Source of the DNA: Candidatus Curtissbacteria bacterium RIFOXYA1_FULL_41_14 | GTDB lineage: Bacteria; Patescibacteriota; Microgenomatia; Curtissbacterales; GWA2-41-24 | Assembly: GCA_001775095.1 (NCBI GenBank) | Contig: MFCA01000022.1 | Coordinates: forward strand, 2,162 to 66,161 | Direction: 5' to 3' | DNA: 64,000 nt | Shown here: piece by piece, positions 1-64,000 of the stretch | Position numbering within the stretch: the stretch's first letter is position 1 | How the letters are laid out: the number at the start of each line of letters is the position of its first letter | Position numbers and translations under genes: made by a program | The notes under the pieces: generated by a model | Told to the model about the DNA's origin: nothing | The model's database searches: none | What the model saw: only the letters and a program-made list of their open reading frames with translations

Positions 1-149
1 AACAGGAGAAGAGGGTAGTAGATCACCATACCATCCCCGCTTAATGATTTTCCCTCAAGAAAGTTTAGATCCTGTCGAAAATAAGTAGGGTAAATTACCA
101 GAACCGACCTCGTTGCCCTGAGTCAAAAAACGCAATTATTGAGCCGAAA

Positions 150-195
150 GTTTGTATGTCACCTTGACATACATGTTACTATGTTATAGTATTCA
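150..195 (+). promoter_or_regulatory. Candidate operator/promoter of the Phd-like gene. Inverted repeat TGTATGTCA-cc-TTGACATACA overlaps a TTGACA-like box, with TATAGT about 14 nt downstream.
   Basis: Palindrome at 154-174 and hexamers read directly in sequence. Antitoxin autoregulation at such palindromes is established for Phd/YefM. Confidence 0.3.
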
Positions 196-200
196 ACTAC

Positions 201-458
201 ATGCTAAACACAATATCGGCAAGACAAATTCAAAGGGAGTATAAAAGGGTCTTACAACTTGCAAATAAGTCCAAAGAGCCAATTGTTGTTATGGCTAATA
301 ATAAACCCCTTGGTGCCATCATCGGCCTTGATCTTTTGGAAAAAATTCAATTAGAACTAGTAGTAAAACAAGCCCTCAAAGAATCAAAATCAAGAAAAAC
401 TAAAGTTATAGAAACTGTGCAGGATTTGGAAAAAGATCTTCAAGAACTTGAAAAATAG
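201..458 (+). CDS. Phd/YefM-family type II antitoxin. No cognate toxin gene is evident downstream.
   Basis: N-terminus MLNTISARQIQREYKRVLQ...EPIVVMANNKPLGAIIGLD fits the Phd/YefM fold pattern. Confidence 0.55.
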   Translation: MLNTISARQIQREYKRVLQLANKSKEPIVVMANNKPLGAIIGLDLLEKIQLELVVKQALKESKSRKTKVIETVQDLEKDLQELEK

Positions 459-512
459 AGATATTGGGAAGCATGATAAATATAGAAGATATTAAATTTC
501 CCCCGAAGCGGA

Positions 513-740
513 ATGAAAATTTTTGTTAAAGCCAAGCCAAGTGCCAAGACGGAAAGTGTCGAAAAAGTTGACGAGACGCACTTTACAGTATCAGTTAAAG
601 AACCGCCGATAAAGGGTTTGGCTAACGCGGCTATCGCCAAAGCGCTTGCCAAGTATTTTGATGTTGCACCCTCCAGCGTCTTTCTTGTCTCCGGTTTTTC
701 GCAAAAGCAGAAAGTGTTTGAGATTAAAAGTTACAGCTAG
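513..740 (+). CDS. DUF167 (YggU/UPF0235) family protein
   Basis: MKIFVKAKPSAK...VKEPPIKGLANAAIAKALAKYF is typical of UPF0235. Confidence 0.5.
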   Translation: MKIFVKAKPSAKTESVEKVDETHFTVSVKEPPIKGLANAAIAKALAKYFDVAPSSVFLVSGFSQKQKVFEIKSYS

Positions 741-815
741 ATTGGGTAATCAGACCAAATTATTCAAATTGCCTATAGTTGGAAAATAAGCATAGTTGGC
801 TTATAATTCCTCTTT

Positions 816-1517
816 ATGTCGCCCGAACGATACAGTACATTACGTTTTCCCAGAGGTTATCATTTGGAAAAAACAGTGACATGGGGTTTATGTTTACAAA
901 GAGATGATAAGGGGGAATTTTTTACATTAGCAAATCGGCATTTTGACAAAATAGATCATTACTTGGGCTATCTACCATCACGGTTTATAGAATTCTTTTT
1001 AGAAAATGCCGGTGGTAGGAGTGTTGACATTTTAGATTTAGGGGCAGGTGTCAATCTGGTCTCGGCTAAGGAAATCTGCAAAAAGTACGGTAGGAAAGTA
1101 CGAGTGACAACGATAGATTTCGTAGTCAACAAGGCTATTAGGCCTGCCAGCGTTGATAGATTGCAAGCTGATGCTGCCCACATTTCTCTGCGAGATAATG
1201 TATTTGAGTTCATATATGCTTTTCAGCTATTAAGTTATATTCAGGAGGATAAACAACTTGAGGTCATAAGAGAAATGGTGCGGGTCTTAAAATCGGGAGG
1301 AGTAGCCCTTCTTGATGACAGTTTACCTTTTGAAACGATAAATCATCAGCTATTTGAATCATTTGGGCCGGTTGCCTATTGCATTCCAAGAGAAGGGAAT
1401 AAGTCCGAGCCAGGACAAGTTGTGTTTGGTGGACCAAGCATTACAACTATGATTATAAAAGAACCCGTGGACCAGAGAATGTACGGAATACGCGAGAGAA
1501 TAATTGGACATATTTAA
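816..1517 (+). CDS. Class I SAM-dependent methyltransferase
   Basis: Motif I DILDLGAGVN and post-motif VLKSGGVALLDD. Confidence 0.55.
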   Translation: MSPERYSTLRFPRGYHLEKTVTWGLCLQRDDKGEFFTLANRHFDKIDHYLGYLPSRFIEFFLENAGGRSVDILDLGAGVNLVSAKEICKKYGRKVRVTTIDFVVNKAIRPASVDRLQADAAHISLRDNVFEFIYAFQLLSYIQEDKQLEVIREMVRVLKSGGVALLDDSLPFETINHQLFESFGPVAYCIPREGNKSEPGQVVFGGPSITTMIIKEPVDQRMYGIRERIIGHI

Positions 1518-1583
1518 TTGATCCTAAGGACTCTAATTATCTAGATTATTAGAGTGAATCAGGTTTGTTTGAGATTAGAAGTA

Positions 1584-2060
1584 CTAATTGAGTGCAAGGA
1601 TTGCGAGGTTGAGGAAGGCAGCGAAGGTTACCCAGAGGATGTAGGGGATAAGAATAAGACCGGCGGGTTTTGATATTTTGTAAAAAGTATAAATCGTTGT
1701 GGCGATTGCCAGCCAGAGAACAATAATTCCCGCAAATGCCAGAGATGGTGATTTTAAGCCGAAGAATAAAAAGGACCATAAAACATTTAAGACAAGCTGA
1801 AATGCAAAGATCAAAAGCGCAACTTGAATTTTCTTTTTAGCAATGCCTTTTTCCCAAATTAAAAAAGCAGAGATTCCCATAGAAAGATAAAGAAGTGTCC
1901 AGACCGGAGCAAAAATCCAGTTTGGAGGATTAAAAGAAGGTTTATTTAAAGTTGCATACCAAGTCGGAATAGCAGAGGAAGTAAAGATCGAACCAATCAC
2001 GCCAGCTAGTTCGACTACAACCACAAAAACCAAAGCGCGGGTTGCTTTCTTTATCCCCAT
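1584..2060 (-). CDS. tspO: TspO/MBR tryptophan-rich sensory protein
   Basis: WYATLNKPSFNPPNWIFAPVWTLLYLSMG and a five-TM pattern. Confidence 0.75.
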   Translation of the reverse strand: MGIKKATRALVFVVVVELAGVIGSIFTSSAIPTWYATLNKPSFNPPNWIFAPVWTLLYLSMGISAFLIWEKGIAKKKIQVALLIFAFQLVLNVLWSFLFFGLKSPSLAFAGIIVLWLAIATTIYTFYKISKPAGLILIPYILWVTFAAFLNLAILALN

Positions 2061-2186
2061 ACTTTAATAATAGATTTTTCCGTAAGAAATTCAAAGAGAA
2101 CTAATCCAAAATATTCAAGATCTAAGAATCCAACGTGCTTAAATGTCCAAACTAAGGTAAAATATATCAAAAGGAGGTGATTTAAT

Positions 2187-2549
2187 TTGAGCGATGATGA
2201 TGATAAATCAAAAACAGATAAAGTTACAGAAGAAGCAGCCGAAGAGGTAAAAGCTGAAGCAGAGGAAGAAGCCGACGAAAAACCGGCGGAAGAAGCGGAT
2301 ACGGAAGAACCAGAAGCGGAGGAATCAGGAGCAGAGAAACCAAAAGCGGAGGAACCAGAAGCTGACAAACCGGCAGAGGATAAAGCAGCATCAACCGATG
2401 CAGTACCTGCGGGAGTTGACCAACAAGGCCGCCAGCTTTACAACGTAAAGTGCAGCAATTGTGGAAAGGATACACAAGTTCCTTTTAAGCCTTCAGGGGA
2501 CAGACCGGTCTACTGCCGAGATTGCTACATGCAAAAGAAAAACTCATAG
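2187..2549 (+). CDS. Acidic (E/D/A/K-rich) protein with a C-terminal CxxC...CxxC zinc ribbon
   Basis: CSNCGKDTQVPFKPSGDRPVYCRDCY at the C-terminus. The N-terminal 80 aa are low-complexity acidic. Confidence 0.45.
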   Translation: MSDDDDKSKTDKVTEEAAEEVKAEAEEEADEKPAEEADTEEPEAEESGAEKPKAEEPEADKPAEDKAASTDAVPAGVDQQGRQLYNVKCSNCGKDTQVPFKPSGDRPVYCRDCYMQKKNS

Positions 2550-2586
2550 TTTTTAAAAGTATACTAATTGGTATATTTTTTTAACT

Positions 2587-2613
2587 AAAGCCTCATACAT
2601 GGGGGCTTTTTTG
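2587..2613 (+). terminator. Candidate intrinsic terminator, a hairpin followed by a T-run
   Basis: AAGCCTCATACATGGGGGCTTTTTT shortly after the stop codon at 2549. Confidence 0.35.
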
Positions 2614-2680
2614 ATATGGCTAAATCAATATTTAGATTATGCTCAGATGGCAAAATTGAAGAAATAATTTCGGGGGATAG

Positions 2681-3331
2681 TTAGTTACCGCTTTCGATAG
2701 CCTCTAAACAGGCAGCTTTGGCCTCGGGGTTAGTAAGCTGGTCACAGAGGGATTGTTGTTGTAGGTTTGTCGTATTTGTGGATTGTGGCGTCGGCATGCT
2801 AAATTCCACAAATTGGATGTTTGACGGAGGTTGGAATTTGGAATTATCAACCGACCAGTTGGAACATTTGTAATCCACTTGGGTATTAGCATCAAAATTT
2901 TGGGTTTGAGCTCCCGGGGTTGGTGTTGGTACATTTTCTTCAACTTTCATCTTTGTTCCTTGGGGCGTTGCCGAGGACCAGGTATAGACCCAGATTCCAT
3001 CTTGGATCATATGACTGTCCATTTCTTGATCCTGGAAGTTAATTGTGAAATCGCCTCTTAATCTTTTATCACCGGCAACATAGACAGTTCCATTTGACGT
3101 TCCTTCGTCTGTTGGATAAGTGATTGTACATGTTACGTTTTTCCCAAGTCCGATAAGGTCCTTGATTGACCCTTTGCTTGTCACTTCTTGGGTCCCTTCT
3201 TCTGTCTGCTGGGAAACAGTGGGTTCTTGAGAGGGCGCTTGAGATTTTTTGGATAGAGTGAAGACTGCGGCTGCCGCAATAATTATAATTACTACTATCA
3301 CTGCTCCAATTATGGGTAGTCGTTTTGCCAT
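2681..3331 (-). CDS. Hypothetical N-terminally membrane-anchored secreted protein
   Basis: N-terminal TM MAKRLPIIGAVIVVIIIIAAAAVF, then a T/S/Q/P-rich linker and a Cys-containing domain. Confidence 0.4.
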   Translation of the reverse strand: MAKRLPIIGAVIVVIIIIAAAAVFTLSKKSQAPSQEPTVSQQTEEGTQEVTSKGSIKDLIGLGKNVTCTITYPTDEGTSNGTVYVAGDKRLRGDFTINFQDQEMDSHMIQDGIWVYTWSSATPQGTKMKVEENVPTPTPGAQTQNFDANTQVDYKCSNWSVDNSKFQPPSNIQFVEFSMPTPQSTNTTNLQQQSLCDQLTNPEAKAACLEAIESGN

Positions 3332-3392
3332 TGGTTTAGAAGTATATCGCTTACATTCATGTTAATCAAGTCTTTAAAAAAGATATATAATT

Positions 3393-3806
3393 TTGTTGAT
3401 GAGTGAGATTCGTGAAGTTCCTAATTTTAGAGCCGATCTCACCCCGCAAGAAAAGGCAAAGTATTTGAAAGAAGCCAAGAGAAGAGCAACAGACGAGAAG
3501 CCTCTATGGGTTAATCTGGGACATGCGGAACTTTTGCCTTGGACTGGGATGGGCGGCCTGATTCCTCAAAAAGGTATATTTGTTGGGGTAAATTATAGCC
3601 GATCAAGAAGCCAAAAAATTCCTCAATCAATTGTTCTTGACTTCACAAGAGTAGTTCCCATTATCGATACTCCCTATGCTAGCTTGCCACTCTCGGCTGT
3701 TGAGATTGACGCTACAAAAGAAGAAATTTGGGTAGATTGCGCAAAAGCCGTGGAGGCTGGAGTCGGCGTTCCTCTTAATCGTTTTATTGAACGTTCGCAA
3801 AATTGA
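3393..3806 (+). CDS. Hypothetical protein
   Basis: Long ORF with coding-like composition and no recognisable motif. Confidence 0.3.
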   Translation: MLMSEIREVPNFRADLTPQEKAKYLKEAKRRATDEKPLWVNLGHAELLPWTGMGGLIPQKGIFVGVNYSRSRSQKIPQSIVLDFTRVVPIIDTPYASLPLSAVEIDATKEEIWVDCAKAVEAGVGVPLNRFIERSQN

Positions 3807-3838
3807 CACTTTCGGTACAAGTGTGTATTTTAAAGTGA

Positions 3839-4165
3839 GTGGATCTTAATAAGAAATACAATCCCGCCCTGGTTGGATTTATTCAGGCGGCGGGGGTATC
3901 TGCCTACTGTGCGTTGGTTTCCGCCTTCTTCTTTTATTTGACAAAAACTAAGGTTACGCCGCCCGGATTTTTTGGTTTTTTCCTGATGCTTGCCTTGCTT
4001 GTTTTTTCAGCGGCGATAACGGGTTCTTTGGTGTTTGGTTACGGTGCATATCTCACCTTGGTTAAAAATAGAATTAAGGAAGCATTTACAATTCTTCTCT
4101 ACACTTTGCTCTTTACACTTCTTATCATTTTAACTACTGTCATCCTGATAGTTTCCTTCGCATAG
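3839..4165 (+). CDS. Hypothetical small membrane protein (three predicted TM helices; GTG start)
   Basis: Hydrophobic helices. Confidence 0.35.
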   Translation: MDLNKKYNPALVGFIQAAGVSAYCALVSAFFFYLTKTKVTPPGFFGFFLMLALLVFSAAITGSLVFGYGAYLTLVKNRIKEAFTILLYTLLFTLLIILTTVILIVSFA

Positions 4166-4184
4166 CTGGGGTTATACCAACAGT

Positions 4185-5246
4185 TTGGTTAAACTTATGA
4201 GGAAGTCTTTGATTGTTTTAGTTATCCTAGTGGTGGTCTCGAGCGCATTTTATTTTTTAAGGCATCGGTCAAATTCAACCTTTACAAGTCCTAATTCCGA
4301 AACTCTCCAACAGAAATCAACGCCTCTTATCAAATACGCCATAGAAGCATTATCTAAAACCAATTTTAATCCCAGTCAAATTTCTCTGGGCGAACTAGTT
4401 AACAGCACGCCCGATTTTACCTCGCGGATATTTTACTTTTATGTTGATCCTTCGATAAACTCAGGACAAGGTAGAAAGGTTAGCGGGCTTATTAATATTC
4501 CCAACAATGGCACAGATTTACCGGTAATTGTGATGTTTCGCGGTTATGTTGATCGGGAAAAGTACCAAACGGGCGTTGGCACTAATCATGCCGGAGAAGT
4601 TTTTGCAAAAAATGGTTTTATTACTTTGGCCCCTGACTTTTTGGGTTATGGGGAATCTGATATGCCTTCTGAAAACCCTATGGAGGAGCGTTTTCAAACC
4701 CATACGACTGCTCTGACTTTGCTTGCGTCGGTTAAAAATTTGAATGCGGCTTTGTCGGAAGCTGGCGTTGCTGCGAGGGCGGATCCTGACAGAATTGCCA
4801 TCTGGGGGCACAGTAATGGAGGCCAAATTGCCCTAACGATTTTGGAAATTACCGGCAAGAGTTATCCCACAGTTCTCTGGGCGCCGGTTTCTAAACCGTT
4901 TCCGTATTCAATCCTTTACTATACTGATGATTTTGATGACCATGGCAGGATGTTGAGAAAAGTCGTTGCCGATTTTGAAAAGGATTATGACTCAGAGGGT
5001 TATTCACTGGCTAGTTATTTTGAAAAGATAAAAGCGCCTGTGCAGTTGCATCAAGGAGGAGCGGACGAAGCAGTTCCCCTGAAATGGTCAGATCAACTTT
5101 ATGAGCAACTTAAAGAACTAGACAGGGATATCCAATACTTTACCTACACCGGCGAAGACCATAATTTTGCCCAAGGCGCCTGGGGACAGGTTGTCAATCG
5201 GAATATTGTGTTTTATCAGAGGCAATTTGGTAGTAATAAAGAGTAA
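4185..5246 (+). CDS. Alpha/beta-hydrolase (S9 peptidase / dienelactone-hydrolase-like), N-terminally anchored. The start may be the ATG at 4197.
   Basis: Nucleophile elbow GHSNGG, a downstream HQGGADEAVP region and an N-terminal TM. Confidence 0.6.
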   Translation: MVKLMRKSLIVLVILVVVSSAFYFLRHRSNSTFTSPNSETLQQKSTPLIKYAIEALSKTNFNPSQISLGELVNSTPDFTSRIFYFYVDPSINSGQGRKVSGLINIPNNGTDLPVIVMFRGYVDREKYQTGVGTNHAGEVFAKNGFITLAPDFLGYGESDMPSENPMEERFQTHTTALTLLASVKNLNAALSEAGVAARADPDRIAIWGHSNGGQIALTILEITGKSYPTVLWAPVSKPFPYSILYYTDDFDDHGRMLRKVVADFEKDYDSEGYSLASYFEKIKAPVQLHQGGADEAVPLKWSDQLYEQLKELDRDIQYFTYTGEDHNFAQGAWGQVVNRNIVFYQRQFGSNKE

Positions 5247-5248
5247 AG

Positions 5249-5638
5249 TTAGTCTCTTATTTTCTTCATTAACTTAATACCGATGTCCGCAAATTTGGCA
5301 CCGCTTGAGGCAACAAACATCATCAAAAGATAAAATAGACCGATATTAATAATACCGTTATAAAGTTCGTCGGGGATGATTTTTGTTTGTGGAAGCTCAA
5401 TTCCTTCAGGCAGGTTTGGGATTGACAGAGAAGTAGTTGGGGCTGTGATATTAAATACTTGCGGAGGTTTTTGAACTCCTGTTAGGATTCTAAATATCAG
5501 TAAAATGCTTGCCGAAATCATTATAATTCCTGCAAAAAGAAGTATTAGGCCGAAGACTTTTTCTAGGTTAAACTGTTTTTTGGGTGAAACTTCTACTTGA
5601 GGTTGAGGTGTTAATGTTGGCAGAGAGTCACTTTGCAT
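5249..5638 (-). CDS. Hypothetical membrane protein
   Basis: Two TM segments, no motif. Confidence 0.3.
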   Translation of the reverse strand: MQSDSLPTLTPQPQVEVSPKKQFNLEKVFGLILLFAGIIMISASILLIFRILTGVQKPPQVFNITAPTTSLSIPNLPEGIELPQTKIIPDELYNGIINIGLFYLLMMFVASSGAKFADIGIKLMKKIRD

Positions 5639-5715
5639 ATAATTTGGTTGGCCTAATCTATTATAACTTTAATCTATATCTTCTGACTATCTCTTAAGGT
5701 AGATAGTTAGTCCTA

Positions 5716-5752
5716 CTCTGAAAAGAGATCCTTCGTCGAGTCAGACTCGACT
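5716..5752. repeat. Mini hairpin repeat AGATCCTTCGTCGAGTCAGACTCGACTCAGGATGAC, palindrome GTCGAGTC-A-GACTCGAC. A second copy lies at 45611-45646.
   Basis: Two near-identical copies read directly. The same hairpin is nested inside the element at 28115-28188. Confidence 0.55.
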
Positions 5753-5765
5753 CAGGATGACAGGA

Positions 5766-5793
5766 CGCGGGCTAGTTGACAAAATTTTTTTCA
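5766..5793 (+). promoter_or_regulatory. Candidate sigma70-like promoter (TTGACA ... TATAAAAAT) for the VOC-family gene
   Basis: Hexamers read directly. Spacing is 12-15 nt depending on which -10 hexamer is chosen. Confidence 0.3.
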
Positions 5794-5864
5794 TAGTATA
5801 AAAATACACCTTTTAAAGAAAGCCCTCCTGCGCTAAAGCTTCGGAGGGTGAAAGGAGGTGAAAT

Positions 5865-6248
5865 ATGAATAAAGTTGTGCATTTTGAAATTCCGGCCGAG
5901 GATTTAGACCGTGCTAATGAATTTTACAAGAGGATCTTCGGTTGGCAAATCAAGGATGTCTCGATGAACGGGATGACATATTTTATTGCGACTACGGTTG
6001 CGACTGATTCCAAGAATATGCCGATGGAAGCTGGAGCGATTAACGGAGGATTGATGAAGCGCTCGAAAGATGTACGCTCTCCGGTTTTTGCGATTGACGT
6101 TGATTCGATAGACGAATACACCAAGAAAATTAAGTCAGCCGGCGGTGAAGTGGTAATGCCTAAGATGCAAGTCGGTGATATGGGATATTACGCGTATGTC
6201 AAAGATACCGAAGGCAATGTTTTCGGTATTTGGGAAACTATAAGGTAA
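5865..6248 (+). CDS. VOC/glyoxalase-bleomycin-resistance family protein
   Basis: VHFEIPAEDLDRANEFYKRIFGW is a typical VOC N-terminus. Confidence 0.6.
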   Translation: MNKVVHFEIPAEDLDRANEFYKRIFGWQIKDVSMNGMTYFIATTVATDSKNMPMEAGAINGGLMKRSKDVRSPVFAIDVDSIDEYTKKIKSAGGEVVMPKMQVGDMGYYAYVKDTEGNVFGIWETIR

Positions 6249-6289
6249 TAAGCGAAGCAGATCTCCGTAATCACTAGATGGACAGGTAA

Positions 6290-6400
6290 GATAGTCTATT
6301 GAAAACTATTATTCTTCGAACAAAGTGAGAAGTCTCACAGTTCTCGCTCCGGAGAGTACCAGCCGGTACCCTCCTACGCTCGAACAATACAATAACGGTT
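6290..6400. mobile_element. MITE-like palindromic element copy A. Core GGAGAGTACC-N-GGTAC(C)CTCC flanked by inverted TTATTCTTCGAACAA / TTGTTCGAGCG arms.
   Basis: Four copies in this window (6290-6400, 24961-25150, 34981-35095, 38245-38350) are alignable by eye in both orientations. Confidence 0.6.
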
Positions 6401-6465
6401 TTCAACAAGCTCAGTTAAGTTACTTCGTGTTTTGTTTGGGCATGAGTGGTAGAATAAATTTGGTA

Positions 6466-6507
6466 ATGCAAAGAGGAATTGCTACCCTTCGACTTCGCTC
6501 AGGGTAA
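6466..6507 (+). CDS. 13-aa upstream stub ORF MQRGIATLRLRSG* that re-encodes the N-terminus of the downstream DUF763-like gene (MHRGIAT) and reads into a CTTCGACTTCGCTCAGGGTAAAC element
   Basis: Codon-by-codon comparison with the start at 6521. The two Arg codons come from different families (AGA vs CGG). Confidence 0.4.
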   Translation: MQRGIATLRLRSG

Positions 6508-6520
6508 ACTTTCAATTTTT

Positions 6521-7696
6521 ATGCACCGGGGAATAGCTACATTTACACTCGATTACGGTAAGTGTCCCAGATGGCTATTTGAGAGGATGGTAAGGCTGGG
6601 GCGGGAAATGACCCAGGTCTTGGTAGATGAATACGGACCCGAGGAGTTTATCAAGCGGATTGCCGATCCGGTTTGGTTTCAGTCTTTGGGAACTGTTTTG
6701 GCTTTTGACTGGAATGCTTCAGGGCTGACCACAATTCTGACCGCCGCTCTTAAAGAAGCGATCCGCGGCCAGGAAAAAGATTTGGGAATTTTTATTTGCG
6801 GCGGCAAAGGCAAAACCTCCAGAAAGACTCCTGATGAAATAACTGGATGGGGAAGCAGGTTGGGGTTGGAGAAGCTAGTAGTTAACAATCTGATTTACAA
6901 CTCCCGAATGTCTGCCAAAGTCGATAGCAGTCTGGTTCAAGATAATTTTCAAATTTATCATCACAGCTTTTTCTTTTCCCGAGGTGGATCATGGACAGTA
7001 GTCCAGCAGGGGATGAATACTGGTAATCAGACTGCTAGACGTTACCATTGGTACAGCGGGGATATTAACGATTTAGTCTGCGAACCTCACAGCGGTATCG
7101 TTTCCCAAGCAAAAATTGACAAAATGTTGAATATGACTGCAAAGGAAAGCGGCAGGACTAGAGATACAAGCGTCGATTTGATTTCGCAAAGCTATGTGAC
7201 CGTAATGCGCGATATTGAAATTTTAAGAAAACACTCTTCAAGTTTGTCGAGAATGATCGCCCTTCGACGACGCTCAGGGCAAGCGTTGAAGCGTAAGAAA
7301 GAAGAATTGGTACTACTTGAGCTTGCAGACAGTGAGTTTAGCTATCACCCGGTTGTAAGTGAGGATTTTTCCAGAAGTAAGTATCTTGAAAAAATTCTTG
7401 CAAAGCTGACTGGAGAGAAACCGAGAACTTATGAGGAACTATTGGCAACAGAGGGTGTTGGGCCAAAAACAATTCGGGCACTGGCACTGGTTTCTGAAAT
7501 TATCTACGGTGCAAAGCCTTCATACGAAGATCCTGCGCGCTACAGTTTCGCCCACGGCGGCAAAGACGCAACGCCTTATCCGGTAGACAAACCGACTTAC
7601 GATCAGACAATCGAGATTTTGAAAAATGCACTCAGAAAGACCAGAATCAGCTCTGTTGAAAAAGACAAAGCTCTTAGAAGACTAGGGAATGGATAG
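6521..7696 (+). CDS. DUF763-like protein. The ORF is open upstream to 6479, but ATG 6521 is the more likely start. The CCTTCGACGACGCTCAGGGCAAGC motif is in-frame at 7258-7284.
   Basis: FDWNASGLTTILTAALKEA and GVGPKTIRALALVSEIIYGAKPSYEDPARYSFAHGGKDATPYPVD resemble DUF763 from memory. Confidence 0.4.
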   Translation: MHRGIATFTLDYGKCPRWLFERMVRLGREMTQVLVDEYGPEEFIKRIADPVWFQSLGTVLAFDWNASGLTTILTAALKEAIRGQEKDLGIFICGGKGKTSRKTPDEITGWGSRLGLEKLVVNNLIYNSRMSAKVDSSLVQDNFQIYHHSFFFSRGGSWTVVQQGMNTGNQTARRYHWYSGDINDLVCEPHSGIVSQAKIDKMLNMTAKESGRTRDTSVDLISQSYVTVMRDIEILRKHSSSLSRMIALRRRSGQALKRKKEELVLLELADSEFSYHPVVSEDFSRSKYLEKILAKLTGEKPRTYEELLATEGVGPKTIRALALVSEIIYGAKPSYEDPARYSFAHGGKDATPYPVDKPTYDQTIEILKNALRKTRISSVEKDKALRRLGNG

Positions 7697-8216
7697 TTTT
7701 ATTTCGCACCAATTGAATCAATTTGCCGGTAAATGGCAAATGGTGGATTTACTGGTAATTTTTATTGCTAATTGGTTGCCGTATATTGCCTCAATATTCC
7801 TTTTTGGAATTTTTATTTGGAGAAAAAAACTTTCAAAAAATGCGCTGGTTTTGGTATTTTTTTCTGTGATTGTAGCTTTGATCGCTCGTCTTCCACTTGT
7901 TTTTTTAATTCAACTTTTTATCAACCGACCTCGGCCGTTCGTAGTTGATAGTCAGATAATCAATATTCTTGGACAACCCTTAACAAGCTCTTTTCCGTCC
8001 GGTCATGCGACCTTCTTTTTTGCCCTTGCAGCAGCTTTGTTTATTTTAGATAAAAGACTTGGCAGTATTTTGTTTTTATTCGTAAGCCTGATGGGACTTG
8101 CCCGAATTGTTGCCGGTGTCCATTGGACAACAGATATACTGGCCGGGGCTTTCTTAGGAATCTCAATAGTGTATCTTGCCTATTTTTCCTCCAGGCATTT
8201 TTTGCCCATCAAGTAA
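7689..8216 (+). CDS. PAP2-superfamily phosphatase (undecaprenyl-diphosphatase / phosphatidate-phosphatase-like)
   Basis: PAP2 motifs SFPSGHATFFFALAAALF and RIVAGVHWTTDILAGAFLG. Confidence 0.7.
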   Translation: MDSFISHQLNQFAGKWQMVDLLVIFIANWLPYIASIFLFGIFIWRKKLSKNALVLVFFSVIVALIARLPLVFLIQLFINRPRPFVVDSQIINILGQPLTSSFPSGHATFFFALAAALFILDKRLGSILFLFVSLMGLARIVAGVHWTTDILAGAFLGISIVYLAYFSSRHFLPIK

Positions 8217-8731
8217 GAAGTTGGCAGAGAATATATGCTAGAATTTGGGGTGAGGTGAATCATTCCCTAAAAACCGGATTTAGTTTTGGTTTGACTTCCG
8301 GCATTATTACAACTTTAGGATTGATGGTAGGGTTGCAAGCAGGGACTCATTCGAAACTGGTGGTTTTAGGAGGAATATTAACAATCGCCGTCGCTGACGC
8401 ATTTTCGGACGCGCTGGGCATCCATATTTCTGAGGAGTCGGAAAATAAGCACACATGTGGAGAAATCTGGCAGTCAACTATTTCTACATTTTTGTCAAAA
8501 TTCATTTTCGCTTCAACATTTGTCGTTCCCGTTTTACTATTTGACTTGACTGTCGCCGTTGTCATTAGCATTATCTGGGGACTGGCACTTCTAGGACTTT
8601 TCAGCTACATTCTTGCAAAAGAGCAAAAAGTGAAACCTCTGAGTGTTATTAGCGAACATTTAATGATTGCAATAGTGGTTATTGTGATAACTCATTACAT
8701 TGGCGACTGGATCGGGTCGACGTTTATTTAA
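8123..8731 (+). CDS. VIT1/CCC1-family membrane protein (candidate Fe/Mn transporter). Start uncertain because the ORF overlaps the PAP2 gene.
   Basis: GLTSGIITTLGLMVGLQAG...LVVLGGILTIAVADAFSDALG pattern and hydrophobic repeats. Confidence 0.45.
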   Translation: MDNRYTGRGFLRNLNSVSCLFFLQAFFAHQVRSWQRIYARIWGEVNHSLKTGFSFGLTSGIITTLGLMVGLQAGTHSKLVVLGGILTIAVADAFSDALGIHISEESENKHTCGEIWQSTISTFLSKFIFASTFVVPVLLFDLTVAVVISIIWGLALLGLFSYILAKEQKVKPLSVISEHLMIAIVVIVITHYIGDWIGSTFI

Positions 8732-8814
8732 TAATCCTCCGATTGACAAAACTCCCGCCTGGTGTTATTATGAATATATATTCAATATACGAAGCTGGAA
8801 AGGTGGTGAAAATC

Positions 8815-9066
8815 ATGCCACGGTTTGATAGAATGGGTCCTTTTGGAGCTGGTCCAATGACCGGCAGGGGCTTTGGGCCTTGTGGTTTGGGTTTGGGTTG
8901 GCATAGGGGTTTTGGTTTCGGTAAAGGTCTGGGAAAATATTTTGGCTGGAGCTGGCCATCTGATCCGAAACAAACGCGTCAAGATCTCAAGGATTACAAA
9001 CAAGCCTTGAAGGAAGAGCTTGAAGAAGTTGAGAAAGAAGAAAAAGGGCTTGAAGCGAAAAAGTAA
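8815..9066 (+). CDS. DUF5320-family small G/P/F-rich protein
   Basis: MPRFDRMGPFGAGPMTGRGFGPCGLGLGWHRGFGFG, then a coiled-coil tail. SD AAAGGTGGTGA precedes the ATG at 8815. Confidence 0.5.
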   Translation: MPRFDRMGPFGAGPMTGRGFGPCGLGLGWHRGFGFGKGLGKYFGWSWPSDPKQTRQDLKDYKQALKEELEEVEKEEKGLEAKK

Positions 9067-9090
9067 ATCCTTTATCTTATTTATAAGCTC

Positions 9091-9366
9091 ATGCCAAGAC
9101 CTAGAATACCCAGGGTTATAAATTTTCAACCTGATGTAACGTATTTTAAACCGCGAGGTATACCACTTCGGTTTCTTTCCGAGGTAAAACTTAGTATTGA
9201 TGAACTGGAAGCATTACGACTTGCTGATTTTGAAGGTTTGGATCAGCCAAAAGCTGCGAAAAAAATGAAGATTTCTCAAAGCACCTTTCAGAGAATTTTA
9301 GCAGGTGCTCACAAAAAAGTTGCCCAAGCCCTTATTAAAGGCGAGGCTATTCGGATTGAATGGTAA
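9091..9366 (+). CDS. DUF134 (UPF0251) predicted DNA-binding protein
   Basis: MPRPRIPRVINFQPDVTYFKPRGIPL...ELEALRLADFEGLDQPKAAKKM is a typical DUF134 fold-level signature. Confidence 0.6.
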   Translation: MPRPRIPRVINFQPDVTYFKPRGIPLRFLSEVKLSIDELEALRLADFEGLDQPKAAKKMKISQSTFQRILAGAHKKVAQALIKGEAIRIEW

Positions 9367-10451
9367 AACTTCAACATATTATTTTTATACTTTTTCTTAT
9401 TTTTCTTTTTATTCCCAGAAATGTAACTGCTCAAGAGAAGAAAATTTTCCTTTTTTGGGGACAGGGTTGTCCGCATTGCGCCCAAGTAAACCAGTATTTT
9501 GAAGAAAAAGGTTTTTACGATAAATATCCAATAGAAAAGAAAGAAATATATAACAATAAGCCGAATGCAAATTTGTTAAATGAGTATTTTGAAAAATATC
9601 AAGTGCCTTTGGAGAATAGAGGCGTCCCGGCTATTTTTATTGGGAAGAATTATCTAATTGGAGGTGCAGATATTCCAAACCAATTCGAATCTTTGGCAGA
9701 TGAGTTTATTAAAAACAGACCTGGCGAAACCAAATCGCAAACCTTTCCTACATTACCTACAACCTTACCAAGGATAAATCTTTTATTACCTGCAGTTATT
9801 GCCGGCGCATTAGCCGACAGTGTTAACCCTTGCGAATTTGCTGTTTTGATATTACTTTTAACAGCTATTTTAGCTTCAGGCTCATCAAAAAGAGCATTAA
9901 AGGCTGGGCTATTGTTTTCGTTGGCTATCTTTACTTCTTATCTTGCGATGGGCTTAGGGCTTTATAAAGCTTTGACTTGGGGTAATTTGCCAAGGATCTT
10001 TTTGGTATTTATCGGGTTTTTAGCGATTGTTTTAGGGCTTTTCAATCTAAAAGATTATTTTTGGTATGGGAAAGGTGGTTTTTTAATGGAAGTACCGATG
10101 AGCTGGCGGCCTCATCTTAAGACTATAATTTCGAGAGTGACAAGTCCAGGCGGCGCATTTTTCATTGGCTTTCTAGTTAGTTTGTTTTTGCTTCCATGTA
10201 CTAGCGGGCCGTACATCATAATTCTAGGTATGCTTTCCCAAAAAACCAATTTTACTCAGGCATTTGCTTACCTTGTTTTTTATAACATCATTTTTATCCT
10301 GCCGATGATATTCATTACCCTGGCTGTTTATAAGGGTTTTAGCCTAAAACAGGCGGAAGAATTCCGCCAAAAAAAGCTGCGCTTATTACATCTTATTATT
10401 GGTCTTTTATTAGTCGGTATGGGTGGCGTAGTTTTGGCCGGCTGGATTTAG
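9360..10451 (+). CDS. Thiol:disulfide interchange membrane protein, an N-terminal thioredoxin/glutaredoxin-like CPHC domain fused to a CcdA/DsbD-type transmembrane domain
   Basis: WGQGCPHCAQV redox motif. TM region has ADSVNPCEFAVLILLL and a second Cys in LPCTSGPY. Confidence 0.6.
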   Translation: MVKLQHIIFILFLIFLFIPRNVTAQEKKIFLFWGQGCPHCAQVNQYFEEKGFYDKYPIEKKEIYNNKPNANLLNEYFEKYQVPLENRGVPAIFIGKNYLIGGADIPNQFESLADEFIKNRPGETKSQTFPTLPTTLPRINLLLPAVIAGALADSVNPCEFAVLILLLTAILASGSSKRALKAGLLFSLAIFTSYLAMGLGLYKALTWGNLPRIFLVFIGFLAIVLGLFNLKDYFWYGKGGFLMEVPMSWRPHLKTIISRVTSPGGAFFIGFLVSLFLLPCTSGPYIIILGMLSQKTNFTQAFAYLVFYNIIFILPMIFITLAVYKGFSLKQAEEFRQKKLRLLHLIIGLLLVGMGGVVLAGWI

Positions 10452-10479
10452 GAAAGATTTGTATTAAAATTAACCAGCA

Positions 10480-10905
10480 ATGAAATTGACAAAGGTAAAT
10501 ATCTTAATTGTTACAGGGTTGATTTTGGTTTCCACACTTTTGGGAGGTTGTTCGACCGGGCAAAATCAGACCTTAGGTGCTCAAACAATCAAAGAATTGA
10601 ACCTCCAGGAAGCTGAAAATTTAATTAATAATGATGACAATTTAACGGTAATTGACGTGCGCACGTCTCAAGAATATACAAGCGGACACTTGCCTCAAGC
10701 AATTAATCTGGACTATAGATCTGGGACTTTCAATGACGAACTGGGAAAACTGGATAAGAACAAGGTTTACCTGGTTTATTGCCAAAGCGGCAATCGGAGT
10801 CAAAAAGCAGTCGATATTATGAAAGAGCTTGGATTTAAAGAAGTTTACAACCTTTCAGGCGGAATTACTCAATGGGGTGTCAACAGCTTGCCAATAGTGA
10901 AATAG
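10480..10905 (+). CDS. Rhodanese-domain lipoprotein (sulfurtransferase)
   Basis: Lipobox LLGGC. Rhodanese active-site loop YCQSGNRS. Confidence 0.65.
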   Translation: MKLTKVNILIVTGLILVSTLLGGCSTGQNQTLGAQTIKELNLQEAENLINNDDNLTVIDVRTSQEYTSGHLPQAINLDYRSGTFNDELGKLDKNKVYLVYCQSGNRSQKAVDIMKELGFKEVYNLSGGITQWGVNSLPIVK

Positions 10906-10912
10906 ACTACTG

Positions 10913-12082
10913 ATGGAGTTTCTCATCCTCTTAAGAAATCTGATTAACCGCTTTTTTTACAAAATTATTCTCAAGCAAATTTTTTTCAGAATCGATCCTG
11001 AAAACATGCACGATAGCATGGTTTCCTTTGGCGTTCTTTTGGGAAAGTATTGGTTAACTAGAAAAATTGTCGGGGCGTTTTTTTCTTATTCAAATAAAAC
11101 TTTGGAGCAAAAGATATTAGGGATTAAGTTTAAAAATCCCATTGGTCTTGGCGCTGGTTTTGATAAAGATGCGGTTCTAGTAGATATTTTGCCGTATGTT
11201 GGATTTGGTTTTGTTGAAGTTGGATCAATAACCGGAGAGCCTTGCAGTGGTAATCCGAGACCCAGGCTGTGGCGGTTGAAAAAATCCAAAGGTCTTGTCG
11301 TTAACTACGGATTGAAAAATGAAGGGTGTGAAAAAATTGCCAAACGACTCTTAGGGAAAAAATTTCAAGTTCCGGTTGGAATTAGTATTGCCAAAACAAA
11401 TAGTCCTAAAACCGTAAGTGATGACGCTGGAATTAACGACTACGTCAAAGCATTCGGTAAATTTGTCACAATAGGGGATTATTTTACAATTAATATCAGT
11501 TGCCCAAATGCCTTTGGCGGTCAGCCTTTTACTGATGCAAAACGACTAGATAAACTTATAGGAAAGATCGACAAAATTTCTACCAAAAAACCGATCTTTT
11601 TAAAAATCTCTCCTGATTTAACACATCGACAAGTTGATCGAATCATTGAGGTTTCTAAGCGTCATAAAGTAGACGGTTTTGTCTGCACGAATTTGACCAG
11701 TCAGCGGAACAACAAGAGGATAGTCGATAGACATGTTTCAAAAGAAGGCGGAATTAGCGGCAAAGTTGTAGAAGAGAAGGCTAATGATTTAATTTCCTAT
11801 ATTTACAAAAAAACGAAAGGTCGATACGTAATTATTGGTCTTGGCGGGGTTTTTAGCGCAGAGGACGCTTATAAAAAAATTAAACTAGGGGCGTCTCTAG
11901 TACAGTTGATTACCGGTATGATTTTTGAAGGTCCGCAGGTAATCAGTGAGATTAATCAGGGAGTGGTCAAGTTACTTAAAACAGACGGTCTCGAAAATGT
12001 TTCTCAAGCAATAGGGGTAGATAGACAGACAATTGACCCCACTTCGTCAAGTGAACTTGACTTCGAGGGGGCAAGCAGTTGA
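10913..12082 (+). CDS. pyrD: Dihydroorotate dehydrogenase. The last ~15 codons (IDPTSSSELDFEGASS) are encoded by a repeat element.
   Basis: KFKNPIGLGAGFDKDA, GFGFVEVGSIT and NISCPN are DHOD motifs. Confidence 0.75.
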   Translation: MEFLILLRNLINRFFYKIILKQIFFRIDPENMHDSMVSFGVLLGKYWLTRKIVGAFFSYSNKTLEQKILGIKFKNPIGLGAGFDKDAVLVDILPYVGFGFVEVGSITGEPCSGNPRPRLWRLKKSKGLVVNYGLKNEGCEKIAKRLLGKKFQVPVGISIAKTNSPKTVSDDAGINDYVKAFGKFVTIGDYFTINISCPNAFGGQPFTDAKRLDKLIGKIDKISTKKPIFLKISPDLTHRQVDRIIEVSKRHKVDGFVCTNLTSQRNNKRIVDRHVSKEGGISGKVVEEKANDLISYIYKKTKGRYVIIGLGGVFSAEDAYKKIKLGASLVQLITGMIFEGPQVISEINQGVVKLLKTDGLENVSQAIGVDRQTIDPTSSSELDFEGASS

Positions 12083-12085
12083 CAA
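12033..12085. repeat. Element TTGACCCCACTTCGTC-AAGTGAACTTGACTT-CGAGGGGGCAAGCAGTTGACAA. Paralogous copy at 28115-28188.
   Basis: Two copies aligned by eye. Both begin at or just before the stop of the upstream gene and end in a TTGACAA box just upstream of the next gene. Confidence 0.55.
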
Positions 12086-12903
12086 TAAAATTAATGCCCG
12101 ATTCTGAAGAACTCGACGAACTAAAGGAAACGCCAGGGGATCCAGCTGAGCCAGCGACAACGAAGGCGTCTCCTTTTTCACAAAAATCAAAGTCGCCGGA
12201 AGATCTTTTGGCTGAAGCTAAGATATTATCCAATTTATCAATCAGCTCACAAGAAGTAACTTCTCAGGGGAAAGAGGCATCTAGCTTTAATGGTTCCAAA
12301 TCTGGGGGAGGGGGCTTGGGGCAAGCAATGGGATTGTTTTTCGCAGCAGTTATTTTGATAATTATTTCAGGCACGGGTGGCTTTTATTTGGGTAAGAATT
12401 CATCTGTGCAAACAGTAAGTAATAATTCAGGAGTACCAGCAACTAATGAGCCTGCTGGGAGTTTGCAAAGTGCAGCTGAACCCACGCCAACACCATTGCT
12501 TGAGCAGCCGGACGCTATAGGAGATGAGGTTAAACTTGCTAGCGGTTTGACCTTAATTTTAGAGAGAGCATGGATTGACAGTGCTTATAGTAAGAGCAAA
12601 ACAGCATTACCAACAGAAGCACAGGTTAATGTTGAAGTGACTTTTACCAATAACGAATCAGTGGCGATGTCGTACACTCCATCGCTATTTTTGCTTAAGG
12701 ATTCAAAGAATTTAGAGTACAAGCCAGTTGCTGGTACTTCGGGGGAGTATAAGCCTTTAGTGTTGGGGTCACTTTTGCCCGAAGGATCTGTCAAAGGTGG
12801 AATCTCTTTTATCGTACCAAAAGGAGAGAAAGCTTTTAGATTGATTTATGAAGATGCAGAAGTGATTTTTAGTCTTTCCACACAAATTAACACCTCAAAC
12901 TAA
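12079..12903 (+). CDS. Hypothetical membrane-anchored protein (start probably ATG 12094)
   Basis: Acidic and S-rich N-terminus, one TM (LGQAMGLFFAAVILIIISG), extracytoplasmic C-terminal domain. Confidence 0.4.
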   Translation: MTIKLMPDSEELDELKETPGDPAEPATTKASPFSQKSKSPEDLLAEAKILSNLSISSQEVTSQGKEASSFNGSKSGGGGLGQAMGLFFAAVILIIISGTGGFYLGKNSSVQTVSNNSGVPATNEPAGSLQSAAEPTPTPLLEQPDAIGDEVKLASGLTLILERAWIDSAYSKSKTALPTEAQVNVEVTFTNNESVAMSYTPSLFLLKDSKNLEYKPVAGTSGEYKPLVLGSLLPEGSVKGGISFIVPKGEKAFRLIYEDAEVIFSLSTQINTSN

Positions 12904-13589
12904 AAAGTAAGATTTGTTGCTTTTTCAATAGCCACAATTGACGATTCTTCCTCAATTTTTTGGAGTTTATTGATAGTTATTGAATGTTTGTTAAAGGTGA
13001 GAACCTTCTCTTTTTGGAGTTTTTCGAGCGCCAGACTTGTCGTTTCCCGGCTCAGATTAGCAAGGGAAGCCAGGATTCGGTGAGTAAGGGGCAACCGAAT
13101 AACCAAATCACCATTTGTTTCTTTTCTGCCAAAACGCCGTCCTAGAACTAAAAGAACCGATATCAATTTCCCACGGGCATTTTCGGTCAGTAAGGCTTGG
13201 GTTAATCTAACAATTCCATCCAAGCCAATGTATGTACGTTTAGTTAAAGCGAAGAGTAATTTCGGATTGTTTTTGACCAGTTCCAATAGTTTTTCGCGGG
13301 GTGCTGTATAAACCACTGTGTCTGTTAAGCTTTCGAAAAAATAGAAGTTGGGTAGATTGCCGATAGCCCAGATCATCGGGAAATAAGTACCAGGTTTATA
13401 TATGTTGAAGGTAATTTCCCGGCCAGTTAGCGCAATTAAGTAAAGCCTAACGAAACCCTTTTTAAGAAAATATACTTCTTTTGGCTCTTCTTGCGCCCTC
13501 AGAATCATCTCGCCCTTTTTATAGGCTTGGGCCCGATTAAACTGAATAAAAAACTGCTCGTCTAGTTTAAAATATGTGTTTTTTTGCAA
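12900..13589 (-). CDS. Crp/Fnr-family transcriptional regulator
   Basis: cNMP-binding-like N-domain and a C-terminal HTH (RETTSLALEKLQKEKVL). Confidence 0.7.
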   Translation of the reverse strand: MQKNTYFKLDEQFFIQFNRAQAYKKGEMILRAQEEPKEVYFLKKGFVRLYLIALTGREITFNIYKPGTYFPMIWAIGNLPNFYFFESLTDTVVYTAPREKLLELVKNNPKLLFALTKRTYIGLDGIVRLTQALLTENARGKLISVLLVLGRRFGRKETNGDLVIRLPLTHRILASLANLSRETTSLALEKLQKEKVLTFNKHSITINKLQKIEEESSIVAIEKATNLTF

Positions 13590-13888
13590 GGGGGTAGTAT
13601 ATCACAGTTAAGCTGGACTTTGTGACCTGGCTCACAAAAGTTTTGTAAGCCAGGTTACTGATTTTAAATTTTACACGAAGTAAAGTTCAAGACTTACATG
13701 ACTTTCGAAAAATTTATTATTTTCATTAGGAGCCCGCCTAGAGAAGAAAACAGATATGAAATCAATTAGCAAATTATTAAAAGGACAATCAAGGTTACTG
13801 GCAAGGAAATTAATTTTTGAATTTAAATTGTATTGGGATTTTGTTAAAAGTGTTTGATTAAAAGTTATTTCAGGGAAGGGGGTGAGAA

Positions 13889-14081
13889 AGTGAGTAATAA
13901 AAAAGGAGCCATATCTCATTTAAAGGATCATCAAATGTATCCGGCAACGAGGGATGATTTGATAGCCGAATGTAACGGTTTGTCCGATTTTTCCAAAGAG
14001 GATAAGATGTGGTTTGAGGAGCATTTACCGGAAGGAAATTATGCTTCGGCTAATCAAGTTATAAGCGCGCTGGGTTTGTAG
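13889..14081 (+). CDS. DUF2795-like small protein (GTG start after SD GGGGGTGA; the ORF is open from 13854)
   Basis: YPATRDDLIAECN...EDKMWFEEHLPEGNYASANQVISAL pattern. Confidence 0.4.
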
Positions 14082-14127
14082 ACAATTTTAAAATAAGGGA
14101 CGAGTCAAACGAAGATCCTGCGACAAC

Positions 14128-15240
14128 TTAACCTGTCTGCGGGATCTTAATTTTTTCTGCGCTTTCGGTATAGCCCTTTTCTACTAGAACCTTTTTGACT
14201 TCTTCAATAAAAACAGGAAATATTTCTTTTTCCGGAATTGTTCGAAGTAGTTTGCCCTTTTTGAATATTGCGCCTTGTTTCTTACCGCCGCAGATGCCGA
14301 TATCGGCAAAACTGGCTTCTCCAGGGCCGTTAACTACACATCCCATGACGGCCACTTGAATCGGCGCATTTATTTTTGAAAGAATCTTTTCAACCTTTTT
14401 GGCAAGACTAATTAAATCAATTTCTGTTCGGCCGCAAGTCGGACAGGAAATAATCTCTACTCCTTTTTGGCGAAGCTTTAAGGATTTAAGAATGTTCCAG
14501 GCTATTTTTACTTGAGACTGCGGACTATCACTCACGGAAACTCGGATCGTATCGCCAATTCCTTCCGCCAGGATAGAACCAATTCCAACCGCGCTCTTGA
14601 CGGCGCCGGCGATTGATGGTCCCGATTCGGTAATTCCAACATGCAAAGGATAGTCAAAACGCTTTGCAAAGGATAGATAGGCTTGCCTAGTTACAACATT
14701 ATCCGAACCCTTTAAGGAAACTACAATATTTTCGAATTTAAGGTCTTCCAGGATCTTGATATGGCGTGTGGCTGATTCAACCATAACTCGCGCAATGCCG
14801 AATTTGCCATATTTTGCCCAGAGATCCTTTTCCAAAGACCCCATGTTGACACCGATTCTTATGGGTACATTTTTCTCTTTACATACCTTGACGACGGCTT
14901 TGACATTATCGATGCTGCCGATGTTCCCGGGATTAATTCTGACTTTGTCTATTCCTTGTTTTATCACTTCAAGTGCCAGAAGATATTGAAAATGGATATC
15001 AGCAACAAGGGGGATATTAATTTGTTTTTTGATTTTTCCGATCGCTTTTGCCGATTCCATATCCGGGACTGCCACTCTGATAATCTCGCAGTCTATCTTT
15101 TCAAGATCAAGAATTTGCCCGACAGTTGATCTAACATCTGCAGTTTTTGTCTGAGTCATTGACTGGACAAGCACAGGATTACCGGCACCGATTGTGACTT
15201 TGCCAATTTTTACCGGTCTGGTTTTATCGCGCGTATACAT
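14128..15240 (-). CDS. ispG: 4-hydroxy-3-methylbut-2-enyl diphosphate synthase
   Basis: GcpE motifs, including the Cys cluster ISCPTCGRT and the C-terminal 4Fe-4S region. Confidence 0.85.
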   Translation of the reverse strand: MYTRDKTRPVKIGKVTIGAGNPVLVQSMTQTKTADVRSTVGQILDLEKIDCEIIRVAVPDMESAKAIGKIKKQINIPLVADIHFQYLLALEVIKQGIDKVRINPGNIGSIDNVKAVVKVCKEKNVPIRIGVNMGSLEKDLWAKYGKFGIARVMVESATRHIKILEDLKFENIVVSLKGSDNVVTRQAYLSFAKRFDYPLHVGITESGPSIAGAVKSAVGIGSILAEGIGDTIRVSVSDSPQSQVKIAWNILKSLKLRQKGVEIISCPTCGRTEIDLISLAKKVEKILSKINAPIQVAVMGCVVNGPGEASFADIGICGGKKQGAIFKKGKLLRTIPEKEIFPVFIEEVKKVLVEKGYTESAEKIKIPQTG

Positions 15241-16109
15241 TAACTTATTGGTTTTGTGATTATAACTTGTTTGTATTTATTTTTTAATTTTTGTTTTGCA
15301 CTTTGAGCTGCCTGTTCGTTATCAAAGAAGCCTACAACCGAGAGTCCTGCTCCGGCAAGAAGTGATCTTCGTGCACCCGCATTTGTTAAATCATCTTTGA
15401 TTTTTTTTGTAACTGGATAAAATGAAAAAACTAAATCTTCAAAATCATTGTGAAGATTTTCAAAAATTGCCTCTCTATTATTTTCTCGAATTGCGTTTTT
15501 TAAAAGAGAGAGTTTTTGAATATTTTGGCCGATTTTTTTAATGTTTAAGTGATCATACATCCAAGCACTGGAAGGTTTTTTATCCTTTGGTTCGACGATA
15601 AGCATCTTAAAATCGGGCAATCTAAAGGGGAAGGGGATTATTCTGTACTTGTTATCTTCCCCCTCGAATTGAGAAAGTTTGCCATAGTAAGAATAGAAAA
15701 AGTCCTGTCCTAACTTACTCGTTAATTCTTCTAACTTTTTTTCGTTGATCTTTAATTTCCAAAGTTTCAGAAGCCCCTTTACAGTTGCAGCCGCATCAGT
15801 TGATCCACCGCCAAAGCCGGCCTTAATCGGAATTCTCTTTTTCAGTGTTATTTTTGCGCCCAGATTTTGATCAGATGCCATTTTTTTCAGAAGTAATGCA
15901 GCTCTTTCTACCAGGTTGTTGTTTCTCTTAGGAACGTTTTTATCGTCGCAAAAAAAAACAACATGTTCCTTTTGACTTTCAAAAAGAATCTCATCTTTTA
16001 AATCCAATTGGCAATTTAAAAATCTAATAGGGAAAAAACCGTTTTTGGATTTTTTTGGGATGATATGCAAATTTAAATTAAGCTTTGCAAATGCATCTTC
16101 TTTAATCAT
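15240..16109 (-). CDS. ispE: 4-diphosphocytidyl-2-C-methyl-D-erythritol kinase
   Basis: GHMP-kinase motif IPIKAGFGGGSTDAAA. Placement within the isp operon. Confidence 0.75.
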   Translation of the reverse strand: MIKEDAFAKLNLNLHIIPKKSKNGFFPIRFLNCQLDLKDEILFESQKEHVVFFCDDKNVPKRNNNLVERAALLLKKMASDQNLGAKITLKKRIPIKAGFGGGSTDAAATVKGLLKLWKLKINEKKLEELTSKLGQDFFYSYYGKLSQFEGEDNKYRIIPFPFRLPDFKMLIVEPKDKKPSSAWMYDHLNIKKIGQNIQKLSLLKNAIRENNREAIFENLHNDFEDLVFSFYPVTKKIKDDLTNAGARRSLLAGAGLSVVGFFDNEQAAQSAKQKLKNKYKQVIITKPIS

Positions 16110-16596
16110 TCTTTGAAATGAGAACCTCGGAAATTGCTTGGATACCTTTCCCTTGACCGAAAGGGGTTAGATTTTCGCCGGAGGTAAAAGTTATTCCTAC
16201 TTGTTCTGTTTTGATCTTCAAGAGACTGGCGATTTTTGCCTTTATTTTTTTGATAGTCTCAAGATCAAGACGCGGTTTTTTAGCCTCAACACAGATTGAC
16301 ACGTTCTCAACTTTATATTTATTTCCTTCAACTTGTTTGAGAATATGTTCAACGTATTTTGCGCTGTCTATTATTCCGTTTTGACACATTTTATCTGACC
16401 AGGTGGATAGTGAATCTCCACCAACTGCAGAACTTAGAGCATTACATAAACTGTGCAAAATCACGTCGGTGTCTGAATTTCCTGACAGGCCGTTGCTTTG
16501 ATTGACCTTGACTCCACCTAAAATTAGCGGCTTATTTCCGCCGGCCGGCGGATTTAAAAATGCATGAGAATCCTGGCCCAGTCCTATTCTGTACAT
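16102..16596 (-). CDS. ispF: 2-C-methyl-D-erythritol 2,4-cyclodiphosphate synthase
   Basis: MYRIGLGQDSHAF...SDTDVILHSLCNAL matches IspF metal and substrate motifs. Confidence 0.8.
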   Translation of the reverse strand: MYRIGLGQDSHAFLNPPAGGNKPLILGGVKVNQSNGLSGNSDTDVILHSLCNALSSAVGGDSLSTWSDKMCQNGIIDSAKYVEHILKQVEGNKYKVENVSICVEAKKPRLDLETIKKIKAKIASLLKIKTEQVGITFTSGENLTPFGQGKGIQAISEVLISKND

Positions 16597-16680
16597 AATG
16601 CAGTTTGTGTCATTCCGAACTTGTTTCGGAATCTAATAATCTAAGATTAATTAGATCCTGAAATAAATTCAGGATGACAA

Positions 16681-17391
16681 TTAGTGTTTCACTTTTGAAG
16701 TGCGAAGCTTACGCACAATTTGTTCTGCAATCAACAAGTCTTGCGGGAAAGTTATTTTGAAATTCTGAAGTGAACAGGGAACAATTCTCACTTTAACACC
16801 TATTCTTTCAAGAAGTTGTGCGTCGTCCGTTCCGACAAAGTTTTGACCAGCGGCTCTTGCATGCGCCTTCCATAAATTTTTGAATGTTGACACCTGAGGT
16901 GTTTGGGCATACCAACATTTTTCCCGCAAAGGGGTTTCGGCTACGAATTCATCTTTTCCGACGATTTTGACAGTGTCTTTTGCTGGATAAGCTAAAAGAC
17001 TCGCGCCCCATTTTTTGGCAGCTCCGTAGACCTTTCCAATTTCATCTTGAGTAACAAACGGATTAACAGCGTTATGGATTCCTACCAAATCGTTATTTTT
17101 CATTCTGGTTTTCAGAAGTTTCAAAACTTCGAAGGTCGAGTTTTGACGACTGTCTTTGGCATCAACAACATCTTTTACCTTTTTCAATTTATATTTGGCA
17201 AGGATTGTTTTGATTTTTTTTAGGTCTTCTTTTCTTGCTGAGATAACGATATTATCAATGGTCTTACTTTTCTCAAATGGCTTGAGTGTCCAGTAGAGAA
17301 GAGGAAATCTGTTGAGTCCGGCAAAAATTTTATTGAATTTTAAGTTTAACCTTTGCCCTTTACCTCCGGCAACAACAATTAACCAATTCAT
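16681..17391 (-). CDS. ispD: 2-C-methyl-D-erythritol 4-phosphate cytidylyltransferase
   Basis: LIVVAGGKGQRLN nucleotidyltransferase motif. First gene of the operon. Confidence 0.8.
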   Translation of the reverse strand: MNWLIVVAGGKGQRLNLKFNKIFAGLNRFPLLYWTLKPFEKSKTIDNIVISARKEDLKKIKTILAKYKLKKVKDVVDAKDSRQNSTFEVLKLLKTRMKNNDLVGIHNAVNPFVTQDEIGKVYGAAKKWGASLLAYPAKDTVKIVGKDEFVAETPLREKCWYAQTPQVSTFKNLWKAHARAAGQNFVGTDDAQLLERIGVKVRIVPCSLQNFKITFPQDLLIAEQIVRKLRTSKVKH

Positions 17392-17457
17392 CTAAAAAGT
17401 AAGGTCAAGTTTATCATAAGTCTTGCCAGTGGGACCAGTTTAGTCCTATATTGTTCT

Positions 17458-18333
17458 TTGAAGAAACATAGTTATGGCTATATGAGTTCTACTCAAATAG
17501 AAAGACCAGGGTATCGGGGATTTTATGAATTACGGAAAGAGGGTAAGCCAATCCCGTGCGCTGATGTAAGGAATTGGGTTATCCAATTTTCTTTGCGAGA
17601 AGGGGATAGGGATCTAAGGTTGCAGAGTAGAAGACAGCTATTACGGGATTTTTTGAATGGGTTTCAAGAACACGTGCTTTTTGAAGATGACGATATTTTA
17701 ATTATCAATAAGCCAGCCGGAATTATTTCACATTGCTCATCTACACAGCCAATTGGTGTAGAAGAAATTGCCCAATACCTTCGCGGAGAAGAAATAGCTT
17801 TGGTTCATAGGCTTGATATTGAGACAAGCGGCGTATTGGCTTTAGCAAAAGGCGAAGAAGCGTTTTTTGGTTTGGTTCGCCAGTTTCGTTCTAAGAGGAA
17901 TCGTTGCATAGAAAAGAAGTATCTTGCAATTGTTGAAGGAGAATTTCCATCTATGCGTCAATTTTATGTGCGAACCGCTTTAGCCCCAGACGGATGGAAA
18001 ATGAAAGTTGTAAGGCCTGGTAACCGTGAGTCGGGAGTTGTTGAATCTACTACCTATTTTAAACCGATGGTTGCTTTCGACAGAGAAGATGGTGGAAGGA
18101 GGAGTCTTGTCGAAGTACAGACATTCACCGGCAAGAAACATCAGATAAGAGTTGTATGTGCGCAATGTTTAGCTCATCCGGTTGTGGGAGATTATCTTTA
18201 CGATCCCAACTATACTAGAGACCTTAGAGTTATGCTTCATGCCCATTTATTAGGTTTCAGTCATCCAAGGAATGGTAGACGTCTTTTTTTTAGTGCTCCT
18301 GTTCCAGAAGATTTTCTTTCTCTTATAAAATAA
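17458..18333 (+). CDS. RluA-family pseudouridine synthase with an atypical N-terminal extension
   Basis: Catalytic-Asp motif HRLDIETSGVLALAKG. ILIINKPAGI substrate loop. Confidence 0.7.
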   Translation: MKKHSYGYMSSTQIERPGYRGFYELRKEGKPIPCADVRNWVIQFSLREGDRDLRLQSRRQLLRDFLNGFQEHVLFEDDDILIINKPAGIISHCSSTQPIGVEEIAQYLRGEEIALVHRLDIETSGVLALAKGEEAFFGLVRQFRSKRNRCIEKKYLAIVEGEFPSMRQFYVRTALAPDGWKMKVVRPGNRESGVVESTTYFKPMVAFDREDGGRRSLVEVQTFTGKKHQIRVVCAQCLAHPVVGDYLYDPNYTRDLRVMLHAHLLGFSHPRNGRRLFFSAPVPEDFLSLIK

Positions 18334-18450
18334 TTTGGTACAACGAGGTCGGACCTGGTAAGTGGAATTCGGGAAAGCCCCTCTAAAAAGATCGAAAATT
18401 TCTTAAAAGGTTCTTTCGGTAATGTAGTAAGCGGATTGATATAATGAGTT

Positions 18451-18780
18451 GTGATTTTAATACTTTTGAAAAAGGCCACAGATGAGGAAGTTAAAAAAGT
18501 TGCCCAAGATCTCGACGGTTATATAAAATTTGTGGTTAATATAAAACAGGAAATTTTGGCGGCTGGCGGGAAGTTGCACTCGGATGGCGAAAAGTTACTT
18601 CTCGGGCAGGGAAGCAGACAAGAAGATTTGTGGGGTGGAGGATTAGATTTGGAAACAGATGAAATTGATTTTGATTCGATGATTAATTTAAGACCTGGTC
18701 AGGGGAATCCGAGCAGAGAAGTTTTGTCGGCCGAAATTAGAAAAAAGATTGAGGGAATTGTTAGGCGGATACTGGGATGA
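18451..18780 (+). CDS. Hypothetical protein; its stop overlaps the next gene's start (ATGA)
   Basis: Coding-like ORF. The 4-nt overlap suggests translational coupling. Confidence 0.3.
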   Translation: MILILLKKATDEEVKKVAQDLDGYIKFVVNIKQEILAAGGKLHSDGEKLLLGQGSRQEDLWGGGLDLETDEIDFDSMINLRPGQGNPSREVLSAEIRKKIEGIVRRILG

Positions 18781-19058
18781 ACGCGCATGATCTGATCTTA
18801 AATATTGCTGTAAATTTAGGAAGGATGGGCAGATGGGTTGCCGACGGAAAGACTGGACGAGTCAAGCAATTTATGACTGAAACAGAAGGTTTTCTAGATC
18901 AGCTTAGCAAAGCGGAGAAGAGCACAAGGTTCGAAAAGACATTTAGATTATTTGAGAAAAGCTTTGAGAATTTAAAGAAAAGAAAGATGGACGATAATTG
19001 GGCAGAGGAGATTTTCACTTGGGCAAATATCTTAGTCCACCGCGCAAAACTGGCTTGA
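18777..19058 (+). CDS. Hypothetical small helical protein
   Basis: Coding-like ORF coupled to the upstream ORF. Confidence 0.3.
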   Translation: MNAHDLILNIAVNLGRMGRWVADGKTGRVKQFMTETEGFLDQLSKAEKSTRFEKTFRLFEKSFENLKKRKMDDNWAEEIFTWANILVHRAKLA

Positions 19059-19062
19059 GATT

Positions 19063-20148
19063 TTGTTTGGAATGAAAGTGGTACAGATAAGAAAATACGG
19101 AGGGAATGAAGTTTTGGAGGTTAGTGATATACCAAAATCAAAACCCGGTAAAAATCAGGTATTGGTTGTGGTACATGCGGCAAGCGTTAACCCCTTTGAT
19201 TTGGCTGTCCGCTCAGGAGGAATGAGAAGTGTCTCATCCTTACAATTACCGTTTACTCTGGGCGGCGATTTTGCCGGAGTTGTTTTAGAAACTGGTGAAG
19301 ATGTAGTTGATTTTAAAATTGGTGATGAAGTTTACGGCAGCGCAATTGTATTTGGCAGTGGTTCCGGAGCTTTTGCCCAAGAGGTTAGTGTGAACATCGC
19401 AAATTGCGCTTTAAAGCCTAAAGGGGTAAATATGCAAGAGGCAGCCGCGCTGCCGCTTGTCGGATCAAGCGCTGTGCAGGCGCTTGAGGAACATATCAAA
19501 TTAAAAAATAATCAAAAGATATTGATCCATGGCGGCGCAGGCGGAATCGGCCATATTGCGATCCAGCTTGCCAAATCGAAAGGCGCGTACGTTGCCGCAA
19601 CAGTAGGGGACAAAGATAGGGAATTTGTCGAAAGGCTTGGCGCGGATGAGGTGATCGACTATAAACTTCCGAGGGCTAAGAGCCCTCGGTCTTGTTCTTT
19701 AAGTTTATATGAGCGAGCAGATGACTCAAATACTCGGAAGTATGTATTCTCTCGCATTCAGCCGCGGACTGATAGTCCACGGTATTCTGCGAGCGAATAT
19801 AAAAATCAGAAATTCGAAGATATCTTATCAGATTTTGATGCAGTGTATGATACTGTCGGAGGCGATGTCACAGAAAGGTCTTTTAGAGTTTTGAAAAAGG
19901 GCGGAATACTTGTTTCTATGAAAGGACAGCCTGATGAGAAGCTAGCTCAAAAATACCAGGTGTTTGCTATCGGACAATTCACAAAAATTAACGCAGAGCA
20001 CTTGAAGCGGCTTTCAGAACTGGTCGATGCAGACGTTGTCAAAGTTCATGTCGACAAGATTTTTACACTTGATGCGATAAAAGATGCTTTCGAATATCAA
20101 GAGATCGGCCATCCCCAAGGAAAGGTTGTTGTTAAAATTGGAAATTAA
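19063..20148 (+). CDS. Zn-independent MDR-family NADPH:quinone oxidoreductase, carrying a ~45-aa in-frame insertion encoded by a repeat element
   Basis: MKVVQIRKYGGNEVLEV...VLVVVHAASVNPFD and a GxGxxG-type GGAGGIGHIAIQ. The insertion lies between VIDYKL and FEDILSDFDAVYDTVGG. Confidence 0.7.
   Translation: MFGMKVVQIRKYGGNEVLEVSDIPKSKPGKNQVLVVVHAASVNPFDLAVRSGGMRSVSSLQLPFTLGGDFAGVVLETGEDVVDFKIGDEVYGSAIVFGSGSGAFAQEVSVNIANCALKPKGVNMQEAAALPLVGSSAVQALEEHIKLKNNQKILIHGGAGGIGHIAIQLAKSKGAYVAATVGDKDREFVERLGADEVIDYKLPRAKSPRSCSLSLYERADDSNTRKYVFSRIQPRTDSPRYSASEYKNQKFEDILSDFDAVYDTVGGDVTERSFRVLKKGGILVSMKGQPDEKLAQKYQVFAIGQFTKINAEHLKRLSELVDADVVKVHVDKIFTLDAIKDAFEYQEIGHPQGKVVVKIGN
19664..19798. mobile_element. 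~135-bp palindrome-rich repeat lying in-frame inside the quinone-oxidoreductase gene. The reverse-complement copy is at 58243-58378.
   Basis: RC alignment with 58243-58378 is about 85% identical by eye. Includes the CCGAGGGCT-AAG-AGCCCTCGG and CCGYGGACT-RAT-AGTCCACGG hairpins. Confidence 0.65.
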
Positions 20149-20206
20149 GATTAATAAACAATCTACATATCCTCTTGACTACCATTTTCGCGGTGAGAGG
20201 CTGGCT

Positions 20207-20498
20207 ATGAGGCCATTGTATGACAAGCTGATTGCAAAACTGGCTAAGGAGCTGAGCTTCAAATACAAAATTGGTAAAGCTTATATTGGTTTAATACATA
20301 CCCTTGTTTTTTTGCGCACTGCATATTCAAACAAAAAAGATAATTGTTGAATTTGTCCCTCGCAGGGAATTTAAAAACCCAAGGATTATAAAATCGAAAA
20401 AATTTCAAAAAGCACGCTGGGCGCAATATGTGGAATTAAAAGGGCTAAGCGATATAGATGGAGAACTTATTGACTGGATTCGTTTCTCGTACGAATAA
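20207..20498 (+). pseudogene. Apparent frameshifted small gene (two overlapping frames, 20207-20350 and 20304-20498, joined near an A6 run); possibly DUF5655-like
   Basis: Two consecutive ORFs in different frames with continuous coding-like sequence. The A-run at about 20333-20339 is the likely slippage site. Confidence 0.25.
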
Positions 20499-20562
20499 TT
20501 TCTTTGGCCCAAAAGCTCCTCAAATGTTAAAATAAATACCACAGTCGGTAATTGAATTAGAA

Positions 20563-21306
20563 ATGCTCTGGTATATATTACTCGCCACTTTTTTTGCCTC
20601 AATAGCCTCGCTTCTTTTGGCGGCATTTTCTCTCTTTTGGCAGAACTTTTTCAAAAAATATTCTTTCCATATGGTTGCATTTGCAGCTGGGGCGCTTTTG
20701 ACAACAGGGTTTTTAGATACTATGCCAGAAGCGATTGAGGCAAGCGAAAAATCATTTTTGACGATTACCATTTTTATTGCTTTGTTTTTCCTGATTGAAA
20801 AAGTACTTTTAGGTATGCACCACCATCATCCTAAGGAAAGTGAAGAGAGAAAACTAAGGATGCCGCTTGCCTTTCTTCTATTTGGCGATGCGCTTCATAA
20901 TTTTATTGACGGGGTTTCCATTGCCTCAACATTTCTGGTTAGTTTTCCTCTTGGGATTGTGACTTCCGCCGCGGTTTTTGTTCATGAAATACCTCATGAG
21001 CTTGGAGATTTTGGAATCCTTATCCACTTGGGATATGAAAGATTGAAGGTGTTGGGTTTTAATGCGTTGACAGGATTGGGAGCAATTTTTGGTGCAGTCG
21101 GTGGTTTTTATCTTGGCGGCAAAATCGAGGGACTTTTACCAATTTTTCTTTCACTTGCGAGCGCAAATTTTATCTACCTTGCGCTTTCCGATTTGATACC
21201 CGAAGTTCAGGAAAAATCTAAGGGGGATCGTAGCTTCTTAACGGCTATATTTTTCCTTCTTGGTATTTTATTTATAAGTCTTTTGACAAGTTTCGTCCCA
21301 GAATGA
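20563..21306 (+). CDS. zupT: ZIP-family divalent metal transporter
   Basis: HHHHP loop and the HEIPHELGDFGILI signature. Confidence 0.75.
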   Translation: MLWYILLATFFASIASLLLAAFSLFWQNFFKKYSFHMVAFAAGALLTTGFLDTMPEAIEASEKSFLTITIFIALFFLIEKVLLGMHHHHPKESEERKLRMPLAFLLFGDALHNFIDGVSIASTFLVSFPLGIVTSAAVFVHEIPHELGDFGILIHLGYERLKVLGFNALTGLGAIFGAVGGFYLGGKIEGLLPIFLSLASANFIYLALSDLIPEVQEKSKGDRSFLTAIFFLLGILFISLLTSFVPE

Positions 21307-21321
21307 AAGGGGTTGAAACCT

Positions 21322-21396
21322 ATATTGTTCGAGCCCTTCGTCGAAGCTCAGGGCGAGAACTGTCAGACTTCTCACTTTGTTCGAAGAAGAATAAGG
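21322..21396. mobile_element. MITE-like element variant with the same TTGTTCGAGC...TTGTTCGAAGAA arms as the other copies but a CCCTTCGTCGAAGCTCAGGGCGAG core
   Basis: Arms are shared with the copies at 34981-35095 and 24961-25150. The core belongs to the CTTCG...CTCAGG motif family. Confidence 0.5.
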
Positions 21397-21413
21397 TTAT
21401 CAACGGACTAAAA

Positions 21414-22337
21414 TTAGGATTCCTGGGGTAGTTTTTTAGTTTTTCTTTTTCTAACAATATAAATAATCACCAAAAGCGGTACCCAAATTACCGAATATAC
21501 ACCTACCCAAATCGAAGCATTTGCCCCAGACCGCATCGTACCCAAAAGGCTTCTGACCGCTTGTTTAAGAACAAGCTGTGGCCTGAATGCTTTGTCCGGG
21601 GTATAAGGTAGAGCCAACTCATCGGTCGAAAGATAAGCTGTTACTTTGGAAAGATTAGCATTCTGCTCAAGCGATTTTTGCTGGCCAACTAGTGAGTCAA
21701 TTTGGCTCTGGATACTTATTAGTTCCCTCTGAACTTGCAGAATCTCTGTAACAGCCACAGCCTTATCCAGAATTTGCTCAAATTTTGCTTTGGTTTTTTG
21801 AAGTGTGGCAATTCTTGCTTCGATATCAACATACTGATCAGTTACGTCTTTGCCGAGAAGCCTTTCGCTGGTGACTTTAATCGCCAGCGATCTGAAATAG
21901 TTAAGTGTTTCATCAAGCTTATTTTCCGGAATTCTAACCGTGATTGTGGCAAATGGAGATTCGTTGGGTCTATTGTAGGAGGCTTCGACCATGTAACCAC
22001 CGGCGCTTTTGGCCCGGTCAATAATTTTTTCGCCGGTTGCTTTTACATCGTTTACTAAGAGCGAAAGATTGGAGTTTTTGACAACCATGCGCTCGCTGTC
22101 AGTAGTTGTTGGGGGAGCCTCCTGAGAAGAGTCCGGAAGACCAAGCTTTGTTGAGGGTAGCATTCCAAGTGCCGGCTCTTCCATTGTCGCTATTCCGGAT
22201 GACGGCGGACTGATTGATCTTTCCACTGACCTGGTTCTCAACGCACCGCCGGATAATTCTCTAAAGAGAAGGAATAAGATAATTAAGGAAAGAGCGAAAA
22301 CGAGTTTATTTGTTTTTAGCCAGTTAACAACAGCCAC
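21414..22337 (-). CDS. DUF4349-domain membrane-anchored protein
   Basis: N-terminal and C-terminal TM segments. Coiled-coil DVTDQYVDIEARIATLQKTKAKFEQIL is typical of DUF4349. Confidence 0.45.
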   Translation of the reverse strand: MAVVNWLKTNKLVFALSLIILFLLFRELSGGALRTRSVERSISPPSSGIATMEEPALGMLPSTKLGLPDSSQEAPPTTTDSERMVVKNSNLSLLVNDVKATGEKIIDRAKSAGGYMVEASYNRPNESPFATITVRIPENKLDETLNYFRSLAIKVTSERLLGKDVTDQYVDIEARIATLQKTKAKFEQILDKAVAVTEILQVQRELISIQSQIDSLVGQQKSLEQNANLSKVTAYLSTDELALPYTPDKAFRPQLVLKQAVRSLLGTMRSGANASIWVGVYSVIWVPLLVIIYIVRKRKTKKLPQES

Positions 22338-22370
22338 TTATTACATTTTAGAATTGTTGTTTGCGATTTA

Positions 22371-23063
22371 TCAAGTTTTGTTATAAGCGGATAGTTCGCG
22401 GAGGGCGTCGTGAGCGATCCATTTGGCTGATTTTGAATCGATTTTCTCGATTTCTTTTGCCAAGTCTATGGCTTTTCCAAGAAGTTTCGGCCGGCTTTTG
22501 GCGATTTGGCGAAGGGCCCAGTTAACTGCCTTTTTGACGAAATTTCGCTCATCAGTCGAGTACTTTTTGATCAGTGGAAAGAATTCCAAAAATCTTGCAT
22601 CCGGGGAAGTTTTATCGTGCCAGGCAAGGCAAGCCATTAGGGCAAAGCCGGCACGGCGGATAAATTCCTCCTCATTTCGTGTCCACTTCTTTGCTTTTTC
22701 AAAGGCGAAAGGAGTTTTGTCGAAAAGATTCATGCAGACTTGATCGCAGACGTCCCAGGAATCAAAATCTCTCACCCAGGCATCCATCTGTTTTTCTGAA
22801 ACTTCACTCGGGTCGTCAACCATCGATGCTAAAATTTTTACCTCGTGGATACCGGAGTTCCAAAGCTCTTGCGCTAAGTTATGCCTGCCCGCCGTATCTT
22901 TAGAGAAGGCGGGCTGTTTGCCAGTTTCCCTGGCAGTTTTGCGCAAAACTGGAATTGGAACACCCAAGGTATTTTTGGGGTTTATCCCGAAACGCGCCAT
23001 CCCTGCGACATTTTTCGGATTGGCCTGTAAGCGGAGTTTGGCAATGATTGCCTCGGCGTTCAT
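22371..23063 (-). CDS. DNA alkylation repair enzyme (AlkC/AlkD-like HEAT-repeat glycosylase family)
   Basis: PF08713-like pattern: NPKNVAGMARFGI...VPIPVLRKTARE...ELWNSGIHEVKILA. Confidence 0.55.
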   Translation of the reverse strand: MNAEAIIAKLRLQANPKNVAGMARFGINPKNTLGVPIPVLRKTARETGKQPAFSKDTAGRHNLAQELWNSGIHEVKILASMVDDPSEVSEKQMDAWVRDFDSWDVCDQVCMNLFDKTPFAFEKAKKWTRNEEEFIRRAGFALMACLAWHDKTSPDARFLEFFPLIKKYSTDERNFVKKAVNWALRQIAKSRPKLLGKAIDLAKEIEKIDSKSAKWIAHDALRELSAYNKT

Positions 23064-23208
23064 ATTTATAGTTTAAATTATAAAATAAGTTTTGGTCTAG
23101 CGCAGACCGTGGCGGCGAAAAATCCAAGTTGCTGTTGGCAAAGTCACAACAGAACCTCCCGTATCTTTCAATCCGTAGGAAAAGGGTAAAATAGACTCTG
23201 GACTACTG

Positions 23209-24198
23209 ATGAAAAAGTTATTTGCGGCGGTTTTGCTATTTATACTGGTCATAATTGGTTTTTATGTATCGCAAATGGACAGAGGAAAAATTACGGTTAG
23301 TGAGAAATCCGGTACAAACGTACCGCCGGTTATTGAGCAAAAAATTGAGGATCAAACAATCACCATAATCTCGACGGGGGATATAGGTTTGGTGCGGGAC
23401 GTTAACAATGAAATACAAATAAGGCATGATCCGAATTATCCTTTTTTGAAAATTGCGCCTTATTTGAAAAGTGCTGATTTAACAGTTACGAATCTGGAAG
23501 GCCCACTCATCAAGAACTGTCCAATTGCTCTAACCGGCTTTACTTTTTGCGGAAAGGATACAAATGTCAATGGACTTACCTTTGCCGGGATTGATGCTGC
23601 CAGTCTTGCCAACAACCACGCCACTAACTTTGGATTCAACAGTCTGGCTGAAACCGCCGCTGTCCTTAAGTCAAATGGTATCGCCCCTTTTGGCTTGGCG
23701 GACAAAATTGAATATATCAACATCAAAGACAAAAAGGTCGCGCTTGTTGGTTTTGTCGAACTCGGTAACAATTGGGCGGGACTAAACAATTCTACTTTAG
23801 AAAATGTTGCAAGACTAGTATCGGAGGCCAAATCAAAAGCAAACATTATTATCGCCGCTTTTCATTGGGGTGTTGAATATACTCGTAGACCCACTCAAAA
23901 CCAAGTTAATCTTGCCCACATTGCCATTGATAACGGAGCGGATATTGTGCTTGGAAATCACCCCCATTGGATTCAGGACAATGAAATTTACAAAGACAAA
24001 TTCATAACTTACGCACAGGGAAACACTATTTTTGATCAGGATTGGTCCCAGGAGACGAAAGAGGGAGTGATTTATAAATTTGAATATAGCGGGGAAGAGC
24101 TTAAAAAAATTGATGAAAAATACACAATAATTGAAAATAATAGCCAGCCAAGATTTGCGACAGAAGCTGAGACGGTTAATATTAAAAGTAAAATATGA
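23209..24198 (+). CDS. CapA/PGA_cap-family metallophosphatase-like protein, N-terminally anchored
   Basis: ISTGDIGL, ADLTVTNLEGPL, AAFHWGVEY and LGNHPHWIQ motifs. Confidence 0.6.
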   Translation: MKKLFAAVLLFILVIIGFYVSQMDRGKITVSEKSGTNVPPVIEQKIEDQTITIISTGDIGLVRDVNNEIQIRHDPNYPFLKIAPYLKSADLTVTNLEGPLIKNCPIALTGFTFCGKDTNVNGLTFAGIDAASLANNHATNFGFNSLAETAAVLKSNGIAPFGLADKIEYINIKDKKVALVGFVELGNNWAGLNNSTLENVARLVSEAKSKANIIIAAFHWGVEYTRRPTQNQVNLAHIAIDNGADIVLGNHPHWIQDNEIYKDKFITYAQGNTIFDQDWSQETKEGVIYKFEYSGEELKKIDEKYTIIENNSQPRFATEAETVNIKSKI

Positions 24199-24244
24199 GT
24201 TAAGTTTTACTCAACTTATTTTTTGGTACAATCAGCTGGCAAGT

Positions 24245-24955
24245 ATGAACGATATCATTTTGGCAGCAAGAGAGGAATTAGAGGCCAGTGTTGATACAAA
24301 GACAAAGGAAAGTTTCCAAAGGTTTTTTAAAGAAAAGGTTACTTACTGGGGTGTTAAAACAAATACCGTTGAAAAGATCGCCAAGAAGTATTTTGCACAA
24401 ATAAAAGGTTTGGGTAAGGAGAAAGTCTTTGCGCTATGCGAGGAACTTTTGAAATCAAACTTTGGAGAAGAAGCCTGGATTGCGGCTAACTGGGCTTATT
24501 TTGTCCGTGATGATTATAAAATAAGCGACATTTTAATTTTTGAGCGCTGGATCGATAAATATATAAATGACTGGGCCAAGTGCGATACTCTTTGTAATCA
24601 CGCGGTGGGTGCGTTTGTAGAAAAGTTTCCAAAAACAATAGACAGATTAAAAACCTGGGCCAAGTCGGAAAATCTATGGCTCCGCCGCGCGGCAGCTGTT
24701 ACTCTGATCATTCCTGCCCGCCGGGGGAAATTCTTAAAAGATATTTTTGAGATTGCCGATATTCTTTTAAAAGATAGCGAAGATTTGGTCCAAAAAGGCT
24801 ATGGCTGGATGCTTAAAGTTGCAAGCCAAACCCATCAGAAGGAAGTATTTGAGTGGGTAATGAAGAACAAGGGGGAAATGCCAAGGACTGCTCTTCGCTA
24901 CGCGATTGAAAAAATGCCTCCGGACTTAAGAAGAAAAGCCATGGCGAAAAGTTAA
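24245..24955 (+). CDS. Second DNA alkylation repair enzyme (AlkD-like); start taken at ATG 24245
   Basis: FQRFFKEKVTYWGVKTNTVEKIAKKY...NLWLRRAAAVTLI. Paralogue of the gene at 22371-23063. Confidence 0.55.
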   Translation: MNDIILAAREELEASVDTKTKESFQRFFKEKVTYWGVKTNTVEKIAKKYFAQIKGLGKEKVFALCEELLKSNFGEEAWIAANWAYFVRDDYKISDILIFERWIDKYINDWAKCDTLCNHAVGAFVEKFPKTIDRLKTWAKSENLWLRRAAAVTLIIPARRGKFLKDIFEIADILLKDSEDLVQKGYGWMLKVASQTHQKEVFEWVMKNKGEMPRTALRYAIEKMPPDLRRKAMAKS

Positions 24956-24960
24956 TAGTA

Positions 24961-25150
24961 TTAGCTTTGAGCTTATTAACCCTTATTGTTCGAGCCCCTC
25001 GTTGAAACTCAGGACGAGAACAACATGCTTCGCATATTGTTCGAGCACAGGAGAGTACCATCCGGTACTCTCCGTAGCGAGAACTTTCTGACTTCTCACT
25101 TTGTCGAGTCTAACTCGACTTTGTTCGAAGAATAACAAGGTTTTCAACAA
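24961..25150. mobile_element. Composite, nested MITE-like element: the palindromic GGAGAGTACC core plus a CCCCTCGTTGAAACTCAGGACGAG module and a GTCGAGTCTAACTCGAC hairpin module
   Basis: Contains the arm motifs twice (TTATTGTTCGAGC at about 24983 and 25037), with different cores between them. Confidence 0.5.
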
Positions 25151-25203
25151 GATCTCGGCTCAAATGTTGACAAATATGTAACTATTGTATATACTTTGGT
25201 TAT

Positions 25204-25479
25204 ATGCAGACTGTAATTCATATAAAGGCTGATAAAGAAGTTAAGGAAAATGCCGCTAAGACCGCGCGGGATCTTGGTCTGAATTTAACAGATGTAATCA
25301 ATGCGTCTTTGCGCAATTTTATCAGAACCCGGGAAATAATTTTTTCTGATACTCCTCAAATGACCCCCGAACTTGAGAAACTCTTGGACAGGGTCGAAGA
25401 AGATATAAAGCATAACCGCAACATAGTTGGTCCTTTTAAGAGCGCTAAGGCGGCTAACGAGTATCTTGATTCCCTATGA
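25204..25479 (+). CDS. dinJ: RelB/DinJ-family antitoxin
   Basis: Ribbon-helix-helix N-terminus IKADKEVKENAAKTARDLGLNLTDVINASL. 4-nt overlap with the toxin gene. Confidence 0.6.
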   Translation: MQTVIHIKADKEVKENAAKTARDLGLNLTDVINASLRNFIRTREIIFSDTPQMTPELEKLLDRVEEDIKHNRNIVGPFKSAKAANEYLDSL

Positions 25480-25733
25480 TTATCAAATATCATAAGGATT
25501 TTATAAAAGACTTCAAAAAACTCCCCAAAAGAACCAAGGAAAAATTCAAAGAGAGGCAATTATTTTTTGAAAAAGATGAATTTGACCCTGTGTTAAACAA
25601 CCATGCGTTAAAAGGCAAATGGTTAGGATATAGGAGTATAAATGTGACAGGTGATATCAGAGCAATATTTAAGAGAGAGTCAGAAAGTGTACTGTTTGTC
25701 GCAATTGATACCCACAGTAATTTGTACGGATAA
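25476..25733 (+). CDS. yafQ: YafQ/RelE-family mRNA interferase toxin
   Basis: LPKRTKEKFKERQ...NHALKGKWLGYRSINVTGDIRAIF is typical of YafQ. Confidence 0.6.
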   Translation: MIIKYHKDFIKDFKKLPKRTKEKFKERQLFFEKDEFDPVLNNHALKGKWLGYRSINVTGDIRAIFKRESESVLFVAIDTHSNLYG

Positions 25734-25767
25734 AATCAAAATGAATGGTGAAAGCTCCTAATCCTTG

Positions 25768-26496
25768 TTAAGATTTAGTTTTAAACCATTCAATATAAAT
25801 TCTTTCAACTTCATCTCTAAAAGGTCCTTCTTTTATGCTGTGCGGAGCACCTTTCATAAAAACGTAAGTTAATTTATTCTTATCTTTTGTAGCATCAATA
25901 TAGTTTTGCACGGTTTGATGGGGAACGTAAGTGTCTTTTTCTGATTCGATAATTAGAATGTTGCCGTTAAAATTGTTAACGGCTTGCAAAGCATACGTTT
26001 CATTTGGTTTTTTAGCTTTTCTCCTCCACTCCATAATCGCAGGCACCTCGCTGCCTCCCGCTTTTGCTCTAGGTACTTTAAAAGCTCCTGAATCATAATC
26101 TGCAGGCACTCTAAGTACAAGATTCTTTACTGGTCTTTTTGAGGTTAGATAGGCTGCTCGGTATCCCCCGAAACTAGAACCTACAACGCTTATATTATTT
26201 TTATCTACCCCTTCCATTGTTGCAAAGAAATCATAAGCAGCTAGATCATCTTTGGTAAAATCCTCTGTTGTTGCCAAATTTACATCACTTTCACTCTCTC
26301 CGTGTCCTCTTGCGTCAAACAAAAAACAAATATACCCGAGTTTTGCTAGTGATTTGGCGTATTGAAAGCTATTTTCTTTTAATCCCGTCCAACCTTGAAT
26401 AAATAGGATTGCAGAATTATTCACTTTTGGATATTTAGGATAAAAAACATTCCCTTTGAGCTTTTGACTATCAACTACAAACTCTACCGATTTCAT
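25768..26496 (-). CDS. Alpha/beta hydrolase (dienelactone-hydrolase / S9-like)
   Basis: Nucleophile elbow VVGSSFGGY and a HGESE region. Confidence 0.6.
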   Translation of the reverse strand: MKSVEFVVDSQKLKGNVFYPKYPKVNNSAILFIQGWTGLKENSFQYAKSLAKLGYICFLFDARGHGESESDVNLATTEDFTKDDLAAYDFFATMEGVDKNNISVVGSSFGGYRAAYLTSKRPVKNLVLRVPADYDSGAFKVPRAKAGGSEVPAIMEWRRKAKKPNETYALQAVNNFNGNILIIESEKDTYVPHQTVQNYIDATKDKNKLTYVFMKGAPHSIKEGPFRDEVERIYIEWFKTKS

Positions 26497-26557
26497 GATG
26501 GCATTATAGCAGGAAGAGGGGCCTCGGTTTGTAAAGCTAATTTGATATACTTTTCTT

Positions 26558-27637
26558 ATGAATCTGTCAGTTGGAATAGTCGGGTTACCGAACGCTGGGA
26601 AGTCGACGCTTTTTAATGCCCTTCGCTCCGCTCAGGGTAAACTCTCCGGGCTGGCTACGGTTGCGAATTATCCTTTTACGACAATTGAGCCGAATGTCGG
26701 AATAGTAGAAGTCCCTGACAAACGTCTTAAGAAGTTAAAAGAAGTTGTTGAAAAAAGCGAGGGATTGAACCCCAACTTCAAAGTTATCCCGGCAATTGTA
26801 AAATTTGTGGATATCGCCGGCCTTGTTAAAGGTGCCCATAAGGGTGAAGGTTTGGGAAATCAATTCCTCTCGCATATCCGTGAAGTTGATGCGATTGTTT
26901 TTCTGCTTCGCGACTTTGAAAACCCGGATGTTGTTAGAACCGGTGAAAATCCGGATGCGGATCTGGCGGTTTTAAAAAGTGAGCTACTTCTTAAGGATTT
27001 GGAGACAATAGAAAGGCAACAAGAAACAAGAAACAAGAAACAGGAAACAAGTAACAAGTTCAAAAGTGCTTTGGAGAAGCTTCAGGAGGGGATAGCAAAG
27101 GGGGTTATGGCAAAGGATATTCAGTTGGACCAGCAGGAGCAACAGGAAGCAAAAAGCTTAAGCCTTTTAACATCAAAGGAATTTTTGATTGTCGTAAACA
27201 GTAATGAGGGTGATCTAAACAAAGAGCCACCGATTAATGGGTCGATTAGGATTAGTGCCAAACTTGAGAGTGAACTAGCTGATTTATCCCGTGAGGAGCA
27301 AGAGGAATATCTAAAAGAACTGGGTGTTTCGGAACCGGGACTTAATCGGTTGATTAAAATAGCCTATGAAACTTTAGGACTTTGTACATTCTTTACTGCC
27401 GGACCGAAAGAAGTTCGTGCCTGGACTGTTCGATGCGGTTCGCTTGCTCCTGCGGCAGCTGGCGTAATCCACAGCGATTTTGAAAGAGGATTTATCGCGG
27501 CAGATGTAATTAGTTGGGAAGAACTAGTTAAGATTGGCGGCTGGCAAAAAGCAAAAGCGGGAGGACTTATTAAAACAGTCGGAAAGTCGGAAGAAATTAA
27601 AGACGGGATGGTTGTGGAATTTAAGTTTAGTGTTTGA
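26558..27637 (+). CDS. ychF: Ribosome-binding ATPase YchF. The CCTTCGCTCCGCTCAGGGTAAAC element is in-frame near codons 22-30, and a heptamer SSR lies in the helical domain.
   Basis: G1 motif [18 protein letters not shown]-terminal TGS domain [25 protein letters not shown]. Confidence 0.8.
27018..27059 (+). repeat. Six tandem heptamers (AACAAGA-like) inside ychF, encoding [14 protein letters not shown]
   Basis: CAACAAGAAACAAGAAACAAGAAACAGGAAACAAGTAACAAG read directly. 42 nt, so the frame is preserved. Confidence 0.6.
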
Positions 27638-27671
27638 ATAAAAAGCTGTGGTCTGATATGATTTTTGCCAT

Positions 27672-28118
27672 ATGCGCTACGATTTAATGGTTGCTGTTGG
27701 TATCAAGGATGCGGACTCACTTGCCGGCAAACTTGAGAAATTTATTAAAGATGCTGCGGCGCAAGAGGTAAAAGTTGAGAAGCTGGGCAAAAAGACCTTA
27801 GCTTATCCTATTGCCAAGCAGCTAGAGGCCGAGTATTTCCTGTTTAATTTCGAGGCCCCGGCAGAGGCAATTTCTGCAATTACTCAAAACCTAAGACTTG
27901 AGCGAGAGACAATATTGAGGTATCTTTTAACAAAGGTAACAAAAGTAACAAAAGGAACAAGGGGTACAAAGGGAACAAAAGAGTTAATAGAATCAGAGGG
28001 TGAGAAAACAAAAGAAACAGGGAAAGTTGTGGTAAAGACGGTAGTAAAGGCAGGTACAAAGGTAACGAAAGGAACAAAGGGTACAAAAGGAACAAAAGTG
28101 AAAGGAAAGAAAAGTTGA
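27672..28118 (+). CDS. rpsF: 30S ribosomal protein S6 with a lysine-rich low-complexity C-terminal extension
   Basis: MRYDLMVAVGIKDAD...KTLAYPIAKQLEAEYFLFNFEA is an S6 core. The tail is KVTKGTKGTKGTK. Confidence 0.8.
   Translation: MRYDLMVAVGIKDADSLAGKLEKFIKDAAAQEVKVEKLGKKTLAYPIAKQLEAEYFLFNFEAPAEAISAITQNLRLERETILRYLLTKVTKVTKGTRGTKGTKELIESEGEKTKETGKVVVKTVVKAGTKVTKGTKGTKGTKVKGKKS
27934..28100 (+). repeat. Two blocks of tandem 9-nt repeats (GGTAACAAA / AGGAACAAA / GGGTACAAA) inside rpsF, encoding (V/G)TKG repeats
   Basis: Read directly. The repeats are multiples of 3 and in-frame. Confidence 0.55.
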
Positions 28119-28188
28119 CCCCACTTCGTCGAGTCAGACTCGACTTCGTCAAGTGAAACTTGACTTAGAGGGGCAAGGCAATTGACAA
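28115..28188. repeat. Paralogue of the 12033-12085 element carrying a nested GAGTCAGACTCGACTTCGTC hairpin insertion flanked by the direct repeat CTTCGTC
   Basis: Alignment with 12033-12085. The extra 20 nt equals the core of the mini-hairpin repeat. Confidence 0.55.
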
Positions 28189-28200
28189 TTAATAAACGAC

Positions 28201-28764
28201 ATGGCAAGTAGAGCATCGTTGAACAAAGTATTATTAATTGGAAATCTGACAAGAGATCCGGAGTTGAGATATACGCCTTCAGGCGCGGCGGTTTGTTCTT
28301 TCGGGCTGGCTACAAATAGAGTTTACGTTGCTTCTGACGGTACTAAAAAAGAGGAAGCGGAATTTATCAGGATCGTTTCCTGGAATAAACTGGCCGAGCT
28401 TTGTTCGCAGCTTCTTTCAAAAGGCAGGAAAGTTTATGTTGAAGGAAGATTGCAGACGAGAAGCTGGGAGACCCCCGATGGAATAACTAAGCAGACAACG
28501 GAAGTAGTTATTGATGACATGAGAATTCTGGATTCCCGCAGAAGTTTCGAGGAAGCCAGCACGGGGGAAAATATCCCTTATATAGAAAATACATCTGCAA
28601 GCCAGACAAAAGTCAAAGAGCCATCTTCCTTCGCTAAAGCTACGGAGGACAAGGAGAGTCTAAGGGTCAAAGAGTCAAAGGGGACAAAAGGGTCAAAAGA
28701 GCCAAAGGATTCAAATGGAGGCGGAGATGAGGATAAAATAGATTTAGACGATTTGCCATTTTAA
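28201..28764 (+). CDS. ssb: Single-stranded DNA-binding protein
   Basis: OB-fold N-terminus LNKVLLIGNLTRDPELRYTPSGAAVCSF...W. Acidic tail ending in DDLPF. Confidence 0.8.
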   Translation: MASRASLNKVLLIGNLTRDPELRYTPSGAAVCSFGLATNRVYVASDGTKKEEAEFIRIVSWNKLAELCSQLLSKGRKVYVEGRLQTRSWETPDGITKQTTEVVIDDMRILDSRRSFEEASTGENIPYIENTSASQTKVKEPSSFAKATEDKESLRVKESKGTKGSKEPKDSNGGGDEDKIDLDDLPF

Positions 28765-28794
28765 TCTTACAGACACTATTCTTAAATTAAGACT

Positions 28795-29010
28795 ATGAGA
28801 AGATTGAGACGCAGCAAGAAATGTCCTATATGCGGGACGAATGCTACTTTAGATTATAAAGATATTTCTCTTCTTAAAAAATATCTTTCTGAAAGAGGTA
28901 AAATTTTGGGCAGGGCTATCACTGGTGTATGTGCGAAGCACCAGAGGGGTCTTACCAGGAGTATTAAAAGAGCAAGATTCATGGCTCTTTTACCATTTAG
29001 CCAAAGATAA
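28795..29010 (+). CDS. rpsR: 30S ribosomal protein S18
   Basis: [42 protein letters not shown] is a bS18 signature. Sits in the rpsF-ssb-rpsR arrangement. Confidence 0.8.
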
Positions 29011-29016
29011 TCTCTT

Positions 29017-30252
29017 ATGCCTCAAAGTAAAACCCCAGCAAATCCGATCTTTAATTTCTTTTTGCAGTTTTTTGTTGTTGCCATAGTTTTTTTCGCAATC
29101 GGCTTTGCGGTAGGACAAAAAAGAGTTGAGATAGAAAAACGCGGTTTTGTACCTTCAATTTCGGTTACCAACCAGCTTCCCCCTAAAGAACAAAATCTAG
29201 ACTTTTCTCTTTTTTGGCAGGTATTTGACACCTTGCCCGAAAAGTATTTGGATAAAAGCGCGATTGATAGCCAAAAGCTTCTTTACGGGGCAATTTCCGG
29301 TATGGTGCGGTCTCTTGGCGATCCGTATACTGTCTTTTTGGATCCCGAGCAAAATGAGGAGATTCGCCAGGATCTTGCAGGCAGTTATGAAGGGGTTGGT
29401 ATTCAACTGGGTTTCAATAAAAACAAAAGGCTTGCGGTAATAGCGCCTTTGGACGGTACTCCTGCGCAGAGAGAGGGGATTTTGCCTAACGATCTGATTT
29501 TGCAGATTGACGAGCGGGACACTTTTGATTTGACATTGCCGGAAGCTGTTGACTTGATCCGCGGCCCGGCAGGGACCAAGGTTAAACTGGTTCTTTTGCG
29601 GGAAGGCGAAGATAAATCTTTCGAGAAAGAAATTGAAAGGACAAAGATAGATGTTAAAACTGTTAATGTCCAGTTTAAAGATACCCAAAGTGGCCAGGTA
29701 GCTGTAATTCGCGTCTCCAGATTTGGTGAGAATACAAATGACGAATGGGATAGGGCAGTAGAAGAAGTTTTGACAAGCGGAGCCAAAGGAGTAATTGTTG
29801 ACATGCGCAATAACCCAGGGGGACTACTGGATTCAGCCGTTCATTTGGCTTCTGAGTTTATGAGAGGGACAGTAGTTAAAGAGGAATTTTCCGATGGTTC
29901 TTCTGAGTCTTTGGGAATAGACCACGCGGGCAAGCTTTTAAAAATACCTTTGGTGGTTCTAGTTAACGGCGGTTCGGCTTCGGCTGCGGAAATTTTTGCA
30001 GGCGCAATCCAGGATGCAAAGCGCGCCGAAGTGGTCGGGGAGAAGACGTTCGGTAAGGGAACTGTTCAGGAACCGATTGAGCTATCAGGAGAAACAGCGC
30101 TTCATGTGACAATTGCCAGATGGTTGACGCCTAAAGGCAATTCGATACACGATGAGGGGATAACACCGGATGTTATAATTGAGTCTCCCGCGGAAGCGGA
30201 AGAAGGAGTAGATCCGCAATTGGAGAAGGCACTGGAGCTGGTTTTTAAATGA
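29017..30252 (+). CDS. ctpA: Carboxyl-terminal processing protease (S41), membrane-anchored, with a PDZ domain
   Basis: Catalytic-Ser region LVNGGSASAAEIFAGAIQD and the catalytic Lys in the GEKTFGKGTVQ segment. Confidence 0.75.
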   Translation: MPQSKTPANPIFNFFLQFFVVAIVFFAIGFAVGQKRVEIEKRGFVPSISVTNQLPPKEQNLDFSLFWQVFDTLPEKYLDKSAIDSQKLLYGAISGMVRSLGDPYTVFLDPEQNEEIRQDLAGSYEGVGIQLGFNKNKRLAVIAPLDGTPAQREGILPNDLILQIDERDTFDLTLPEAVDLIRGPAGTKVKLVLLREGEDKSFEKEIERTKIDVKTVNVQFKDTQSGQVAVIRVSRFGENTNDEWDRAVEEVLTSGAKGVIVDMRNNPGGLLDSAVHLASEFMRGTVVKEEFSDGSSESLGIDHAGKLLKIPLVVLVNGGSASAAEIFAGAIQDAKRAEVVGEKTFGKGTVQEPIELSGETALHVTIARWLTPKGNSIHDEGITPDVIIESPAEAEEGVDPQLEKALELVFK

Positions 30253-31367
30253 AGGTTAAAAGATTTACTTTGATCTTAATAGTTGGTGCTTTGTGGTTGG
30301 TAAGTGCCATCGCTATCGGCCGTTTTTTGGTGCAAAAACTACCTGCGCAGACTTTTGAAAATAAGAGTATTAACCAAACCCAAAAAGTTGTTAATGAAGA
30401 GTCGGTGGTTATTGATGTTGTTAAAAAAGTTTCGCCATCGGTAGTGTCGATTGCAGTTGAAAATCAACAACAATTTCTCAATCCATTTTTTAACTTCGGG
30501 CAATCAACCGAGCAGCAATCCGGGATCGGAACCGGCTTCGTAGTTTCCAAAGACGGTTTGATTTTGACCAACAAACATGTTGTTTCGGAGAGCGGAGCGA
30601 AATATACAGCGATAATTAGAGGCAGTGACGACTCAGAAAGAAAATTGCCCATTAAAAAAGTTAACCTTGATCCTTTTAACGATTTAGCCCTGGTCCAGGT
30701 AGATGCCAATGATCTATCTCCGGTCGAACTCGGCGATTCCGATCATCTGCAGGTTGGCCAATCGGTTATTGCCATTGGTAATGCTTTAGGCCGGTTTGAT
30801 AATACCGTGACAACCGGTGTTGTTTCAGCGCTGGGCAGAGCTGTCAGTCCGATTGATCCCTCAACCGGTGTTGCCGAAAGACTTGACGATCTAATCCAAA
30901 CAGATGCGGCGGTTAATCCGGGTAATTCCGGAGGCCCCTTGGTTAACAGTGCAGGTCAGGTAATCGGTGTTAATACAGCTGTCGCCAGTGCCCAGAATAT
31001 TGCTTTTGCCATCAAAATTAATGTTGCCAAAGCCTTAATTTCTGATTTTCAAAGTTCCGGAGGAAAAATCTCCAGACCCTTCTTAGGAATCCGCTATACG
31101 CATATTCCCAAAGACACAGCAATATTGAATGATGTTGTCGAAGGAGAACTGGTGCGTGAAGTTGTCTCAGGTTCGGCCGCAGATAGTGCTGGTGTTAAAG
31201 TTCGCGATATTGTCACTGAATTTGACGGTCAAAAATTAGCCGGGGATACTACTCTTAATCAAGTGATTAGAAATAAAAAGGTCGGCGACACGGTTAAGAT
31301 TAGGGTTTTTCGCGATGGAAATACTTTGGATTTTTCGGCGACTTTAGGAGAAGCACCTTCCGAATAA
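30249..31367 (+). CDS. htrA: HtrA/DegP-family trypsin-like serine protease with a PDZ domain
   Basis: Catalytic triad contexts LTNKHVV, D...ALV and GNSGGPLVN. C-terminal PDZ. Confidence 0.8.
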   Translation: MKVKRFTLILIVGALWLVSAIAIGRFLVQKLPAQTFENKSINQTQKVVNEESVVIDVVKKVSPSVVSIAVENQQQFLNPFFNFGQSTEQQSGIGTGFVVSKDGLILTNKHVVSESGAKYTAIIRGSDDSERKLPIKKVNLDPFNDLALVQVDANDLSPVELGDSDHLQVGQSVIAIGNALGRFDNTVTTGVVSALGRAVSPIDPSTGVAERLDDLIQTDAAVNPGNSGGPLVNSAGQVIGVNTAVASAQNIAFAIKINVAKALISDFQSSGGKISRPFLGIRYTHIPKDTAILNDVVEGELVREVVSGSAADSAGVKVRDIVTEFDGQKLAGDTTLNQVIRNKKVGDTVKIRVFRDGNTLDFSATLGEAPSE

Positions 31368-31403
31368 AATTCGGAATTTCAAATTTCAAATTTCAAATTT
31401 CAA

Positions 31404-31458
31404 ATCCCAGTGCACACCCCCGGGGTGCGCGTCGGCAATCGTCTATTGCTCACCCCGG
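31404..31458. repeat. Double palindrome CACACCCCCGGGGTGCG-N22-CTCACCCCGGGGGTGAGC lying between the convergent genes htrA and dedA. Likely a bidirectional terminator and a member of a mobile repeat family whose paralogue sits inside prfA.
   Basis: Palindromes read directly. Preceded by the hairpin TTCCGAATAAAATTCGGAA and (AATTTCA)x4. Confidence 0.6.
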
Positions 31459-31472
31459 GGGTGAGCTATGAA

Positions 31473-31958
31473 CTATAATACCTTCCCCAGAATATTCCCA
31501 AAGAACTTTCCAATCACGTAGTATAAATTTGCCCAGATGAAGGCAGCAATGGTTGTATAAAGCCAGAAGGTTTTGTAGGGAACTTCAAAAAGTCCGGCAA
31601 CAGCGGGCGTGACTATGCGAAGACCTGGAATGAGACGGCCGATGACAATGGTTTTTCCTCCATGTTTTTCAAACCAGCCCTCGATCTTCCTAATTTTGTC
31701 AGGTGTAAGTTTAATGTATTTACCGAATTTGAGGATTAATTTATGGCCGAAGAATCTGGCCAGAGTAAATAAAATTGTCGAGCCGCAAAGGGTAGCGGCA
31801 ACGATTGTTGCCACGAGTGCTAGATAATTGGTGCTGGGCAGGGCAGCGATAGTGGCAATAAAAATATCGCCGGGAATGGGTAGAGGAATACCTCCTTCCT
31901 CGGCAAATAGAATCAAAAATAGTCCTAAATAGGAATATTCCTGGATAAACTCAAGCAT
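31473..31958 (-). CDS. DedA/VTT-family membrane protein
   Basis: EGGIPLPIPGDIFIATIAAL and GRLIPGLR motifs. Confidence 0.7.
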   Translation of the reverse strand: MLEFIQEYSYLGLFLILFAEEGGIPLPIPGDIFIATIAALPSTNYLALVATIVAATLCGSTILFTLARFFGHKLILKFGKYIKLTPDKIRKIEGWFEKHGGKTIVIGRLIPGLRIVTPAVAGLFEVPYKTFWLYTTIAAFIWANLYYVIGKFFGNILGKVL

Positions 31959-32012
31959 GTGATTATTTTATACCAGATGTGTGTCTGGAGCACTGTTAAG
32001 GGAGGTTCGGGC

Positions 32013-32225
32013 TTACTTATGTTTGGTCCTCGTAAAATTATCAATTGCTTGCAATACCGCAGTATAGCCATGTGTATGTTTCTCTCCTCCAAGCGGTCGG
32101 GGAATACCCATTAATTCTTGCATCAACGTAGTGTCTATTTGGTCAAGATGCGCGTCCTCGTTTTTGGATTGCTGTCTTAGCCAAGCATCAGCATCGATAC
32201 GGGCTGTTTCTTTCGGGCTTGACAT
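32013..32225 (-). CDS. Hypothetical small protein
   Basis: ORF only. Confidence 0.2.
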   Translation of the reverse strand: MSSPKETARIDADAWLRQQSKNEDAHLDQIDTTLMQELMGIPRPLGGEKHTHGYTAVLQAIDNFTRTKHK

Positions 32226-32316
32226 ATTATAGGGTATTATAACTTTGTGAATTTAATTTGTCAACAAGATCACTACGCCTTGACAAAAGGCCCATAATGC
32301 ATTAGATTACTTAACT

Positions 32317-32889
32317 ATGCTAGAGAATGTTGGTTACTGCAGGTTGCCAGATGACACCTATAGAAATTTAGCAGAAGGACACTGGAGTTATACAGATGAA
32401 AAGCCAGATAATCCAGTTCTAATTCTGGCGCAGGTTTTAGAACAAAGACGTTTGGGGGTTCGATTTTTAGATAGCGAGACATCTGAAGGCGATGTAGAAA
32501 TTCATGTTTCTCATCATAAGGGCGAAGTTTTGCTAGATAGAATTATCCGTACTCCGGAACTAGGTGTTCTTATAAACGTAATTCGGTTAGGTGTTTTGGA
32601 CCCCAGGATTAGATGTTGTCATCAGTGGATCGCGGACACCCAAAAGAGAATAGAGGCTCTTGCGTTGCAAAAACAAGCTGATCATAGTCAAAAGCAGGCT
32701 GATCTGATTACGTCCACTGACATAGGGCCCGGAGAGCAAAAAGCTACTTTTCTAAAAGTAGCTCAAAACGCGAGTAACGAAGCACGGAGAATATTAGGAA
32801 ACCTTGACTCTTTAACACCAGATGATATTCGCGGACTCATTGAGGCGGTTGTTGAGCGAGAAATAATTCCGGCTTCTCAGGCTGCATAA
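32317..32889 (+). CDS. Hypothetical protein, paralogue A of a tandem pair
   Basis: Shares NPVLILAQVLEQRRLGV and LDSLTPDDIRGLIEAVV with the next ORF (NPAYVLAQTLNRVGLA and LPPLRSTDIRGIIRQLV). Confidence 0.35.
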   Translation: MLENVGYCRLPDDTYRNLAEGHWSYTDEKPDNPVLILAQVLEQRRLGVRFLDSETSEGDVEIHVSHHKGEVLLDRIIRTPELGVLINVIRLGVLDPRIRCCHQWIADTQKRIEALALQKQADHSQKQADLITSTDIGPGEQKATFLKVAQNASNEARRILGNLDSLTPDDIRGLIEAVVEREIIPASQAA

Positions 32890-32957
32890 ATTTTATCTCG
32901 AGCCGGTAAAATTCATAATTGACACAAAACCTATAATATGCTAATGTTCAGTTCAAT

Positions 32958-33527
32958 ATGAAAGAAGTAGTGGAGGTAGGCGCAGTTACCCCAGATAAGT
33001 TAGCTGAGATTGCCAATAATGGGATCTTCTGGAGTCAAACTCGCCAAGATAGACTTAATCCCGCTTATGTGCTAGCCCAGACTCTCAATCGAGTGGGATT
33101 AGCTGCTTGTGTTCCCGTAGCAGCAATTGATGGTCAGGGAATTTTAAGTAAGGGAATGGTTGCGATTTATGCGACTTCAGAAGGTGATTCAGTTTTAAAT
33201 AGGATTACCGATACCCCTGGTGTATATTGTGTTTTGGAACGGGCATATAATGGAGATTTAGTCCCGGATGATCCATTGTTCGAAACTTGCAGGTTGAATA
33301 GAAGAGCTAGAAGAAGAATTATGGCTTTTAATCTGCAGCGATCAGCAAGGGCATCTTGGAGATTAGGGTTGGGAGAAGAAGCAAAAGAAAGTCGATTGGT
33401 AGCCAGGAGAGTTTTAGGCAAACTTCCACCATTGAGATCAACTGATATTCGCGGAATTATTAGACAACTTGTTATAAGGGCACAGATGTCGCAACTTCCC
33501 AGGCCTCATAAACCAAAAGTGCAGTAA
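32958..33527 (+). CDS. Hypothetical protein, paralogue B of a tandem pair
   Basis: See paralogue A. Confidence 0.35.
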   Translation: MKEVVEVGAVTPDKLAEIANNGIFWSQTRQDRLNPAYVLAQTLNRVGLAACVPVAAIDGQGILSKGMVAIYATSEGDSVLNRITDTPGVYCVLERAYNGDLVPDDPLFETCRLNRRARRRIMAFNLQRSARASWRLGLGEEAKESRLVARRVLGKLPPLRSTDIRGIIRQLVIRAQMSQLPRPHKPKVQ

Positions 33528-33599
33528 TCGGACATTTCACAAATACTGTTTTATTAAGAACTGTTTAGGGGTAAACTTCGCAGGGCAGGCATGTTTTGT

Positions 33600-34517
33600 T
33601 TATTCATGTAGGGCATCAATTATTTTATCCAATTTGCCATTCATTACTTCTTCCAGGTTGTGCCATGACTTATTAATTCTATGGTCTGTAATGCGATTCT
33701 GGGGATAATTATAAGTGCGGATTTTTTCGGAGCGGTCGCCCGTGCCCAGTTGGGCTGAGCGTTGAGAACTGAGTTGAGAGGATTGCTTTTCTTCTTCAAG
33801 TTGATAAATTTTTGAGCGCAAGATTCCCATAGCGATTTCGCGGTTTTGGCCTTGTGAACGTTCGGTTTGAGCCTTAACAACAATTCCGGTCGGTTTGTGT
33901 TTAATTCTGACGGCGGTTGAAACTTTATTAACATTTTGACCGCCGTGGCCGCCGGAACGGAAAGCTTCAAATTCAATATCGGCAGGATCAATAATAACTT
34001 GAGTCGGAGGTACTTCCGGCAAAATCGCAACTGTAGCAGTTGAGGTATGAATACGGCCGGATGACTCGGTGACAGGAACTCTTTGAACCCGGTGGACACC
34101 TGATTCATGTTGAAGTTTTTCAAAAACGTTTTTGCCGGAAATTTTAACAATTACAGTCTTGATATTTCCAAGTCCGCCTTCGGTGCAGTCCAATTCTTCA
34201 AACTGCCATCTGTTGTTGACGGCAAACTTTTGATACATTCGCAGAAGATCGGCTGCGAAAAGCCCGGCTTCATCGCCGCCGGCAGCGGAGCGGATTTCTA
34301 GAATGACAGACGAGTTTGTGGGCCCACCCCCGGGGTGCGATCCGGGTGACGTCAAGACTTCACCCCGGGGGTGAGTCAGGGCAATTTTTTCTTCTTCAAG
34401 CTTCTCTATTTCTTCCTGCGCGAGCTCGGCCATAGAAGGGTCAGCTGACACTAATTCTTGAGCTTCTTTAATCTTCTTTTCAATATTTTCAATTTGTTGT
34501 TTTTGATAATCGGTCAT
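33600..34517 (-). CDS. prfA: Peptide chain release factor 1 with an in-frame palindromic-element insertion in the N-terminal domain
   Basis: GGQ motif [14 protein letters not shown]1-type PVT tripeptide in [16 protein letters not shown]. The extra segment [21 protein letters not shown] is encoded by the element. Confidence 0.85.
34318..34384. mobile_element. Double-palindrome element (CACCCCCGGGGTG ... CACCCCGGGGGTG) inserted in-frame within prfA. Paralogue of 31404-31458.
   Basis: Same two palindromes and a similar spacer as the intergenic copy. The ORF remains open through it. Confidence 0.65.
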
Positions 34518-34614
34518 AAAAGTTAATTGTTATATTGTTGAATTGTTAAATTGTTAGAGATTCATTTTCTATAGAACAATATGGCAATATAGCAATTCAA
34601 CAATTTAGGATTAT

Positions 34615-34926
34615 CTAGGAGGAGGCTTGCTTTTTGGCAAGATCAAGCATTTCTTTGAGGGAAGTGGGCCTGATTCTTTCGACTCTTTCTTTTTCGACCT
34701 TTTGCTTTTGGAGGCTAATCTCTTTTGATTTTTGCTGACGTTTCTGGAACTTTTCAACTCGCCCTAAAGTATCGACAAATTTCATCTCGCCGGTAAAGAA
34801 GGGATGGCACTTGCTGCAGACGTCGACGTGGATTTGGGCGACTGTAGCCCCTGTAGTAAATGCGTTACCACAGGCGCAAGTCACTTTGGCATCGTCAAAA
34901 TATTGCGGATGAACACCTTTTTTCAC
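34615..34926 (-). CDS. rpmE: 50S ribosomal protein L31 (type A, Cys4) with a basic C-terminal extension
   Basis: MKKGVHPQY...CACGN...[10 protein letters not shown] is a bL31 signature. Confidence 0.8.
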
Positions 34927-34980
34927 TTCAGGCTATTTTAGCAAAATTGGCATATTTTTTACAATTATTAACGATGATCT

Positions 34981-35095
34981 TGTTAAAAACCCTTATTGTT
35001 CGAGCACAGGAGAGTACCGTCCGGTACTCTCCGCAGCGAGAACTCAAACTTCTCACGTTGTTCGAAGAATAATAGTTTTCAATAGACTATCGATG
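34981..35095. mobile_element. MITE-like palindromic element copy C
   Basis: CCCTTATTGTTCGAGCACAGGAGAGTACCGTCCGGTACTCTCCGCAGCGAGAAC...TTCTCACGTTGTTCGAAGAATAA, a near-perfect RC of copy D. Confidence 0.65.
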
Positions 35096-35977
35096 TAAAG
35101 GGTGGGCGCGGCGTTTTTGTTCAACTAAAAGAACTGCTGTTGCAATCAAAAGTCCGCCGATTAGAAGTTGAGGTGTTAATTTCTCTCCAAGCAGAATGAT
35201 AGACAGGATAGTTCCGGAAACCGGATCCAGATAGAAGAAAAAAGCTGCCTGACCAGCCGGCATGAGCGAAAGTCCCTTTTGCCAAAACCAGTAGGCGATA
35301 AGAGAGGCAAAGATAATTCCGTACACAATACCAGCAATGCCCATTAAGTTGATTTGCGAGGTCCAATTTGGGTTCGAGATATATTCCCAAATAAATAAAG
35401 GCATAAGTGTGATGCTGCCGATTGCCATTAAATAAAAAGTGAGAACATCGGCGCTGTAAGAAGTTAAGAGTTTTTTGGCAATAATCTCGTGAACTACCCA
35501 GGAAAAGGTCGCAATTAGAAGAAGCATGTTTCCGATTGTTTGGGTCAAAGTAAAGCTGCCCAAGGGTTTGCCAATAATAATAATTATGCCAACCAGGGCA
35601 ATAATTGATGAGCTGATAAGGGAAAAGGACAGTTTTTCTCTAAGGTAAAAATGGGCTGCCAGTATAGTTAAAATCGGTACGGAAGCTACCAAAAACGAAG
35701 CAGTGATTGCTTCGGTTAATTTGAGCCCGAGAAAGAAAAAGGTCAGATTAAAAGAAACTCCTGTTAACGCTGCCCATATAAACATAAAAATGTCCTTCTT
35801 TTTTATTTCCAATTTTTTGTGAACAAAGATTAAAAGGATCAGGGCGGCTATAGAGATTCTGATAAAAACCAGTGAGAAAACCGGGACTTGGGTTAAGGTT
35901 AGTTTCATAATCGGGGCGGTCGCGCCCCAGATGATGGCGGCGGAAGCGGTAAATAAGAAGGCAGAGTTGAGCTTCAA
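35087..35977 (-). CDS. EamA/DMT-family transporter (TTG start)
   Basis: Ten TM segments and two EamA-like halves. Confidence 0.65.
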   Translation of the reverse strand: MKLNSAFLFTASAAIIWGATAPIMKLTLTQVPVFSLVFIRISIAALILLIFVHKKLEIKKKDIFMFIWAALTGVSFNLTFFFLGLKLTEAITASFLVASVPILTILAAHFYLREKLSFSLISSSIIALVGIIIIIGKPLGSFTLTQTIGNMLLLIATFSWVVHEIIAKKLLTSYSADVLTFYLMAIGSITLMPLFIWEYISNPNWTSQINLMGIAGIVYGIIFASLIAYWFWQKGLSLMPAGQAAFFFYLDPVSGTILSIILLGEKLTPQLLIGGLLIATAVLLVEQKRRAHPLHR

Positions 35978-36234
35978 TTTAATTTCTAATTTCTAATTTC
36001 TAAATCCTAAACAAATCAAAATGACCAAAATTCAAAACAATTTTAAGAGAAATTTATCTTTTTTGATCATTTGATATTTGAATTTTGAAATTGTTTAGAG
36101 TTTAGAATTTAGAGTTTAGAATTTTTATTAGTCATTAGGTTAATATCAGCATGAGCTTCGCTCATCTGATATATCAGTAAACTTCATTAGATTTTTATAT
36201 TAATTACAATAATTGAAGTTTAGCTGATATTAGG
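35978..36234. repeat. ~260-bp AT-rich intergenic element, copy 1, in reverse orientation and abutting the eamA start
   Basis: RC aligns by eye with 59764-60028. Contains the CTAAACTCTAAATTCTAAAC and TTAGGATTTAGAAATTAGAAATT blocks and a CTGATATATCAG-hairpin-CTGATAT module. Confidence 0.65.
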
Positions 36235-37134
36235 TCAATTTTGTATCGCTTCAATAAGTCGGTCAAGGCCGAAAGAAAAGCCGACAGCAGGAATTTGCCT
36301 TTTAGAAAACATGCCAATTAAGTTATCGTATCTGCCGCCTGAGCCAATGGATAAATTGCCATAAGACGGGATTTTTAGTTCAAAAATCGCTCCTGTGTAA
36401 TAATCAAGACCGCGGGCTAAAAGGGGGTCAAAAATATATTCCCGACTATCGATTCCCCCCTCATCAAGAATTTTAAAAAGTGATTTAAGATTATCAGTCA
36501 GCGGTTTATTTGCCATACTCTGGAGTATGGCAGTTGCTTTCGCTTTTGAAAGCCCCTTTTGCGTTAATTCGTTGACAACTCCTTCTTCGCCGATCTTTTC
36601 CAGTTTATCAAGAGCGATGACGACTTCCTTGTCAACTCCTTCAAAATTTTTGCGGTCGTTAATTTTAATTTGCGAGCTTTTAAGGCCAACTGCTTTGACA
36701 GCTTTAAGTGCGGCGGCGATAATTTTTGCGTCTTCTTCTAAACTGTCTGATCCGACAGTGTCAAAGTCCAGTTGAGTGAATTCGCGATAGCGGCCTTTTT
36801 GGGGATTTTCGCCGCGGAAAACCTGGCCGATTTGATACCGGCGAAAGGGCAGTGGGGGATTATTAGTTGCGACATAACGGGCGACTGGAACGGTCAGATC
36901 GTAGCGCAGAGCCAAGTCTCTGCCGCCGCGATCTTTAAACTCATAGATTAGTCTTTCCTCCTCACCATATTTACCTTTTAGAGTCTCGGCAAATTCGATA
37001 GTTGGTGTTTCGATTGGTGCAAAACCGAACTCTTCCAGTACATCGACGATCTGATTAATAACAGCTCGTCTTTTTTTGGCTAGATCCGGTTTAATATCGC
37101 GGAAGCCTTTTGGTGTCGGCGGGGCTTTTTGCAT
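36235..37134 (-). CDS. hisS: Histidyl-tRNA-synthetase-like catalytic core (class II motifs 1-3) lacking a C-terminal anticodon-binding domain
   Basis: RYDLTVPVARYVA, FRRYQIGQVFRGENPQKGRYREFTQ (motif 2) and GGRYDNLIGMF...AVGFSFGLDRL (motif 3). The ORF ends 5 aa after motif 3. Confidence 0.6.
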   Translation of the reverse strand: MQKAPPTPKGFRDIKPDLAKKRRAVINQIVDVLEEFGFAPIETPTIEFAETLKGKYGEEERLIYEFKDRGGRDLALRYDLTVPVARYVATNNPPLPFRRYQIGQVFRGENPQKGRYREFTQLDFDTVGSDSLEEDAKIIAAALKAVKAVGLKSSQIKINDRKNFEGVDKEVVIALDKLEKIGEEGVVNELTQKGLSKAKATAILQSMANKPLTDNLKSLFKILDEGGIDSREYIFDPLLARGLDYYTGAIFELKIPSYGNLSIGSGGRYDNLIGMFSKRQIPAVGFSFGLDRLIEAIQN

Positions 37135-37192
37135 ATGAGTTTATAATCGCATAAACAACACCTTTCTTCAATCTTACAGTCAGAAAATTTTT

Positions 37193-38134
37193 TTAGGGGA
37201 GTAGGTAGATTAAGTCGATAAGTTGTTTGCCTTTTTCTTCATGGGATATGATGATGGTATTTTTGTCTTTGGTGATATCTGTGATTTTGGCTTCTTTGCC
37301 GTCAACTAATATCTGAGAGGTTTTACCTAAAGTAAATTCCTCAATTTCACCACTTTGCTGATTCTTTGCCGAAAACAGGTTCTGGCGGGGGGCGGTTAAA
37401 GTTTTGACAACAGTTAGTCGCCGCGAATTTTGCGGAACAGCTTCTCTAATAATCTCGATCTTTTTGGCCTCTAGCTGGTCTTCTTTTGAGAGATTTCCGA
37501 TGACAATCGCAAAATCACCGATTCTGATATTCCTGAGTGCAGAGCCGATTGACTCTTTTTCTTTATCATCTTCTTTGGGTAAGGTTATTGCAGTTGTTTT
37601 TGAAGCACGGATCTCTTTTTGACCATCGGTAGTTGTGAGGGTAATTAGCGTATCAAATATAGTTTTGACTGGCCCAGTGTAAACCGTGTCGCCGTCCTTA
37701 GTATCTTGAGCAATCAAAAGAGTTAGGGATTTTTTATTTTTTGTTTGAAAATCAGGTGTTACGGTCACCAGATCAACTAAATTCAGGCCGTCGGCTAAAT
37801 CAATTTCCTTCTCAGAATTTCCGCTTGTGTCTGTTTTAACTACGGCTTGAGAAGTATTGGAAAAGATCGCAAGGTAAGAATTTGGCGTTGAGGTACCTTC
37901 AAATTTAACTTTTTTGGAGGTTAAGACGGAGAAATCTTTAGGGGAGAGTTTGAGTTTCTGGGGATTTTTCCCCTCAGAGGCAACTGTTTGGCTATTTATT
38001 GCAGTCTGGACTTCTTGATTTTGAATTTTCGGTTGCCTTTGCCAGAGCCAATAGAGGGCGAAGATGAAAGAGGCTGCCAGAATTAAAATCACGAGGTATT
38101 TGGCGATATGGTTGATAATAGGAAACGAACTCAT
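37193..38134 (-). CDS. Hypothetical N-terminally anchored extracytoplasmic protein
   Basis: N-terminal TM, then a T/S/K-rich beta-rich region. Confidence 0.35.
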   Translation of the reverse strand: MSSFPIINHIAKYLVILILAASFIFALYWLWQRQPKIQNQEVQTAINSQTVASEGKNPQKLKLSPKDFSVLTSKKVKFEGTSTPNSYLAIFSNTSQAVVKTDTSGNSEKEIDLADGLNLVDLVTVTPDFQTKNKKSLTLLIAQDTKDGDTVYTGPVKTIFDTLITLTTTDGQKEIRASKTTAITLPKEDDKEKESIGSALRNIRIGDFAIVIGNLSKEDQLEAKKIEIIREAVPQNSRRLTVVKTLTAPRQNLFSAKNQQSGEIEEFTLGKTSQILVDGKEAKITDITKDKNTIIISHEEKGKQLIDLIYLLP

Positions 38135-38445
38135 AATTTCTAATTGCCTTAATTACTAAAAACCCTAAACTCTAAATTCTAAACTCCTGCCTGCCGGCAG
38201 GCAGGCTAAACAATTTCAAAATACAAAACTCAAATGATCAAAAAAGAGATAGTCTATTGAAATCCTTATTCTTCGAACAACGTGAGAAGTTTGAGTTCTC
38301 GCTGCGGAGAGTACCGTCCGGTACTCTCCTGCGCTCGAACAATATGTTTATCATCCTGTTTTGAATTTTAGATTTACCTCATTTGGATTTATTTAGGATT
38401 TAGAAATTAGAAATTAGAATTTTACTCTTTAGGTCTTTTAGCTTA
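38135..38445. repeat. AT-rich element copy 2, interrupted by a nested MITE-like copy D (38245-38350) and an extra CCTGCCTGCCGGCAGGCAGG palindrome. Lies between divergent gene starts.
   Basis: Both flanks align with copy 3. The MITE-like copy D (38245-38350) sits between them. Confidence 0.6.
38245..38350. mobile_element. MITE-like palindromic element copy D, nested inside the AT-rich element
   Basis: Reverse complement of copy C. Confidence 0.65.
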
Positions 38446-38533
38446 TCACAGGTTGGCTAAATCGGGCAATTTTTGTCACTTCTTTCGTTTTTAATTTTGT
38501 GCTATTATTTTTAACGCCCCGTTGGGATAGTTT

Positions 38534-39226
38534 ATGGTTGACATTTGGTTTTATGGCCAGTCATGTTTTAAGGTCAAAGGCAAAAGTGCCAGTATTGTAT
38601 TTGATCCTTACAACGAAGAATTTACGGGACTTCCCAAACTTAAACTTGAGGCCGATATTGTCTGTGTAACTCACGATCACAAAGATCACAATAATGTTGA
38701 AGCAGTGTCAGGCGCTTCGGAGAAAAATGAGCCCTCCGGGCCAGGAGCCCCTCCGGATCGGCGGCCATTTGTAATTTCCGGGCCGGGAGAATACGAAATT
38801 TCGGGGGTTAACATTGTTGGGATTGACAGTTTTCACGACGATAAAGACGGCAGCGAGCGGGGTAAAAATACCATATATCACATAGAGATTGATGAGGTGA
38901 ACATTGTTCATTTGGGGGATCTGGGCCAAAAGAAGCTAACTCAAGAACAGGCTGAAACTCTTTCTACCTGTGATATTCTCTTAATCCCTACGGGTGGCGT
39001 ATATACCATAGGTTACAAAGATGCTCCGGATATTATCGCCCAGGTTGAACCAAAAATTGTTATTCCGATGCACTACAAGTTGCCAGGATTAAAATTTGAT
39101 CTTGATCCGGTTGATAAATTTATGGCAGCAATGGGTAAGGAAAAGGCGCAGCCACAAAGTAAACTTTCGATTTCAAAAGAGAAATTGCCGCAGGAAGTGG
39201 AAATAGTGCTGCTTTCGACAGCATAA
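38534..39226 (+). CDS. MBL-fold metallo-hydrolase (UPF0173-like)
   Basis: VTHDHKDH, an HxHxDH variant, plus a downstream His/Asp pattern. Confidence 0.6.
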   Translation: MVDIWFYGQSCFKVKGKSASIVFDPYNEEFTGLPKLKLEADIVCVTHDHKDHNNVEAVSGASEKNEPSGPGAPPDRRPFVISGPGEYEISGVNIVGIDSFHDDKDGSERGKNTIYHIEIDEVNIVHLGDLGQKKLTQEQAETLSTCDILLIPTGGVYTIGYKDAPDIIAQVEPKIVIPMHYKLPGLKFDLDPVDKFMAAMGKEKAQPQSKLSISKEKLPQEVEIVLLSTA

Positions 39227-39234
39227 ATAATCAG

Positions 39235-40608
39235 ATGGCCAAAGTTCAAACTTCAAGACAAGTTACAACCGGAAGAATTCCACCCCAGGATTTAGAGGCT
39301 GAAAAATCAATAATCGGTGCGATTTTAATTGATAAAGACGCGATAGTTGCAGTTATCTCAGTCTTGAAATCTGAATACTTTTATAAGCAGGCTCATGGCG
39401 ATATTTTCCAAGCTATTTGTGATTTATATGAAAGGAGGGAGCCTGTCGATTTGGTGACCTTGACTGCCCAGCTTAAGAAAAGAGGCGTTTTTGATGAAGT
39501 CGGGGGAACAGCATATCTGGCCGAGCTTGGTAGCGCTGTTCCGACTGCTGCCAATATTGTCCAGTATGCACAATTTGTCAGAGAAGCGCACATAAAGAGA
39601 AGATTAATTGCGACCAGCGCTAAAGTTACCCAGTCGGCATTTGACGAGACGGCTGATATCAGAACAATTCTGGATGAAACTGAACAGGCGGTTTTTGCAC
39701 TTTCTCAAGAGCAGTTGAGGCAAAATTTTATGCCGATTAAAGATGCACTGGCAGAAAGCTTTGACAGACTTGATGAGTTGCACAAAAAAGCCGGCGGTCT
39801 TCGGGGAGTTTCGACCGGGTTTTGGGATTTGGATGCAAAGCTTGCCGGTATGCAGGATTCTAATCTTTTGATTTTGGCATCACGTCCAGGTCAGGGTAAA
39901 ACAAGTTTAGCCCTAAATATTGCCGCCCATGTGGCTGTTAATGATGGTTTGCCGGTCGGGATTTTTTCACTGGAGATGAGCAAGGAGGAGCTGGTTGACA
40001 GACTCTTAGTGTCACAATCTGAAATCGATGCCTGGAAATTAAAAACCGGCAAACTTGACGATGAAGATTTTGACAGGCTTCAGGAAGCAATGGGAGTTTT
40101 GGCTGATGCGCCGCTGTTTATAGACGATACTCCGGCAGCTAGCATATTAGAAATGCGTACCAAGGCCAGACGCTTGCAGGTTGAACACAATCTTTCGTTT
40201 TTAATTGTTGATTATTTACAGTTAGTTCAAGGACGCAGAATGGAAAATAGGGTTCAGGAGGTTTCGGAGATTTCCCAAAATCTTAAAAATTTGGCAAGGG
40301 AGTTAAAGATTCCGGTTCTGGCTTGTTCGCAACTTTCCAGAGCAGTTGAACAGCGGGGGACCAAAAAACCGCAGCTTGCGGATCTTAGAGAATCCGGGGC
40401 GATTGAGCAGGATGCTGACGTAGTCATGTTTATCTGGCGGCCTGACGCCGACAACATGGAGCAGGTTAAACTTGATATCCAAAAACACCGCAACGGTCCG
40501 ACCGGAGAGATTGATATGACTTTCAGAGCGGACCGTGTCAAGTTTTACGGAGTCGAAAAACAAAGAAGACAAGTGCCGCCGCCTCCTCAAGCAGTCGCCG
40601 AAGCCTAA
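39235..40608 (+). CDS. dnaB: Replicative DNA helicase DnaB
   Basis: N-terminal DnaB domain PPQDLEAEKSIIGAIL. Walker A SRPGQGKTSLALNIA. RecA-like core. Confidence 0.85.
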   Translation: MAKVQTSRQVTTGRIPPQDLEAEKSIIGAILIDKDAIVAVISVLKSEYFYKQAHGDIFQAICDLYERREPVDLVTLTAQLKKRGVFDEVGGTAYLAELGSAVPTAANIVQYAQFVREAHIKRRLIATSAKVTQSAFDETADIRTILDETEQAVFALSQEQLRQNFMPIKDALAESFDRLDELHKKAGGLRGVSTGFWDLDAKLAGMQDSNLLILASRPGQGKTSLALNIAAHVAVNDGLPVGIFSLEMSKEELVDRLLVSQSEIDAWKLKTGKLDDEDFDRLQEAMGVLADAPLFIDDTPAASILEMRTKARRLQVEHNLSFLIVDYLQLVQGRRMENRVQEVSEISQNLKNLARELKIPVLACSQLSRAVEQRGTKKPQLADLRESGAIEQDADVVMFIWRPDADNMEQVKLDIQKHRNGPTGEIDMTFRADRVKFYGVEKQRRQVPPPPQAVAEA

Positions 40609-41237
40609 ATCAAACCTCTTCTAGAAATTTCTTTAAGTACAAATCTGGGGAGATAACCTTTGTACTTTTGTGCAAGACGCAAATCTTTTTTAAAAATATC
40701 CAAATTTGATATTTTACCCCGGCAAGATTTTGTTTTGCACAAACAATCGATCGTCCAGTTATAGTCCGATCCGTTGATTTCGCACATGCTATAGTCCCAG
40801 GTTAGTTCTTCTCCCTTTTTAATGTCACACATCGTAACGAACATACCAGCTGCTTTGAATCCCAAGTTTGGTTCACAGGAATGATTAATAAATCTTGTCT
40901 CGTTTGAAGGCAAAATCCATTTTTTGGTTCCAACTTGGATTAATACATCAATACCATAGGAGGAATAAAGGATATCTGCAACCTGCTCTCCGACTACTGG
41001 TCCGATTACTTTGATAATTTCCTCATTTTTGTAAATATTTCTTGCTGCAAACAAGCCGGTTCCGTGTGTGCATCCAGCCTTATGAACATAATAAAGGCTA
41101 AGAACAGGCGAATGGGCAATGTCTTTGTTAACTTCAACACCGATAGAATTTAAATTGAGAGTATATGGCGCAATGTTCATGAATAAAATTATAGCAAAAA
41201 GGAGAGATCGTTTCAAACTATGGGGTCGTTGTGCCAA
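40605..41237 (-). CDS. SET-domain protein-lysine methyltransferase-like protein
   Basis: RFINHSCEPN and ELTWDY SET signatures. Post-SET Cys cluster CLCKTKSC. Confidence 0.7.
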   Translation of the reverse strand: MAQRPHSLKRSLLFAIILFMNIAPYTLNLNSIGVEVNKDIAHSPVLSLYYVHKAGCTHGTGLFAARNIYKNEEIIKVIGPVVGEQVADILYSSYGIDVLIQVGTKKWILPSNETRFINHSCEPNLGFKAAGMFVTMCDIKKGEELTWDYSMCEINGSDYNWTIDCLCKTKSCRGKISNLDIFKKDLRLAQKYKGYLPRFVLKEISRRGLI

Positions 41238-41368
41238 GAGATAGTCGAACTCCTACGGTAGACAGGTTCACGGTAAGTGCCGGTGGTTCTCTCACTTCGT
41301 TCAAGATAAGCAGAGCTTGCGGTTCTTACTGTCGCTGCGGGCCTAAAACTTCATCGAACCGAGATATG

Positions 41369-41453
41369 TGGCCAGGGAGAGATTCGAACTCTCACGGCAG
41401 TTTCCTGCCACAAGTTTTTGAGACTTGCATGTCTACCATTCCATCACCTGGCC
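41369..41453 (-). tRNA. tRNA-Leu (anticodon CAA), class II with a long variable arm
   Basis: Folded by hand: 7-bp acceptor GGCCAGG/CCTGGCC, D-arm ATGG-AATGGTAGA-CAT, anticodon stem CAAGT/ACTTG with loop CTCAAAA, variable arm GGCAGGAAACTGCC, T-arm GAGAG-TTCGAAT-CTCTC. Confidence 0.75.
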
Positions 41454-41507
41454 ATATTTTAAAGCAAGTATGGAAATTTACGCTCAATTATTATATCATT
41501 TCCTCTA

Positions 41508-42482
41508 GTGACTATTGAAGAAATCTATCAACTGGCAATAAAGATGGGGACTGCTGCCGATCCGCGCGGCAAGCGCGGCGTGGAGAAGTATTTGGCGAGG
41601 CAGAAAAAGATTTATGATGAGTTGCCCCAGCGCAAGAAAGAAGAGTTCGATTTGGAAAGTCTCAAGAATCCCTATTCCGATACCAGAATTTTGTTCGGCG
41701 ACCCGTCAGTTAACGTTGATAAAATCATGGCCGGGATTGATTTTGACACCGGCGAGGTAGTCTTGGCAGACAGACTCAACGAAAAAGGCGAGGGGATAGA
41801 TCTTCTGATTGCCCACCATCCGGCAGGCGGTGCGCTGGCATCGCTTCATGAAGTGATGGATTTGCAGGTCGATCTGATGGCCTCTTACGGAGTACCGATT
41901 AACGTGGCCGAAGGAATGATGACTAATCGAATTTCAGAAGTTGCCCGCAAATTTGGTCCTATTAACCACTACCGCAGTGTTGATGCCGCGAGGATTTTGG
42001 GTATTCCTCTAATGTGTATTCATACCGCCTGGGATAATTTGGGGTGGCGCTTTATGGCCGATATTTTTGAAAAGGAGGAATTTGATACGGTGGGCGATGT
42101 GGTCAGCGAACTAAAAAAAATTCCGGAATATGCTCAAGCAGTAAAGTTTAAAGCTGGACCCAGTTTATTTACCGGGAGCGAGAAGAATAGAGCAGGTAAA
42201 GTTGTCGTTTCGGAATTTACCGGAGGGACTGAAGGGTCAAAAGAAATTTACGAAAAACTTGCGCATGCCGGGGTAGGGTCCATAATTAGCATGCACGCTT
42301 CCGAGGAAAATCGTGAAGAAGCAAAAAAGCACCACCTAAATTTAGTTATCGCCGGCCACATAGTTTCTGATTCCGTCGGTGCCAACATTTTCCTGGATGA
42401 ACTGGAAAAACGGGGAGTCCATATTATCCCGACTTCCGGCCTAATCCGCGTCAGTCGAACAAAATCCGGCAAAGGAAGGTAG
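41508..42482 (+). CDS. NIF3/YqfO-like dinuclear-metal-centre family protein (tentative)
   Basis: IDLLIAHHPAGG resembles the NIF3 HHP motif. Length is appropriate. Confidence 0.35.
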   Translation: MTIEEIYQLAIKMGTAADPRGKRGVEKYLARQKKIYDELPQRKKEEFDLESLKNPYSDTRILFGDPSVNVDKIMAGIDFDTGEVVLADRLNEKGEGIDLLIAHHPAGGALASLHEVMDLQVDLMASYGVPINVAEGMMTNRISEVARKFGPINHYRSVDAARILGIPLMCIHTAWDNLGWRFMADIFEKEEFDTVGDVVSELKKIPEYAQAVKFKAGPSLFTGSEKNRAGKVVVSEFTGGTEGSKEIYEKLAHAGVGSIISMHASEENREEAKKHHLNLVIAGHIVSDSVGANIFLDELEKRGVHIIPTSGLIRVSRTKSGKGR

Positions 42483-42688
42483 GTGGAAATTATGTACGAT
42501 GCTGAACGTCGATCAGATTTTCGTTTGGGAGTTGAACTAGCGCATTTGGGAGTGGGTCAAAGAAGTGAAATATGGCCAACAGACGTTGATCTAGTTGAAG
42601 TAGCCGCTCGCAGATACGAAAGTGCCGTGAGGAGGTCAAATATCAGAATTAAGAGAAGACATACTCCGATTCGACCACATCGCCGAAA

Positions 42689-43249
42689 ATGATACCCGTA
42701 ACAGATCTTAGAGCAGGAACTGTCTTTGAAGATAGGGGAGAATACTTCTTAGTCCTTTCATATGAGCACATTAAGATGGGGAGAGGTTCTGGGACGATTA
42801 AAGTCAGGGTAAAAAATCTGGGAACGGGTGCGACTATCCAAAAATCCTTCATCACTGGCGCAAGAGTTAACGACGTGAATCTGGAGCGCAAAAAGGCCCA
42901 GTTTTTATACCAGGACGGGCAAAATTTTCACTTAATGGATACAGCGTCTTACGAACAGTTTACTATTAACAGACGTTTGGTTGAAGATACAGCCAAGTTT
43001 CTCAAGGAGGGAATGGAAATAACTTTATTTGCGATTGATAATAAGCCTTTGTATATCGAAATTCCCAAGATTTGCGAGTATAAAATTGCTCAAACAGGCG
43101 GATCAGCCCGTGGTAATACGGTTGGCGCAAGTTACAAAGACGCAATTTTGGAAAACGGACTGACGGTGAAGGTACCTTTATTCATCAAAAACGGAGAGGT
43201 AATCAGAGTCGATACCAGAACAGGGGAGTATGTCGAGAGGGCAAAATAG
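42689..43249 (+). CDS. efp: Translation elongation factor P
   Basis: MIPVTDLRAGTVFEDRGEYFLVLSYEHIKMGRGSG...KVRVKNLGTGA is a canonical EF-P N-terminus (KOW plus OB folds). Confidence 0.85.
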   Translation: MIPVTDLRAGTVFEDRGEYFLVLSYEHIKMGRGSGTIKVRVKNLGTGATIQKSFITGARVNDVNLERKKAQFLYQDGQNFHLMDTASYEQFTINRRLVEDTAKFLKEGMEITLFAIDNKPLYIEIPKICEYKIAQTGGSARGNTVGASYKDAILENGLTVKVPLFIKNGEVIRVDTRTGEYVERAK

Positions 43250-43396
43250 TTATGTCATCGCGAGTCGTGTTCCTCGAATCTGAGTGATCTCGGAATCTAA
43301 GATCCGACCGGGTGATCTATTAAAGATTGCTTCTCCGGCTGTGCCGGATCGCAATGACATTGAGTGCCTGCAATGACAACATGAAATTTCCAGTCA

Positions 43397-43915
43397 TTAA
43401 GAGGCAAGAAGCAGCAAACTGGCTAAGGTATCTTTAATATCAGCAAAGTTAACCGATATCAAAAGAGCAATCCCCACCGCAATTATTTGAGTAACCAAAC
43501 CCCACGGAAGCTGCATTCTTGATTGGATTTTGTGACCTACCCAGTCCATCCAGGAGAAAGGCGGAATGTTGATCCCAAACATAAAAGCGGGAGCTTCGAG
43601 CCAGTCGGGTAGTTGAGCGGCAATGATCATGATAAAAAGATAGATTGGGTCGACAGCCCTCGAGAAGATTAAAAAAGAAAGACCAAAACCCAAGAGAACA
43701 TCAAAAACAGCTTCGATTCTGAGCCTAGTCATGGATTTATTCCGATGATTAGTGCCAAGGTCCCAGTGCGGAATAATATCGAATATGAAATGTGACAGGA
43801 TCGCAAGCGGTATACCCAGAAGGGGATTTGAAAATTTGGCTGCCAGGCTTGCGCCAATTAGTGCGTGTGCTGTTGCAGTCATATAAAAAAACCAGAAAAT
43901 TCTGGCTTGGCACAT
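43397..43915 (-). CDS. DUF457/YdjM-like membrane-bound metal-dependent hydrolase family protein
   Basis: Polytopic membrane protein. HALIGASLAA...SHFIFDIIPHWDLG resembles the YdjM family. Confidence 0.45.
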   Translation of the reverse strand: MCQARIFWFFYMTATAHALIGASLAAKFSNPLLGIPLAILSHFIFDIIPHWDLGTNHRNKSMTRLRIEAVFDVLLGFGLSFLIFSRAVDPIYLFIMIIAAQLPDWLEAPAFMFGINIPPFSWMDWVGHKIQSRMQLPWGLVTQIIAVGIALLISVNFADIKDTLASLLLLAS

Positions 43916-43987
43916 AATATCTTAGCATACTTTTTTAGGTGCAACAAGCTGATGTGAATAGGGTATAATTAACAAACTTCTTTTTAA

Positions 43988-44845
43988 ATGATTGATCCAT
44001 CAGTAGCCAAATTGATAGTTGTACCGATAGCTATACTTTTAGCTTCCTTTTTATTTTGGCGGGCGGGCAGGCGTGAACTTTTTGAATCTAGCCTGCTTTT
44101 CGATTTTTTGATCGTTTCTTTTATAGGCAGTTTAATTTTTGCCCGGGTATTTGATTTTTTGCTTTTCCCCGACATCTATCATTGGTCTCTCAAACGGCTT
44201 ATTTTTGTTAATTTATATGGCTCATTCAATTTGTGGGGAGCGCTACTTGGAGCAATTATTTTGGGGCAAATTTATGCAAAACTTGCCAAGGTCAATTTTT
44301 GGCAGATTTTTGACTTGGGAGTCGCGCCGATTGTATTTGCCGCCATCTTTATTTCCGCAAGTCAAGTAATCGACAATTTTTTATTAAAGAGGGAGATTGG
44401 TTTCTCTCTATATTATTTTATTTGCTACTTTTTAATTTTTTGGTTTTTAAAGCGTTTGGAGAGCAAAAAGCGACATCATGGATTTTTCTTTTGTTTTTTC
44501 CTGACTTTGGTTTCAATACTTAATTTTTTACCCTTGGTTCTTAAAGATTTGGGTCAGTCTTTCATTGTAGCCCCCTTTTTTATTTTTGGGGTCGTTGCCT
44601 GGTACCGTTTAGCCAAAAGAAAAGTGCGGGCAGATTTAAAGATGATCGTTGCAGTGTGTTTGCTTATTCTATTGAAGACACAAAGAATATTAACTTCAGT
44701 TAGAGAAGCAGATAGTTTTTCAAGATCCATTGTGCTTTCACCACTTGTCTTGGCAAAGTCGCTTGCAGTTGGTGTAAAATTGTTAGGGCGCGAAATTATT
44801 TTTTCTTTGTGGGGTTTAGTAGAGGTCTTCAGAGGAAGAAAATAG
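43988..44845 (+). CDS. lgt: Prolipoprotein diacylglyceryl transferase-like membrane protein (divergent)
   Basis: IFVNLYGSFNLWGALLGA resembles the Lgt W-GG-hGgllG motif. Seven TM. A DksA/TraR-family gene and then lspA follow directly downstream. Confidence 0.45.
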   Translation: MIDPSVAKLIVVPIAILLASFLFWRAGRRELFESSLLFDFLIVSFIGSLIFARVFDFLLFPDIYHWSLKRLIFVNLYGSFNLWGALLGAIILGQIYAKLAKVNFWQIFDLGVAPIVFAAIFISASQVIDNFLLKREIGFSLYYFICYFLIFWFLKRLESKKRHHGFFFCFFLTLVSILNFLPLVLKDLGQSFIVAPFFIFGVVAWYRLAKRKVRADLKMIVAVCLLILLKTQRILTSVREADSFSRSIVLSPLVLAKSLAVGVKLLGREIIFSLWGLVEVFRGRK

Positions 44846-44852
44846 ACTCAAA

Positions 44853-45206
44853 ATGATTGATTTTAACAAGATTAAAAACAAAGTAAAAAAACAGCAAGCT
44901 ATAATTCTTTCTAGAATAAGAAGGCTTCGCCATGACGATCCTTTTTCGACGGTAGATAGATCAATTATCGTTGAACCAGGAACTGATGCAGCGGCCCTTT
45001 TTGGCCACGAGCAAGTGGTAGTTTTGGAAAATCAGCTAAAGCGCGAACTCAAGGAGACAGAGGCAGCGCTTGCTAAAATCAAGAAGGGAACATATGGTAT
45101 TTGTGAGAGATGCGGCAAAAGAATTGATCCGAAGCGGCTAGAGGTCAAACCCCAGGCAGTGTATTGCTTGAAATGCAAGAATGAGCTTGAGGCAAAGAAA
45201 AATTAA
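44853..45206 (+). CDS. DksA/TraR-family C4 zinc-finger protein
   Basis: CERCGKRIDPKRLEVKPQAVYCLKCK at the C-terminus. Coiled-coil N-terminus. Confidence 0.6.
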   Translation: MIDFNKIKNKVKKQQAIILSRIRRLRHDDPFSTVDRSIIVEPGTDAAALFGHEQVVVLENQLKRELKETEAALAKIKKGTYGICERCGKRIDPKRLEVKPQAVYCLKCKNELEAKKN

Positions 45207-45603
45207 CAGGTTCAGTCTTTGGCTACCGGCAGTCCTGTTTGTAATAACTCTCGATCAAATCCTCAAAAATATCGCCCCAAAATTCTTGTCTGTTTATTGC
45301 AACGAGGGTATTGCCTTTGGATTTGCGAAAACTCCTTATAGTCAAATAATAGTTTTGGCGGTTTTGTTAATACTTGTATTTTATGCTTCGGGGAGTCGAG
45401 AAGTTTCCACTAAGTACGGTTTTGCGTTGATCTTAGGCGGGGGAATTTCCAACTTTATTGACAGACTGACAGCAGGTTGCGTCAGAGACTTTATTGATTT
45501 GGGATTCTTTCCAAGTTTTAATCTGGCAGACGCAGCGATAAGTGCGGGGGTCGGAATTTTAATAGCTTTTGTCATTCTGAGACCGAAGGGCGAAGAATCT
45601 TAA
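45181..45603 (+). CDS. lspA: Lipoprotein signal peptidase II
   Basis: NEGIAFGF and FNLADAAISAGVGILI signatures. Confidence 0.75.
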   Translation: MSLRQRKINRFSLWLPAVLFVITLDQILKNIAPKFLSVYCNEGIAFGFAKTPYSQIIVLAVLLILVFYASGSREVSTKYGFALILGGGISNFIDRLTAGCVRDFIDLGFFPSFNLADAAISAGVGILIAFVILRPKGEES

Positions 45604-45610
45604 TGTAGAC

Positions 45611-45646
45611 AGATCCTTCGTCGAGTTGGACTCGACTCAGGATGAC
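45611..45646. repeat. Mini hairpin repeat, second copy (AGATCCTTCGTCGAGTTGGACTCGACTCAGGATGAC). Its ATG is the first in-frame start of the downstream ORF.
   Basis: Near-identical to 5716-5752. Confidence 0.55.
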
Positions 45647-45662
45647 TTTTCTGGAGGAATTA

Positions 45663-46433
45663 ATGTTATTTAAAGTCATTTTTGAGGATGAGCAGATTTT
45701 GGTCGTTGATAAGCCGGCGGGATTGGTTGTTAATCGGTCAGAAACGAACAGGCAAGAAACGCTTCAGGATCAGCTTGTCGATTATTTTAAATTGGGTCAT
45801 GATTTGGGAATAGGTGACCGGGCTGGAATTGTCCATCGGCTGGATCGGGAAACATCCGGAGTGTTGGTAGTTGCCAAGACCCAAAAGGCATTTGATTTTC
45901 TGCAGAAACAGTTTAAAGACAGAAAAATTAAAAAAGAATATGTTGCCTTAGTTCATGGTTTTGTTAAAGAAAAGACCGGATCAGTAGTCGGTGACATTGG
46001 ACGGATCGGCAGATTTGGCAAATTCGGAGTCGTGGATGAGGGAAGAGAGTCAAGGACTGACTATGAAGTTCAAGAGTATTACCAGCATCGTCTTTTAGGG
46101 GTCGGACCTCTGCAGGAACTTACAAAGTCGAGGGTTCGATATTTGCAAAATCACGCCAAAGACTATACTTTACTTCATCTTTTTCCCAAGACAGGCCGGA
46201 CCCATCAGGTGAGAGTCCATCTTAAAAGTATCGGTCATTCGGTCGTGTCGGATACCCTGTATGCACCGGCCAAACTTTTAAAATTTGATAAGACTTGGTG
46301 TCCTCGGCTTTTCCTTCACGCCCAAAAAATCGAATTTGAGAACTTAAAACACAGGCAGGTTGTTTTTGAAGCGCAACTACCTTATGATTTAATTAAAGCG
46401 CAAGCTAACTTGAATCTACTGCCCGATGTTTGA
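45663..46433 (+). CDS. RluA-family pseudouridine synthase (RluD-like). The ORF is open from the ATG at 45642, inside the hairpin repeat, but GGAGG precedes the ATG at 45663.
   Basis: ILVVDKPAGL and HRLDRETSGVLVVAKT motifs. Confidence 0.65.
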   Translation: MLFKVIFEDEQILVVDKPAGLVVNRSETNRQETLQDQLVDYFKLGHDLGIGDRAGIVHRLDRETSGVLVVAKTQKAFDFLQKQFKDRKIKKEYVALVHGFVKEKTGSVVGDIGRIGRFGKFGVVDEGRESRTDYEVQEYYQHRLLGVGPLQELTKSRVRYLQNHAKDYTLLHLFPKTGRTHQVRVHLKSIGHSVVSDTLYAPAKLLKFDKTWCPRLFLHAQKIEFENLKHRQVVFEAQLPYDLIKAQANLNLLPDV

Positions 46434-48147
46434 CTTATCCGAAAGAATATATTTCGTTCTAGCGACAATCTTGATTATTGCCGCCGGAATCGGAATCATT
46501 TCGTCGCTTTTCTCCCAACCTTTGATACTAGCCTACATTCTTTCGGGAGCAGTAATCGGTTTCTTGTCCTCCAATTTCGTGGCTATTCCAACTCCAGCAG
46601 AAACATTTGGCTTTTTTTCTCAAATTGGCATTGCCCTTATCCTTTTTATGGTAGGGATCGAACTTTCAATTAGCGAGTTGAAAAATATTGGGAAGCCGGT
46701 TTTTTTAGCAACACTGTTCCATGCTCTGATAATCGGAACGAGTGCATTTATCCTCTCTTTAATTTTTGATTTTGGAATTTTAGCTTCCTTTTATATTGCC
46801 GTGGCCATAATTTTTTCTTCGACTGTGATCGTTATAAAACTTCTCGATCAGCAGAGGGATACAAACTCACTTTACGGCAAAATTACTATTGGTATTTTAC
46901 TTCTGCAGGATTTATTTGCGGTTATTATTTTGATGTTTCTTGCGGGTATTGGTCCTAAGGGAGTGCCTTTTAACTTTCTAAATTTAGTTCTTACCTTTAT
47001 AAAAGGAGGGCTATTGGTAGGAGCAATATGGTTTATTTCAAAGTTCGCCCTAAGGCGGATATTTGCTTATGTTGCTTCAAATTCAGAACTCCTTTTTTTA
47101 TGTACCATGGCTTGGGCCCTAGGTGTTTCCAGTATTTTTAAATTTTCAGGCTTTTCATTCGAGATAGGAGCTTTTTTATCGGGGGTGGCTCTAGCAAATT
47201 TGCCATATCGATATTCTATATCTGCAAGAATCGCACCGATTAGGGATTTTTTCATCATAATCTTTTTTATAGTATTGGGCTTGTCTATTGACTTTGCCGC
47301 TATTAAGAACATGTTTTGGCCGATTGCTGTTTTTTCAGTTTTCGTTTTAACTGTAACCCCGGTAGTGGTTGCTAATTATCTTGGATATTTAGGATTTGGT
47401 AAACGGGTGGCTTTTTTGTCAGGACTGTCACTAGCCCAAGTTTCCGAATTTTCCTTAATTATTGTGGTCGTTGGAGCGAATCTTGGTCATATAAGCGGCG
47501 AAATTGTTTCTTTTATTTCCTCTGTAGCTATTTTCACGATTGCTGCCTCTTCTTATTTGATAATTAACGGCGGCAAAATTTACAGGGTCCTTCGCAGTCG
47601 AATCAAGATTATTGAGAGAAATAAAGTTGCAATCGGAAATATTTCGGAAAAAGATCTGGAAAATCATCTGCTGCTTGTTGGCGCGGAGCAGATGGGTAGT
47701 GATATCTTGGACTATTTAAAAAATAAAGCTAAGGATACAGGGCAAAGTGTTGTAGTGGTTGACTTTAATCCGCAGATTGTCGAAAGTCTGGTAGCCGGTA
47801 ATTTTAATGTAGTTTTTGGAGATATTTCTGATCCGGAAATTTTAGAACAGTTAAATTTGGCTCGCGCAAAGTTAATAATAACGACTGTCCCTGATCTTGT
47901 GGACAACACCAATCTTATAAAGTTCGCAAAAGAAGAAGGCTATACAGGGCCGATTATCTGCGCGTCATACTGGCTTCATGACGCGGTTAAACTGTATGAA
48001 GCGGGAGCTGATTTGGTAGTGGTGCCTGAAGATGTGGGTGGCAAGCATGTTGCCAGAGTTCTTTCAGATCATTGGGATAATTTAAAGGCAATTAAAAAGG
48101 CGAAAAGTAAACGTTTTGAAGAACTAATCTCCCGCAAAATATTTTAA
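46426..48147 (+). CDS. CPA2-family cation:proton antiporter with a C-terminal TrkA-N/RCK NAD-binding domain
   Basis: About 12 TM helices with a Na_H-exchanger-like pattern. C-terminal LLLVGAEQMGSDI Rossmann. Confidence 0.7.
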   Translation: MFDLSERIYFVLATILIIAAGIGIISSLFSQPLILAYILSGAVIGFLSSNFVAIPTPAETFGFFSQIGIALILFMVGIELSISELKNIGKPVFLATLFHALIIGTSAFILSLIFDFGILASFYIAVAIIFSSTVIVIKLLDQQRDTNSLYGKITIGILLLQDLFAVIILMFLAGIGPKGVPFNFLNLVLTFIKGGLLVGAIWFISKFALRRIFAYVASNSELLFLCTMAWALGVSSIFKFSGFSFEIGAFLSGVALANLPYRYSISARIAPIRDFFIIIFFIVLGLSIDFAAIKNMFWPIAVFSVFVLTVTPVVVANYLGYLGFGKRVAFLSGLSLAQVSEFSLIIVVVGANLGHISGEIVSFISSVAIFTIAASSYLIINGGKIYRVLRSRIKIIERNKVAIGNISEKDLENHLLLVGAEQMGSDILDYLKNKAKDTGQSVVVVDFNPQIVESLVAGNFNVVFGDISDPEILEQLNLARAKLIITTVPDLVDNTNLIKFAKEEGYTGPIICASYWLHDAVKLYEAGADLVVVPEDVGGKHVARVLSDHWDNLKAIKKAKSKRFEELISRKIF

Positions 48148-48188
48148 GCCAGTGTGTTAAAATTTAAGAAAAGAGGTGTTTTTGCCAA

Positions 48189-48338
48189 ATGGGTAATTTC
48201 GGAGGATTCTATATCAGCAGGTCGCCTCGGTACAGTCCTTCGACTGCGCTCAGGACTTCATGCCGATGGCGCTTTTCTGATATAAAATTATTGTATTCGC
48301 ACATGGATATTCATAAAAAATATGAAGTAGGAGAGTAA
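48189..48338 (+). CDS. 49-aa upstream stub ORF beginning MGNFGGFYISR. It mimics the N-terminus of the next gene (MGTYGGFYKGE), reads through a repeat element and stops 3 nt before that gene's ATG.
   Basis: Read directly. AAGAGGTG upstream. TAA at 48336-48338. Confidence 0.4.
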   Translation: MGNFGGFYISRSPRYSPSTALRTSCRWRFSDIKLLYSHMDIHKKYEVGE

Positions 48339-48341
48339 CTA

Positions 48342-48479
48342 ATGGGTACTTACGGTGGATTTTATAAAGGGGAGCGTAAGAAACTAAAAAAAGAGGTTTT
48401 GGAAAAAAAGGCTGCAAAAATAAAGCGGATTGCAACAATTCCTCAAGTAGAAATCCTCGGTAAAAAAGGGAAGTAAGTT
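48342..48479 (+). CDS. 45-aa lysine-rich small protein MGTYGGFYKGERKKLKKEVLEKKAAKIKRIATIPQVEILGKKGK
   Basis: Short ORF with AGGAGA 7 nt upstream. Not in the supplied ORF track because it is under 60 aa. Confidence 0.35.
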
Positions 48480-48534
48480 GTCAGATCTTGACTAAATTTC
48501 CAAGGGCAGATTGCTAAGTTGAAGAGAAAGTTCA

Positions 48535-49521
48535 ATGACCACATATCCTGCTTGGAAAAAACGTCAGGTGCAAGCGAAATGGCGAAATTTGGTGGCTTTT
48601 TTTATTACGCTCACTCTGGTTTTGGCACTTTTAAATGGACTTTCTAAATCTCTTTCCCTAAATAAGTATTTTGGAAAGTCCAACTGGGATAGTAAATCTT
48701 CTTTTGTAGCAGCACTGTCAACAACACCGATTTCTCTTTTGGTTGTTCAAAAAGACCCAAAAAGGATTGTTTTTTTGACGCTTTCTGAAGAGACATATTT
48801 AACAACCGGTGAGAGTGAGGAACCGATTGTCAAACTCTCTTCACTTGTTGGAAAAGGCGAAGGAGAGCAACTTTCAAAGATATTGACGGTTGCTTACAGG
48901 ACTTATATTGGTAGCTATGTGGTTTTTAAAAAGGATCAAAAAATAGATAAGGATATGGTTCAAAAATGGTTTAAACAATATGCGTCTTTACTTACTCCTT
49001 TTGCTATTTTGACTGGTGGTATAAATGGTGAAGTTATGAACACTAATATTACTCGTATTGACCAGTTTAAATTGTGGTGGCAAGTTAAAGGGATTAGTCT
49101 TAAAAATGTGGATTTGGTTGATCTTTCACAATATAGAGAGGAAATGCTTGTCTTTGATAACCAAAAAGTTCTAGGTGTTGATGGTGTTGTCTTGCACCAG
49201 GTAATAAAAAAATATTTGGGAAATTTAGAGATTGAGAAAGAAAATTTAAAAGTTTTAATTACTAATTCAACAGGTGTACCGGGGGCAGGGCAGTTGGCTG
49301 CGGATTTTGTTACCAGTGTTGGCGGCAGCGTGGTCGAGGTTGACACCTCTTCTAGTAACCTAAGTAAAACCTTTATTCAAACTGAGGATAAGAATAGCTA
49401 CAGCGCAAAATATTTGGCAAAAATGTTTGATTGTGGTATAAATGGCGCGCCAGAAGGTGGGGAAGGAGCTGATATTACTCTAGTAATTGGGCAAGATTTT
49501 ACCGCTAGATACTTCAAATGA
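48535..49521 (+). CDS. Membrane-anchored protein with a LytR_C-like C-terminal domain
   Basis: N-terminal TM. VLITNSTGVPGAGQLAADFVTSVGGSVVEVDTS resembles the LytR C-terminal domain. Confidence 0.4.
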   Translation: MTTYPAWKKRQVQAKWRNLVAFFITLTLVLALLNGLSKSLSLNKYFGKSNWDSKSSFVAALSTTPISLLVVQKDPKRIVFLTLSEETYLTTGESEEPIVKLSSLVGKGEGEQLSKILTVAYRTYIGSYVVFKKDQKIDKDMVQKWFKQYASLLTPFAILTGGINGEVMNTNITRIDQFKLWWQVKGISLKNVDLVDLSQYREEMLVFDNQKVLGVDGVVLHQVIKKYLGNLEIEKENLKVLITNSTGVPGAGQLAADFVTSVGGSVVEVDTSSSNLSKTFIQTEDKNSYSAKYLAKMFDCGINGAPEGGEGADITLVIGQDFTARYFK

Positions 49522-49895
49522 TAATCTTCGTAGTTTTAGGGATTTTTATACTACTTGTTTCGTTTATTGTTGCTTTTGCTTCTTTAATTTATGAGCAGAA
49601 GAGAAACATCGAGGTCAAAGAAGACCTGGAACCTATAAAGGACAGCGGAGTAAACCAGGAACAGGTGGATCGTGCAGTAGTTTCTGATGTATCTGGTACA
49701 AGCGATATTAAAAGAGTCGAGACTTTTGAAGAAGACCGTCTAAAAACAGCAGCCACAGAAATCTTTCCATGGGAACAAGACAAAGCTAATACACCTGCTC
49801 CAAGGCAGGATTTCGTTACGTTCCCCGAAAAAACAAAACCGGTACAAAGATTGAATGGGGTAATTTCTGTCAAGGATATGCTTAGTAAATCTTAG
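49518..49895 (+). CDS. Hypothetical N-terminally anchored protein
   Basis: N-terminal TM, otherwise no motif. Confidence 0.3.
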   Translation: MIIFVVLGIFILLVSFIVAFASLIYEQKRNIEVKEDLEPIKDSGVNQEQVDRAVVSDVSGTSDIKRVETFEEDRLKTAATEIFPWEQDKANTPAPRQDFVTFPEKTKPVQRLNGVISVKDMLSKS

Positions 49896-49896
49896 C

Positions 49897-50574
49897 CTAG
49901 TCTTCCGAATAAGGGTTCTGATTTTCCAGAAATGAGGGTTGATTAAAAAACTTCGCTGAGCGGTAAGCTTCCCTTATAAAAACAGTTAAAGTTTTTGAAC
50001 TTACGCACTTTATATAAGTTTCATATTTATTGCCGCCTGCAATATAAGTAAGAAGTTTGTGGGCTAAATCGTCAGGCAGTGCACCCAAATACATCCCATC
50101 GCTAGCCATTACCGTCACTGCATGTTTTTTGAGGTTTAAAAACATCTGGTCCCCGCAATTAAATGAACAGAGAACTGCTGGAGGGGCCAGATTTATAAGA
50201 TTAACTATTTTCGTCTTGCCAGGTTCAAAAAGAAAGATATTGGAAAGGTTTGTGCTTTCCCTGGGACTGTTACTGTTTGAGTGGCCGTTTTGCTTGGTAA
50301 CCTTTTCCAGATTTTTGCGGGCGATTATATTATAAGGATCTATTTGGAGAATCTGTTTGTAAATTTTTTGAGCTTTTACCTTTTCTCCCAGACAAGTGTA
50401 GGCATAGGCCAGACGATTAAGAGCGTCAACCTCGCTTGAGGCTATCTGGAGAATTTTTTTGTTAATTCTTATAGCCTCGTTCCAGTTTGCACAAAGGGCG
50501 ACTTTTATAGCCAGTTGAGCCAGAGTTTCCTTATCAGCAATGTTTTGCCAAGTTACGGATGCTACTTGTGGCAT
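49897..50574 (-). CDS. TPR-repeat protein
   Basis: Three TPR-like units, including LNRLAYAYTCLGEKVKAQKIYKQILQIDPYN. Confidence 0.5.
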   Translation of the reverse strand: MPQVASVTWQNIADKETLAQLAIKVALCANWNEAIRINKKILQIASSEVDALNRLAYAYTCLGEKVKAQKIYKQILQIDPYNIIARKNLEKVTKQNGHSNSNSPRESTNLSNIFLFEPGKTKIVNLINLAPPAVLCSFNCGDQMFLNLKKHAVTVMASDGMYLGALPDDLAHKLLTYIAGGNKYETYIKCVSSKTLTVFIREAYRSAKFFNQPSFLENQNPYSED

Positions 50575-50731
50575 GGAACTAAATTAGATAAAAGGGGAAT
50601 GGAAGTCAATGGGTGAAAATTCTGAGACATTATTGAGAAAATTGAGTACTCAAGGTGTTCAAAGAGGTTTTTTTAAAAAAAATTTTCAAAAAGCTTGACT
50701 TTCAAGTTTTAGAAGAGTATATTTTTCGATC

Positions 50732-51625
50732 ATGGAGAGACCTATAGGTGACCAAACCCAATTTGTCCCAAGCGTGACTTTTGAAAACCTATATGGTGAT
50801 AGTAGACTAGCCCTTGACGCTTTAGAAAAAGATCTAGGAAGAGGGATTAAAGAAACACAAAAACTAAACGCTGACTGGGCCGAAGACCAGCTAAGAGTCT
50901 TAAGAAAAGATCGCAGAGAACCCTTATTGGATATTTTGCTGGTTGATGAAAATGGTCAGATACTCAGGGCTATTTCTACATACTGGTCATACGCACGCAA
51001 TGCGCAACTTGCTTTATCTCCTACCGATTTAGCCCAGTTCACTGTAAAGAATAAAAAAATAGTTTATCCGTTAGTACCCCAAAATGATTCTGCACTTTTC
51101 TGGTTGGCTAGGGATGAAGGTAGGGTTCAATCAGCATTACAAAAATATTTTGGTGAAGTAGAAGTGGGGGATTATTTAGCAGCTCATCCAGCTGCAAGTG
51201 AAATGACTGGGTCTGTTAGACTAGCATGGGTACAAAAAGGAAGGGCTGGCAAAAGTAAGTTTGCAGATGAAGGTATAATTTTTGGCAATTTGGGTTTCTG
51301 GGTGAATCGAAAGCTCAGACTTGGCAATTCTGGACCTGGTATATATGTTCAAAGAGTCCGTTTTGATGACTCAAGGTTGCTCCCAGAAGATACGTATATC
51401 TCGCCGTTAGATCCAACGCAAGTTAACAAACGTGGTGGAAAGGTGATGGAAGACAAATATCCTAATGTGAGAGTGATTAGGGTAGATCCAGTATTATCAA
51501 AGCATGACTTTATTCCACTTGCACTAAATTCTTCTCCGAATTCTGAATATCCAGTTGTACTTAGTTATACAACTGCAAGACCATGGCTTGACTGGGTGCC
51601 CAAGCATGGGGGCGTAAGTTCTTAA
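50732..51625 (+). CDS. Hypothetical protein (no recognisable family)
   Basis: Long ORF with coding-like composition. Appears somewhat GC-richer than its surroundings by eye. Confidence 0.35.
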   Translation: MERPIGDQTQFVPSVTFENLYGDSRLALDALEKDLGRGIKETQKLNADWAEDQLRVLRKDRREPLLDILLVDENGQILRAISTYWSYARNAQLALSPTDLAQFTVKNKKIVYPLVPQNDSALFWLARDEGRVQSALQKYFGEVEVGDYLAAHPAASEMTGSVRLAWVQKGRAGKSKFADEGIIFGNLGFWVNRKLRLGNSGPGIYVQRVRFDDSRLLPEDTYISPLDPTQVNKRGGKVMEDKYPNVRVIRVDPVLSKHDFIPLALNSSPNSEYPVVLSYTTARPWLDWVPKHGGVSS

Positions 51626-51707
51626 CTTTGACCGGGTCCCATACTATCAGGGATCCAACCCCTAAGACATTTGCTTTTCTAATCACCAGAGTGTATATTC
51701 CCAGACT

Positions 51708-52865
51708 ATGAGTGCGGAGAGAGTGTTTGTTCCATATGAGGAGAGAGTTGCCACTGTTGTTGGCCGTAAAGGAGCTCTAGGGAGTAGAGTATTTCCATGC
51801 TACCAAGAAGCAGGCTTTAGAGAGGTTCATGGTTGTGAGCAAGGTGATCCCTTTTTAGATTTTGTTAACCGATCGACTGATTTATTTCTAGCTGTTGACG
51901 ATGCAGAGGTAATCTCTCTTTTAGAAATTGCCAAATTCCATTTAGGCCCCCAACATACAATTCTTGACGGTGCAAGCAATAAAAGCAATGCAATCGATAT
52001 TTACCTTGATGTAGATAGCAGAGGAGCAAGTGTTTGTCCGACACATCTCGGCGCCAGGCCAGACCATCCCTGGCAAGGTATGAAATTTTGGTTATGTCGG
52101 GTTGGTCAGAATTGCGAAAGAGGGATTCGCACAGGGATGGATTTATTTATAGCAAGGAATGTGGCAATAGATGTAATCGATGTTGAAGAGCATCAAAAGA
52201 TAGAAATAGATCAATGTGTAACTTTTTTAACTGCTTATGTTGTTTCTGAAACACTTCGAAGTTTGGGGATTCCTCTTAAAGAATTCGATTGTTTCGCAAC
52301 CTTAAATGCAGAATTTTTAGCGCTGCTTGCCGGAAGAACACAAGGCCAAGGGGTTAAGGTTCCTTCAGAAGTCTTATTCCGACAAGATAGAAAGTTTGAA
52401 ATAATCGGGGCGCTACAAGCGGCCTTAGAAAGATTAAAGCAAGCTTTATCTGATAGGGAAGAATTAGAGAAATTGATGCAAACAAATATCGATTATCATG
52501 ACAACCCCGAAGGATTAATTGGCCAATTATTCAGAAAAGCGGGAATAGTAGGGTCAAGAAACGCCAATCTTAGAATGTGTAGTTTAAGCTTCAGAATAAC
52601 CAGGGATAGGCCGGGGAAACTGAGGGATGTTCTCAAGCCATTTTTTGTGGAAGATGTTAACTTGACTGCAATTGATTCAATGCAGGGTGAAATTACTGAA
52701 GAAGAAAGACTAAGAGGTGTCGATCCAGACGGGATTATCGACTTTGACATTGGTGTTAATCCCAAAACAATCAATCCAGAAAAGGCTCGCAGGATAAAAG
52801 AAACACTGTGGGCAATGGGCTGTCAGGTTGCGGATTTTCCCTTTGACAAAGAAAATTCACAATAG
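51708..52865 (+). CDS. Prephenate/arogenate-dehydrogenase-like protein with a C-terminal ACT domain (tentative)
   Basis: N-terminal Rossmann VVGRKGALGS. A HPWQG region resembling TyrA HPMAG. C-terminal ACT-like LSFRITRDRPGKLRDVLKPF. Confidence 0.4.
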   Translation: MSAERVFVPYEERVATVVGRKGALGSRVFPCYQEAGFREVHGCEQGDPFLDFVNRSTDLFLAVDDAEVISLLEIAKFHLGPQHTILDGASNKSNAIDIYLDVDSRGASVCPTHLGARPDHPWQGMKFWLCRVGQNCERGIRTGMDLFIARNVAIDVIDVEEHQKIEIDQCVTFLTAYVVSETLRSLGIPLKEFDCFATLNAEFLALLAGRTQGQGVKVPSEVLFRQDRKFEIIGALQAALERLKQALSDREELEKLMQTNIDYHDNPEGLIGQLFRKAGIVGSRNANLRMCSLSFRITRDRPGKLRDVLKPFFVEDVNLTAIDSMQGEITEEERLRGVDPDGIIDFDIGVNPKTINPEKARRIKETLWAMGCQVADFPFDKENSQ

Positions 52866-52914
52866 AACTTCACAAAAAATTGACTAAATTCTATAATAGG
52901 CGCAAAGGAGTTTT

Positions 52915-53034
52915 ATGAGCGGACATTCGAAGTGGAGCCAAATATTAGCAGGTAGTCTTGGCACGCTTCGTCGTGCCAATGGCGCTCCTCTGATATTTGC
53001 GACCATAAGGAGGATTTCCTATGTCAGGTCATAG
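52915..53034 (+). CDS. 39-aa upstream stub ORF beginning MSGHSKWSQI, identical to the YebC N-terminus but with different synonymous codons. It reads through a repeat element and terminates 14 nt into yebC.
   Basis: Read directly. AAGGAG upstream. Stop TAG at 53032-53034. Confidence 0.45.
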   Translation: MSGHSKWSQILAGSLGTLRRANGAPLIFATIRRISYVRS

Positions 53035-53773
53035 TAAATGGTCGCAAATTAAAAGGCAAAAGGGAGTGGCGGATGTTAAACGCGGCCAGACATTTACCAA
53101 AATGGCTAACGCGATTACGATCGCCACAAGGGAAGGCGGAGGCGGTGATCCGGCAAGTAATTTTAAATTGAGGTTAGCTATTGATCAGGCCCACGCTGCC
53201 AATATGCCCAAAGAGAATATCCAGAGGGCGATTGACAGAGGTCTAGGCAAAGGTGGAGGAGCAGGGCAACTCGAATCTGTCGTTTATGAGGGCTACGGAC
53301 CTGGTAAAGTTGCATTAGTTATTGAAGCAACAACTGACAATAAAAATCGTACTACATCCGAAGTCAAAAATCTTATTGAAAGACTTGACGGTTCTTTTGT
53401 TTCTCCGGGGGCTATTTCCTGGATGTTTGCAGACCAGGGACAAATTACTGTCTCAAAAGAGGGTAAGAGTCTGGATGTGGTCTTTGACCTGGCAGCCGAG
53501 GCCGGAGCTGAGGATGTTGAAGAGGCCGGGGACGAGATTCTTGTCTATACAAAGCCACATGAAGTCGAAAGCGTAAAGAGTCAACTAGTTGAAAAAGGTT
53601 TGGTTGTCAAAAACGCTGAAATTTCTAAAGTTCCCACAACGACAGTTCAAGTAACCGACGCCGATATTGCCAGAAAAATTTTAAACCTGATGGAAAAATT
53701 AGAAGAACTGGACGATATCCAAAAAGTCTGGAGCAATTTCGATATTCCGGATGAGATTTTAGAAAAAGTTTGA
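53021..53773 (+). CDS. yebC: YebC/PmpR-family transcriptional regulator / translation factor
   Basis: MSGHSKWSQIKRQKGVADVKRGQTFTK is a canonical YebC N-terminus. Full length 250 aa. Confidence 0.85.
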   Translation: MSGHSKWSQIKRQKGVADVKRGQTFTKMANAITIATREGGGGDPASNFKLRLAIDQAHAANMPKENIQRAIDRGLGKGGGAGQLESVVYEGYGPGKVALVIEATTDNKNRTTSEVKNLIERLDGSFVSPGAISWMFADQGQITVSKEGKSLDVVFDLAAEAGAEDVEEAGDEILVYTKPHEVESVKSQLVEKGLVVKNAEISKVPTTTVQVTDADIARKILNLMEKLEELDDIQKVWSNFDIPDEILEKV

Positions 53774-53824
53774 AAACGTCATTCTGAGGCGGAGGCCGAG
53801 GAATCTTGATTAAATGGAGCCCGT

Positions 53825-54055
53825 TTATTCTGCGGATGACTTGTCTCGGTCGAGGGAACTGAGTCCTGGGCCAAAGTCTATATCATAGGCTTTTCCTTTT
53901 GTTACCAAACGTAAAACAACATTTCCACCCTGGTCTAAACCGAGCATTGACTCATGGTTAGCTGGAATCTCACTTCGAGGTTTAATGCTCCGGTTTACAC
54001 CGATGGAGCCCCCGTCTTCCACACTCATAATACGTTTATCATACTGTTGGTTCAT
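53825..54055 (-). CDS. Hypothetical small protein, divergent from the regulator gene
   Basis: ORF only. Confidence 0.2.
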   Translation of the reverse strand: MNQQYDKRIMSVEDGGSIGVNRSIKPRSEIPANHESMLGLDQGGNVVLRLVTKGKAYDIDFGPGLSSLDRDKSSAE

Positions 54056-54139
54056 GTTCCCTGCTTGACAGCCTCAAAACTTTAACCTGACAAAATACTG
54101 ACACCCCTTTTTGCTTGATGAGAAGCTCTTCCTGCCTGT

Positions 54140-55465
54140 ATGATTAGGGGCGTGGGCAGTCCGATAATTGAGGTTAAATATCCAATAAAGTTCAGGGAAG
54201 AAGACGCGAAGATTTTAGGCGAACATGTCAGGCTTCGGCATAATGTTAACTTAATCGGCGCAAAAAGAGTCGGAATCGGCGATTTTTTAAATTTCTTTCT
54301 TTATCACAAGGACATCGCCAGAAAATATATCGACAGACACCACAAGCATCTTTTGATCCCGGTGGATTTGAACGATCTTGTTGAGATTAAACTTTTTGCC
54401 TTTTGGACTCTGACTTTTAAAAGAATTGTTGATGCCGTAGGGAGTTTACCGGTCGAGCCAAGCGTCAAAAAACAGATAAACGGGCTATTTTTAACTTCGA
54501 TTCAGGAAAGCGATCTATTTTTAACCGTTGAAAATTTAAGAAAATCATTAATTGAAATCGCCAAGACGGGTATCCTTCCTACAATTTTTTGGTTGCGTTT
54601 TGACAGAATAAGCGAAATTACACCCATTGATTTTTTCGCCAATCTTCAGGGTTTAAGAGAAGCAACCGGTCAGAAATTATGTTTTGTTTTGACAAGTTAT
54701 CGCGAAATTGGAAAGATAACACCTAGGCTTACCGAGAAATTACTGCCTATTTTTATTCACAATTTTTACATCAAGCCGGCAGGGGAAAAAGACGCCAAGG
54801 TCATCTTACATGAGCTAGTTAGGAAATATCATCTGAAAATAAGTGGGAAATTGGCCAAAAAAATAATCGAGGTTAGTGGCGGTCATGCCCAATATCTTTA
54901 TTTAACTCTGATTATTTTGGCGCAGTCGCTCAGAGACCAAAAGGTCGATGAGAAAATCCTTCTGGAATTAATAAGCGGTGACGAACGATTGATTTTACAA
55001 TCGGAGGAAATTTGGGACAGTTTGTTTGACGCGGAAAAAGATGCGATAGGTCTTATTACGGAAGGTAAAAAAGTCGGCGCGGATTTACGATTCAATGCGA
55101 AATATATATGGGAAACAGGCTTAGTTTTGAGAAAGTTTGACAGGCGGCAAATTTTTAGTCCGATTTTTGGCGCATATGTTCGCGAAAACGGGAAAGGTAA
55201 GGTCAACGGAAGTGTCGAATTAACCAAGAAAGAAAATCTTCTATTTTCTCTTCTTTTGGCTAGTCAAAACGAAGTTTGCGAGAGGGAAAAAATCATAGAG
55301 GCAGTTTGGGCAGAATATGAAGATTTGGGAGTTTCCGATTGGACGATTGATAAACTGGTGGCAAGGTTGCGAAATAAACTAAAAGAGCAGGGAAGCGATT
55401 TTTCGGTAATTACAGTTAAGACAAGAGGGTATAAGTTAGTTTCGACTAAGCCAAATCCATCCTGA
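54140..55465 (+). CDS. Transcriptional regulator with an N-terminal degenerate AAA/Arch_ATPase-like domain and a C-terminal OmpR/PhoB-type winged helix
   Basis: C-terminal LTKKENLLFSLLLASQNEVCEREKIIEAVW...SDWTIDKLVARLRNKL...ITVKTRGYKL matches the trans_reg_C pattern. N-terminal GAKRVGIGDF is Walker-A-like but lacks the K-T/S. Confidence 0.5.
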   Translation: MIRGVGSPIIEVKYPIKFREEDAKILGEHVRLRHNVNLIGAKRVGIGDFLNFFLYHKDIARKYIDRHHKHLLIPVDLNDLVEIKLFAFWTLTFKRIVDAVGSLPVEPSVKKQINGLFLTSIQESDLFLTVENLRKSLIEIAKTGILPTIFWLRFDRISEITPIDFFANLQGLREATGQKLCFVLTSYREIGKITPRLTEKLLPIFIHNFYIKPAGEKDAKVILHELVRKYHLKISGKLAKKIIEVSGGHAQYLYLTLIILAQSLRDQKVDEKILLELISGDERLILQSEEIWDSLFDAEKDAIGLITEGKKVGADLRFNAKYIWETGLVLRKFDRRQIFSPIFGAYVRENGKGKVNGSVELTKKENLLFSLLLASQNEVCEREKIIEAVWAEYEDLGVSDWTIDKLVARLRNKLKEQGSDFSVITVKTRGYKLVSTKPNPS

Positions 55466-55874
55466 ATTCCCAGCCCCATTTGGTAAAGCCCAACTTTTCG
55501 TAAAATTTATGAACGTCTTCGCTTGCAAATCGGGAAGTCCCGACAACTTTATAACAGCCTTTTTCTCTGGCTAGTTCTATAAGTTTATTTAAAAGGGCAG
55601 TGCCGACTCCTTTTTTCCGGGAATTTTTATCTACCACTAGCCCCTCCAGGAAAGCATAGGGTTTTCCGTAAGCCGGTATTGGGAAGTAAAGGAGTGTGGC
55701 CGAGCCGATAATTTTATTATTCTGTTTTGCAACTACAATGTCACAGTGGGCCGCATCGATTAAGTCTACGAGGATTTTTTTGGCATCTGCGTGAGGCTCT
55801 TTGACTCTGTAGACTTGGTCTTGAAGGGCCAGAATGCCCTCAAGGTCGTCTTTCGTAGCCAATTTGATTTGCAT
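55446..55874 (-). CDS. GNAT-family N-acetyltransferase
   Basis: R/Q-x-x-G-x-G/A-like SRKKGVGTALL and a KLGF tail. Confidence 0.65.
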   Translation of the reverse strand: MQIKLATKDDLEGILALQDQVYRVKEPHADAKKILVDLIDAAHCDIVVAKQNNKIIGSATLLYFPIPAYGKPYAFLEGLVVDKNSRKKGVGTALLNKLIELAREKGCYKVVGTSRFASEDVHKFYEKLGFTKWGWEFRMDLA

Positions 55875-55932
55875 AGCACTATTTTAACTTATTTTTAGTT
55901 ATAATCTCTACATAGCGGAGGATTGCCTCAAG

Positions 55933-57219
55933 ATGAAGCTTTACGAGTTTGAAGGACATCGGATTCTTGCAAAAGTCGGGATAGAAAGCCCTTTTTTTGT
56001 TGCTTGTTCGAATTTAGACGAGGTAAAACAGGCTCGCAAACGTCTTAAATTTCCAATGGTTGCCAAAGTGCAAGTACTTTCCGGCAGGCGGGGCAAGTCT
56101 GGCGGAGTAAAATTTCTCTCAAACGAGAAACAACTTTTAACCTTTGCAAAAGAAATGTTTGGGAACAAATTTAATGGGGAGGACGTCAGATTTATAAGTT
56201 TTTCTAAAAAAATCGAGATCGAAAAAGAACTCTACCTTTCGATTGCCTACGATACTATCAAAAAAAATCCCTTTTTTCTTTTTTGTGAAGAGGGTGGCGT
56301 TGATATCGAAGAGGTAAAAAAGAGGAGTCCTGAAAAGATTGTTAGAGTAGATATTGATTCGTTGACCGGACCGACGAAAAAGAATCTGGAAGCGCTGTTT
56401 AGGCATGAACTCGTCGATTTTGCAACCCGTCTTTGGGATGCTTTTTGGCGATTTGATTGCCGTATGGTGGAGATTAACCCGTTAGCACTTGTCAGAGAAT
56501 CTGGATCTCACCCCCGGATTGAAGTCAAGACGAAATCTGGGGTGCACCTCGGGGATGGGCATAGTTATGTCGCTATTGATGCCAAAATCATCCTTGACGA
56601 TGCAGGTTTGGCAAGACATCGCGATTTGGATGTTTTGCCAAAGGGCGCAGCGAGTGCGGTACCGACAGAGAGAGAACTGGCAGCAAGAAAGGTTGATGAA
56701 GGTGACTGGCGGGGAACCGCCGGCTCTATTTTTATTGAGCTTGACGGTGACATCGCTGTTTTAGCGTCCGGCGGCGGAGCCAGTCTTTTGACAATGGATG
56801 CGCTGACTTCAGCCGGCGGTAAAGGGGCAAACTATACTGAATATTCTGGTAATCCACCGGCAGAAAAAGTTGAAAAATTAACAAAAATTACTTTGGATAG
56901 AGAAAATCTCAGCGGGTGTTTAGTTTGTGGAGCAGTAGCCAACTTTACAGACATTTATGAAACCTTAAAAGGTTTTACTGAGGGTTTAAGGCAGGTCAGA
57001 CCAAAGCCAAGTTATCCAATCGTCATCCGACGGGGAGGTCCGGGACAGGAGAAGATATACGAAGTAATTGGCAAGATTGCCCAAAAAGAAGATTACGACA
57101 TTCATCTTTTTGGGCCTGAGACACCGATATCAGTTGCGTGTCAAAAGATGGTAGAACTATCTAACGACTATAAAATTCGAAATCCGAAGTACGAAAGTAA
57201 AATCGATTCGTATGATTAG
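55933..57219 (+). CDS. Succinyl-CoA-synthetase-beta-like ATP-grasp subunit (SucC/CcsA/AclB family)
   Basis: Aligns by eye along the full length with SucC (KVQVLSGRRGKSGGVKF, VEINPLAL, LASGGGASLLTMDAL). Confidence 0.7.
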   Translation: MKLYEFEGHRILAKVGIESPFFVACSNLDEVKQARKRLKFPMVAKVQVLSGRRGKSGGVKFLSNEKQLLTFAKEMFGNKFNGEDVRFISFSKKIEIEKELYLSIAYDTIKKNPFFLFCEEGGVDIEEVKKRSPEKIVRVDIDSLTGPTKKNLEALFRHELVDFATRLWDAFWRFDCRMVEINPLALVRESGSHPRIEVKTKSGVHLGDGHSYVAIDAKIILDDAGLARHRDLDVLPKGAASAVPTERELAARKVDEGDWRGTAGSIFIELDGDIAVLASGGGASLLTMDALTSAGGKGANYTEYSGNPPAEKVEKLTKITLDRENLSGCLVCGAVANFTDIYETLKGFTEGLRQVRPKPSYPIVIRRGGPGQEKIYEVIGKIAQKEDYDIHLFGPETPISVACQKMVELSNDYKIRNPKYESKIDSYD

Positions 57220-57285
57220 TATCCATTAGTATATTGGTATCAATGCTAATATACGAATTTATGCTAATTATACAAATATGAGTAT

Positions 57286-58176
57286 ATGGCCATTTTAGTC
57301 AATAGAGATACGCGAGTTTTAATTCAAGGAGTTACAGGTAGATCAGGAACGCAAGTTACGGGCGAGCTATTGGACTATGGTATGAGAGTACTTGCAGGAG
57401 TAACTCCGGGTAAGGGCGGCCAAGAGATAGAGGCGGTGCCGGTTTTTAATTCAATCAAAGAAGCGGTTGAACAAATCGGACCAGTTGACGTCTCGATGGT
57501 TTATGTTCCGCCACTTCTTGCTTATGAAGCAGCGATTGAAGCGATTGAAGCGCAAATTCCCTTAATCCACATTTTCGCCGAGAAAATTCCGATTTTTGAT
57601 ACTTGCCGAATTCTTTCGATGGCCGCTAAAAAAAACGTCCGGGTTTTAGGACCGGCTTCAGTCGGAGCAATTTCTCCAGGCGAAGGTAAGATTGGTTCAA
57701 TCGGCGGACCCAAGCCGGAGGCAGTTTTTTCAAAAGGACCGGTCGGTGTAGTTTCCAGGTCTGGCGGGATGTGTGCCGAGCTTGGTCTTTTAATTTCAAA
57801 TGCCGGTCTTGGGCAGTCAACGGTTGTTGGTATCGGCGGGGATTTGCTTATTGGAATGGACTTATCCGATGTGCTTTTGAATTTTGAGGCAGATGCGCAA
57901 ACAAAAGTTGTGGTGGCTTTTGGTGAAGTTGGGGGTAGTCAAGAGATAGAAGCTAGTAGACTTTTGAAAAATGGCCAGGTAACTAAACCTGTAATTGTTT
58001 TTCTGGCAGGAACTTTTGCTGAAAGTTTGCCAAAAGATACCAGTCTTGGTCATGCCGGAGCTATTGTCGGTCTGGAAACAACAATGAAGGAAAAGATCAA
58101 GACGCTTAAAGATTGCGGTGCAGTTGTTGCCGAAAAATTTGAAGACATACCATTACTAATTAAAAAGTCTCTATAA
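57286..58176 (+). CDS. Succinyl-CoA-synthetase-alpha-like subunit (SucD/CcsB family) with the phosphohistidine loop
   Basis: VLIQGVTGRSGT, GVTPGKGG, SRSGGM and the active His in SLGHAGAIVG. Confidence 0.75.
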   Translation: MAILVNRDTRVLIQGVTGRSGTQVTGELLDYGMRVLAGVTPGKGGQEIEAVPVFNSIKEAVEQIGPVDVSMVYVPPLLAYEAAIEAIEAQIPLIHIFAEKIPIFDTCRILSMAAKKNVRVLGPASVGAISPGEGKIGSIGGPKPEAVFSKGPVGVVSRSGGMCAELGLLISNAGLGQSTVVGIGGDLLIGMDLSDVLLNFEADAQTKVVVAFGEVGGSQEIEASRLLKNGQVTKPVIVFLAGTFAESLPKDTSLGHAGAIVGLETTMKEKIKTLKDCGAVVAEKFEDIPLLIKKSL

Positions 58177-58242
58177 ACATCCTTATAAATATCTGAAAGC
58201 CCTGTTTAGCATTATTGATTTTGATTTTGATGATTATTTATA

Positions 58243-58378
58243 TTCGCTCGCAGAACACCGTGGACTATTAGTCCACGGATGAGGAGCGAGAGAATACATA
58301 CTTCCGAGGAGCGGGATGTTCTGCTCGCTCATGTAAACTTAAAGAACAATACCGAGGGCTCTTAGCCCTCGGAAGTTT
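58243..58378. mobile_element. Intergenic copy of the ~135-bp palindrome-rich repeat that is in-frame in the oxidoreductase gene
   Basis: RC alignment to 19664-19798. Contains perfect hairpins CCGTGGACTA/TTAGTCCACGG and CCGAGGGCTCTTAGCCCTCGG. Confidence 0.65.
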
Positions 58379-58415
58379 ATAATATTTGTATCCGTGAATT
58401 AATTCATAGATACAA

Positions 58416-58853
58416 ATGGCGCAAATTTCTAAAAGACAATTAGGCAGGAAACTTGAGTTGAAAGTTTACGATTCTTTTTGGAGAGTAATAGCAAATATTA
58501 AAAATAGAGAAGAGGTCTCTGACTTTTTTTCCGACTGTTTGACTCGAACCGAGCGGGTTTATTTGGCAAAAAGGATGGCTATCGCGGTACTTTTGTCAAA
58601 AGGTTATGATTACCGATCTATAAGTAATATGTTAAAAGTTTCCACAGGGACGGTGGGAAGAGTGGCAAGTAAAATAGAAGAGAAAGGCTGGAAACTTTTT
58701 GTCAGGAAACTCGAGGGTTTAGAAGATTGGGATAAGTTTTGGCATGATATGGAGAAACTTTTGATGAGGTCTACAGGTGCAGGGAGAAGGATGTTTTTAA
58801 GCGAGGAAGAAATCGAAGGTATCGTCAGGAAGCATAAAAGATTGTCTTCATGA
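58416..58853 (+). CDS. YerC/YecD (TrpR-like) DNA-binding protein
   Basis: LTRTERVYLAKRMAIAVLLSKGYDYRSISNMLKVSTGTVGRV resembles the Trp-repressor-like YerC fold. Confidence 0.55.
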   Translation: MAQISKRQLGRKLELKVYDSFWRVIANIKNREEVSDFFSDCLTRTERVYLAKRMAIAVLLSKGYDYRSISNMLKVSTGTVGRVASKIEEKGWKLFVRKLEGLEDWDKFWHDMEKLLMRSTGAGRRMFLSEEEIEGIVRKHKRLSS

Positions 58854-59022
58854 ATTAATTCATGAAGACAAGGTTCTTTTTGATTTTAAAAATGTAGTTT
58901 TAAGTTTCATGACTGAAAGAGAAGATCTCGATTCTGATTTTGAACTCACCAGGGGAGTTTGCTTTTCAGGGCGAAGATGGGCGAAGCTAGAATGATTAGC
59001 TGAATTTAGGTATACTTAAACC

Positions 59023-59763
59023 GTGATGCCAAAGCCGTACCGGACTTCAATAACCACCCATGCTGATGGTTCACCTCATGTATACGGTTATGATCTGACA
59101 AAGCTTGCCGGGAATACCTCTTTTGCCAAGGCTATCTACCTTATTCTTAAAGGTCAAATGCCGGATAAGGCGAGCGAGAAGATGTTTGAGGCGATGTTAA
59201 CGATCGCTATCGATCACGGTGTTGAACCTCCATCAGTTGTTGCTGCAAGAAACGTTTCTTCGGGCGGTAGTCCAATTCAGGCGGCGGTTGCGGCCGGGGT
59301 ACTGGCGCTTGGGGAATTTCACGGAGGAGCAATTGAGAAGGCGATGGAAAATTTTAAAAAATATCAGGGTGTTGGGGTTAAGATAATGGTTGATGATTTT
59401 AACAAAAATGGCGAGCGTATTTCCGGTTTCGGCCATCGACTATATGCTGACGATCCCAGAACGCAAAGGCTTTTAGAAATTGCCAAGGAACTTGGTTTTT
59501 TCGGTAAATATGTCAAATTTGCTCTTGAAGTTGAAGCAGAAATTTCCAAAGAGTCAAAAAAATTACCTCTTAATATCGACGGATGTTTTTCAGTACTGCT
59601 CTTGGAAATGGGATTCAATCCCAAGGTCGCCAACGGTATTTTTATAATTGCCAGAACACCGGGGTTGGTGGCTCACGTAGTTGAGGAAACCTTGCGTGAG
59701 AAACCGGCAAGGCGGTTAACCGAAAACGATGTGGAATATGACGGACCAAGACCGAGACGGTAA
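59023..59763 (+). CDS. Truncated citrate-synthase-family protein (citryl-CoA-lyase-like, C-terminal catalytic part only)
   Basis: Conserved citrate-synthase catalytic contexts HGGA, GFGHRLY...DPR and IARTPGLVAHVVEE. It lacks the ~150-aa N-terminal region of full citrate synthases. Confidence 0.65.
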   Translation: MMPKPYRTSITTHADGSPHVYGYDLTKLAGNTSFAKAIYLILKGQMPDKASEKMFEAMLTIAIDHGVEPPSVVAARNVSSGGSPIQAAVAAGVLALGEFHGGAIEKAMENFKKYQGVGVKIMVDDFNKNGERISGFGHRLYADDPRTQRLLEIAKELGFFGKYVKFALEVEAEISKESKKLPLNIDGCFSVLLLEMGFNPKVANGIFIIARTPGLVAHVVEETLREKPARRLTENDVEYDGPRPRR

Positions 59764-60028
59764 ATTGATCTAATATCAGCTAAACTTCAATTATTATAAT
59801 TAATATAAAAATCTAATGAAGTTTACTGATATATCAGATTCGCCGAAGGCGAAGGCTGATATTAACCTAATGACTTAACAAAATCCTAAACTCTAAATTC
59901 TAAACTCTAAACAATATCAAAATTCAAATGTTCCAAAAAATAATTAAACTTAAAATTGTTTTGAATTTTGTATTTTGATTATTTGGATTTATTTAGGATT
60001 TAGGATTTAGAAATTAGAAATTTCAAAT
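59764..60028. repeat. ~260-bp AT-rich intergenic element, copy 3, filling the whole spacer between the citrate-synthase-like gene's stop and the ruvC ATG
   Basis: Aligns with the RC of 35978-36234 and with the flanks of 38135-38445. Confidence 0.65.
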
Positions 60029-60553
60029 ATGATTATTTTTGGCATTGATCCTGGGACAGCTACAACTGGCTATGGGGTTATAAAGAAAGTTAAAAGCTCT
60101 CTCGAATTGGTAGATTACGGGTGCATAAGTACATGTAAAGATGACCCAATGCCCTTGAGGTTATATAGTATCCAAAAATCTTTAAAGAGCTTACTCAGAC
60201 AGTTTAATCCTGATTGTGTTGTTGTAGAGCAATTGTTCTTTGGTGCGAATTCCCGTACTGCAATGACTGTTGGACAAGCAAGGGGAGTAGTGCTCTCGTC
60301 CGTTGCGTCCTATAGGCTTCCCATATTTGAATACCAGGGATTACATGTTAAACATACTTTAACTGGAAATGGCAGGGCAGACAAAAAAGAAATCCAAAAA
60401 TCGGTGATGAAATACTTGAGAAAAAGAACATTGAGAAAACCGACAAACGGATATCTTGACGACGCAGCTGATGCCTTAGCCGTGGCAATTTGTCATGCGA
60501 TTAAGATTAAAGGTAACAAAAGTGTCAAAGCTGACAAAAGTGTCAAAGGCTAG
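60029..60553 (+). CDS. ruvC: Holliday junction resolvase RuvC
   Basis: MIIFGIDPGTATTGYGVI... catalytic DxG/E pattern. Length 174 aa. Confidence 0.8.
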   Translation: MIIFGIDPGTATTGYGVIKKVKSSLELVDYGCISTCKDDPMPLRLYSIQKSLKSLLRQFNPDCVVVEQLFFGANSRTAMTVGQARGVVLSSVASYRLPIFEYQGLHVKHTLTGNGRADKKEIQKSVMKYLRKRTLRKPTNGYLDDAADALAVAICHAIKIKGNKSVKADKSVKG

Positions 60554-60560
60554 CTGCTTC

Positions 60561-60605
60561 TGATACTTCTGATACTTTTGATACTTTTGATACTTTTGAT
60601 ACCTC
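60561..60605 (+). repeat. Five tandem copies of the 9-mer TGATACTTT between ruvC and the next gene
   Basis: TGATACTTCTGATACTTTTGATACTTTTGATACTTTTGATACCTC read directly. Confidence 0.7.
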
Positions 60606-60618
60606 TGGAGGTGGGGAA

Positions 60619-61443
60619 GTGACGATATTTAAGCCATTAAAAAAAATATTCTCGGGATTTATTTCCTGGGAGATAACTAAAAGGCAGAAGTTTATTCTGA
60701 TGTCTTTTTTTTTGACAGTCGTTTTAATTACGACTCAAACAGTCGGCGAAAATTTACGATATCAGACGATCGGTTTCTTAGCAATATCTGCCGCTTTTTT
60801 GGCGATCTTCGCTCTTTGGGGTGAACTCTCGGGGATTAAGTATTTTTTACTTCTTTTATTGCCTGTATATTTTGTGGCTGGAGCCTCACTTTTTTATTTT
60901 TTACTGCCGGTTAGATGGTTAACCAGGTTGCCTTTTGCATTTCTTTTTGGAATTTCTGTTTATCTTCTAATGTTAACCGCAAACATCTATAACGTGGCTG
61001 CGATACGGACAATCGCGCTACTTCGCGCTGCTCATGCTGTTGGACTTCTGTTTTCCCTGGTATCGACTTTTTTTCTTGCCAATGTCCTTTTTTCACTGCA
61101 TCTTCCATTTTATCTTGTGTCAGGGGGTTCAATTTTAATAACCTTACCGATTTATTTAGTAGGGCTTTGGTCTTATGAGCTTGAGGATTTTCTTTCCCGA
61201 AAGGTTTTCGTCTATACTGTTGTTTTTACTTTTGTGACAGCCCAAATCGCACTTGTGCTTTCATTCTGGCCGATCGCGCCGATAAATGGGGCTTTGCTTT
61301 TGGCTACAATTATGTATGTTCTTCTGGGTCTTGCGAGGTTGGATTTTGAGGGAAGGTTAAAAAGTAGGGTGGTCTGGGAACATGTGGTCGTGGCTTTTGT
61401 CGTTTTTGTGATTATTTTGATGACGACACGGTGGGGAGGCTAG
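60619..61443 (+). CDS. Hypothetical polytopic membrane protein (GTG start)
   Basis: Seven to eight hydrophobic helices. Confidence 0.35.
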   Translation: MTIFKPLKKIFSGFISWEITKRQKFILMSFFLTVVLITTQTVGENLRYQTIGFLAISAAFLAIFALWGELSGIKYFLLLLLPVYFVAGASLFYFLLPVRWLTRLPFAFLFGISVYLLMLTANIYNVAAIRTIALLRAAHAVGLLFSLVSTFFLANVLFSLHLPFYLVSGGSILITLPIYLVGLWSYELEDFLSRKVFVYTVVFTFVTAQIALVLSFWPIAPINGALLLATIMYVLLGLARLDFEGRLKSRVVWEHVVVAFVVFVIILMTTRWGG

Positions 61444-62485
61444 GGATTTTGGTCTTTCCGGTATTAACAATAAGCATCTTTTTATTTTTAGGTAGTCTAT
61501 CTTTCATTTGTAACATTAAGGCGAGTCCGGCAATTCCAGAAGCTTCACAGCTGATTTTTTGTGATGACGCAATCTTAATTGTCTCATCTAAGAAATTTTC
61601 TTTTATCAGGTAAACATTTGATTCCGGGCCGCAGAATCCCGCATATCTATATAATCGTATCCATTGCTCATCGTAGTGTACAAAAGGCAGGTGTGGGGAA
61701 TAAAGCTTGTCGGCTTTTGAATTCGGGTTATTGGTTGTAGCGCCCATAAAGTTGCATCTTCGCAGTATTTCAACGTTCCCTTTAAATCGGGGATCGTGAT
61801 TTTCTGTTGAAACCTCTTTCTTGTTAGTATTCAAAATATTTTCATACAAGTTTCCAGTACCAAAGGGGATAAAAACATAATCCGGGTTGTTGTTAATAGT
61901 TTCATAGCTCATCCAGTCATAAAACCTGGTTGTCGGGTCTAGCGCCTCATTTGAAGTTATATCAAAACCTTCAGGGTTATGAGTCAGAGTTAGAATTTCC
62001 CGCCAACTATACGGCTTTTTGGACAGGTCTGTTTCGTAGATCTCGCAGCCTATTTTCTTAAGAGTTTTTAGGATATTGGGTTCAATAAAATTGACATCGA
62101 CTAAAACTTTTAGATTTGGTAATTGGTATTTTTTCAATTGTGTTTGGATAGCAATTGCAGCAGAGCCGGAGGAGATAATTGACATCTGAGGTAATGGTCC
62201 TTTGATTTGGCTGCATTTTTTGGCTAGTAAAAAATCACGGTAAGTGACAGCAATTTCCCAGGCCATTCGATCTTTGTGAGTGCCAGTTGGGTTAATACTT
62301 TCGTCTTTTAGCCAGACATTAGAAAAATCGCGGACTTTTATTCTATATGTAGGCGTTGCCGGGAATTTGGGGTTATCGGGAGGGAATTCCGGTTTTTTGG
62401 GATTGTTTTCAGAGGCGACAAATATTGACTTTAATAACTTTTCCTCTGCTTTTGATAGAGACATATTGTGACCAAATAATAACAC
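61412..62485 (-). CDS. PLP-dependent fold-type-II enzyme-like protein (threonine-synthase / Trp-synthase-beta superfamily; tentative)
   Basis: NPTGTHKDRMA resembles the PLP-lysine motif NPTGSFKDR. A G-rich loop lies downstream. Confidence 0.45.
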   Translation of the reverse strand: MLLFGHNMSLSKAEEKLLKSIFVASENNPKKPEFPPDNPKFPATPTYRIKVRDFSNVWLKDESINPTGTHKDRMAWEIAVTYRDFLLAKKCSQIKGPLPQMSIISSGSAAIAIQTQLKKYQLPNLKVLVDVNFIEPNILKTLKKIGCEIYETDLSKKPYSWREILTLTHNPEGFDITSNEALDPTTRFYDWMSYETINNNPDYVFIPFGTGNLYENILNTNKKEVSTENHDPRFKGNVEILRRCNFMGATTNNPNSKADKLYSPHLPFVHYDEQWIRLYRYAGFCGPESNVYLIKENFLDETIKIASSQKISCEASGIAGLALMLQMKDRLPKNKKMLIVNTGKTKIPSLPTVSSSK

Positions 62486-62563
62486 TATTGAATTTTACAC
62501 TTCAAGTTACAAAAGCCCTATAGTTTGACATGACTCTTTGGATTTTATATAATCTCACTTGAG

Positions 62564-63409
62564 ATGAGTGCAGAAAGAACGGTAAGTACAGGTTTAATCC
62601 CACCCGTAGAGTCGGTTACAGGGACCGGGGAAGCAGCACAACCCGTTTTTAAAAAGACGCCTTTGATGCGCAGGATAGAGGAAAGATGTGCTAAGCCTGG
62701 TGAACCAATCGACGAATTTCTTCATAGATTGTACGTTGATAAAAGTCAAAGTCTCACAGCAATTGCTCAGGCATTTCGTGAAAGCGATTGTAGTGTAAAT
62801 TACACTACAATTGGTCGTTGGCTAGAAAATTTTTTCCCCAAAATTCAAATAAGAAGAGGATATCTTGGGCAAGATCCTGAAAGAAGAAGACAAATGTCTC
62901 AGAGAATCAGAAAATCTCGGGTAAGTAATCCTGATATGTACAGGAGGTTAAGAGAGGATAGAAGGAGACGTTTTGAGGAAAACGTAGCCAGATCATTTGG
63001 TAAAGATCCTAGAGAGTTTGTAACTCGGATGGTTGTAGGCGAGAATCTTTCTGTGCCAGAGATAGCCACCAGGATTGGGCAATCGACTTATTTTGTTAGG
63101 AGAGTAGTTAGAGAATACAAAGTTGAACCTAAACCCAGACGTCGAAGGCTAATACACAATGAATTTGAAGAAAGAAGAAAAATGATAAGGCAGGCAAATG
63201 ACGACGGATTGCTTGAGCGATTAACTCCCGAGCAGCGAAAGGTATTATTAGCCCGTTATCCCGAGGAGGGCATTGTTCCTACACAAATAGAAGTTGCGCG
63301 GGGTTTGCATTTAACCTTCCGCCAGCAAGTCTGGCAGTGTGAAAGAGATGGCCTTGCCGATATCGAAAGATTATTAGCATTGGACTCTAACCGCACAACC
63401 AACCTATAG
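62564..63409 (+). CDS. Arg-rich hypothetical DNA-binding protein with three helix-turn-helix-like segments
   Basis: QSLTAIAQAFRESDCSVNYTTIGRWL, LSVPEIATRIGQSTYFVRRVV and PTQIEVARGLHLTFRQQV. Looks locally GC-richer by eye. Confidence 0.3.
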   Translation: MSAERTVSTGLIPPVESVTGTGEAAQPVFKKTPLMRRIEERCAKPGEPIDEFLHRLYVDKSQSLTAIAQAFRESDCSVNYTTIGRWLENFFPKIQIRRGYLGQDPERRRQMSQRIRKSRVSNPDMYRRLREDRRRRFEENVARSFGKDPREFVTRMVVGENLSVPEIATRIGQSTYFVRRVVREYKVEPKPRRRRLIHNEFEERRKMIRQANDDGLLERLTPEQRKVLLARYPEEGIVPTQIEVARGLHLTFRQQVWQCERDGLADIERLLALDSNRTTNL

Positions 63410-63424
63410 TTTTTATTGGGGAAG

Positions 63425-63470
63425 AGGGAGGTTAACATTTGACATTTGACAATTGACAAATGACATTAGG
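63425..63470. repeat. Iteron-like cluster of (A)ATTGACA repeats. A second cluster is at 63806-63850.
   Basis: GGTTAACATTTGACATTTGACAATTGACAAATGACATT and GGGCACAATTGACAATTAACAATTGACATTTAACATT read directly. Confidence 0.55.
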
Positions 63471-64000
63471 TACAAGTTAGCTTCAAAAATTTTTCCAAAA
63501 AAATAAAGGCAGGGCAGGCGGAGTAGGGGGTGTAGTTTACATCAAGCGAAGCGAGATGATATAGTTTGATACAAAGCGTGAAAAAGGGTCAAAGGAAAGC
63601 GTGAAAAACATTATCGAGTCATAGACTATTAACTATAAGGTGTTGTTGATTTCTACCTGCAAAGTTATAATCGGGCTTGGACATAGAGAACTATAAGGTT
63701 CTTTATTCTCTAAACTCAGCCTTGGGTCTCTTTTTAAGCAGATGATGACTATGGGTGCTAAGGGTTCAAAATAGCGTTTTGAGAGGTTTCGGGGGAAGTG
63801 CCTTTTGAGGGCACAATTGACAATTAACAATTGACATTTAACATTTTTCTTTTGCATCTTTTGTCCTATTACTCCCTACGGAAAAGAGACTAATGTTGCT
63901 GTTGCCTATACGTCGCACAATGATACTTTTGCGACGTAAGTCGTGCGCGAATAGGGCGCAAAGCTGGTTTTCTGGTTGCTGTTCTCTGGTTGCTGTTTTC

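Follow-up and report, generated by a model that had tools for sequence, protein, structure and literature searches.

The stretch of DNA analysed here, referred to as the window, comprises 64,000 nt from Candidatus Curtissbacteria bacterium RIFOXYA1_FULL_41_14 and contains a DUF763 gene whose start is preceded by a short copy of its own first codons. The features of this region, together with those of two further loci of the same type, are listed in Table 1. As described in the original prediction, an upstream MQRGIAT stub continues through a repeat element as LRLRSG and a stop (codons CTT CGA CTT CGC TCA GGG TAA), after which MHRGIAT opens the long ORF; the stop lies 13 nt upstream of ATG 6521. 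The sequence also bears out that Arg is encoded by AGA in the stub and by CGG in the DUF763 gene. The significance attached to this difference as a codon family switch did not hold up, since AGA can become CGG via CGA by one synonymous change at a time, and both families occur among orthologues.

Table 1. Features of the three stub loci and associated repeats in the window (window coordinates).
Feature	Position	Strand	Remarks
MITE copy just upstream of DUF763	6290-6400		family with at least five copies in the window
Upstream motif CTTCGTGTTTTGTTTGGG	6423-6440	+	conserved among relatives; presumed part of the DUF763 promoter
Extended -10 box TGGTAGAAT	6447-6455	+	presumed DUF763 promoter
Stub MQRGIAT	6466-6486	+	seven codons, ATG CAA AGA GGA ATT GCT ACC
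Mini-ORF (uORF) MQRGIATLRLRSG	6466-6507	+	13 codons, MQRGIAT-LRLRSG; stop TAA at 6505-6507
Hairpin repeat ACCCT-TCGACTTCGCTC-AGGGT	6484-6505	+	22 nt; nine copies in the window, covarying stem
Element of the original prediction, CTTCGACTTCGCTCAGGGTAAAC	6487-6509		core of the hairpin repeat plus AAAC
Spacer ACTTTCAATTTTT	6508-6520	+	13 nt, A/T-rich, no Shine-Dalgarno (SD) motif
DUF763 gene	6521-7696	+	391 aa; true start ATG 6521
Second N-terminal copy MHRGIAT	6521-6541	+	DUF763 codons 1-7, ATG CAC CGG GGA ATA GCT ACA
In-frame hairpin-repeat copy in DUF763	7259-7282	+	24 nt, GCC CTT CGA CGA CGC TCA GGG CAA (ALRRRSGQ)
Other copies of the MITE family of 6290-6400	21317-21393, 24978-25104, 34994-35091, 38266-38360
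Stub MGNFGGFY	48189-48212	+	upstream of the 44-aa gene
MITE-S copy	48211-48283	+	apex carries the small repeat at 48235-48257
44-aa gene MGTYGGFYKGERKK	48342-48476	+	preceded by a 58-nt spacer with SD
Putative promoter of the yebC stub, TTCACA-17-TATAAT	52869-52897	+	followed by SD
yebC stub MSGHSKWSQI	52915-52944	+
MITE-S copy at yebC	52942-52996	+	followed by a 24-nt spacer with AAGGAGG
yebC	53021-53773	+

The true start was established by comparison with orthologues, the check that had been proposed alongside the original prediction. Nearly all of the 120 orthologues open with M(Q/H/K/R/N/Y)RGIATFTLD; both copies therefore represent a genuine N-terminus, and the view of the stub as a real N-terminal duplicate upstream of a repeat element is upheld. 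When the ORF is read from ATG 6521, its residues 4-355 match positions 1-319 of the Pfam profile PF05559 (DUF763; E = 1.5e-125, 419 bits against a cut-off of 35.5). The public protein P0001 (405 aa) is called from TTG 6479, and this annotation is wrong: the TTG frame is closed by stop codons in the relatives L003 and L052, and the resulting N-terminal extension, MLPFDFAQGKLSIF, is encoded by the element and not found in 119 orthologues. Extensions of this kind, encoded by an element and added to the N-terminus of a public protein, point to systematic annotation errors. Apart from that public call, little speaks for TTG 6479 as the real start or for an artefact of assembly or annotation, a notion to which we give practically no credence. 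Independent assemblies and samples agree, two independent MEGAHIT assemblies (L001 and L002) show the same arrangement as the window, and the recurrence of the architecture in five diverged lineages as well as in independent assemblies rules out an artefact.

The upstream sequence points to the stub as the older of the two starts. In intact orthologues (L006, L007, L053, L054 and most of 40 GTDB species), a TAnnnT box precedes the ATG by 4-10 nt. The stub ATG takes the place of the ATG of intact orthologues, following a conserved extended -10 box at a distance of 10 nt, and both this box and the upstream motif are also kept in L003, L005, L046, L048, L052, L055, L006 and L053. A promoter consensus scan did not call the DUF763 promoter because there is no match to a -35 box; its assignment is based on conservation. 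Among 66 long ORFs in the window, 26 lack an SD and are preceded at 4-12 nt by a -10-like box, versus nine with an SD, and initiation in this CPR genome appears to be predominantly leaderless. Judging from the sequence, the stub is the ancestral DUF763 start, presumably leaderless, with 55 nt added after codon 7.

The stub architecture occurs in five lineages, represented by the window/L001/L002, L048, L003/L004, L052 and L055/L056. All five stubs encode MQRGIAT, and the changes among them (at least nine by parsimony) fall without exception at synonymous third positions, for example in the codons for Ala (GCT/GCA/GCG/GCC) and Ile (ATT/ATA/ATC). The second start is ATG or GTG in five of five lineages, with no GGAG, GAGG or AGGA in front of it. 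The homologous uORFs (L048, L003, L052 and L055) are 13-21 codons long, and the distance from uORF stop to start is 13 nt in the window and in L048, 14 nt in L003, 2 nt in L052 and 10 nt in L055. Residues 1-9 of the uORF are conserved at the amino-acid level across the five lineages, and the tail is variable (LRLRSG, LRLRSE, LRFHSGSIE and LRLSPSNSQDFAQG). The original prediction offered no mechanism; beyond what it described, the stub occupies a presumed ancestral leaderless start, its coding sequence is conserved in five lineages, and its reading frame ends beside the real start.

The reading that we favor, with a probability of roughly 50%, is that an old insertion of the hairpin repeat, accompanied by a duplication of ~20 nt, converted the former start into a leaderless uORF that is translated and whose translation is coupled to the new start. 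Originally, DUF763 would have been read from a leaderless mRNA with its ATG ~10 nt behind the extended -10 box. A small mobile hairpin repeat and a short A/T-rich spacer would then have become fixed just after codon 7 in an ancestor of several lineages, and the same event would have duplicated the first ~20 nt (ATG...GCN AC), thereby re-creating a complete reading frame 55 nt downstream. The old start would have remained at the 5' end of the transcript, still translated, and would now open a mini-ORF of 13-21 codons extending across the repeat, with its stop 2-14 nt short of the new start. Because this stop lies near a start without SD, DUF763 would most likely be synthesized by termination-reinitiation (translational coupling), a step that, like the promoter and the leaderless status, is deduced from sequence. 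The coding character of the stub may have been kept by its use as a ribosome-loading site and by occasional gene conversion with the second copy across the hairpin. Signs of such concerted evolution are the Ala-6 codon, which varies among genomes (GCT, GCA, GCG) and is the same in stub and gene copy in four of the five lineages, and the identity of the two copies in L052 at 19 of 21 nt. We know of no transposition mechanism that makes a ~20-nt duplication beginning at the ATG. A long 55-nt tandem duplication later overwritten by the element was rejected, since codons 8-18 bear no resemblance to the insert.

The predicted uORF resembles known cases of termination-reinitiation, in which a short ORF that carries its own initiation signal terminates a few nucleotides before an SD-less start; the same spacing and lack of SD in five lineages would place the DUF763 start among them. 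Unlike known uORFs, the one proposed here copies the first seven codons of its own main ORF at a presumed leaderless 5' end. A limited literature search returned no description of a uORF that copies the start of its own gene or of N-terminal stubs, only background on palindromic elements and MITEs. The arrangement suggests that a gene can withstand mobile DNA in its first codons provided that its start is duplicated and the original start persists as a mini-ORF where ribosomes load. Moreover, such a conserved arrangement could serve as a system for studying how reinitiation works on leaderless mRNAs.

A different history, possible though considerably less probable, would make the stub an inert scar: the remnant of a resident or donor allele left behind when a diverged allele replaced the 5' end of the gene, with the repeat or the MITE marking the crossover or an illegitimate junction. 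The stub would then have no function and would owe its coding look to history or gene conversion alone. Several observations on relatives favor this history. In L048, the whole block 5647-6456 (with a hairpin at 5731, a glyoxalase gene and the MITE at 6290-6400) is swapped for 107 nt, the promoter is differently typed from that of the window, and a sharp breakpoint lies at the spacer/start, with four mismatches in 57 nt followed by two in 2198 nt. In L027, a recoded internal DUF763 fragment (RMVALGRE) lies upstream of the start, and the neighborhood of the DUF763 gene differs in every relative. Counting against the favored reading, the stub-bearing lineages are not monophyletic in a simple NJ tree, so losses, transfers or repeated gains must be assumed. 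Against a scar stand the same junction at all five DUF763 stubs and the complete absence of non-synonymous changes among them. A neutral stub should have decayed, given that 52% of four-fold sites in the DUF763 gene differ between the window and L003. Furthermore, the L055 stub remains MQRGIAT although its own gene has drifted to MYRGIST, and the uORF stops have stayed beside the start. A metagenome DNA-pattern scan returned two loci only.

The conservation of the first nine uORF residues and of the stop position relative to the start, both across five lineages, would also be expected if MQRGIATLR... had been co-opted after the duplication as a regulatory leader peptide, that is, a cis-acting sensor that tunes DUF763 synthesis by stalling or attenuation. 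This seems improbable to us. The uORF tail is variable, most orthologues have no uORF, and there is neither terminator/anti-terminator pairing nor a significant fold: the local RNA fold of 6456-6545 was no better than that of shuffled sequences (z = 0.15). An Rfam scan of the whole window returned one tRNA and nothing else, hence no family match for a leader. In L003, the hairpin stem is broken (GGG to GAG), and on account of this and the fold score the hairpin may have no RNA role at DUF763.

Programmed translational bypassing is exemplified by T4 gene 60, where 50 nt are skipped, and by the mitochondrial byp elements of Magnusiomyces. Ribosomes at DUF763 might similarly load at the 5' AUG 6466, read MQRGIAT and hop ~55 nt across the hairpin to the matching codon of the second copy, so that the stub would be the real N-terminus. 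Such a hop would explain why the stub evolves as a protein N-terminus would, and both gene 60 and byp share with the present locus a hairpin-like, mobile insert of ~30-55 nt in the 5' coding region with codons repeated on either side. The gap length is near that of gene 60, the hairpin begins at the last stub codon, the Ala-6 codons agree in four of five lineages, and codon 7 is identical in L055. Nevertheless, we regard a hop as very improbable. Unlike gene 60 and byp, the main ORF has retained a start codon in each of the five lineages (ATG or GTG) along with an intact second N-terminus under selection, neither of which a hop would require; no stop follows the putative take-off codon, the next codon being CTT and the stop coming six codons later. 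The codon match is inconsistent as well: codon 7 of stub and second copy agrees only in L055, and by wobble in L052, and the ACC/ACA mismatch is found in three lineages. If true, a mobile repeat would have given a CPR bacterium a bypass like that of gene 60 or byp. Because the two possible N-termini in the window differ (Q2 versus H2), proteomics can separate reinitiation from bypassing, the expected N-terminal peptides being MHRGIATFTLDYGK for reinitiation at 6521 and MQRGIATFTLDYGK for bypassing.

The small hairpin repeat is a real mobile hairpin family. All nine of its copies in the window lie on the + strand, and its 5-bp stem covaries (ACCC/GGGT, GCCC/GGGC, GTCC/GGAC, ATCC/GGAT). An exact or 3-mismatch search with the element retrieves only the copy at 6487, and a looser motif is needed to recover the family. 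The repeat also nests inside other hairpins, and it is inserted in-frame in DUF763, in a YchF-like GTPase and in a hydrolase, such that a unit of 18-24 nt adds residues to conserved CPR proteins. The in-frame recurrence within DUF763, noted originally, proved to be a 24-nt insertion shared by the window, P0002 and P0005/L006 but lacking in P0003, P0004 and L007; in the GTPase, the insert amounts to 6 aa relative to the YchF structures 2DBY and 1JAL. The MITE-like copy reported just upstream likewise belongs to a true family, and the description of the locus as a repeat hotspot is supported. MITE-S has two copies in the window and two in L051, with terminal inverted repeats ATATCAGCAGGTCGCC...GGCGCTTTTCTGATAT and one long hairpin (z = -2.8 and -3.5). 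The small repeat, the 6290-6400 family and MITE-S are short, non-coding and multi-copy, as MITEs are, and MITE-S and the small repeat also have the inverted ends of MITEs; the flanks would allow a target-site duplication of AT or TAT (MITE-S) or GCTAC (DUF763 insert).

Rickettsia palindromic elements (RPEs) are palindromic repeats of ~100-150 bp that encode a conserved peptide and are found in-frame in unrelated genes (Ogata et al., 2000; reviewed in PMC10969869). The DUF763, YchF and hydrolase inserts are similar to RPEs and intragenic MITEs in being palindromic, in-frame and present or absent among orthologues. They differ from RPEs in the size of the unit, in nesting within the loops of other hairpins and in being flanked by a duplicated N-terminus at gene starts; the searched passages of the MITE review (PMC10969869) make no mention of N-terminal duplication around a MITE. 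REP sequences of the REP/RAYT system (REPtron) are extragenic palindromes of 20-40 nt with a conserved 5' GTAG, accompanied by a RAYT gene; the present copies, unlike REP, begin with (A/G)(C/T)CCTTCG, and several are intragenic.

The element and spacer of the window and L003 differ at three positions in 35 nt, far below the divergence of neutral sites, which could reflect recent horizontal spread rather than constraint. This conservation, together with an identical junction in two separate clades, raises the possibility of a self-healing selfish cassette in which the repeat, the spacer, an ATG and the first codons enter the 5' end of a homologous gene and restore it. Entry would occur at a short core (GCTAC, CAAAT or TAT), much as integrating elements enter tRNA genes or icd; a core of 5-9 nt is indeed shared by both junctions in all three stub cases, and both MITE-S copies of the window lie directly behind stubs. 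Integrating elements that bring a replacement gene end include e14 and phage 21 in icd and islands that target tRNA genes. The loci described here resemble them in having a displaced and a working gene end on either side of the insert, with mainly synonymous differences between the two. The insert differs from those elements in its length of 34-106 nt, its lack of an integrase and its location at the 5' end, next to a displaced copy that seems to remain in use. A cassette of this kind is unlikely in our estimation, as every gene would need a cassette of its own, neither an integrase nor a transposase is linked to it and no ORF lies between the copies, the codons of the second copy diverge as the host gene does, and no species showed free or empty-site pairs.

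The DUF763 stub had been introduced as a third case, and the two other stub/gene pairs are indeed present, at 48189/48342 and 52915/53021. The copies are separated by 34 nt at DUF763, 77 nt at yebC and 129 nt at the 48189 locus; the sequence truly duplicated at the stub loci amounts to 20-30 coding nt. In none of the three cases did the non-coding regions upstream of the two copies show significant similarity, and the duplication can be traced no farther upstream than the ATG. At least two stub loci have the hairpin repeat at, or close to, a recombination breakpoint. The 48189 locus is conserved in L051, where two compensating 1-nt indels hold the uORF open to TAA-CTA-ATG, a point for the favored reading, and its stub accumulates non-synonymous changes, as an inert scar might. 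The yebC stub, missing in L049, L050 and L051, looks foreign and recombination-scar-like: all three Ser codons change family between stub and gene (AGC/TCA, TCG/AGT, AGC/TCG), the yebC starts of relatives agree with the gene copy, not the stub, and the 2.3 kb upstream are non-syntenic with L051. Both of these stubs count in favor of the scar reading, and one explanation may not fit all three stub cases. L049 (yebC 99.5% identical, with unrelated, GC-rich flanks including ruvC) was set aside as a possible chimeric contig. The uORF peptides of the 48189 and yebC loci found no matches in protein searches. Other peptide duplicates from an unanchored scan (40188/40046, 57318/57259, 50341/50443 and others) were judged to be chance, as 6/7 matches are expected at about that rate. 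In the start-anchored scan of the window, two matches at 5/6 residues or better were found versus 0.10 expected when upstream regions were swapped; the match between stub and gene N-terminus exceeds chance.

The ORF from 6521 encodes a full-length DUF763 protein (PF05559, 419 bits; the profile begins at residue 4). Nearly all of its best 120 homologues, Patescibacteria throughout and for the most part Curtiss- and Daviesbacteria, begin M-(Q/H/K/R/N/Y)-RGIATFTLD, with Q the commonest second residue. Therefore, the genuine N-terminus is present twice, in the stub (the upstream copy of the gene's first codons) and at the gene start, and the true start is the ATG at 6521. The original prediction, that a duplicated N-terminus flanks a repeat element at 6466-6530, is confirmed by the sequence, the homologue N-termini and independent assemblies. 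The public protein (P0001, NCBI/ENA, 405 aa) is called from TTG 6479; its first 14 residues, the extension MLPFDFAQGKLSIF (6479-6520), are encoded by repeat and spacer, occur in none of the other homologues among the best 120, and lie in a frame shut by in-frame stops in L003 and L052, two other stub-bearing lineages. On these grounds this start was rejected, and the annotation is a probable mis-call. An assembly artefact was likewise rejected, as two independent assemblies (L001 and L002; one mismatch in 7.2 kb) have the same arrangement. A start-anchored scan of the window found two N-terminal duplicates, against 0.10 expected by chance.

The stub seems to sit at the ancestral leaderless start of the gene. 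Its ATG lies 10 nt downstream of the extended -10 box TGGTAGAAT, and the DUF763 ATG stands 4-10 nt behind this box where the gene is intact, as in the relatives L006, L007, L053 and L054 and in most of 40 GTDB species loci. Judged from this spacing and from the long ORFs of the window, 26/66 of which carry a TAnnnT box 4-12 nt upstream without a Shine-Dalgarno (SD) motif versus 9/66 preceded by an SD-like motif, this organism appears to initiate translation leaderlessly as a rule. The SD-bearing starts at 5865, 48342 and 53021 lie just downstream of inserted repeats. Compared with intact orthologues, the locus has gained 55 nt behind codon 7, comprising the hairpin repeat, a 13-nt A/T-rich spacer and a second ATG with codons 2-7.

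Features of the DUF763 locus, the other stub cases and the repeats, with the DUF763 stubs of five lineages
Feature	Position	Strand	Remarks
Conserved upstream motif CTTCGTGTTTTGTTTGGG	6423-6440	+	also before DUF763 in relatives
Extended -10 box TGGTAGAAT	6447-6455	+	also before DUF763 in relatives
Mini-ORF, 13 codons, MQRGIATLRLRSG and stop	6466-6507	+	ATG CAA AGA GGA ATT GCT ACC CTT CGA CTT CGC TCA GGG TAA
Hairpin repeat ACCCT-TCGACTTCGCTC-AGGGT, 22 nt	6484-6505	+	first bases overlap codon 7
DUF763 ORF, 391 codons	from 6521	+	opens ATG CAC CGG GGA ATA GCT ACA
Stub, window			ATG CAA AGA GGA ATT GCT ACC
Stub, L048			ATG CAA AGA GGG ATA GCT ACC
Stub, L003			ATG CAA AGG GGA ATC GCA ACC
Stub, L052			ATG CAA AGA GGA ATA GCG ACC
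Stub, L055			ATG CAA AGA GGG ATT GCC ACC
Hairpin repeat	5731	+	within block 5647-6456
Glyoxalase-family gene	5865-6248		within block 5647-6456
MITE	6290-6400		within block 5647-6456
Hairpin-repeat copies	4450, 5731, 6487, 7262, 21336, 24997, 26621, 45616, 48238	+
Copy in hydrolase	4450	+
In-frame copy in DUF763	7259-7282	+	24-nt insertion, polymorphic among orthologues
Copies at apex of larger hairpin MITEs	21336, 24997, 48238	+
Copy in YchF-like GTPase	26621 (26618-26641)	+	6 extra residues vs solved YchF structures
Stub MGNFGGFY	from 48189	+	then MITE-S
Hairpin MITE-S	48211-48283	+	TIR ATATCAG...CTGATAT
58-nt spacer with SD	between MITE-S and 48342	+
44-aa gene MGTYGGFYKGERKK	from 48342	+
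Near-consensus promoter (11/12) and SD	upstream of stub 52915	+
Stub MSGHSKWSQI	from 52915	+	then MITE-S
MITE-S	52942-52996	+	then AAGGAGG and yebC (53021)
Insertions/replacements vs L051	50685-53020 and 53774-55445		flanking yebC
IPYILW copies	1626-1652 and 1466-1492	-	second inside antisense of ORF 816-1517

This architecture recurs, its junction (GCN ACC|CTTCG) unchanged, in the close relative L048, in L003/L004/L047 (82% amino-acid identity, different gene neighbourhood), in L052 (78%) and in L055/L056 (Curtissbacteria GCA_016183325.1). All five stubs encode MQRGIAT, and the at least nine substitutions needed among the five lineages are all synonymous third-position changes. Because only roughly 22-30% of random changes in the stub codons would be synonymous, this pattern is very unlikely under neutrality; with 52% of the gene's four-fold sites differing between the window and L003, there has been time enough for a dead stub to decay. 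That the conserved peptide serves as a regulatory leader is quite improbable. The second copies (MHRGIAT in the window, MQRGIAT in L003, GTG-QRGIAT in L052, MYRGIST in L055) vary where intact orthologues vary too, which is the behaviour of an ordinary protein N-terminus. The real start follows the mini-ORF stop by 13, 13, 14, 2 and 10 nt in the five lineages; none of them has an SD before it, and ATG or GTG is kept in all. Translational bypass from the stub to the second copy is very improbable.

The reading that we favour, at a probability of about one half, is that the DUF763 stub is a conserved, translated leaderless mini-ORF, derived from a hairpin-repeat insertion accompanied by duplication of the first seven codons; we infer translation of this uORF and reinitiation at 6521. 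In an old event, the repeat and spacer would have been fixed just inside the leaderless gene, with a duplication of ~20 nt re-creating the reading frame. Ribosomes loading, as before, at the AUG of the 5' end would read the mini-ORF across the repeat to its stop and, having terminated there, reinitiate at the nearby SD-less start. Under such reinitiation, the stub would be retained and conserved, the mini-ORF stop would track the real start, and the second copy would keep its start codon. Since a gene with any other insertion close to its leaderless start would fall silent, only those with a duplicated N-terminus would be seen. No known transposition mechanism yields a 20-nt duplication beginning at the ATG, and the non-coding sequences ahead of the two copies show no detectable similarity. 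A mobile cassette that heals its own insertion is quite improbable. The arrangement varies known themes (intragenic palindromic repeats, uORF coupling) and does not amount to a system of a new kind; what makes it noteworthy is the duplicated start, unexpectedly maintained by selection, and its direct testability.

Gene conversion across the hairpin can account for part of the stub's coding-like evolution, because the copies match more within than between genomes. The Ala-6 codon is the same in stub and gene within a genome and different between genomes (GCT, GCA, GCG), the L052 stub and second copy are identical at 19/21 positions, and the third positions of codons 4-6 match in 9/15 cases within genomes versus 13/45 between them, about twofold by hand count on the alignment. 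These matches look like signs of concerted evolution. The first 14 nt of the stub, ATGCAAAGRGGRAT, are purine-rich and invariant, which may reflect a role as initiation site.

In a simple NJ tree, stub-bearing lineages fall in two clades (window and L003; L052 and the homologue P0028) with intact lineages between, so losses, transfers or repeated gains are needed. Over the 35 nt of element and spacer, the window and L003 differ at 3 positions, though synonymous sites are saturated, a near-identity that would indicate either constraint or recent spread. L048 has a sharp recombination breakpoint at the spacer and start: 6457-6513 aligns with four mismatches and a gap, and the next 2.2 kb with two mismatches; its flanks are 88.5% identical upstream and 99.9% downstream of about 6514. 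This pattern appears to mark a block, at least 2.2 kb long, that recombined recently. The L048 promoter is of the L006 type, and the window block 5647-6456 (810 nt) is absent, with 107 nt in its place. The breakpoint and the absent block, with its repeat and MITE, bear out the expectation that this locus is a hotspot of repeats, and of recombination as well. Two relatives without the stub carry 3-codon mini-ORFs downstream of the conserved promoter motif and ahead of the DUF763 start, ATG AAG TTA TAA in L005 (2960-3000, accompanied by an AAGTTAY tandem repeat) and ATG ATA AAC TAA in L046 (1470-1500). In L027, a DUF763 locus from a GC-richer MAG, the internal codons RMVALGRE recur recoded and in-frame (1447-1476 vs 1561-1590) just upstream of the -10 box and start, and may be the scar of an earlier gene copy.

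That the DUF763 stub is itself an inert recombination scar is rather unlikely; for the stub at 52915/53021, a scar is the best fit. There, a 39-codon uORF extends 14 nt into yebC, and stub and gene copy differ at 13/30 nt with zero amino-acid changes and a codon family switch in 3/3 Ser codons. In L049, L050 and L051, yebC has leaderless-type starts, no stub and codons like the window's gene copy, and the 2.3 kb upstream of yebC is non-syntenic with L051. From these comparisons, the best reading of the yebC stub is that a foreign fragment ends in it, with the junction at the MITE. In the window, each of the two MITE-S copies immediately follows a stub; L051 has a further copy 12 nt ahead of a start, and the ~60 nt examined upstream of it contain no stub. 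The 48189/48342 arrangement is conserved in L051, where one indel of 9 nt and two of 1 nt that compensate each other keep the uORF open to the same TAA-CTA-ATG, and the stub itself drifts (MGNYGELY vs MGNFGGFY). Window and L051 are syntenic over 41.5-63.9 kb at ~65-77% nucleotide identity, except for two blocks around yebC. The L049 contig (Ga0103681_1113041) carries a yebC that shares 99.5% identity with that of the window, beginning 5 nt ahead of the ATG and ending 19 nt short of the stop, with both flanks unrelated and a GC-rich ruvC downstream; either the contig is chimeric or this one gene was transferred. Protein P0123 ties the window's yebC to Candidatus Curtissbacteria bacterium RIFOXYC12_FULL_41_11.

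The small hairpin repeat, C(C/T)TCG-N-CT(C/T)AGG, has nine copies in the window, on the + strand in every case and co-oriented with the local gene; this uniform orientation could stem from a role at the RNA level or from a mechanism that inserts with strand bias. Its outer stem covaries (ACCC/GGGT, GCCC/GGGC, GTCC/GGAC, ATCC/GGAT), and no matching Rfam family was found. In L055 (330-400), a second copy lies inside the loop of the first. Hairpins nested in the loops of others are also seen at 21317-21393 vs 24978-25104 and at 48211-48283 vs L051 6769-6832, the MITE copies differing solely in the apex, as if the small repeat targeted hairpin loops. The extra residues of the YchF-like GTPase directly follow the P-loop helix and coincide with the repeat copy. 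Of the elements described in the literature consulted, the Rickettsia palindromic element, which likewise sits in-frame, comes closest (PMC10969869), although the present unit is far smaller. The DUF763 homologue P0020 carries a different in-frame insert, NRRPSTGSGPTA, elsewhere in the protein (residues ~155-166); by its look, this is the small hairpin repeat translated in a different frame.

Two further repeats were noted in the window. The peptide IPYILW, near the C-terminus of ORF 2060-1584, reappears 160 nt further downstream with three differences, all synonymous, probably by chance. Tandem repeats of 9 nt of the ACAAAGGTA type (TKVTKGTKG in one frame) lie at 27921-28107 and 28675-28726, within or near ORF 27672-28118.

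Follow-up and report, generated by a model that had tools for sequence, protein, structure and literature searches.

A small family of modular hairpin-forming repeats with a candidate promoter in its 3' half at leaderless-type gene starts of Candidatus Curtissbacteria

Judged by their sequences, two intergenic elements, A1 and A2 (Table 1), are members of a small, modular, hairpin-forming repeat family of Curtissbacteria-like Patescibacteria, and the element probably supplies part of the promoter of genes that lack ribosome-binding sites. Both copies lie in a 64-kb stretch of DNA (the window) from Candidatus Curtissbacteria (CPR/Patescibacteria), an uncultured groundwater bacterium. The best explanation, to which about an even chance of being correct is given, is a modular repeat family whose 3' half serves as promoter for the gene that follows. 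Its promoter activity, any role at RNA 3' ends and its means of spread are all features that we infer from sequence. Little is known of transcription and translation in the CPR/Patescibacteria, and the element provides a concrete promoter model that can be tested.

Table 1. Features of the repeat family in the window, and start distances of the six subfamily copies
Feature	Position	Strand	Remarks
A1, whole element (TTGAC, compound hairpin, CAAGCAG, TTGACAAT)	12033..12086	+	between natural pyrD end and DUF4352 gene
A1 compound hairpin	12037..12071	+	basal stem CCCC (12037-40)/GGGG (12067-71); inner hairpin GTCAAG (12046-51)-TGAA-CTTGAC (12056-61)
TTGACT, candidate -35, 3' arm of A1 inner hairpin	12057..12062	+	promoter scan 9/12, 18-nt spacer
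GACAAT, candidate -10 in TTGACAAT box of A1	12081..12086	+	7 nt before ATG 12094
Element-encoded PyrD C-terminal extension (DPTSSSELDFEGASS plus stop)	12035..12082	+	without counterpart in orthologues
Downstream gene, DUF4352 protein	12094..12903	+	no SD; conserved start MPDSE
A2, whole element	28115..28189	+	between rpsF and ssb
A2 mini-hairpin GTCGAGT-CAG-ACTCGAC (extra unit)	28128..28144	+	repeat family D5, folding
A2 second hairpin GTCAAGT-GAA-ACTTGAC	28148..28164	+	3' arm contains TTGACT 28160-28165, candidate -35
GACAAT, candidate -10 of A2	28184..28189	+	11 nt before ssb ATG 28201; L040 layout alike
Mini-hairpin unit CTTCGTCGAGTCAGACTCGACT in other frame ATCCT..AGGAT	5731..5752	+	repeat families D5, D18; upstream of TTGACA promoter-like site
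Mini-hairpin unit nested in 'B' repeat	25099..25120	+	ACTTTGT direct repeat as flanks
Mini-hairpin unit in frame ATCCT..AGGAT	45616..45637	+	between lspA (stop 45603) and rluD (ATG 45642)
A1 subfamily copy			DUF4352 gene; GACAAT to start 7 nt
A2 subfamily copy			ssb; GACAAT to start 11 nt
L009 subfamily copy			DUF4352 gene; GACAAT to start 7 nt
L019/L021 subfamily copy			59-aa ORF, putative membrane-protein-like; GACAAT to start 9 nt
L007 subfamily copy			pilin-like gene, GFTLVELLVV motif; GACAAT to start 7 nt
L040 subfamily copy			ssb; GACAAT to start 11 nt

The original prediction that A1 and A2 are paralogues lying after pyrD and rpsF was upheld. Both contain the exact 16-mer TTGACCCCACTTCGTC, whose sole occurrences in the window are those at 12033 and 28115 (when as many as three mismatches were permitted, 0.34 matches were expected by chance and two were reached in 3 of 100 shuffles), and A2, once 20 nt are removed from it, aligns to A1 across the whole of its approximately 55 nt with few differences. 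No other copy was found in the 64-kb window. The sequence of A1 was unchanged in strain contigs L001, L004, L006, L023, L027 and L030, and that of A2 in all eight strain contigs compared, among which no polymorphism was seen.

Both copies were found to overlap the stop codon of the upstream gene. The rpsF gene (27672-28118, Pfam Ribosomal_S6) ends with a TGA at 28116-28118, inside the first TTGAC of A2, while the pyrD ORF (10913-12082) runs through A1 to a TGA at 12080-12082, inside the second TTGAC. The TTGACAA box said to precede the next start is present in both, although its spacing required correction, the distance from the start of the box to the ATG being 15 nt for A1 and 19 nt for A2; from the end of TTGACAAT the ATG follows after 7 nt (12094) and 11 nt (28201), respectively. 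The conserved start of the DUF4352 gene is the ATG at 12094 and not the TTG at 12079, MPDSE/MPDF being kept in L009, L011 and L013, and on this comparison of N-termini the TTG start is a miscall. Comparison of PyrD C-termini confirmed that the tail TIDPTSSSELDFEGASS is encoded by A1: the orthologues inspected end about 15 residues sooner, and none carrying the same tail was found among them. The tail sequence listed with the original prediction has 16 residues, not the 15 given. Among the best 40 of 120 pyrD homologues, only four own-species variants (P0001, P0002, P0004 and P0007; up to 100% identical) possess the tail, and the other full-length homologues (369-392 aa) end near ...AIGVDNK. 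A 46-nt insert would have moved the pyrD stop codon into the second TTGAC; because the stop is displaced in this way, the 15-residue tail would be a by-product, and for annotation it is to be treated as repeat-derived and not as a functional protein feature.

The modular build of the element becomes apparent when copies from relatives are aligned. The conserved frame is CAnTTGAC-CCCC...GGGG-CAAG-CAnTTGACAAT, and the interior either varies by units or is unrelated. An internal 20-nt unit (consensus CTTCGTCrAGTnnnACTyGA) is present once in A1, L021, L007 and L040 and twice in A2 and L009, with identical end modules, and the frame is kept around unrelated interiors in L011, L017 and L020. The nested 20-nt unit reported for the ssb copy, GAGTCAGACTCGACTTCGTC, was located at 28131-28150, with its CTTCGTC direct repeats at 28124-28130 and 28144-28150. 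The extra unit is thus real, but a tandem duplication of 20 nt explains it as well as the suggested insertion of a mini-hairpin does, the tandem units GACCCCACTTCGTCGAGTCA and GACTCGACTTCGTCAAGTGA being 80% alike (repeat family D19). Whole units may be gained and lost in the interior in the course of the element's history.

Folding of the elements was more stable than that of shuffled sequences (z = -2.7 to -4.6), with the A1 compound hairpin reaching -19.4 kcal/mol as RNA (z = -3.2) and its opposite strand folding equally well. No strand-specific RNA structure was detected, since going from one strand to the other changes the minimum free energy by no more than 2.2 kcal/mol, in either direction; such equal folding is what a DNA palindrome would give. 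Stems are preserved by compensatory changes, both in the inner hairpins (GTCGAG/CTCGAC, GTCAAG/CTTGAC or ACCGAG/CTCGGT) and in the basal stem (CCCC/GGGG versus CCCT/AGGG in L007), and loop length differs among copies (TGAA, TGAAA, TAAA, TAAAACA). The inverted termini, TTGaCCCC and GGGGCAA, are imperfect, about 8 nt long and coincide with the base of the hairpin.

Further copies between tandem genes, for which the original prediction had proposed a search, were found in relatives. Across species the element occupies four different, non-orthologous loci, the same loci being empty in other relatives. The ssb copy is present in L040 and absent in L012 (79% SSB identity), L041, L013, L014 and L016; L013 and L008 lack the DUF4352 copy. 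A search with the strict frame pattern yielded three real matches and one chance match in genome contigs, the real ones spread singly over three Patescibacteria genomes, and two distinct real loci plus four G+C-rich chance matches in metagenome contigs, where A2 was not returned. CAnTTGA(C) is found on both sides of the element with 0-2 mismatches, and in L019, L017 and L011 the two flanking copies of the CAnTTGAC direct repeat match exactly. Tracts of the CAnTTGA heptamer also occur without a hairpin, at 63430-63466 of the window and upstream in L019 and L007, and target-site duplication is therefore indistinguishable from insertion into such a tract; the TTGAC direct repeat could derive from heptamer tracts that were already there. 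The relatives compared provided no unambiguous empty site. The element may reach each locus by insertion or copying beside a resident TTGAC.

Much of this would suit a selfish or neutral palindromic insertion of the MITE/REP type, settled beside TTGAC motifs in promoter or stop regions and without any part in regulation. In that case read-through from pyrD and rpsF would express the downstream genes, and the resemblance of the hexamers to a promoter would be incidental. Differing presence among close relatives, identical flanks, a variable number of units and hairpins that fold alike on both strands all favour such an insertion, as do the existence of other palindromic repeats in the genome, among them one within the coding sequence of RF1, and a promoter match of only 9/12. 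It is nonetheless considered a rather improbable alternative in view of the uniform placement of the copies: all six members of the CTTGACTT subfamily lie in the same orientation relative to the downstream gene, with GACAAT 7-11 nt before a real gene start, in each case an ATG that lacks an SD. Moreover, the copy in L007 is placed between divergently transcribed genes and has no gene of like direction ahead of it on its strand, so that its downstream gene must have a promoter of its own in exactly this stretch, and GACAAT sits at the position of an orthologous -10 box. A quite unlikely extension combines mobility with promoter function, in the form of a "hairpin plus leaderless promoter" cassette whose frame would be recognised by a putative recombinase or transposase of Patescibacteria, with variable hairpins as cargo and a duplicated 7-bp CAnTTGA target. 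Were this so, the heptamer tracts would be footprints of repeated insertion and excision, and insertion between one gene's stop and the start of the next would turn translationally coupled operon genes such as rpsF-ssb into separately transcribed leaderless units, rewiring reduced genomes.

For the favoured promoter reading, the evidence lies in the arrangement of hexamers before the start codon. A promoter scan returned TTGACT-18-GACAAT in both window copies (12057-12086 and 28160-28189) at 9/12, which equals the scan threshold and is a weak match, about 40 such being found per 20 kb of shuffled sequence; GACAAT itself agrees with the consensus at four of six positions, including the A2 and T6 expected of a sigma-70-type -10, and the spacer falls in the 16-18 nt range of such promoters. 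The same TTGACT/GACAAT layout is seen in L009, L021, L007 and L040, with a 17-nt spacer in two relatives. In orthologues the corresponding ATG is preceded by a -10 box in the equivalent position (TTTACA-17-TACAAT-7-ATG in L013; TATAAT-7-ATG in L011). In L011 and L017, with their other interiors, a good -35 at suitable spacing is missing, and L020 uses its terminal TTGACA as the -35 instead, 17 nt from TATTAT. At ssb, the 11 nt between GACAAT and ATG are long for a strictly leaderless start, and coupling of its translation to that of rpsF means that in relatives the gene needs no promoter of its own. Strong -10 boxes number 13 at distances of 6-10 nt ahead of the ATG across the 53 ORFs of the window, compared with about 0.6 per position elsewhere, and an SD-like motif precedes 8 of the 53, which suggests that SD-less, leaderless-type starts dominate in this Curtissbacterium. 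In the proposed arrangement, TTGACT in the last hairpin arm would act as the -35, the 3' basal stem would form the spacer of 17-18 nt and GACAAT would be the -10, so that the ATG 7-11 nt further on would yield an mRNA that is leaderless or has a leader of 4-5 nt. The window suggests that the hairpin repeat either moves together with the -35/-10 region of leaderless-type genes or comes to rest there.

A terminator plus promoter cassette with TTGACAA as the -35 had been put forward originally, and only its promoter half remains plausible, with different hexamers. TTGACAA cannot be the -35 of the next gene because the ATG follows only 7-11 nt after the box, and no -10 fits. A rho-independent terminator of the upstream gene joined to such a promoter is accordingly held to be very unlikely, despite the stable, G+C-rich hairpins right after or over the pyrD and rpsF stops, the agreement of TTGACA with the -35 consensus and the use of this hexamer in L020. 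In that model the -10 and the start site would fall in coding sequence, where no -10 was found, and true starts more than 30 nt downstream are excluded by the conserved N-termini. There is no T run 3' of the stem, CAAGCAGTTGACAATAAAA following it, and the terminator scan called neither A1 nor A2; in the window as a whole, hairpin-plus-T-run terminators were not clearly enriched. A terminator role is thus unproven for want of a U tract after the hairpin, and a canonical intrinsic terminator was rejected for the missing T run; the hairpin would form the 3' end of the upstream RNA and may stall or stabilise it.

The element could also act as an intercistronic structure in a polycistronic mRNA, either as a processing or stability site of the RNase III type or as a bridge of stop and start that keeps SD-less coupling. 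The upstream stop does lie in the 5' foot, and the ATG 20-25 nt past the 3' foot matches the 20-nt stop-to-start distance of L012, which has no hairpin; the stems are stable and maintained by compensatory change, and UUCG and GAAA loops in L017 and L009a resemble tetraloops. This account is rated unlikely, however, as no G-U bias toward the sense strand was seen, the copies of L007 and L017 lie in divergent regions that offer no upstream cistron, and Rfam gave no match to the element at gathering thresholds. At those thresholds the whole window contained only a tRNA-Leu, likewise the sole finding of ARAGORN in the window; in E-value mode, only two matches near E = 0.8 appeared around A2 (mir-3146, 16.5 bits against a threshold of 96, and Gut-1, 15.4 against 50), and nothing meaningful around the B repeat. 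By these Rfam and ARAGORN results the element belongs to no known RNA family and is neither tRNA-like nor a ribosomal-protein leader of the S6:S18 type; the leader idea also fails because the element precedes unrelated genes.

An operator for a dimeric DNA-binding protein was considered as well, for example for the Crp/Fnr-type regulator encoded at 12900-13589(-), which would recognise the GTCAAGTGAACTTGAC palindromes or the repeated TTGAC. The palindrome overlaps the candidate -35, and synteny links the Crp-family gene to the DUF4352 gene, but the differing loop lengths mean that half-site spacing is not kept, the half-sites change by compensatory substitution instead of being conserved, and the same element stands at ssb and other loci unrelated to this regulator. 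An operator is therefore regarded as scarcely credible, and one of FNR/CRP type was rejected for the wrong orientation of its half-sites and their variable spacing. Programmed ribosomal bypass between the TTGAC repeats, as in T4 gene 60, was dismissed on the grounds that the codons preceding the two repeats differ (AGT versus AAT in A2) and pyrD reads straight through. TIGR-Tas arrays, known from the CPR literature, have an unrelated architecture, and a literature search for leaderless or hairpin repeats in CPR returned nothing relevant.

Repeats of this kind are already known (BOX, Correia, MITE), and the family is a new example that opens no new class of element. Rickettsia palindromic elements are in-frame insertions of 100-150 bp inside ORFs; they share with the present repeat a palindrome translated in a host protein (here the PyrD tail, and a different palindrome pair in RF1), whereas the PyrD extension arises from a displaced stop codon. 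Correia elements (CREE) of Neisseria are 100-155 bp long and present in hundreds of copies, with 26-bp terminal inverted repeats and a TA target duplication. Like the family described here, they are short intergenic palindromes whose ends can create a promoter, whose hairpin is co-transcribed and which at times overlap an ORF, but the present elements are 53-75 nt long with inverted termini of about 8 nt, a CAnTTGAC flank and few copies, and show no sequence similarity to them. BOX elements of Streptococcus pneumoniae, with modules of approximately 45-60 nt, likewise combine conserved end modules with variable internal units in a stable hairpin located between genes near gene starts. Here, however, the internal unit measures 20 nt, and the last part of the element is a -10-like box that directly adjoins a leaderless start; with no sequence relation to BOX, the resemblance is therefore one of architecture and not of membership. 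REP/REPIN sequences are similar in being short, imperfect extragenic palindromes with a motif at the 5' foot (here TTGAC) and a stem kept by compensatory change. As described in PMC8049555, REPs number tens to hundreds of copies, often form inverted pairs and are accompanied by a RAYT gene, whereas in the 64 kb plus the fragments from relatives the copy number appears low, with a single orientation to the downstream gene and no inverted pairs. A parallel may be drawn with putative mobile promoters (Matus-Garcia, Nijveen and van Passel 2012; PMC3575422), in which upstream homology extends across non-homologous genes of one genome or of different genomes, here the DUF4352 gene, ssb, the pilin-like gene and the small ORF. 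Correia elements figure in PMC3575422 as mobile elements that bear promoters and can overlap an ORF. As outlined there, the survey covered positions -150 to -50, set a minimum of 50 nt and 80% identity and had no CPR genomes at its disposal; by that range it left out elements which, like this one, abut the start codon.

Mini-hairpin units of related type were also found elsewhere in the window, in another frame or nested in a different repeat (Table 1). In addition, a different palindrome pair was observed at 34322-34375, inside the RF1 coding sequence, and for annotation this segment is to be taken as repeat-derived, with no functional protein feature.

The two copies of the hairpin element in this stretch, whose source is the CPR/Microgenomates lineage Candidatus Curtissbacteria (assigned to contig MFCD01000027.1 of GCA_001775165.1), were found to share one architecture as originally predicted, the same frame of conserved outer parts being present both ahead of the DUF4352 gene (A1) and ahead of ssb (A2), with an extra 20-nt unit lying between CTTCGTC direct repeats in A2. 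The expected coincidence with upstream stop codons was also seen, the pyrD stop lying inside the second TTGAC of A1 and the rpsF stop inside the first TTGAC of A2. The 16-mer TTGACCCCACTTCGTC occurs in the window only in A1 and A2, against a chance expectation of 0.34 matches when up to three mismatches are allowed, and A2 was without variation across eight strain contigs; the finding is real.

Coordinates of the elements, neighbouring genes and other repeats (window positions unless a contig is named)
Feature	Position	Strand	Remark
pyrD	10913-12082		ORF runs through A1
A1	12033-12086		TTGACCCCACTTCGTCAAGTGAACTTGACTTCGAGGGGGCAAGCAGTTGACAAT
rpsF	27672-28118		Pfam Ribosomal_S6
rpsF C-terminal tail	27921-28114		Lys/Gly/Thr-rich
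A2	28115-28189		frame as in A1, plus 20 nt
Extra 20 nt in A2	28131-28150		GAGTCAGACTCGACTTCGTC
B repeat	6300-6395	-	
B repeat	21317-21400	+	
B repeat	24978-25150	+	
B repeat	34990-35080	+	
B repeat	38255-38350	-	
Palindrome pair	31412-31465		intergenic
Palindrome pair	34322-34375		in RF1 gene
RF1 (peptide-chain release factor) gene	33600-34517	-	
ATCCTTC hairpin	5726-5762		
ATCCTTC hairpin	45611-45647		
TTGAC/ACAAT tract	34518-34565		
TTGAC/ACAAT tract	63430-63466		CAnTTGA tract, no hairpin
TTGAC/ACAAT tract	63812-63850		
TTGAC/ACAAT tract	L009 1995-2020		
TTGAC/ACAAT tract	L021 2186-2206		
TTGAC/ACAAT tract	L007 6035-6056	-	
A+T-rich tandem repeats	31375-31405		intergenic
A+T-rich tandem repeats	36059-36125		intergenic
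A+T-rich tandem repeats	38357-38423		intergenic
A+T-rich tandem repeats	59957-60028		intergenic
A+T-rich tandem repeats	~60560-60610		intergenic

The frame reads CAnTTGAC / CCCC ... GGGG / CAAG / CAnTTGAC / AAT, in which TTGaCCCC can pair with GGGGCAA or, alternatively, the palindromic CAATTG of each side can pair. Its interior module is the 20-nt unit CTTCGTCrAGTnnnACTyGA, present once in A1 and in L021, L007 and L040 (contigs of relatives) and twice in A2 and L009. Given 80% similarity between the A2 units, the extra hairpin, originally read as a mini-hairpin insertion, can equally well be read as a tandem duplication. The unit also recurs within other frames at 5731, 25099 and 45616. Stem changes were paired (GTCGAG/CTCGAC versus GTCAAG/CTTGAC versus ACCGAG/CTCGGT), and folds were more stable than shuffles for most copies (z = -2.7 to -4.6). 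Folding was equally good on the opposite strand, and an RNA structure is therefore not distinguishable from a DNA palindrome. The element frequently lies in or beside CAnTTGA heptamer tracts, with three such units upstream of it in both L019 and L007.

Relatives were retrieved via pyrD homologues, ssb homologues and pattern scans, and the further copies looked for at other loci were present. In L009 (PyrD 82% identical), a PBP-family gene separates pyrD from the DUF4352 gene, and a two-unit element lies immediately 5' of the latter, preceded by a different hairpin element, TTGACCCTTCGA...TCGAAGGGTGAC. L011 (PyrD 76%) has the same frame past the pyrD stop, TTTGACCCCG...CGGGGCGAGCATTTGACAAT, with an unrelated interior of 62 nt and the gene's own TATAAT box 75 nt farther downstream; at this locus the element was absent from L013 and L008. 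At the ssb locus, L040 (SSB 80% identical) carries a one-unit element behind the partner hairpin, while the element was absent from L012 (79%), L041, L013, L014/L015 and L016, where the rpsF-ssb gap is 0-20 nt. The L012 sequence GAAAAGTTGACAGATAGATAATTGACATGG corresponds to window GAAAAGTTGAC[CCCA...GGCAATTGAC]AATTAATAAACGACATGG, and from this alignment A2 appears to be an insertion beside a resident TTGAC already containing the rpsF stop codon. Another Curtissbacterium (L019/L021) has a copy between a 593-aa gene, presumably a carbamoyltransferase, and a 59-aa ORF, and the species of L007 has one before a pilin-like gene, its basal stem being CCCT/AGGG rather than CCCC/GGGG, such that T-A replaces C-G with pairing preserved. 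Two other Patescibacteria genomes (L017, L020) keep the frame with unrelated interiors. Strict-frame scans of two large sequence collections yielded little beyond these copies; matches in L018, L022, L024, L028 and L031 were G+C-rich, lay in coding DNA and were rejected as chance.

The prediction that A1 encodes the PyrD tail was borne out by comparison of C-termini among the best 40 of 120 homologues listed. In this set the tail TIDPTSSSELDFEGASS was found in four proteins only (P0001, P0002, P0004 and P0007), all variants of the window species' own PyrD with up to 100% identity to the query, and the remaining full-length proteins (369-392 aa) ended near ...AIGVDNK. Because no orthologue from another species in this set carried the same tail without the element, the tail is element-encoded, and it is a side effect of the element: the 46-nt insert displaces the pyrD stop codon into the second TTGAC, thereby generating the C-terminal extension.

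The element had also been proposed as a possible terminator plus promoter cassette. The DUF4352-gene and ssb ATGs, set by conserved N-termini, lie only 7 and 11 nt past the terminal TTGACAAT box, which therefore cannot be their -35. A TTG at 12079, overlapping the pyrD stop, is the DUF4352-gene start in a mechanical ORF and some gene calls (12079-12093); it was rejected, as MPDSE/MPDF conservation in three relatives fixes ATG 12094. A consensus promoter scan instead placed TTGACT, which lies within the final hairpin's 3' arm, 18 nt from GACAAT in both A1 and A2; L009, L021, L007 and L040 share this layout, their spacers measuring 17-18 nt. At the orthologous element-less spot, 7 nt before the same ATG, L013 has TACAAT (TTTACA 17 nt upstream) and L011 TATAAT, so GACAAT sits at the native -10 position. 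The L007 copy is located in a divergent intergenic region and its downstream gene lacks an SD, so that gene's promoter must fall within the element. Some points call for caution: GACAAT is a weak -10, the window copies match at 9/12, a score common by chance, and for ssb the 11-nt distance implies a 4-5-nt leader. In L020, too, unlike this layout, the terminal TTGACA is a candidate -35 for TATTAT. Probably the 3' half of the element supplies a leaderless-type promoter with its -35 and spacer, the -10 being GACAAT in the TTGACAAT box. The window at large favours leaderless initiation: promoter-like sites exceeded shuffles (64 vs 40.8; 62 vs 37.8), an SD-like motif preceded 8 of 53 ATG-started ORFs and a strong -10 box lay 6-10 nt upstream of 13, against ~0.6 per position elsewhere, suggesting that leaderless mRNAs may predominate in this Curtissbacterium. 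The terminator half of the proposal was not supported: no T run follows the stem, a terminator scan called neither A1 nor A2, and canonical terminators were without clear enrichment in the window (28 vs 18.4; 20 vs 21.6). A non-canonical 3'-end role of the hairpin is no more than a possibility. Promoter activity, the ways in which the hairpin may affect RNA and the means of spread are what we infer from these patterns.

The element matched no family in an Rfam search, and the most fitting description is that of a new repeat family, modular, palindromic and intergenic, in Curtissbacteria-like Patescibacteria. Its nearest known analogues in behaviour, to none of which it belongs by sequence, are the promoter-creating Correia elements, the modular BOX elements, REP/REPIN sequences (short palindromes whose foot bears a conserved motif) and what Matus-Garcia and co-workers termed "putative mobile promoters" (PMC3575422).

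A second, larger repeat family, B (~95-110 nt, five copies in 64 kb), has the core ATTGTTCGAGC[variable hairpin]GCGAGAAC..ACTTCTCACkTTGTTCGAAGAATAA..GTTTTCAAyAGAC; its outer inverted repeat is long, and it is predicted to fold into a three-way junction. Its orientation to genes is not fixed, in one copy the 5' module is duplicated and a mini-hairpin is nested, and it had no Rfam match; it looks MITE-like. One copy of the palindrome pair CACCCCCGGGGTG...CACCCCGGGGGTG encodes 18 residues of an RF1 linker that varies among orthologues, the second example here of translation of a palindromic repeat into protein. The hairpin ATCCTTC-GTCGAGTnnnACTCGAC-TCAGGAT-GAC occurs twice, its second copy filling the 38 nt that separate lspA (stop 45603) from rluD, with the called rluD ATG (45642) in its 3' arm. 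Tandem heptamer/octamer tracts based on TTGAC/ACAAT (e.g. CATTTGA CATTTGA CAATTGA CAAATGA, or AACAATTn x4 ahead of the RF1 ATG) lie past stop codons and ahead of starts, offering serial -35-like and -10-like hexamers. The long rpsF tail derives from the 9-nt repeat (ACAAAGGTA)n, which recurs at 28675 and 60507 and resembles repeats at the rpsF 3' ends of L012, L013 and L040. The A+T-rich tandem repeats include AATTTCA x4, TTTAGAA/TTAGGAT runs and a GATACTTTT repeat directly 5' of GTG 60619. In one relative (L014 833-8594 / L015 1-3157), the ychF-rpsF-ssb region has, next to it on its upstream side, a block of phage-like genes (HTH, Terminase_2, Omega_Repress, Resolvase/Recombinase), the last of which encodes a large serine recombinase.

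Follow-up and report, generated by a model that had tools for sequence, protein, structure and literature searches.

What is a hairpin-rich repeat doing inside an enzyme gene, and how does the gene stay open through it? The question is raised by the window, the whole 64-kb stretch of Candidatus Curtissbacteria DNA analyzed here, in which an MDR-family NADPH:quinone-oxidoreductase-like gene contains an extra segment that recurs, on the other strand, between two other genes. We propose, with a probability of roughly 80%, that this segment is a small, protein-less mobile element that inserted at an ATAAA in the oxidoreductase gene, and that it belongs to a family found across Candidatus Curtissbacteria and related Microgenomates of the candidate phyla radiation.

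Two copies of a repeat in one window

The two copies are 88% identical across 144/145 nt (blastn E value of 1.7e-37 within the 64-kb window), a match far beyond chance, and neither sensitive blastn nor a covariance-model search detected a third copy in the window. A prior sequence-only reading had placed the pair at 19664-19798 and 58243-58378; the repeat is real at both places, with slightly wider limits, which as given in Table 1 include the ATAAA at either end. That reading had also described the genic segment as an insert of about 135 bp and 45 residues. It is indeed in frame, stop-free, and a multiple of 3 in length, but its actual size is 138 bp, i.e., a net gain of 46 stop-free codons, which can be written as 19666-19803 or as 19661-19798. 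The open reading frame continues uninterrupted through the insert (VIDYK-LPRAKSPRSCSLSLYERADDSNTRKYVFSRIQPRTDSPRYSASEYK-NQKFEDIL). Homologs of the oxidoreductase carry the Pfam domains PF08240, PF00107, and PF13602, and its best solved relative is the quinone oxidoreductase 3tqh (E value of 4.5e-48), which aligns in two stretches that skip residues 198 to 250. The intergenic copy lies antisense to its plus-strand neighbors, between the stop codon of ORF 57286-58176 and a downstream gene (58416-58853) with a Pfam match to TrpR; in this copy the frame used in the oxidoreductase gene is closed through a 1-nt difference in length.

TABLE 1 Positions in the window of the oxidoreductase gene, the two element copies, and the parts of the genic copy
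Feature	Position	Strand	Basis and remarks
MDR-family NADPH:quinone-oxidoreductase-like gene with insert	19072..20148	+	ORF; 358 codons from the ATG at 19072; homologs ~310-313
Intragenic element copy	19661..19803	+	Covariance-model match, 152.7 bits; ATAAA at each end
Left ATAAA, the target pentanucleotide, made by the Tyr-Lys codons TAT AAA	19661..19665	+	Single in the empty allele, flanks both sides in the filled allele
5' domain: stem TAAACTT/AAGTTTA (19662-19668 with 19701-19707) around hairpin 1	19662..19707	+	RNAalifold consensus; DNA fold the same
Hairpin 1: CCGAGGGCT-AAG-AGCCCTCGG, perfect 9-bp stem	19669..19689	+	Family covariation
3' domain: outer stem TATTCTCTCGCA/TGCGAGCGAATA (19745-19756 with 19788-19799) around hairpin 2	19745..19799	+	Covariation and MFE folds
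Hairpin 2: CCGCGGACT-GAT-AGTCCACGG, 9-bp stem with one C.A mismatch	19762..19782	+	Helix 5
Right ATAAA: duplicated target or the element's own 3' motif	19799..19803	+	Comparison of filled and empty sites
Intergenic element copy	58237..58380	-	Covariance-model match, 148.2 bits

Filled and empty alleles

Evidence for insertion comes from an empty allele present in public metagenomes (locus L001), which reads GACTATAAA followed directly by AATCAG, or GACTATAAAAATCAG across the insertion point, and which has one ATAAA where the filled allele has two. Its identity to the window is 100% for 2304 nt upstream and 99.8% for 1020 nt downstream. Among the window and the contigs fetched for comparison, each allele is represented by six independent assemblies, the window being one of those with the filled allele. 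The same dichotomy is seen at the protein level, where a cluster of 18 members with the segment (344 to 358 amino acids; many from metagenome-assembled genomes of Candidatus Curtissbacteria) is accompanied by a cluster of 5 members that lack it (298 to 312 amino acids) and are otherwise identical. Filled and empty alleles that do not differ in other respects coexist in the same natural (groundwater) populations. The sequence-only reading, which had already taken the segment for an insertion, held that its presence in homologs from distant taxa would refute that view; the segment is absent from all of the roughly 50 oxidoreductase homologs that we aligned (57 to 67% identity), and the empty state is therefore ancestral. 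One ATAAA at the empty site and two at the filled site are likewise seen in another pair, formed by L053 (empty) and L047 (filled) of two species. The empty allele with its identical flanks, a family of 54 copies, and a second gene entered in the same frame together bear out an insertion, which in the oxidoreductase is a recent one.

When 5.6 kb were compared, the insert was present in some and absent from other examples of each flanking haplotype (18631 T/G, 19551 C/T, and 19619 G/A), on contigs that are metagenome consensus sequences and may mix strains; this fits recombination, or a repeated seamless loss or gain of the element. Two early assemblies (P0127 and P0133) are chimeric at the element. 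We also considered a transposon-mediated adjacent deletion in GCA_000994225.1 (L002/P0003), where 129 bp are missing, in frame and flush with the element; this is probably an assembly artifact, as two further deletions of about 108 to 136 bp in the same contig remove the starts of ispF and ispD.

A family of elements bounded by ATAAA

Scanning metagenomes for the exact left hairpin yielded 23 loci, and a degenerate right-end pattern yielded 45 loci in species-representative genomes; an end-anchored parse delimits 54 distinct copies of 50 to 220 nt. The left-hairpin pattern had no match in the species-representative genomes, as hairpin 1 covaries, and the element pattern had none in viral contigs. 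The copies come almost entirely from Candidatus Curtissbacteria, Roizmanbacteria, and other Microgenomates, and a single metagenome-assembled genome (MFBL01) has at least six exact right-end matches. Some of the metagenome-assembled genomes bearing copies, one of which is a 915-kb chromosome, are titled “uncultured Gammaproteobacteria,” a title that we suspect to be wrong.

All 54 distinct copies have ATAAA at both ends, beginning with ATAAAC-TTCC and finishing with CGA(A/T)T-ATAAA, while the flanking DNA is otherwise unrelated. Tandem copies (L030 and L039) have one ATAAA in common. The elements have no terminal inverted repeats, the left terminus CTTCCGAGG matching the reverse complement of the right end ATTCGCTCG at only 4 of 9 positions. 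The copies take either orientation, and some are arranged in tandem, nested, truncated, or situated within genes; the variants include 50-nt mini forms with a single hairpin at three independent loci, copies with nested extra hairpin modules, and a subfamily that shares the left end but not the body. For 9 to 14 of the 54 copies, the boundary falls exactly at a start codon (GGAAGTTT-ATG), compared with about 2 to 4% of intergenic TTTAT sites. Full-text literature searches for MITE-like elements described from Patescibacteria or the candidate phyla radiation came up empty. Taken together, these copies apparently constitute an undescribed family of non-autonomous, protein-less mobile elements of about 140 bp.

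Two domains maintained by compensatory change

The element comprises two domains, each built around a GC-rich hairpin near one end and each maintained by compensatory substitutions. In a covariance model built on 38 copies and used to realign 68 matches (65 distinct rows), standard pairs occupy 95.4% of the pair cells, as against 33 to 41% when the partners are slid by 1 to 3 columns; compensatory changes are found in 22 of the 37 pairs, a number reached in none of 500 shuffles. The stem of the 5' domain incorporates four bases of the target pentamer, and helix 1 is 93.8% paired over the 65 distinct rows. Within hairpin 1, pair 16/70 occurs as GC in 32 cases, as AU in 11, and as CG in 10. The stem of the 3' domain is made of two parts (TATTCGC...TCGCA with TGCGA-GCGAATA); pairing amounts to 98% in helix 3 and 93% in helix 4, and 8 of their 12 pairs display compensatory changes. 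Such changes affect 7 of the 9 pairs of helix 5, and the sequence of hairpin 2 has been exchanged wholesale among copies, always for another GC-rich hairpin. A pairing of ACTTCCGAGG with CCTCGGAAGT, which we evaluated as a further helix, displays no compensatory maintenance and was treated as a sequence repeat.

On either strand, each copy in the window also has a much more stable fold than its shuffled versions, with z scores of -5.8 to -7.6 as RNA and -5.7 to -7.2 as DNA, the fold being the same for both; as RNA, the insert reaches -56 kcal/mol. The two hairpins noted in the sequence-only reading are both 9-bp stems. Its further suggestion, that one hairpin had decayed in the genic copy as structure was relaxed under coding constraint, is not supported. 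The stem in question has a single C.A mismatch, equivalent to a G.T wobble when read on the opposite strand, and similar or worse mismatches occur in intergenic copies (e.g., L043, L046, L062, and L066) and in L019, whose context is cut short by the end of the stored sequence.

Wobble pairs bear on the level at which this structure acts. Cells with GU or UG, which would pair only on the sense strand, number 47, and those with AC or CA, which would do so only on the antisense strand, number 37. As the wobbles have no strand preference, what is constrained seems to be Watson-Crick pairing in DNA, or in both strands, and not one functional RNA. Further, a scan of the window against Rfam at gathering thresholds returned only a tRNA, and a search of three element-bearing loci at an E value of ≤1 returned nothing on the element.

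A possible mode of movement

We tentatively suggest that the structure could serve transposition at the DNA level, with the element being moved in trans as single-stranded DNA, in analogy to the PATEs derived from IS200/IS605. Under this possibility, ATAAA, the target that Tyr-Lys codons supplied in the oxidoreductase gene, would act both as the transposon-adjacent motif and as the 3' motif of the element, and an internal GTTTA might be a guide. The suggestion is prompted by the lack of terminal inverted repeats, the hairpin near each end, the fixed pentamer, the seamless empty site, and a bias in orientation. With respect to the last of these, the sense strand coincides with the C-rich one, as judged by local GC skew, in 26 cases versus 9 (p=0.006), a bias that is confounded with gene direction, and the right end points toward gene ends in 30 cases versus 13; the two copies in the window are oppositely oriented on one GC-skew arm. 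Two features argue against single-stranded movement: hairpin 1 stands merely 3 nt from the left boundary, unlike the situation in IS608, and the free variation in the sequence of hairpin 2 is awkward for sequence-specific recognition by one protein. In about 550 kb comprising the window and the other loci, tblastn with approximate IS200, IS608, and RAYT protein queries gave nothing below an E value of 0.6, and no long element sharing both ends, which might be an autonomous partner, was found. Pfam searches with 10 unassigned ORFs of the window detected no transposase, and a weakly IS608-like ORF (816-1517) turned out to be a methyltransferase.

Alternatively, the family might be a conventional MITE that goes back to a DDE-type insertion sequence, in which case a 5-bp staggered cut would have duplicated the ATAAA and the hairpins would be incidental. 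The ATAAA flanking every copy and standing single in two empty sites is what such an origin would produce, and, given that the pentamer is identical in every copy, a DDE-type 5-bp duplication is indistinguishable from a pair of transposon-adjacent and element-end motifs (TAM/TEM). The size, the copy number, and the absent ORF likewise suit a MITE, as does the internal inverted repeat in the left half of the element, the same one that failed as a helix. We nevertheless regard this origin as somewhat unlikely, since the termini are not mutual inverted repeats, DDE elements do not usually leave one and the same 5-bp duplication in 54 of 54 copies, the stems persist through compensatory change and not as sequence, and derivatives reduced to one hairpin have arisen at three separate loci. 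Another reading of the conserved, covarying structure would make the family a structured RNA or regulatory module that has been domesticated, e.g., as a terminator, an RNA-stability element, or a 5' leader, and not selfish DNA at all, the genic copy being a stray. A terminator-like match, the orientation bias relative to neighboring genes, and the copies that finish at start codons would all be in keeping with this. It is, however, distinctly unlikely in light of the indifference of the wobbles to strand, the lack of an Rfam match, and the occurrence of copies in either orientation and in tandem, nested, truncated, and genic form; moreover, presence and absence differ among near-identical strains, and the favored orientation leaves the terminator-like strand antisense to transcription.

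Consequences for the host gene and its product

The oxidoreductase is one of two among the 54 copies' host loci in which the element lies within a long ORF; a third possible case, L019, ends with the stored sequence. The second is a gene of the inositol monophosphatase family (L016), where a 141-bp copy adds 47 residues (KLPRAKSPRYCS...PRTDSPRYSASEYK) directly before the WVIDPIDGT motif, between the positions of residues 73 and 85 of the bovine IMPase 2bji. Both genic copies have the same orientation and phase (xAT AAA CTT CCG), which in the oxidoreductase is the sole stop-free frame of the copy, the other five all containing stops. This frame is open, with a length that is a multiple of three, in 6 of 15 translated copies. 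There is no sign that the element has evolved to code, and the survival of read-through insertions alone is enough to explain the in-frame pattern: out-of-frame or antisense insertions in genes would be purged by selection, and the element would not be designed for coding. A profile of the element-encoded peptide had no matches among 5.8 billion proteins, a search that is uninformative as it also missed the known filled allele.

In an AlphaFold2 model of the filled protein based on 52 aligned homologs (mean pLDDT of 85), residues 201 to 242 have a pLDDT of about 30 and no secondary structure, while most of the remainder exceeds 90; the segment is placed between a strand (residues 192 to 195, VIDY) and a helix (residues 247 to 250). 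Foldseek superposes this model on quinone oxidoreductases, with a TM score of 0.82 to 3tqh. Probably, the 46 extra codons are translated and the protein tolerates the resulting peptide, which would form a disordered surface loop following the VIDY strand of the Rossmann domain. The duplicated TATAAA places a Tyr-Lys on either side of this loop; the Tyr, we presume, is near the pocket for the 2'-phosphate of NADPH in related enzymes. On the sense strand within the gene, hairpin 1 with its T-rich tail (TCTTGTTCTT) matches the consensus of an intrinsic terminator, purely as a pattern. Such a terminator-like hairpin in coding sequence counts against a harmless insert, and the filled allele may be mildly deleterious or heading for a pseudogene.

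A stronger version of the latter is that the gene has been killed or crippled, that its open frame is a lucky outcome of a recent event, and that in the filled allele the population harbors a young pseudogene subject to drift. The polymorphism is indeed recent, with flanks that are 99.8 to 100% identical; about 7% of random genic insertions would by chance be open (with orientation suitable in half, phase in a third, and the copy itself open in 6 of 15); the terminator-like hairpin and tail lie in coding sequence within a stable RNA fold; the insert adjoins the DYK motif of the cofactor domain; and non-synonymous variants (V32A, L71S, K148Q, and V38F) occur among filled alleles. Yet the filled allele is the commoner one (18 versus 5 cluster members, from dozens of contigs), and its full-length members are without exception intact, with an insert that is invariant and still open in every one. 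With a second gene carrying a copy in the same frame, and the fold outside the loop modeled with high confidence, we consider a young pseudogene unlikely. At the other extreme, the segment might be native to the enzyme as a lineage-specific loop, in which case the intergenic copy would be a piece of the gene; the open frame, and nothing else, can be adduced for this. The empty allele with identical flanks, more than 50 copies in unrelated non-coding contexts in many species, and the absence of the segment from every homolog leave this with a negligible chance; likewise, its size, the lack of Rfam matches, and the empty allele led us to reject an intein or an intron. Lastly, the insert might itself go untranslated, if the ribosome or an RNA-level event skipped the 138 nt from one AAA to the other and so restored the native enzyme, which would resemble what occurs in phage T4 gene 60 and with the mitochondrial byp elements. 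The identical TAT AAA codons on both sides and the strong hairpin that begins 4 nt past the first AAA bring such bypassing to mind, but it appears very improbable, as bypassing would have no need for stop-free lengths divisible by three, which both genic copies have, and no stop follows the take-off codon.

Relationship to known mobile elements

Of the better-studied structured repeats, several share individual features with this family. The PATEs, which are derivatives of IS200/IS605 (PMC10055086), similarly have no terminal inverted repeats and a same-strand hairpin near each end; their orientation bias, and their insertion beside a fixed motif of 4 to 5 nt with which the element also terminates (TAM/TEM), may have counterparts in the biased orientation and the ATAAA of the present family. 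An empty site as seamless as the one seen here would be compatible with scarless excision of the PATE kind, although this empty state is also the ancestral one. As measured in the genic copy, hairpin 1 is 3 nt from the left boundary, and hairpin 2 is separated from the right end by 21 nt and from the right ATAAA by 16 nt. The family departs from the PATEs in the placement of that left hairpin so close to the boundary, in the non-conserved sequence of hairpin 2, in its two larger stem-enclosed domains, and in that no Y1 TnpA with matching ends was found in the ~550 kb searched. The bacterial MITEs and intergenic repeats such as Correia, ERIC, BOX, and RUP (PMC10969869) are comparably small, multi-copy, and structured, with occasional in-frame genic, modular, and nested copies. 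They differ in possessing terminal inverted repeats and duplications made by a parent insertion sequence (e.g., TA), whereas the present family has neither recognizable repeats nor a known parent. REP/BIME elements, which are paired palindromes of 20 to 40 nt with a conserved 5' GTAG near a RAYT gene and are mobilized by RAYT (TnpA-REP), are likewise hairpin based and without terminal inverted repeats; a trans-acting HUH enzyme is plausible by this parallel, and the 50-nt mini forms resemble single REPs. Here, in contrast, there is no conserved 5' GTAG, the ~140-bp units have two different domains, and the ~550 kb contain no RAYT match.

In-frame residence of small palindromic repeats within genes is itself established, foremost for the Rickettsia palindromic elements (RPEs) and also for ERIC, BOX, and some cyanobacterial MITEs (PMC10969869). 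The closest parallel in behavior is with the RPEs, as both are palindrome-rich repeats of about 100 to 150 bp without an ORF of their own, lie between genes as well as in frame within unrelated metabolic genes, add a peptide at a position compatible with the fold, and inhabit bacteria with small genomes; no transposase is known for either. The hosts differ, being Microgenomates of the candidate phyla radiation in one case and Alphaproteobacteria in the other, and the likeness noted here is one of behavior; given the different phylum, homology is unlikely. Also, in three of ten RPE families nearly half of the elements are genic (Ogata et al. 2000, summarized in PMC10969869), as against 2 (perhaps 3) of 54 copies here, and a strict ATAAA target and a segregating empty allele are documented for the present family. 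Our best reading, by analogy, is that the element behaves like an RPE, and we make no claim of relationship by descent.

The family described here, defined by its strict ATAAA target, its lack of terminal inverted repeats, and two hairpin domains supported by covariation, extends the phenomenon of selfish DNA inside protein genes from Rickettsia to a further lineage with tiny genomes, the candidate phyla radiation. In addition, the family marks places where metagenome assemblies of its host organisms go wrong. While the phenomenon is already known from Rickettsia, this case is set apart by coexisting alleles with and without the insert, a natural pair by which the translation and tolerance of the insert, and its seamless excision, are made directly testable.

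Copies abutting start codons

Of the 54 distinct copies of the two-hairpin element, 9 to 14 have a left end that directly adjoins the start codon of a divergently transcribed gene (...CCTCGGAAGTTT-ATG), as against a comparison rate of about 2 to 4% for intergenic TTTAT sites that adjoin a start codon. At locus L059, the gene that begins in this fashion is rplM. In the single empty orthologous site that was seen (n = 1), the ATG directly follows the T-run of a terminator, an arrangement that may account for part of the enrichment at start codons. The genes with such copies appear to lack a Shine-Dalgarno sequence, both before and after insertion of the element.

Positions of element variants, other repeats, and neighboring features (window coordinates unless a locus is named)
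Feature	Position	Remarks
Element copies flush with ATG	L059 3373-3529, L037, L043, L053, L054, L010 2000-2049, and others	
50-nt mini forms of the element	L010 2000-2049, L055 420-469, L067 1575-1624	
Enlarged element copies	L030, L035, L036, L039, L040, L042, L043, L054, L063, L066, L069	
Second repeat family, ~85-95 nt	6290-6390, 21317-21404, 24978-25148, 34994-35091, 38266-38360	Intergenic; both orientations
CACCCCCGGGGTG...CACCCCGGGGGTGAG hairpin family	31412-31465, 34322-34375, 56507-56560	
AGATCCTTCGTCGAGTCAGACTCGACTCAGGATGAC hairpin family	5719-5761, 45604-45646	
Segments missing in L002	16491-16626, 17295-17401, 19533-19661	Relative to the window and other assemblies
Insertion in oxidoreductase homologue P0033	L072 2058-2115	GCA_000402395.1
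30-nt palindrome TTGTATCCGTGAATTAATTCATAGATACAA	58386-58415	
30-nt palindrome TTGTCTTCATGAATTAATTCATGAAGACAA	58842-58871	
TrpR-family gene	58416-58853	
ATP-grasp-like ORF	55933-57219	
CoA-ligase-alpha-like ORF	57286-58176	By-eye judgement only
ORF with citrate-synthase C-terminal domain only	59023-59763	Pfam
Inverted duplication, ~260 nt	35981-36241 and 59762-60028	88-97% identical
Runs of 9-nt period repeats (ACAAAGGTA-like)	27921-28114 and 28675-28715	

Size variants and possible exchange of hairpin modules

The mini forms consist of the left 8 nt of the element, one hairpin, and its right 23 nt; in the form from L010, hairpins 1 and 2 both contribute to this hairpin, which is a hybrid. The enlarged copies carry one or two extra small hairpin modules, for which AAGTTT^TACATGAG is a frequent insertion point. 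One and the same copy occurs with mixed flanks across the loci L008/L022, L009, L012, and L023: the 11 nt adjoining its left end in L009 and the 22 nt adjoining its right end in L023 derive from the flank of another locus. Gene conversion between copies could have produced these mixed flanks, as could transduction of adjacent DNA or chimeric assembly.

Hairpins also characterize other repeats of the window. Small structured repeats of a second family, with the layout TATTGTTCGAGC-[variable GC hairpin]-GCGAGAAC...ACTTCTCAC..TTGTTCGAAGAATAA, occupy at least five intergenic sites with their hairpin modules swapped, and the region 24978-25148 appears to comprise more than one unit. Two further hairpin families are represented by three and two sites, respectively. 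In several copies of the two-hairpin element (e.g., in L010, L021, and L029), the place of hairpin 2 is taken by the GTCGAGTCAGACTCGAC hairpin of the AGATCCTTCGTCGAGTCAGACTCGACTCAGGATGAC family, and this suggests that hairpin modules are traded between repeat families.

The oxidoreductase locus

A homologue of the quinone oxidoreductase (P0033), with 67% identity, carries a different insertion of 17 to 18 residues in the same loop after DYK. This insertion includes a 14-nt direct repeat, TATAAGCA(A/G)AGCTT, and is unrelated to the element; its presence at this position shows that the loop is permissive. A deposited Curtissbacteria contig (L002; GCA_000994225.1, LBYX01000023.1) lacks three segments of about 108 to 136 bp, so that ispF and ispD are missing their 5' ends and the oxidoreductase its GxGxxG region. 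These gaps probably reflect local misassembly of the public sequence.

Further repeats and the neighborhood of the intergenic copy

The ~260-nt inverted duplication holds short repeats of the TTTAGAA/TTTAGGA type. One copy is situated between two minus-strand ORFs (35087-35977 and 36235-37134), and the other lies directly upstream of a RuvC-like ORF that begins at 60029. Of the 9-nt period runs, the longer lies toward the 3' end of ORF 27672-28118, whose product thereby has a repetitive C-terminal tail rich in Lys, Gly, and Thr, and the shorter is within ORF 28201-28764.

The TrpR-family gene has a palindrome on either side, the first being placed between the intergenic copy of the element and the start of the gene; the pair look like putative operator sites for autoregulation. 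Within 55933-59763 cluster the ATP-grasp-like, CoA-ligase-alpha-like, and citrate-synthase C-terminal ORFs, a grouping reminiscent of a split ATP-citrate-lyase or citryl-CoA system, here in a CPR genome.
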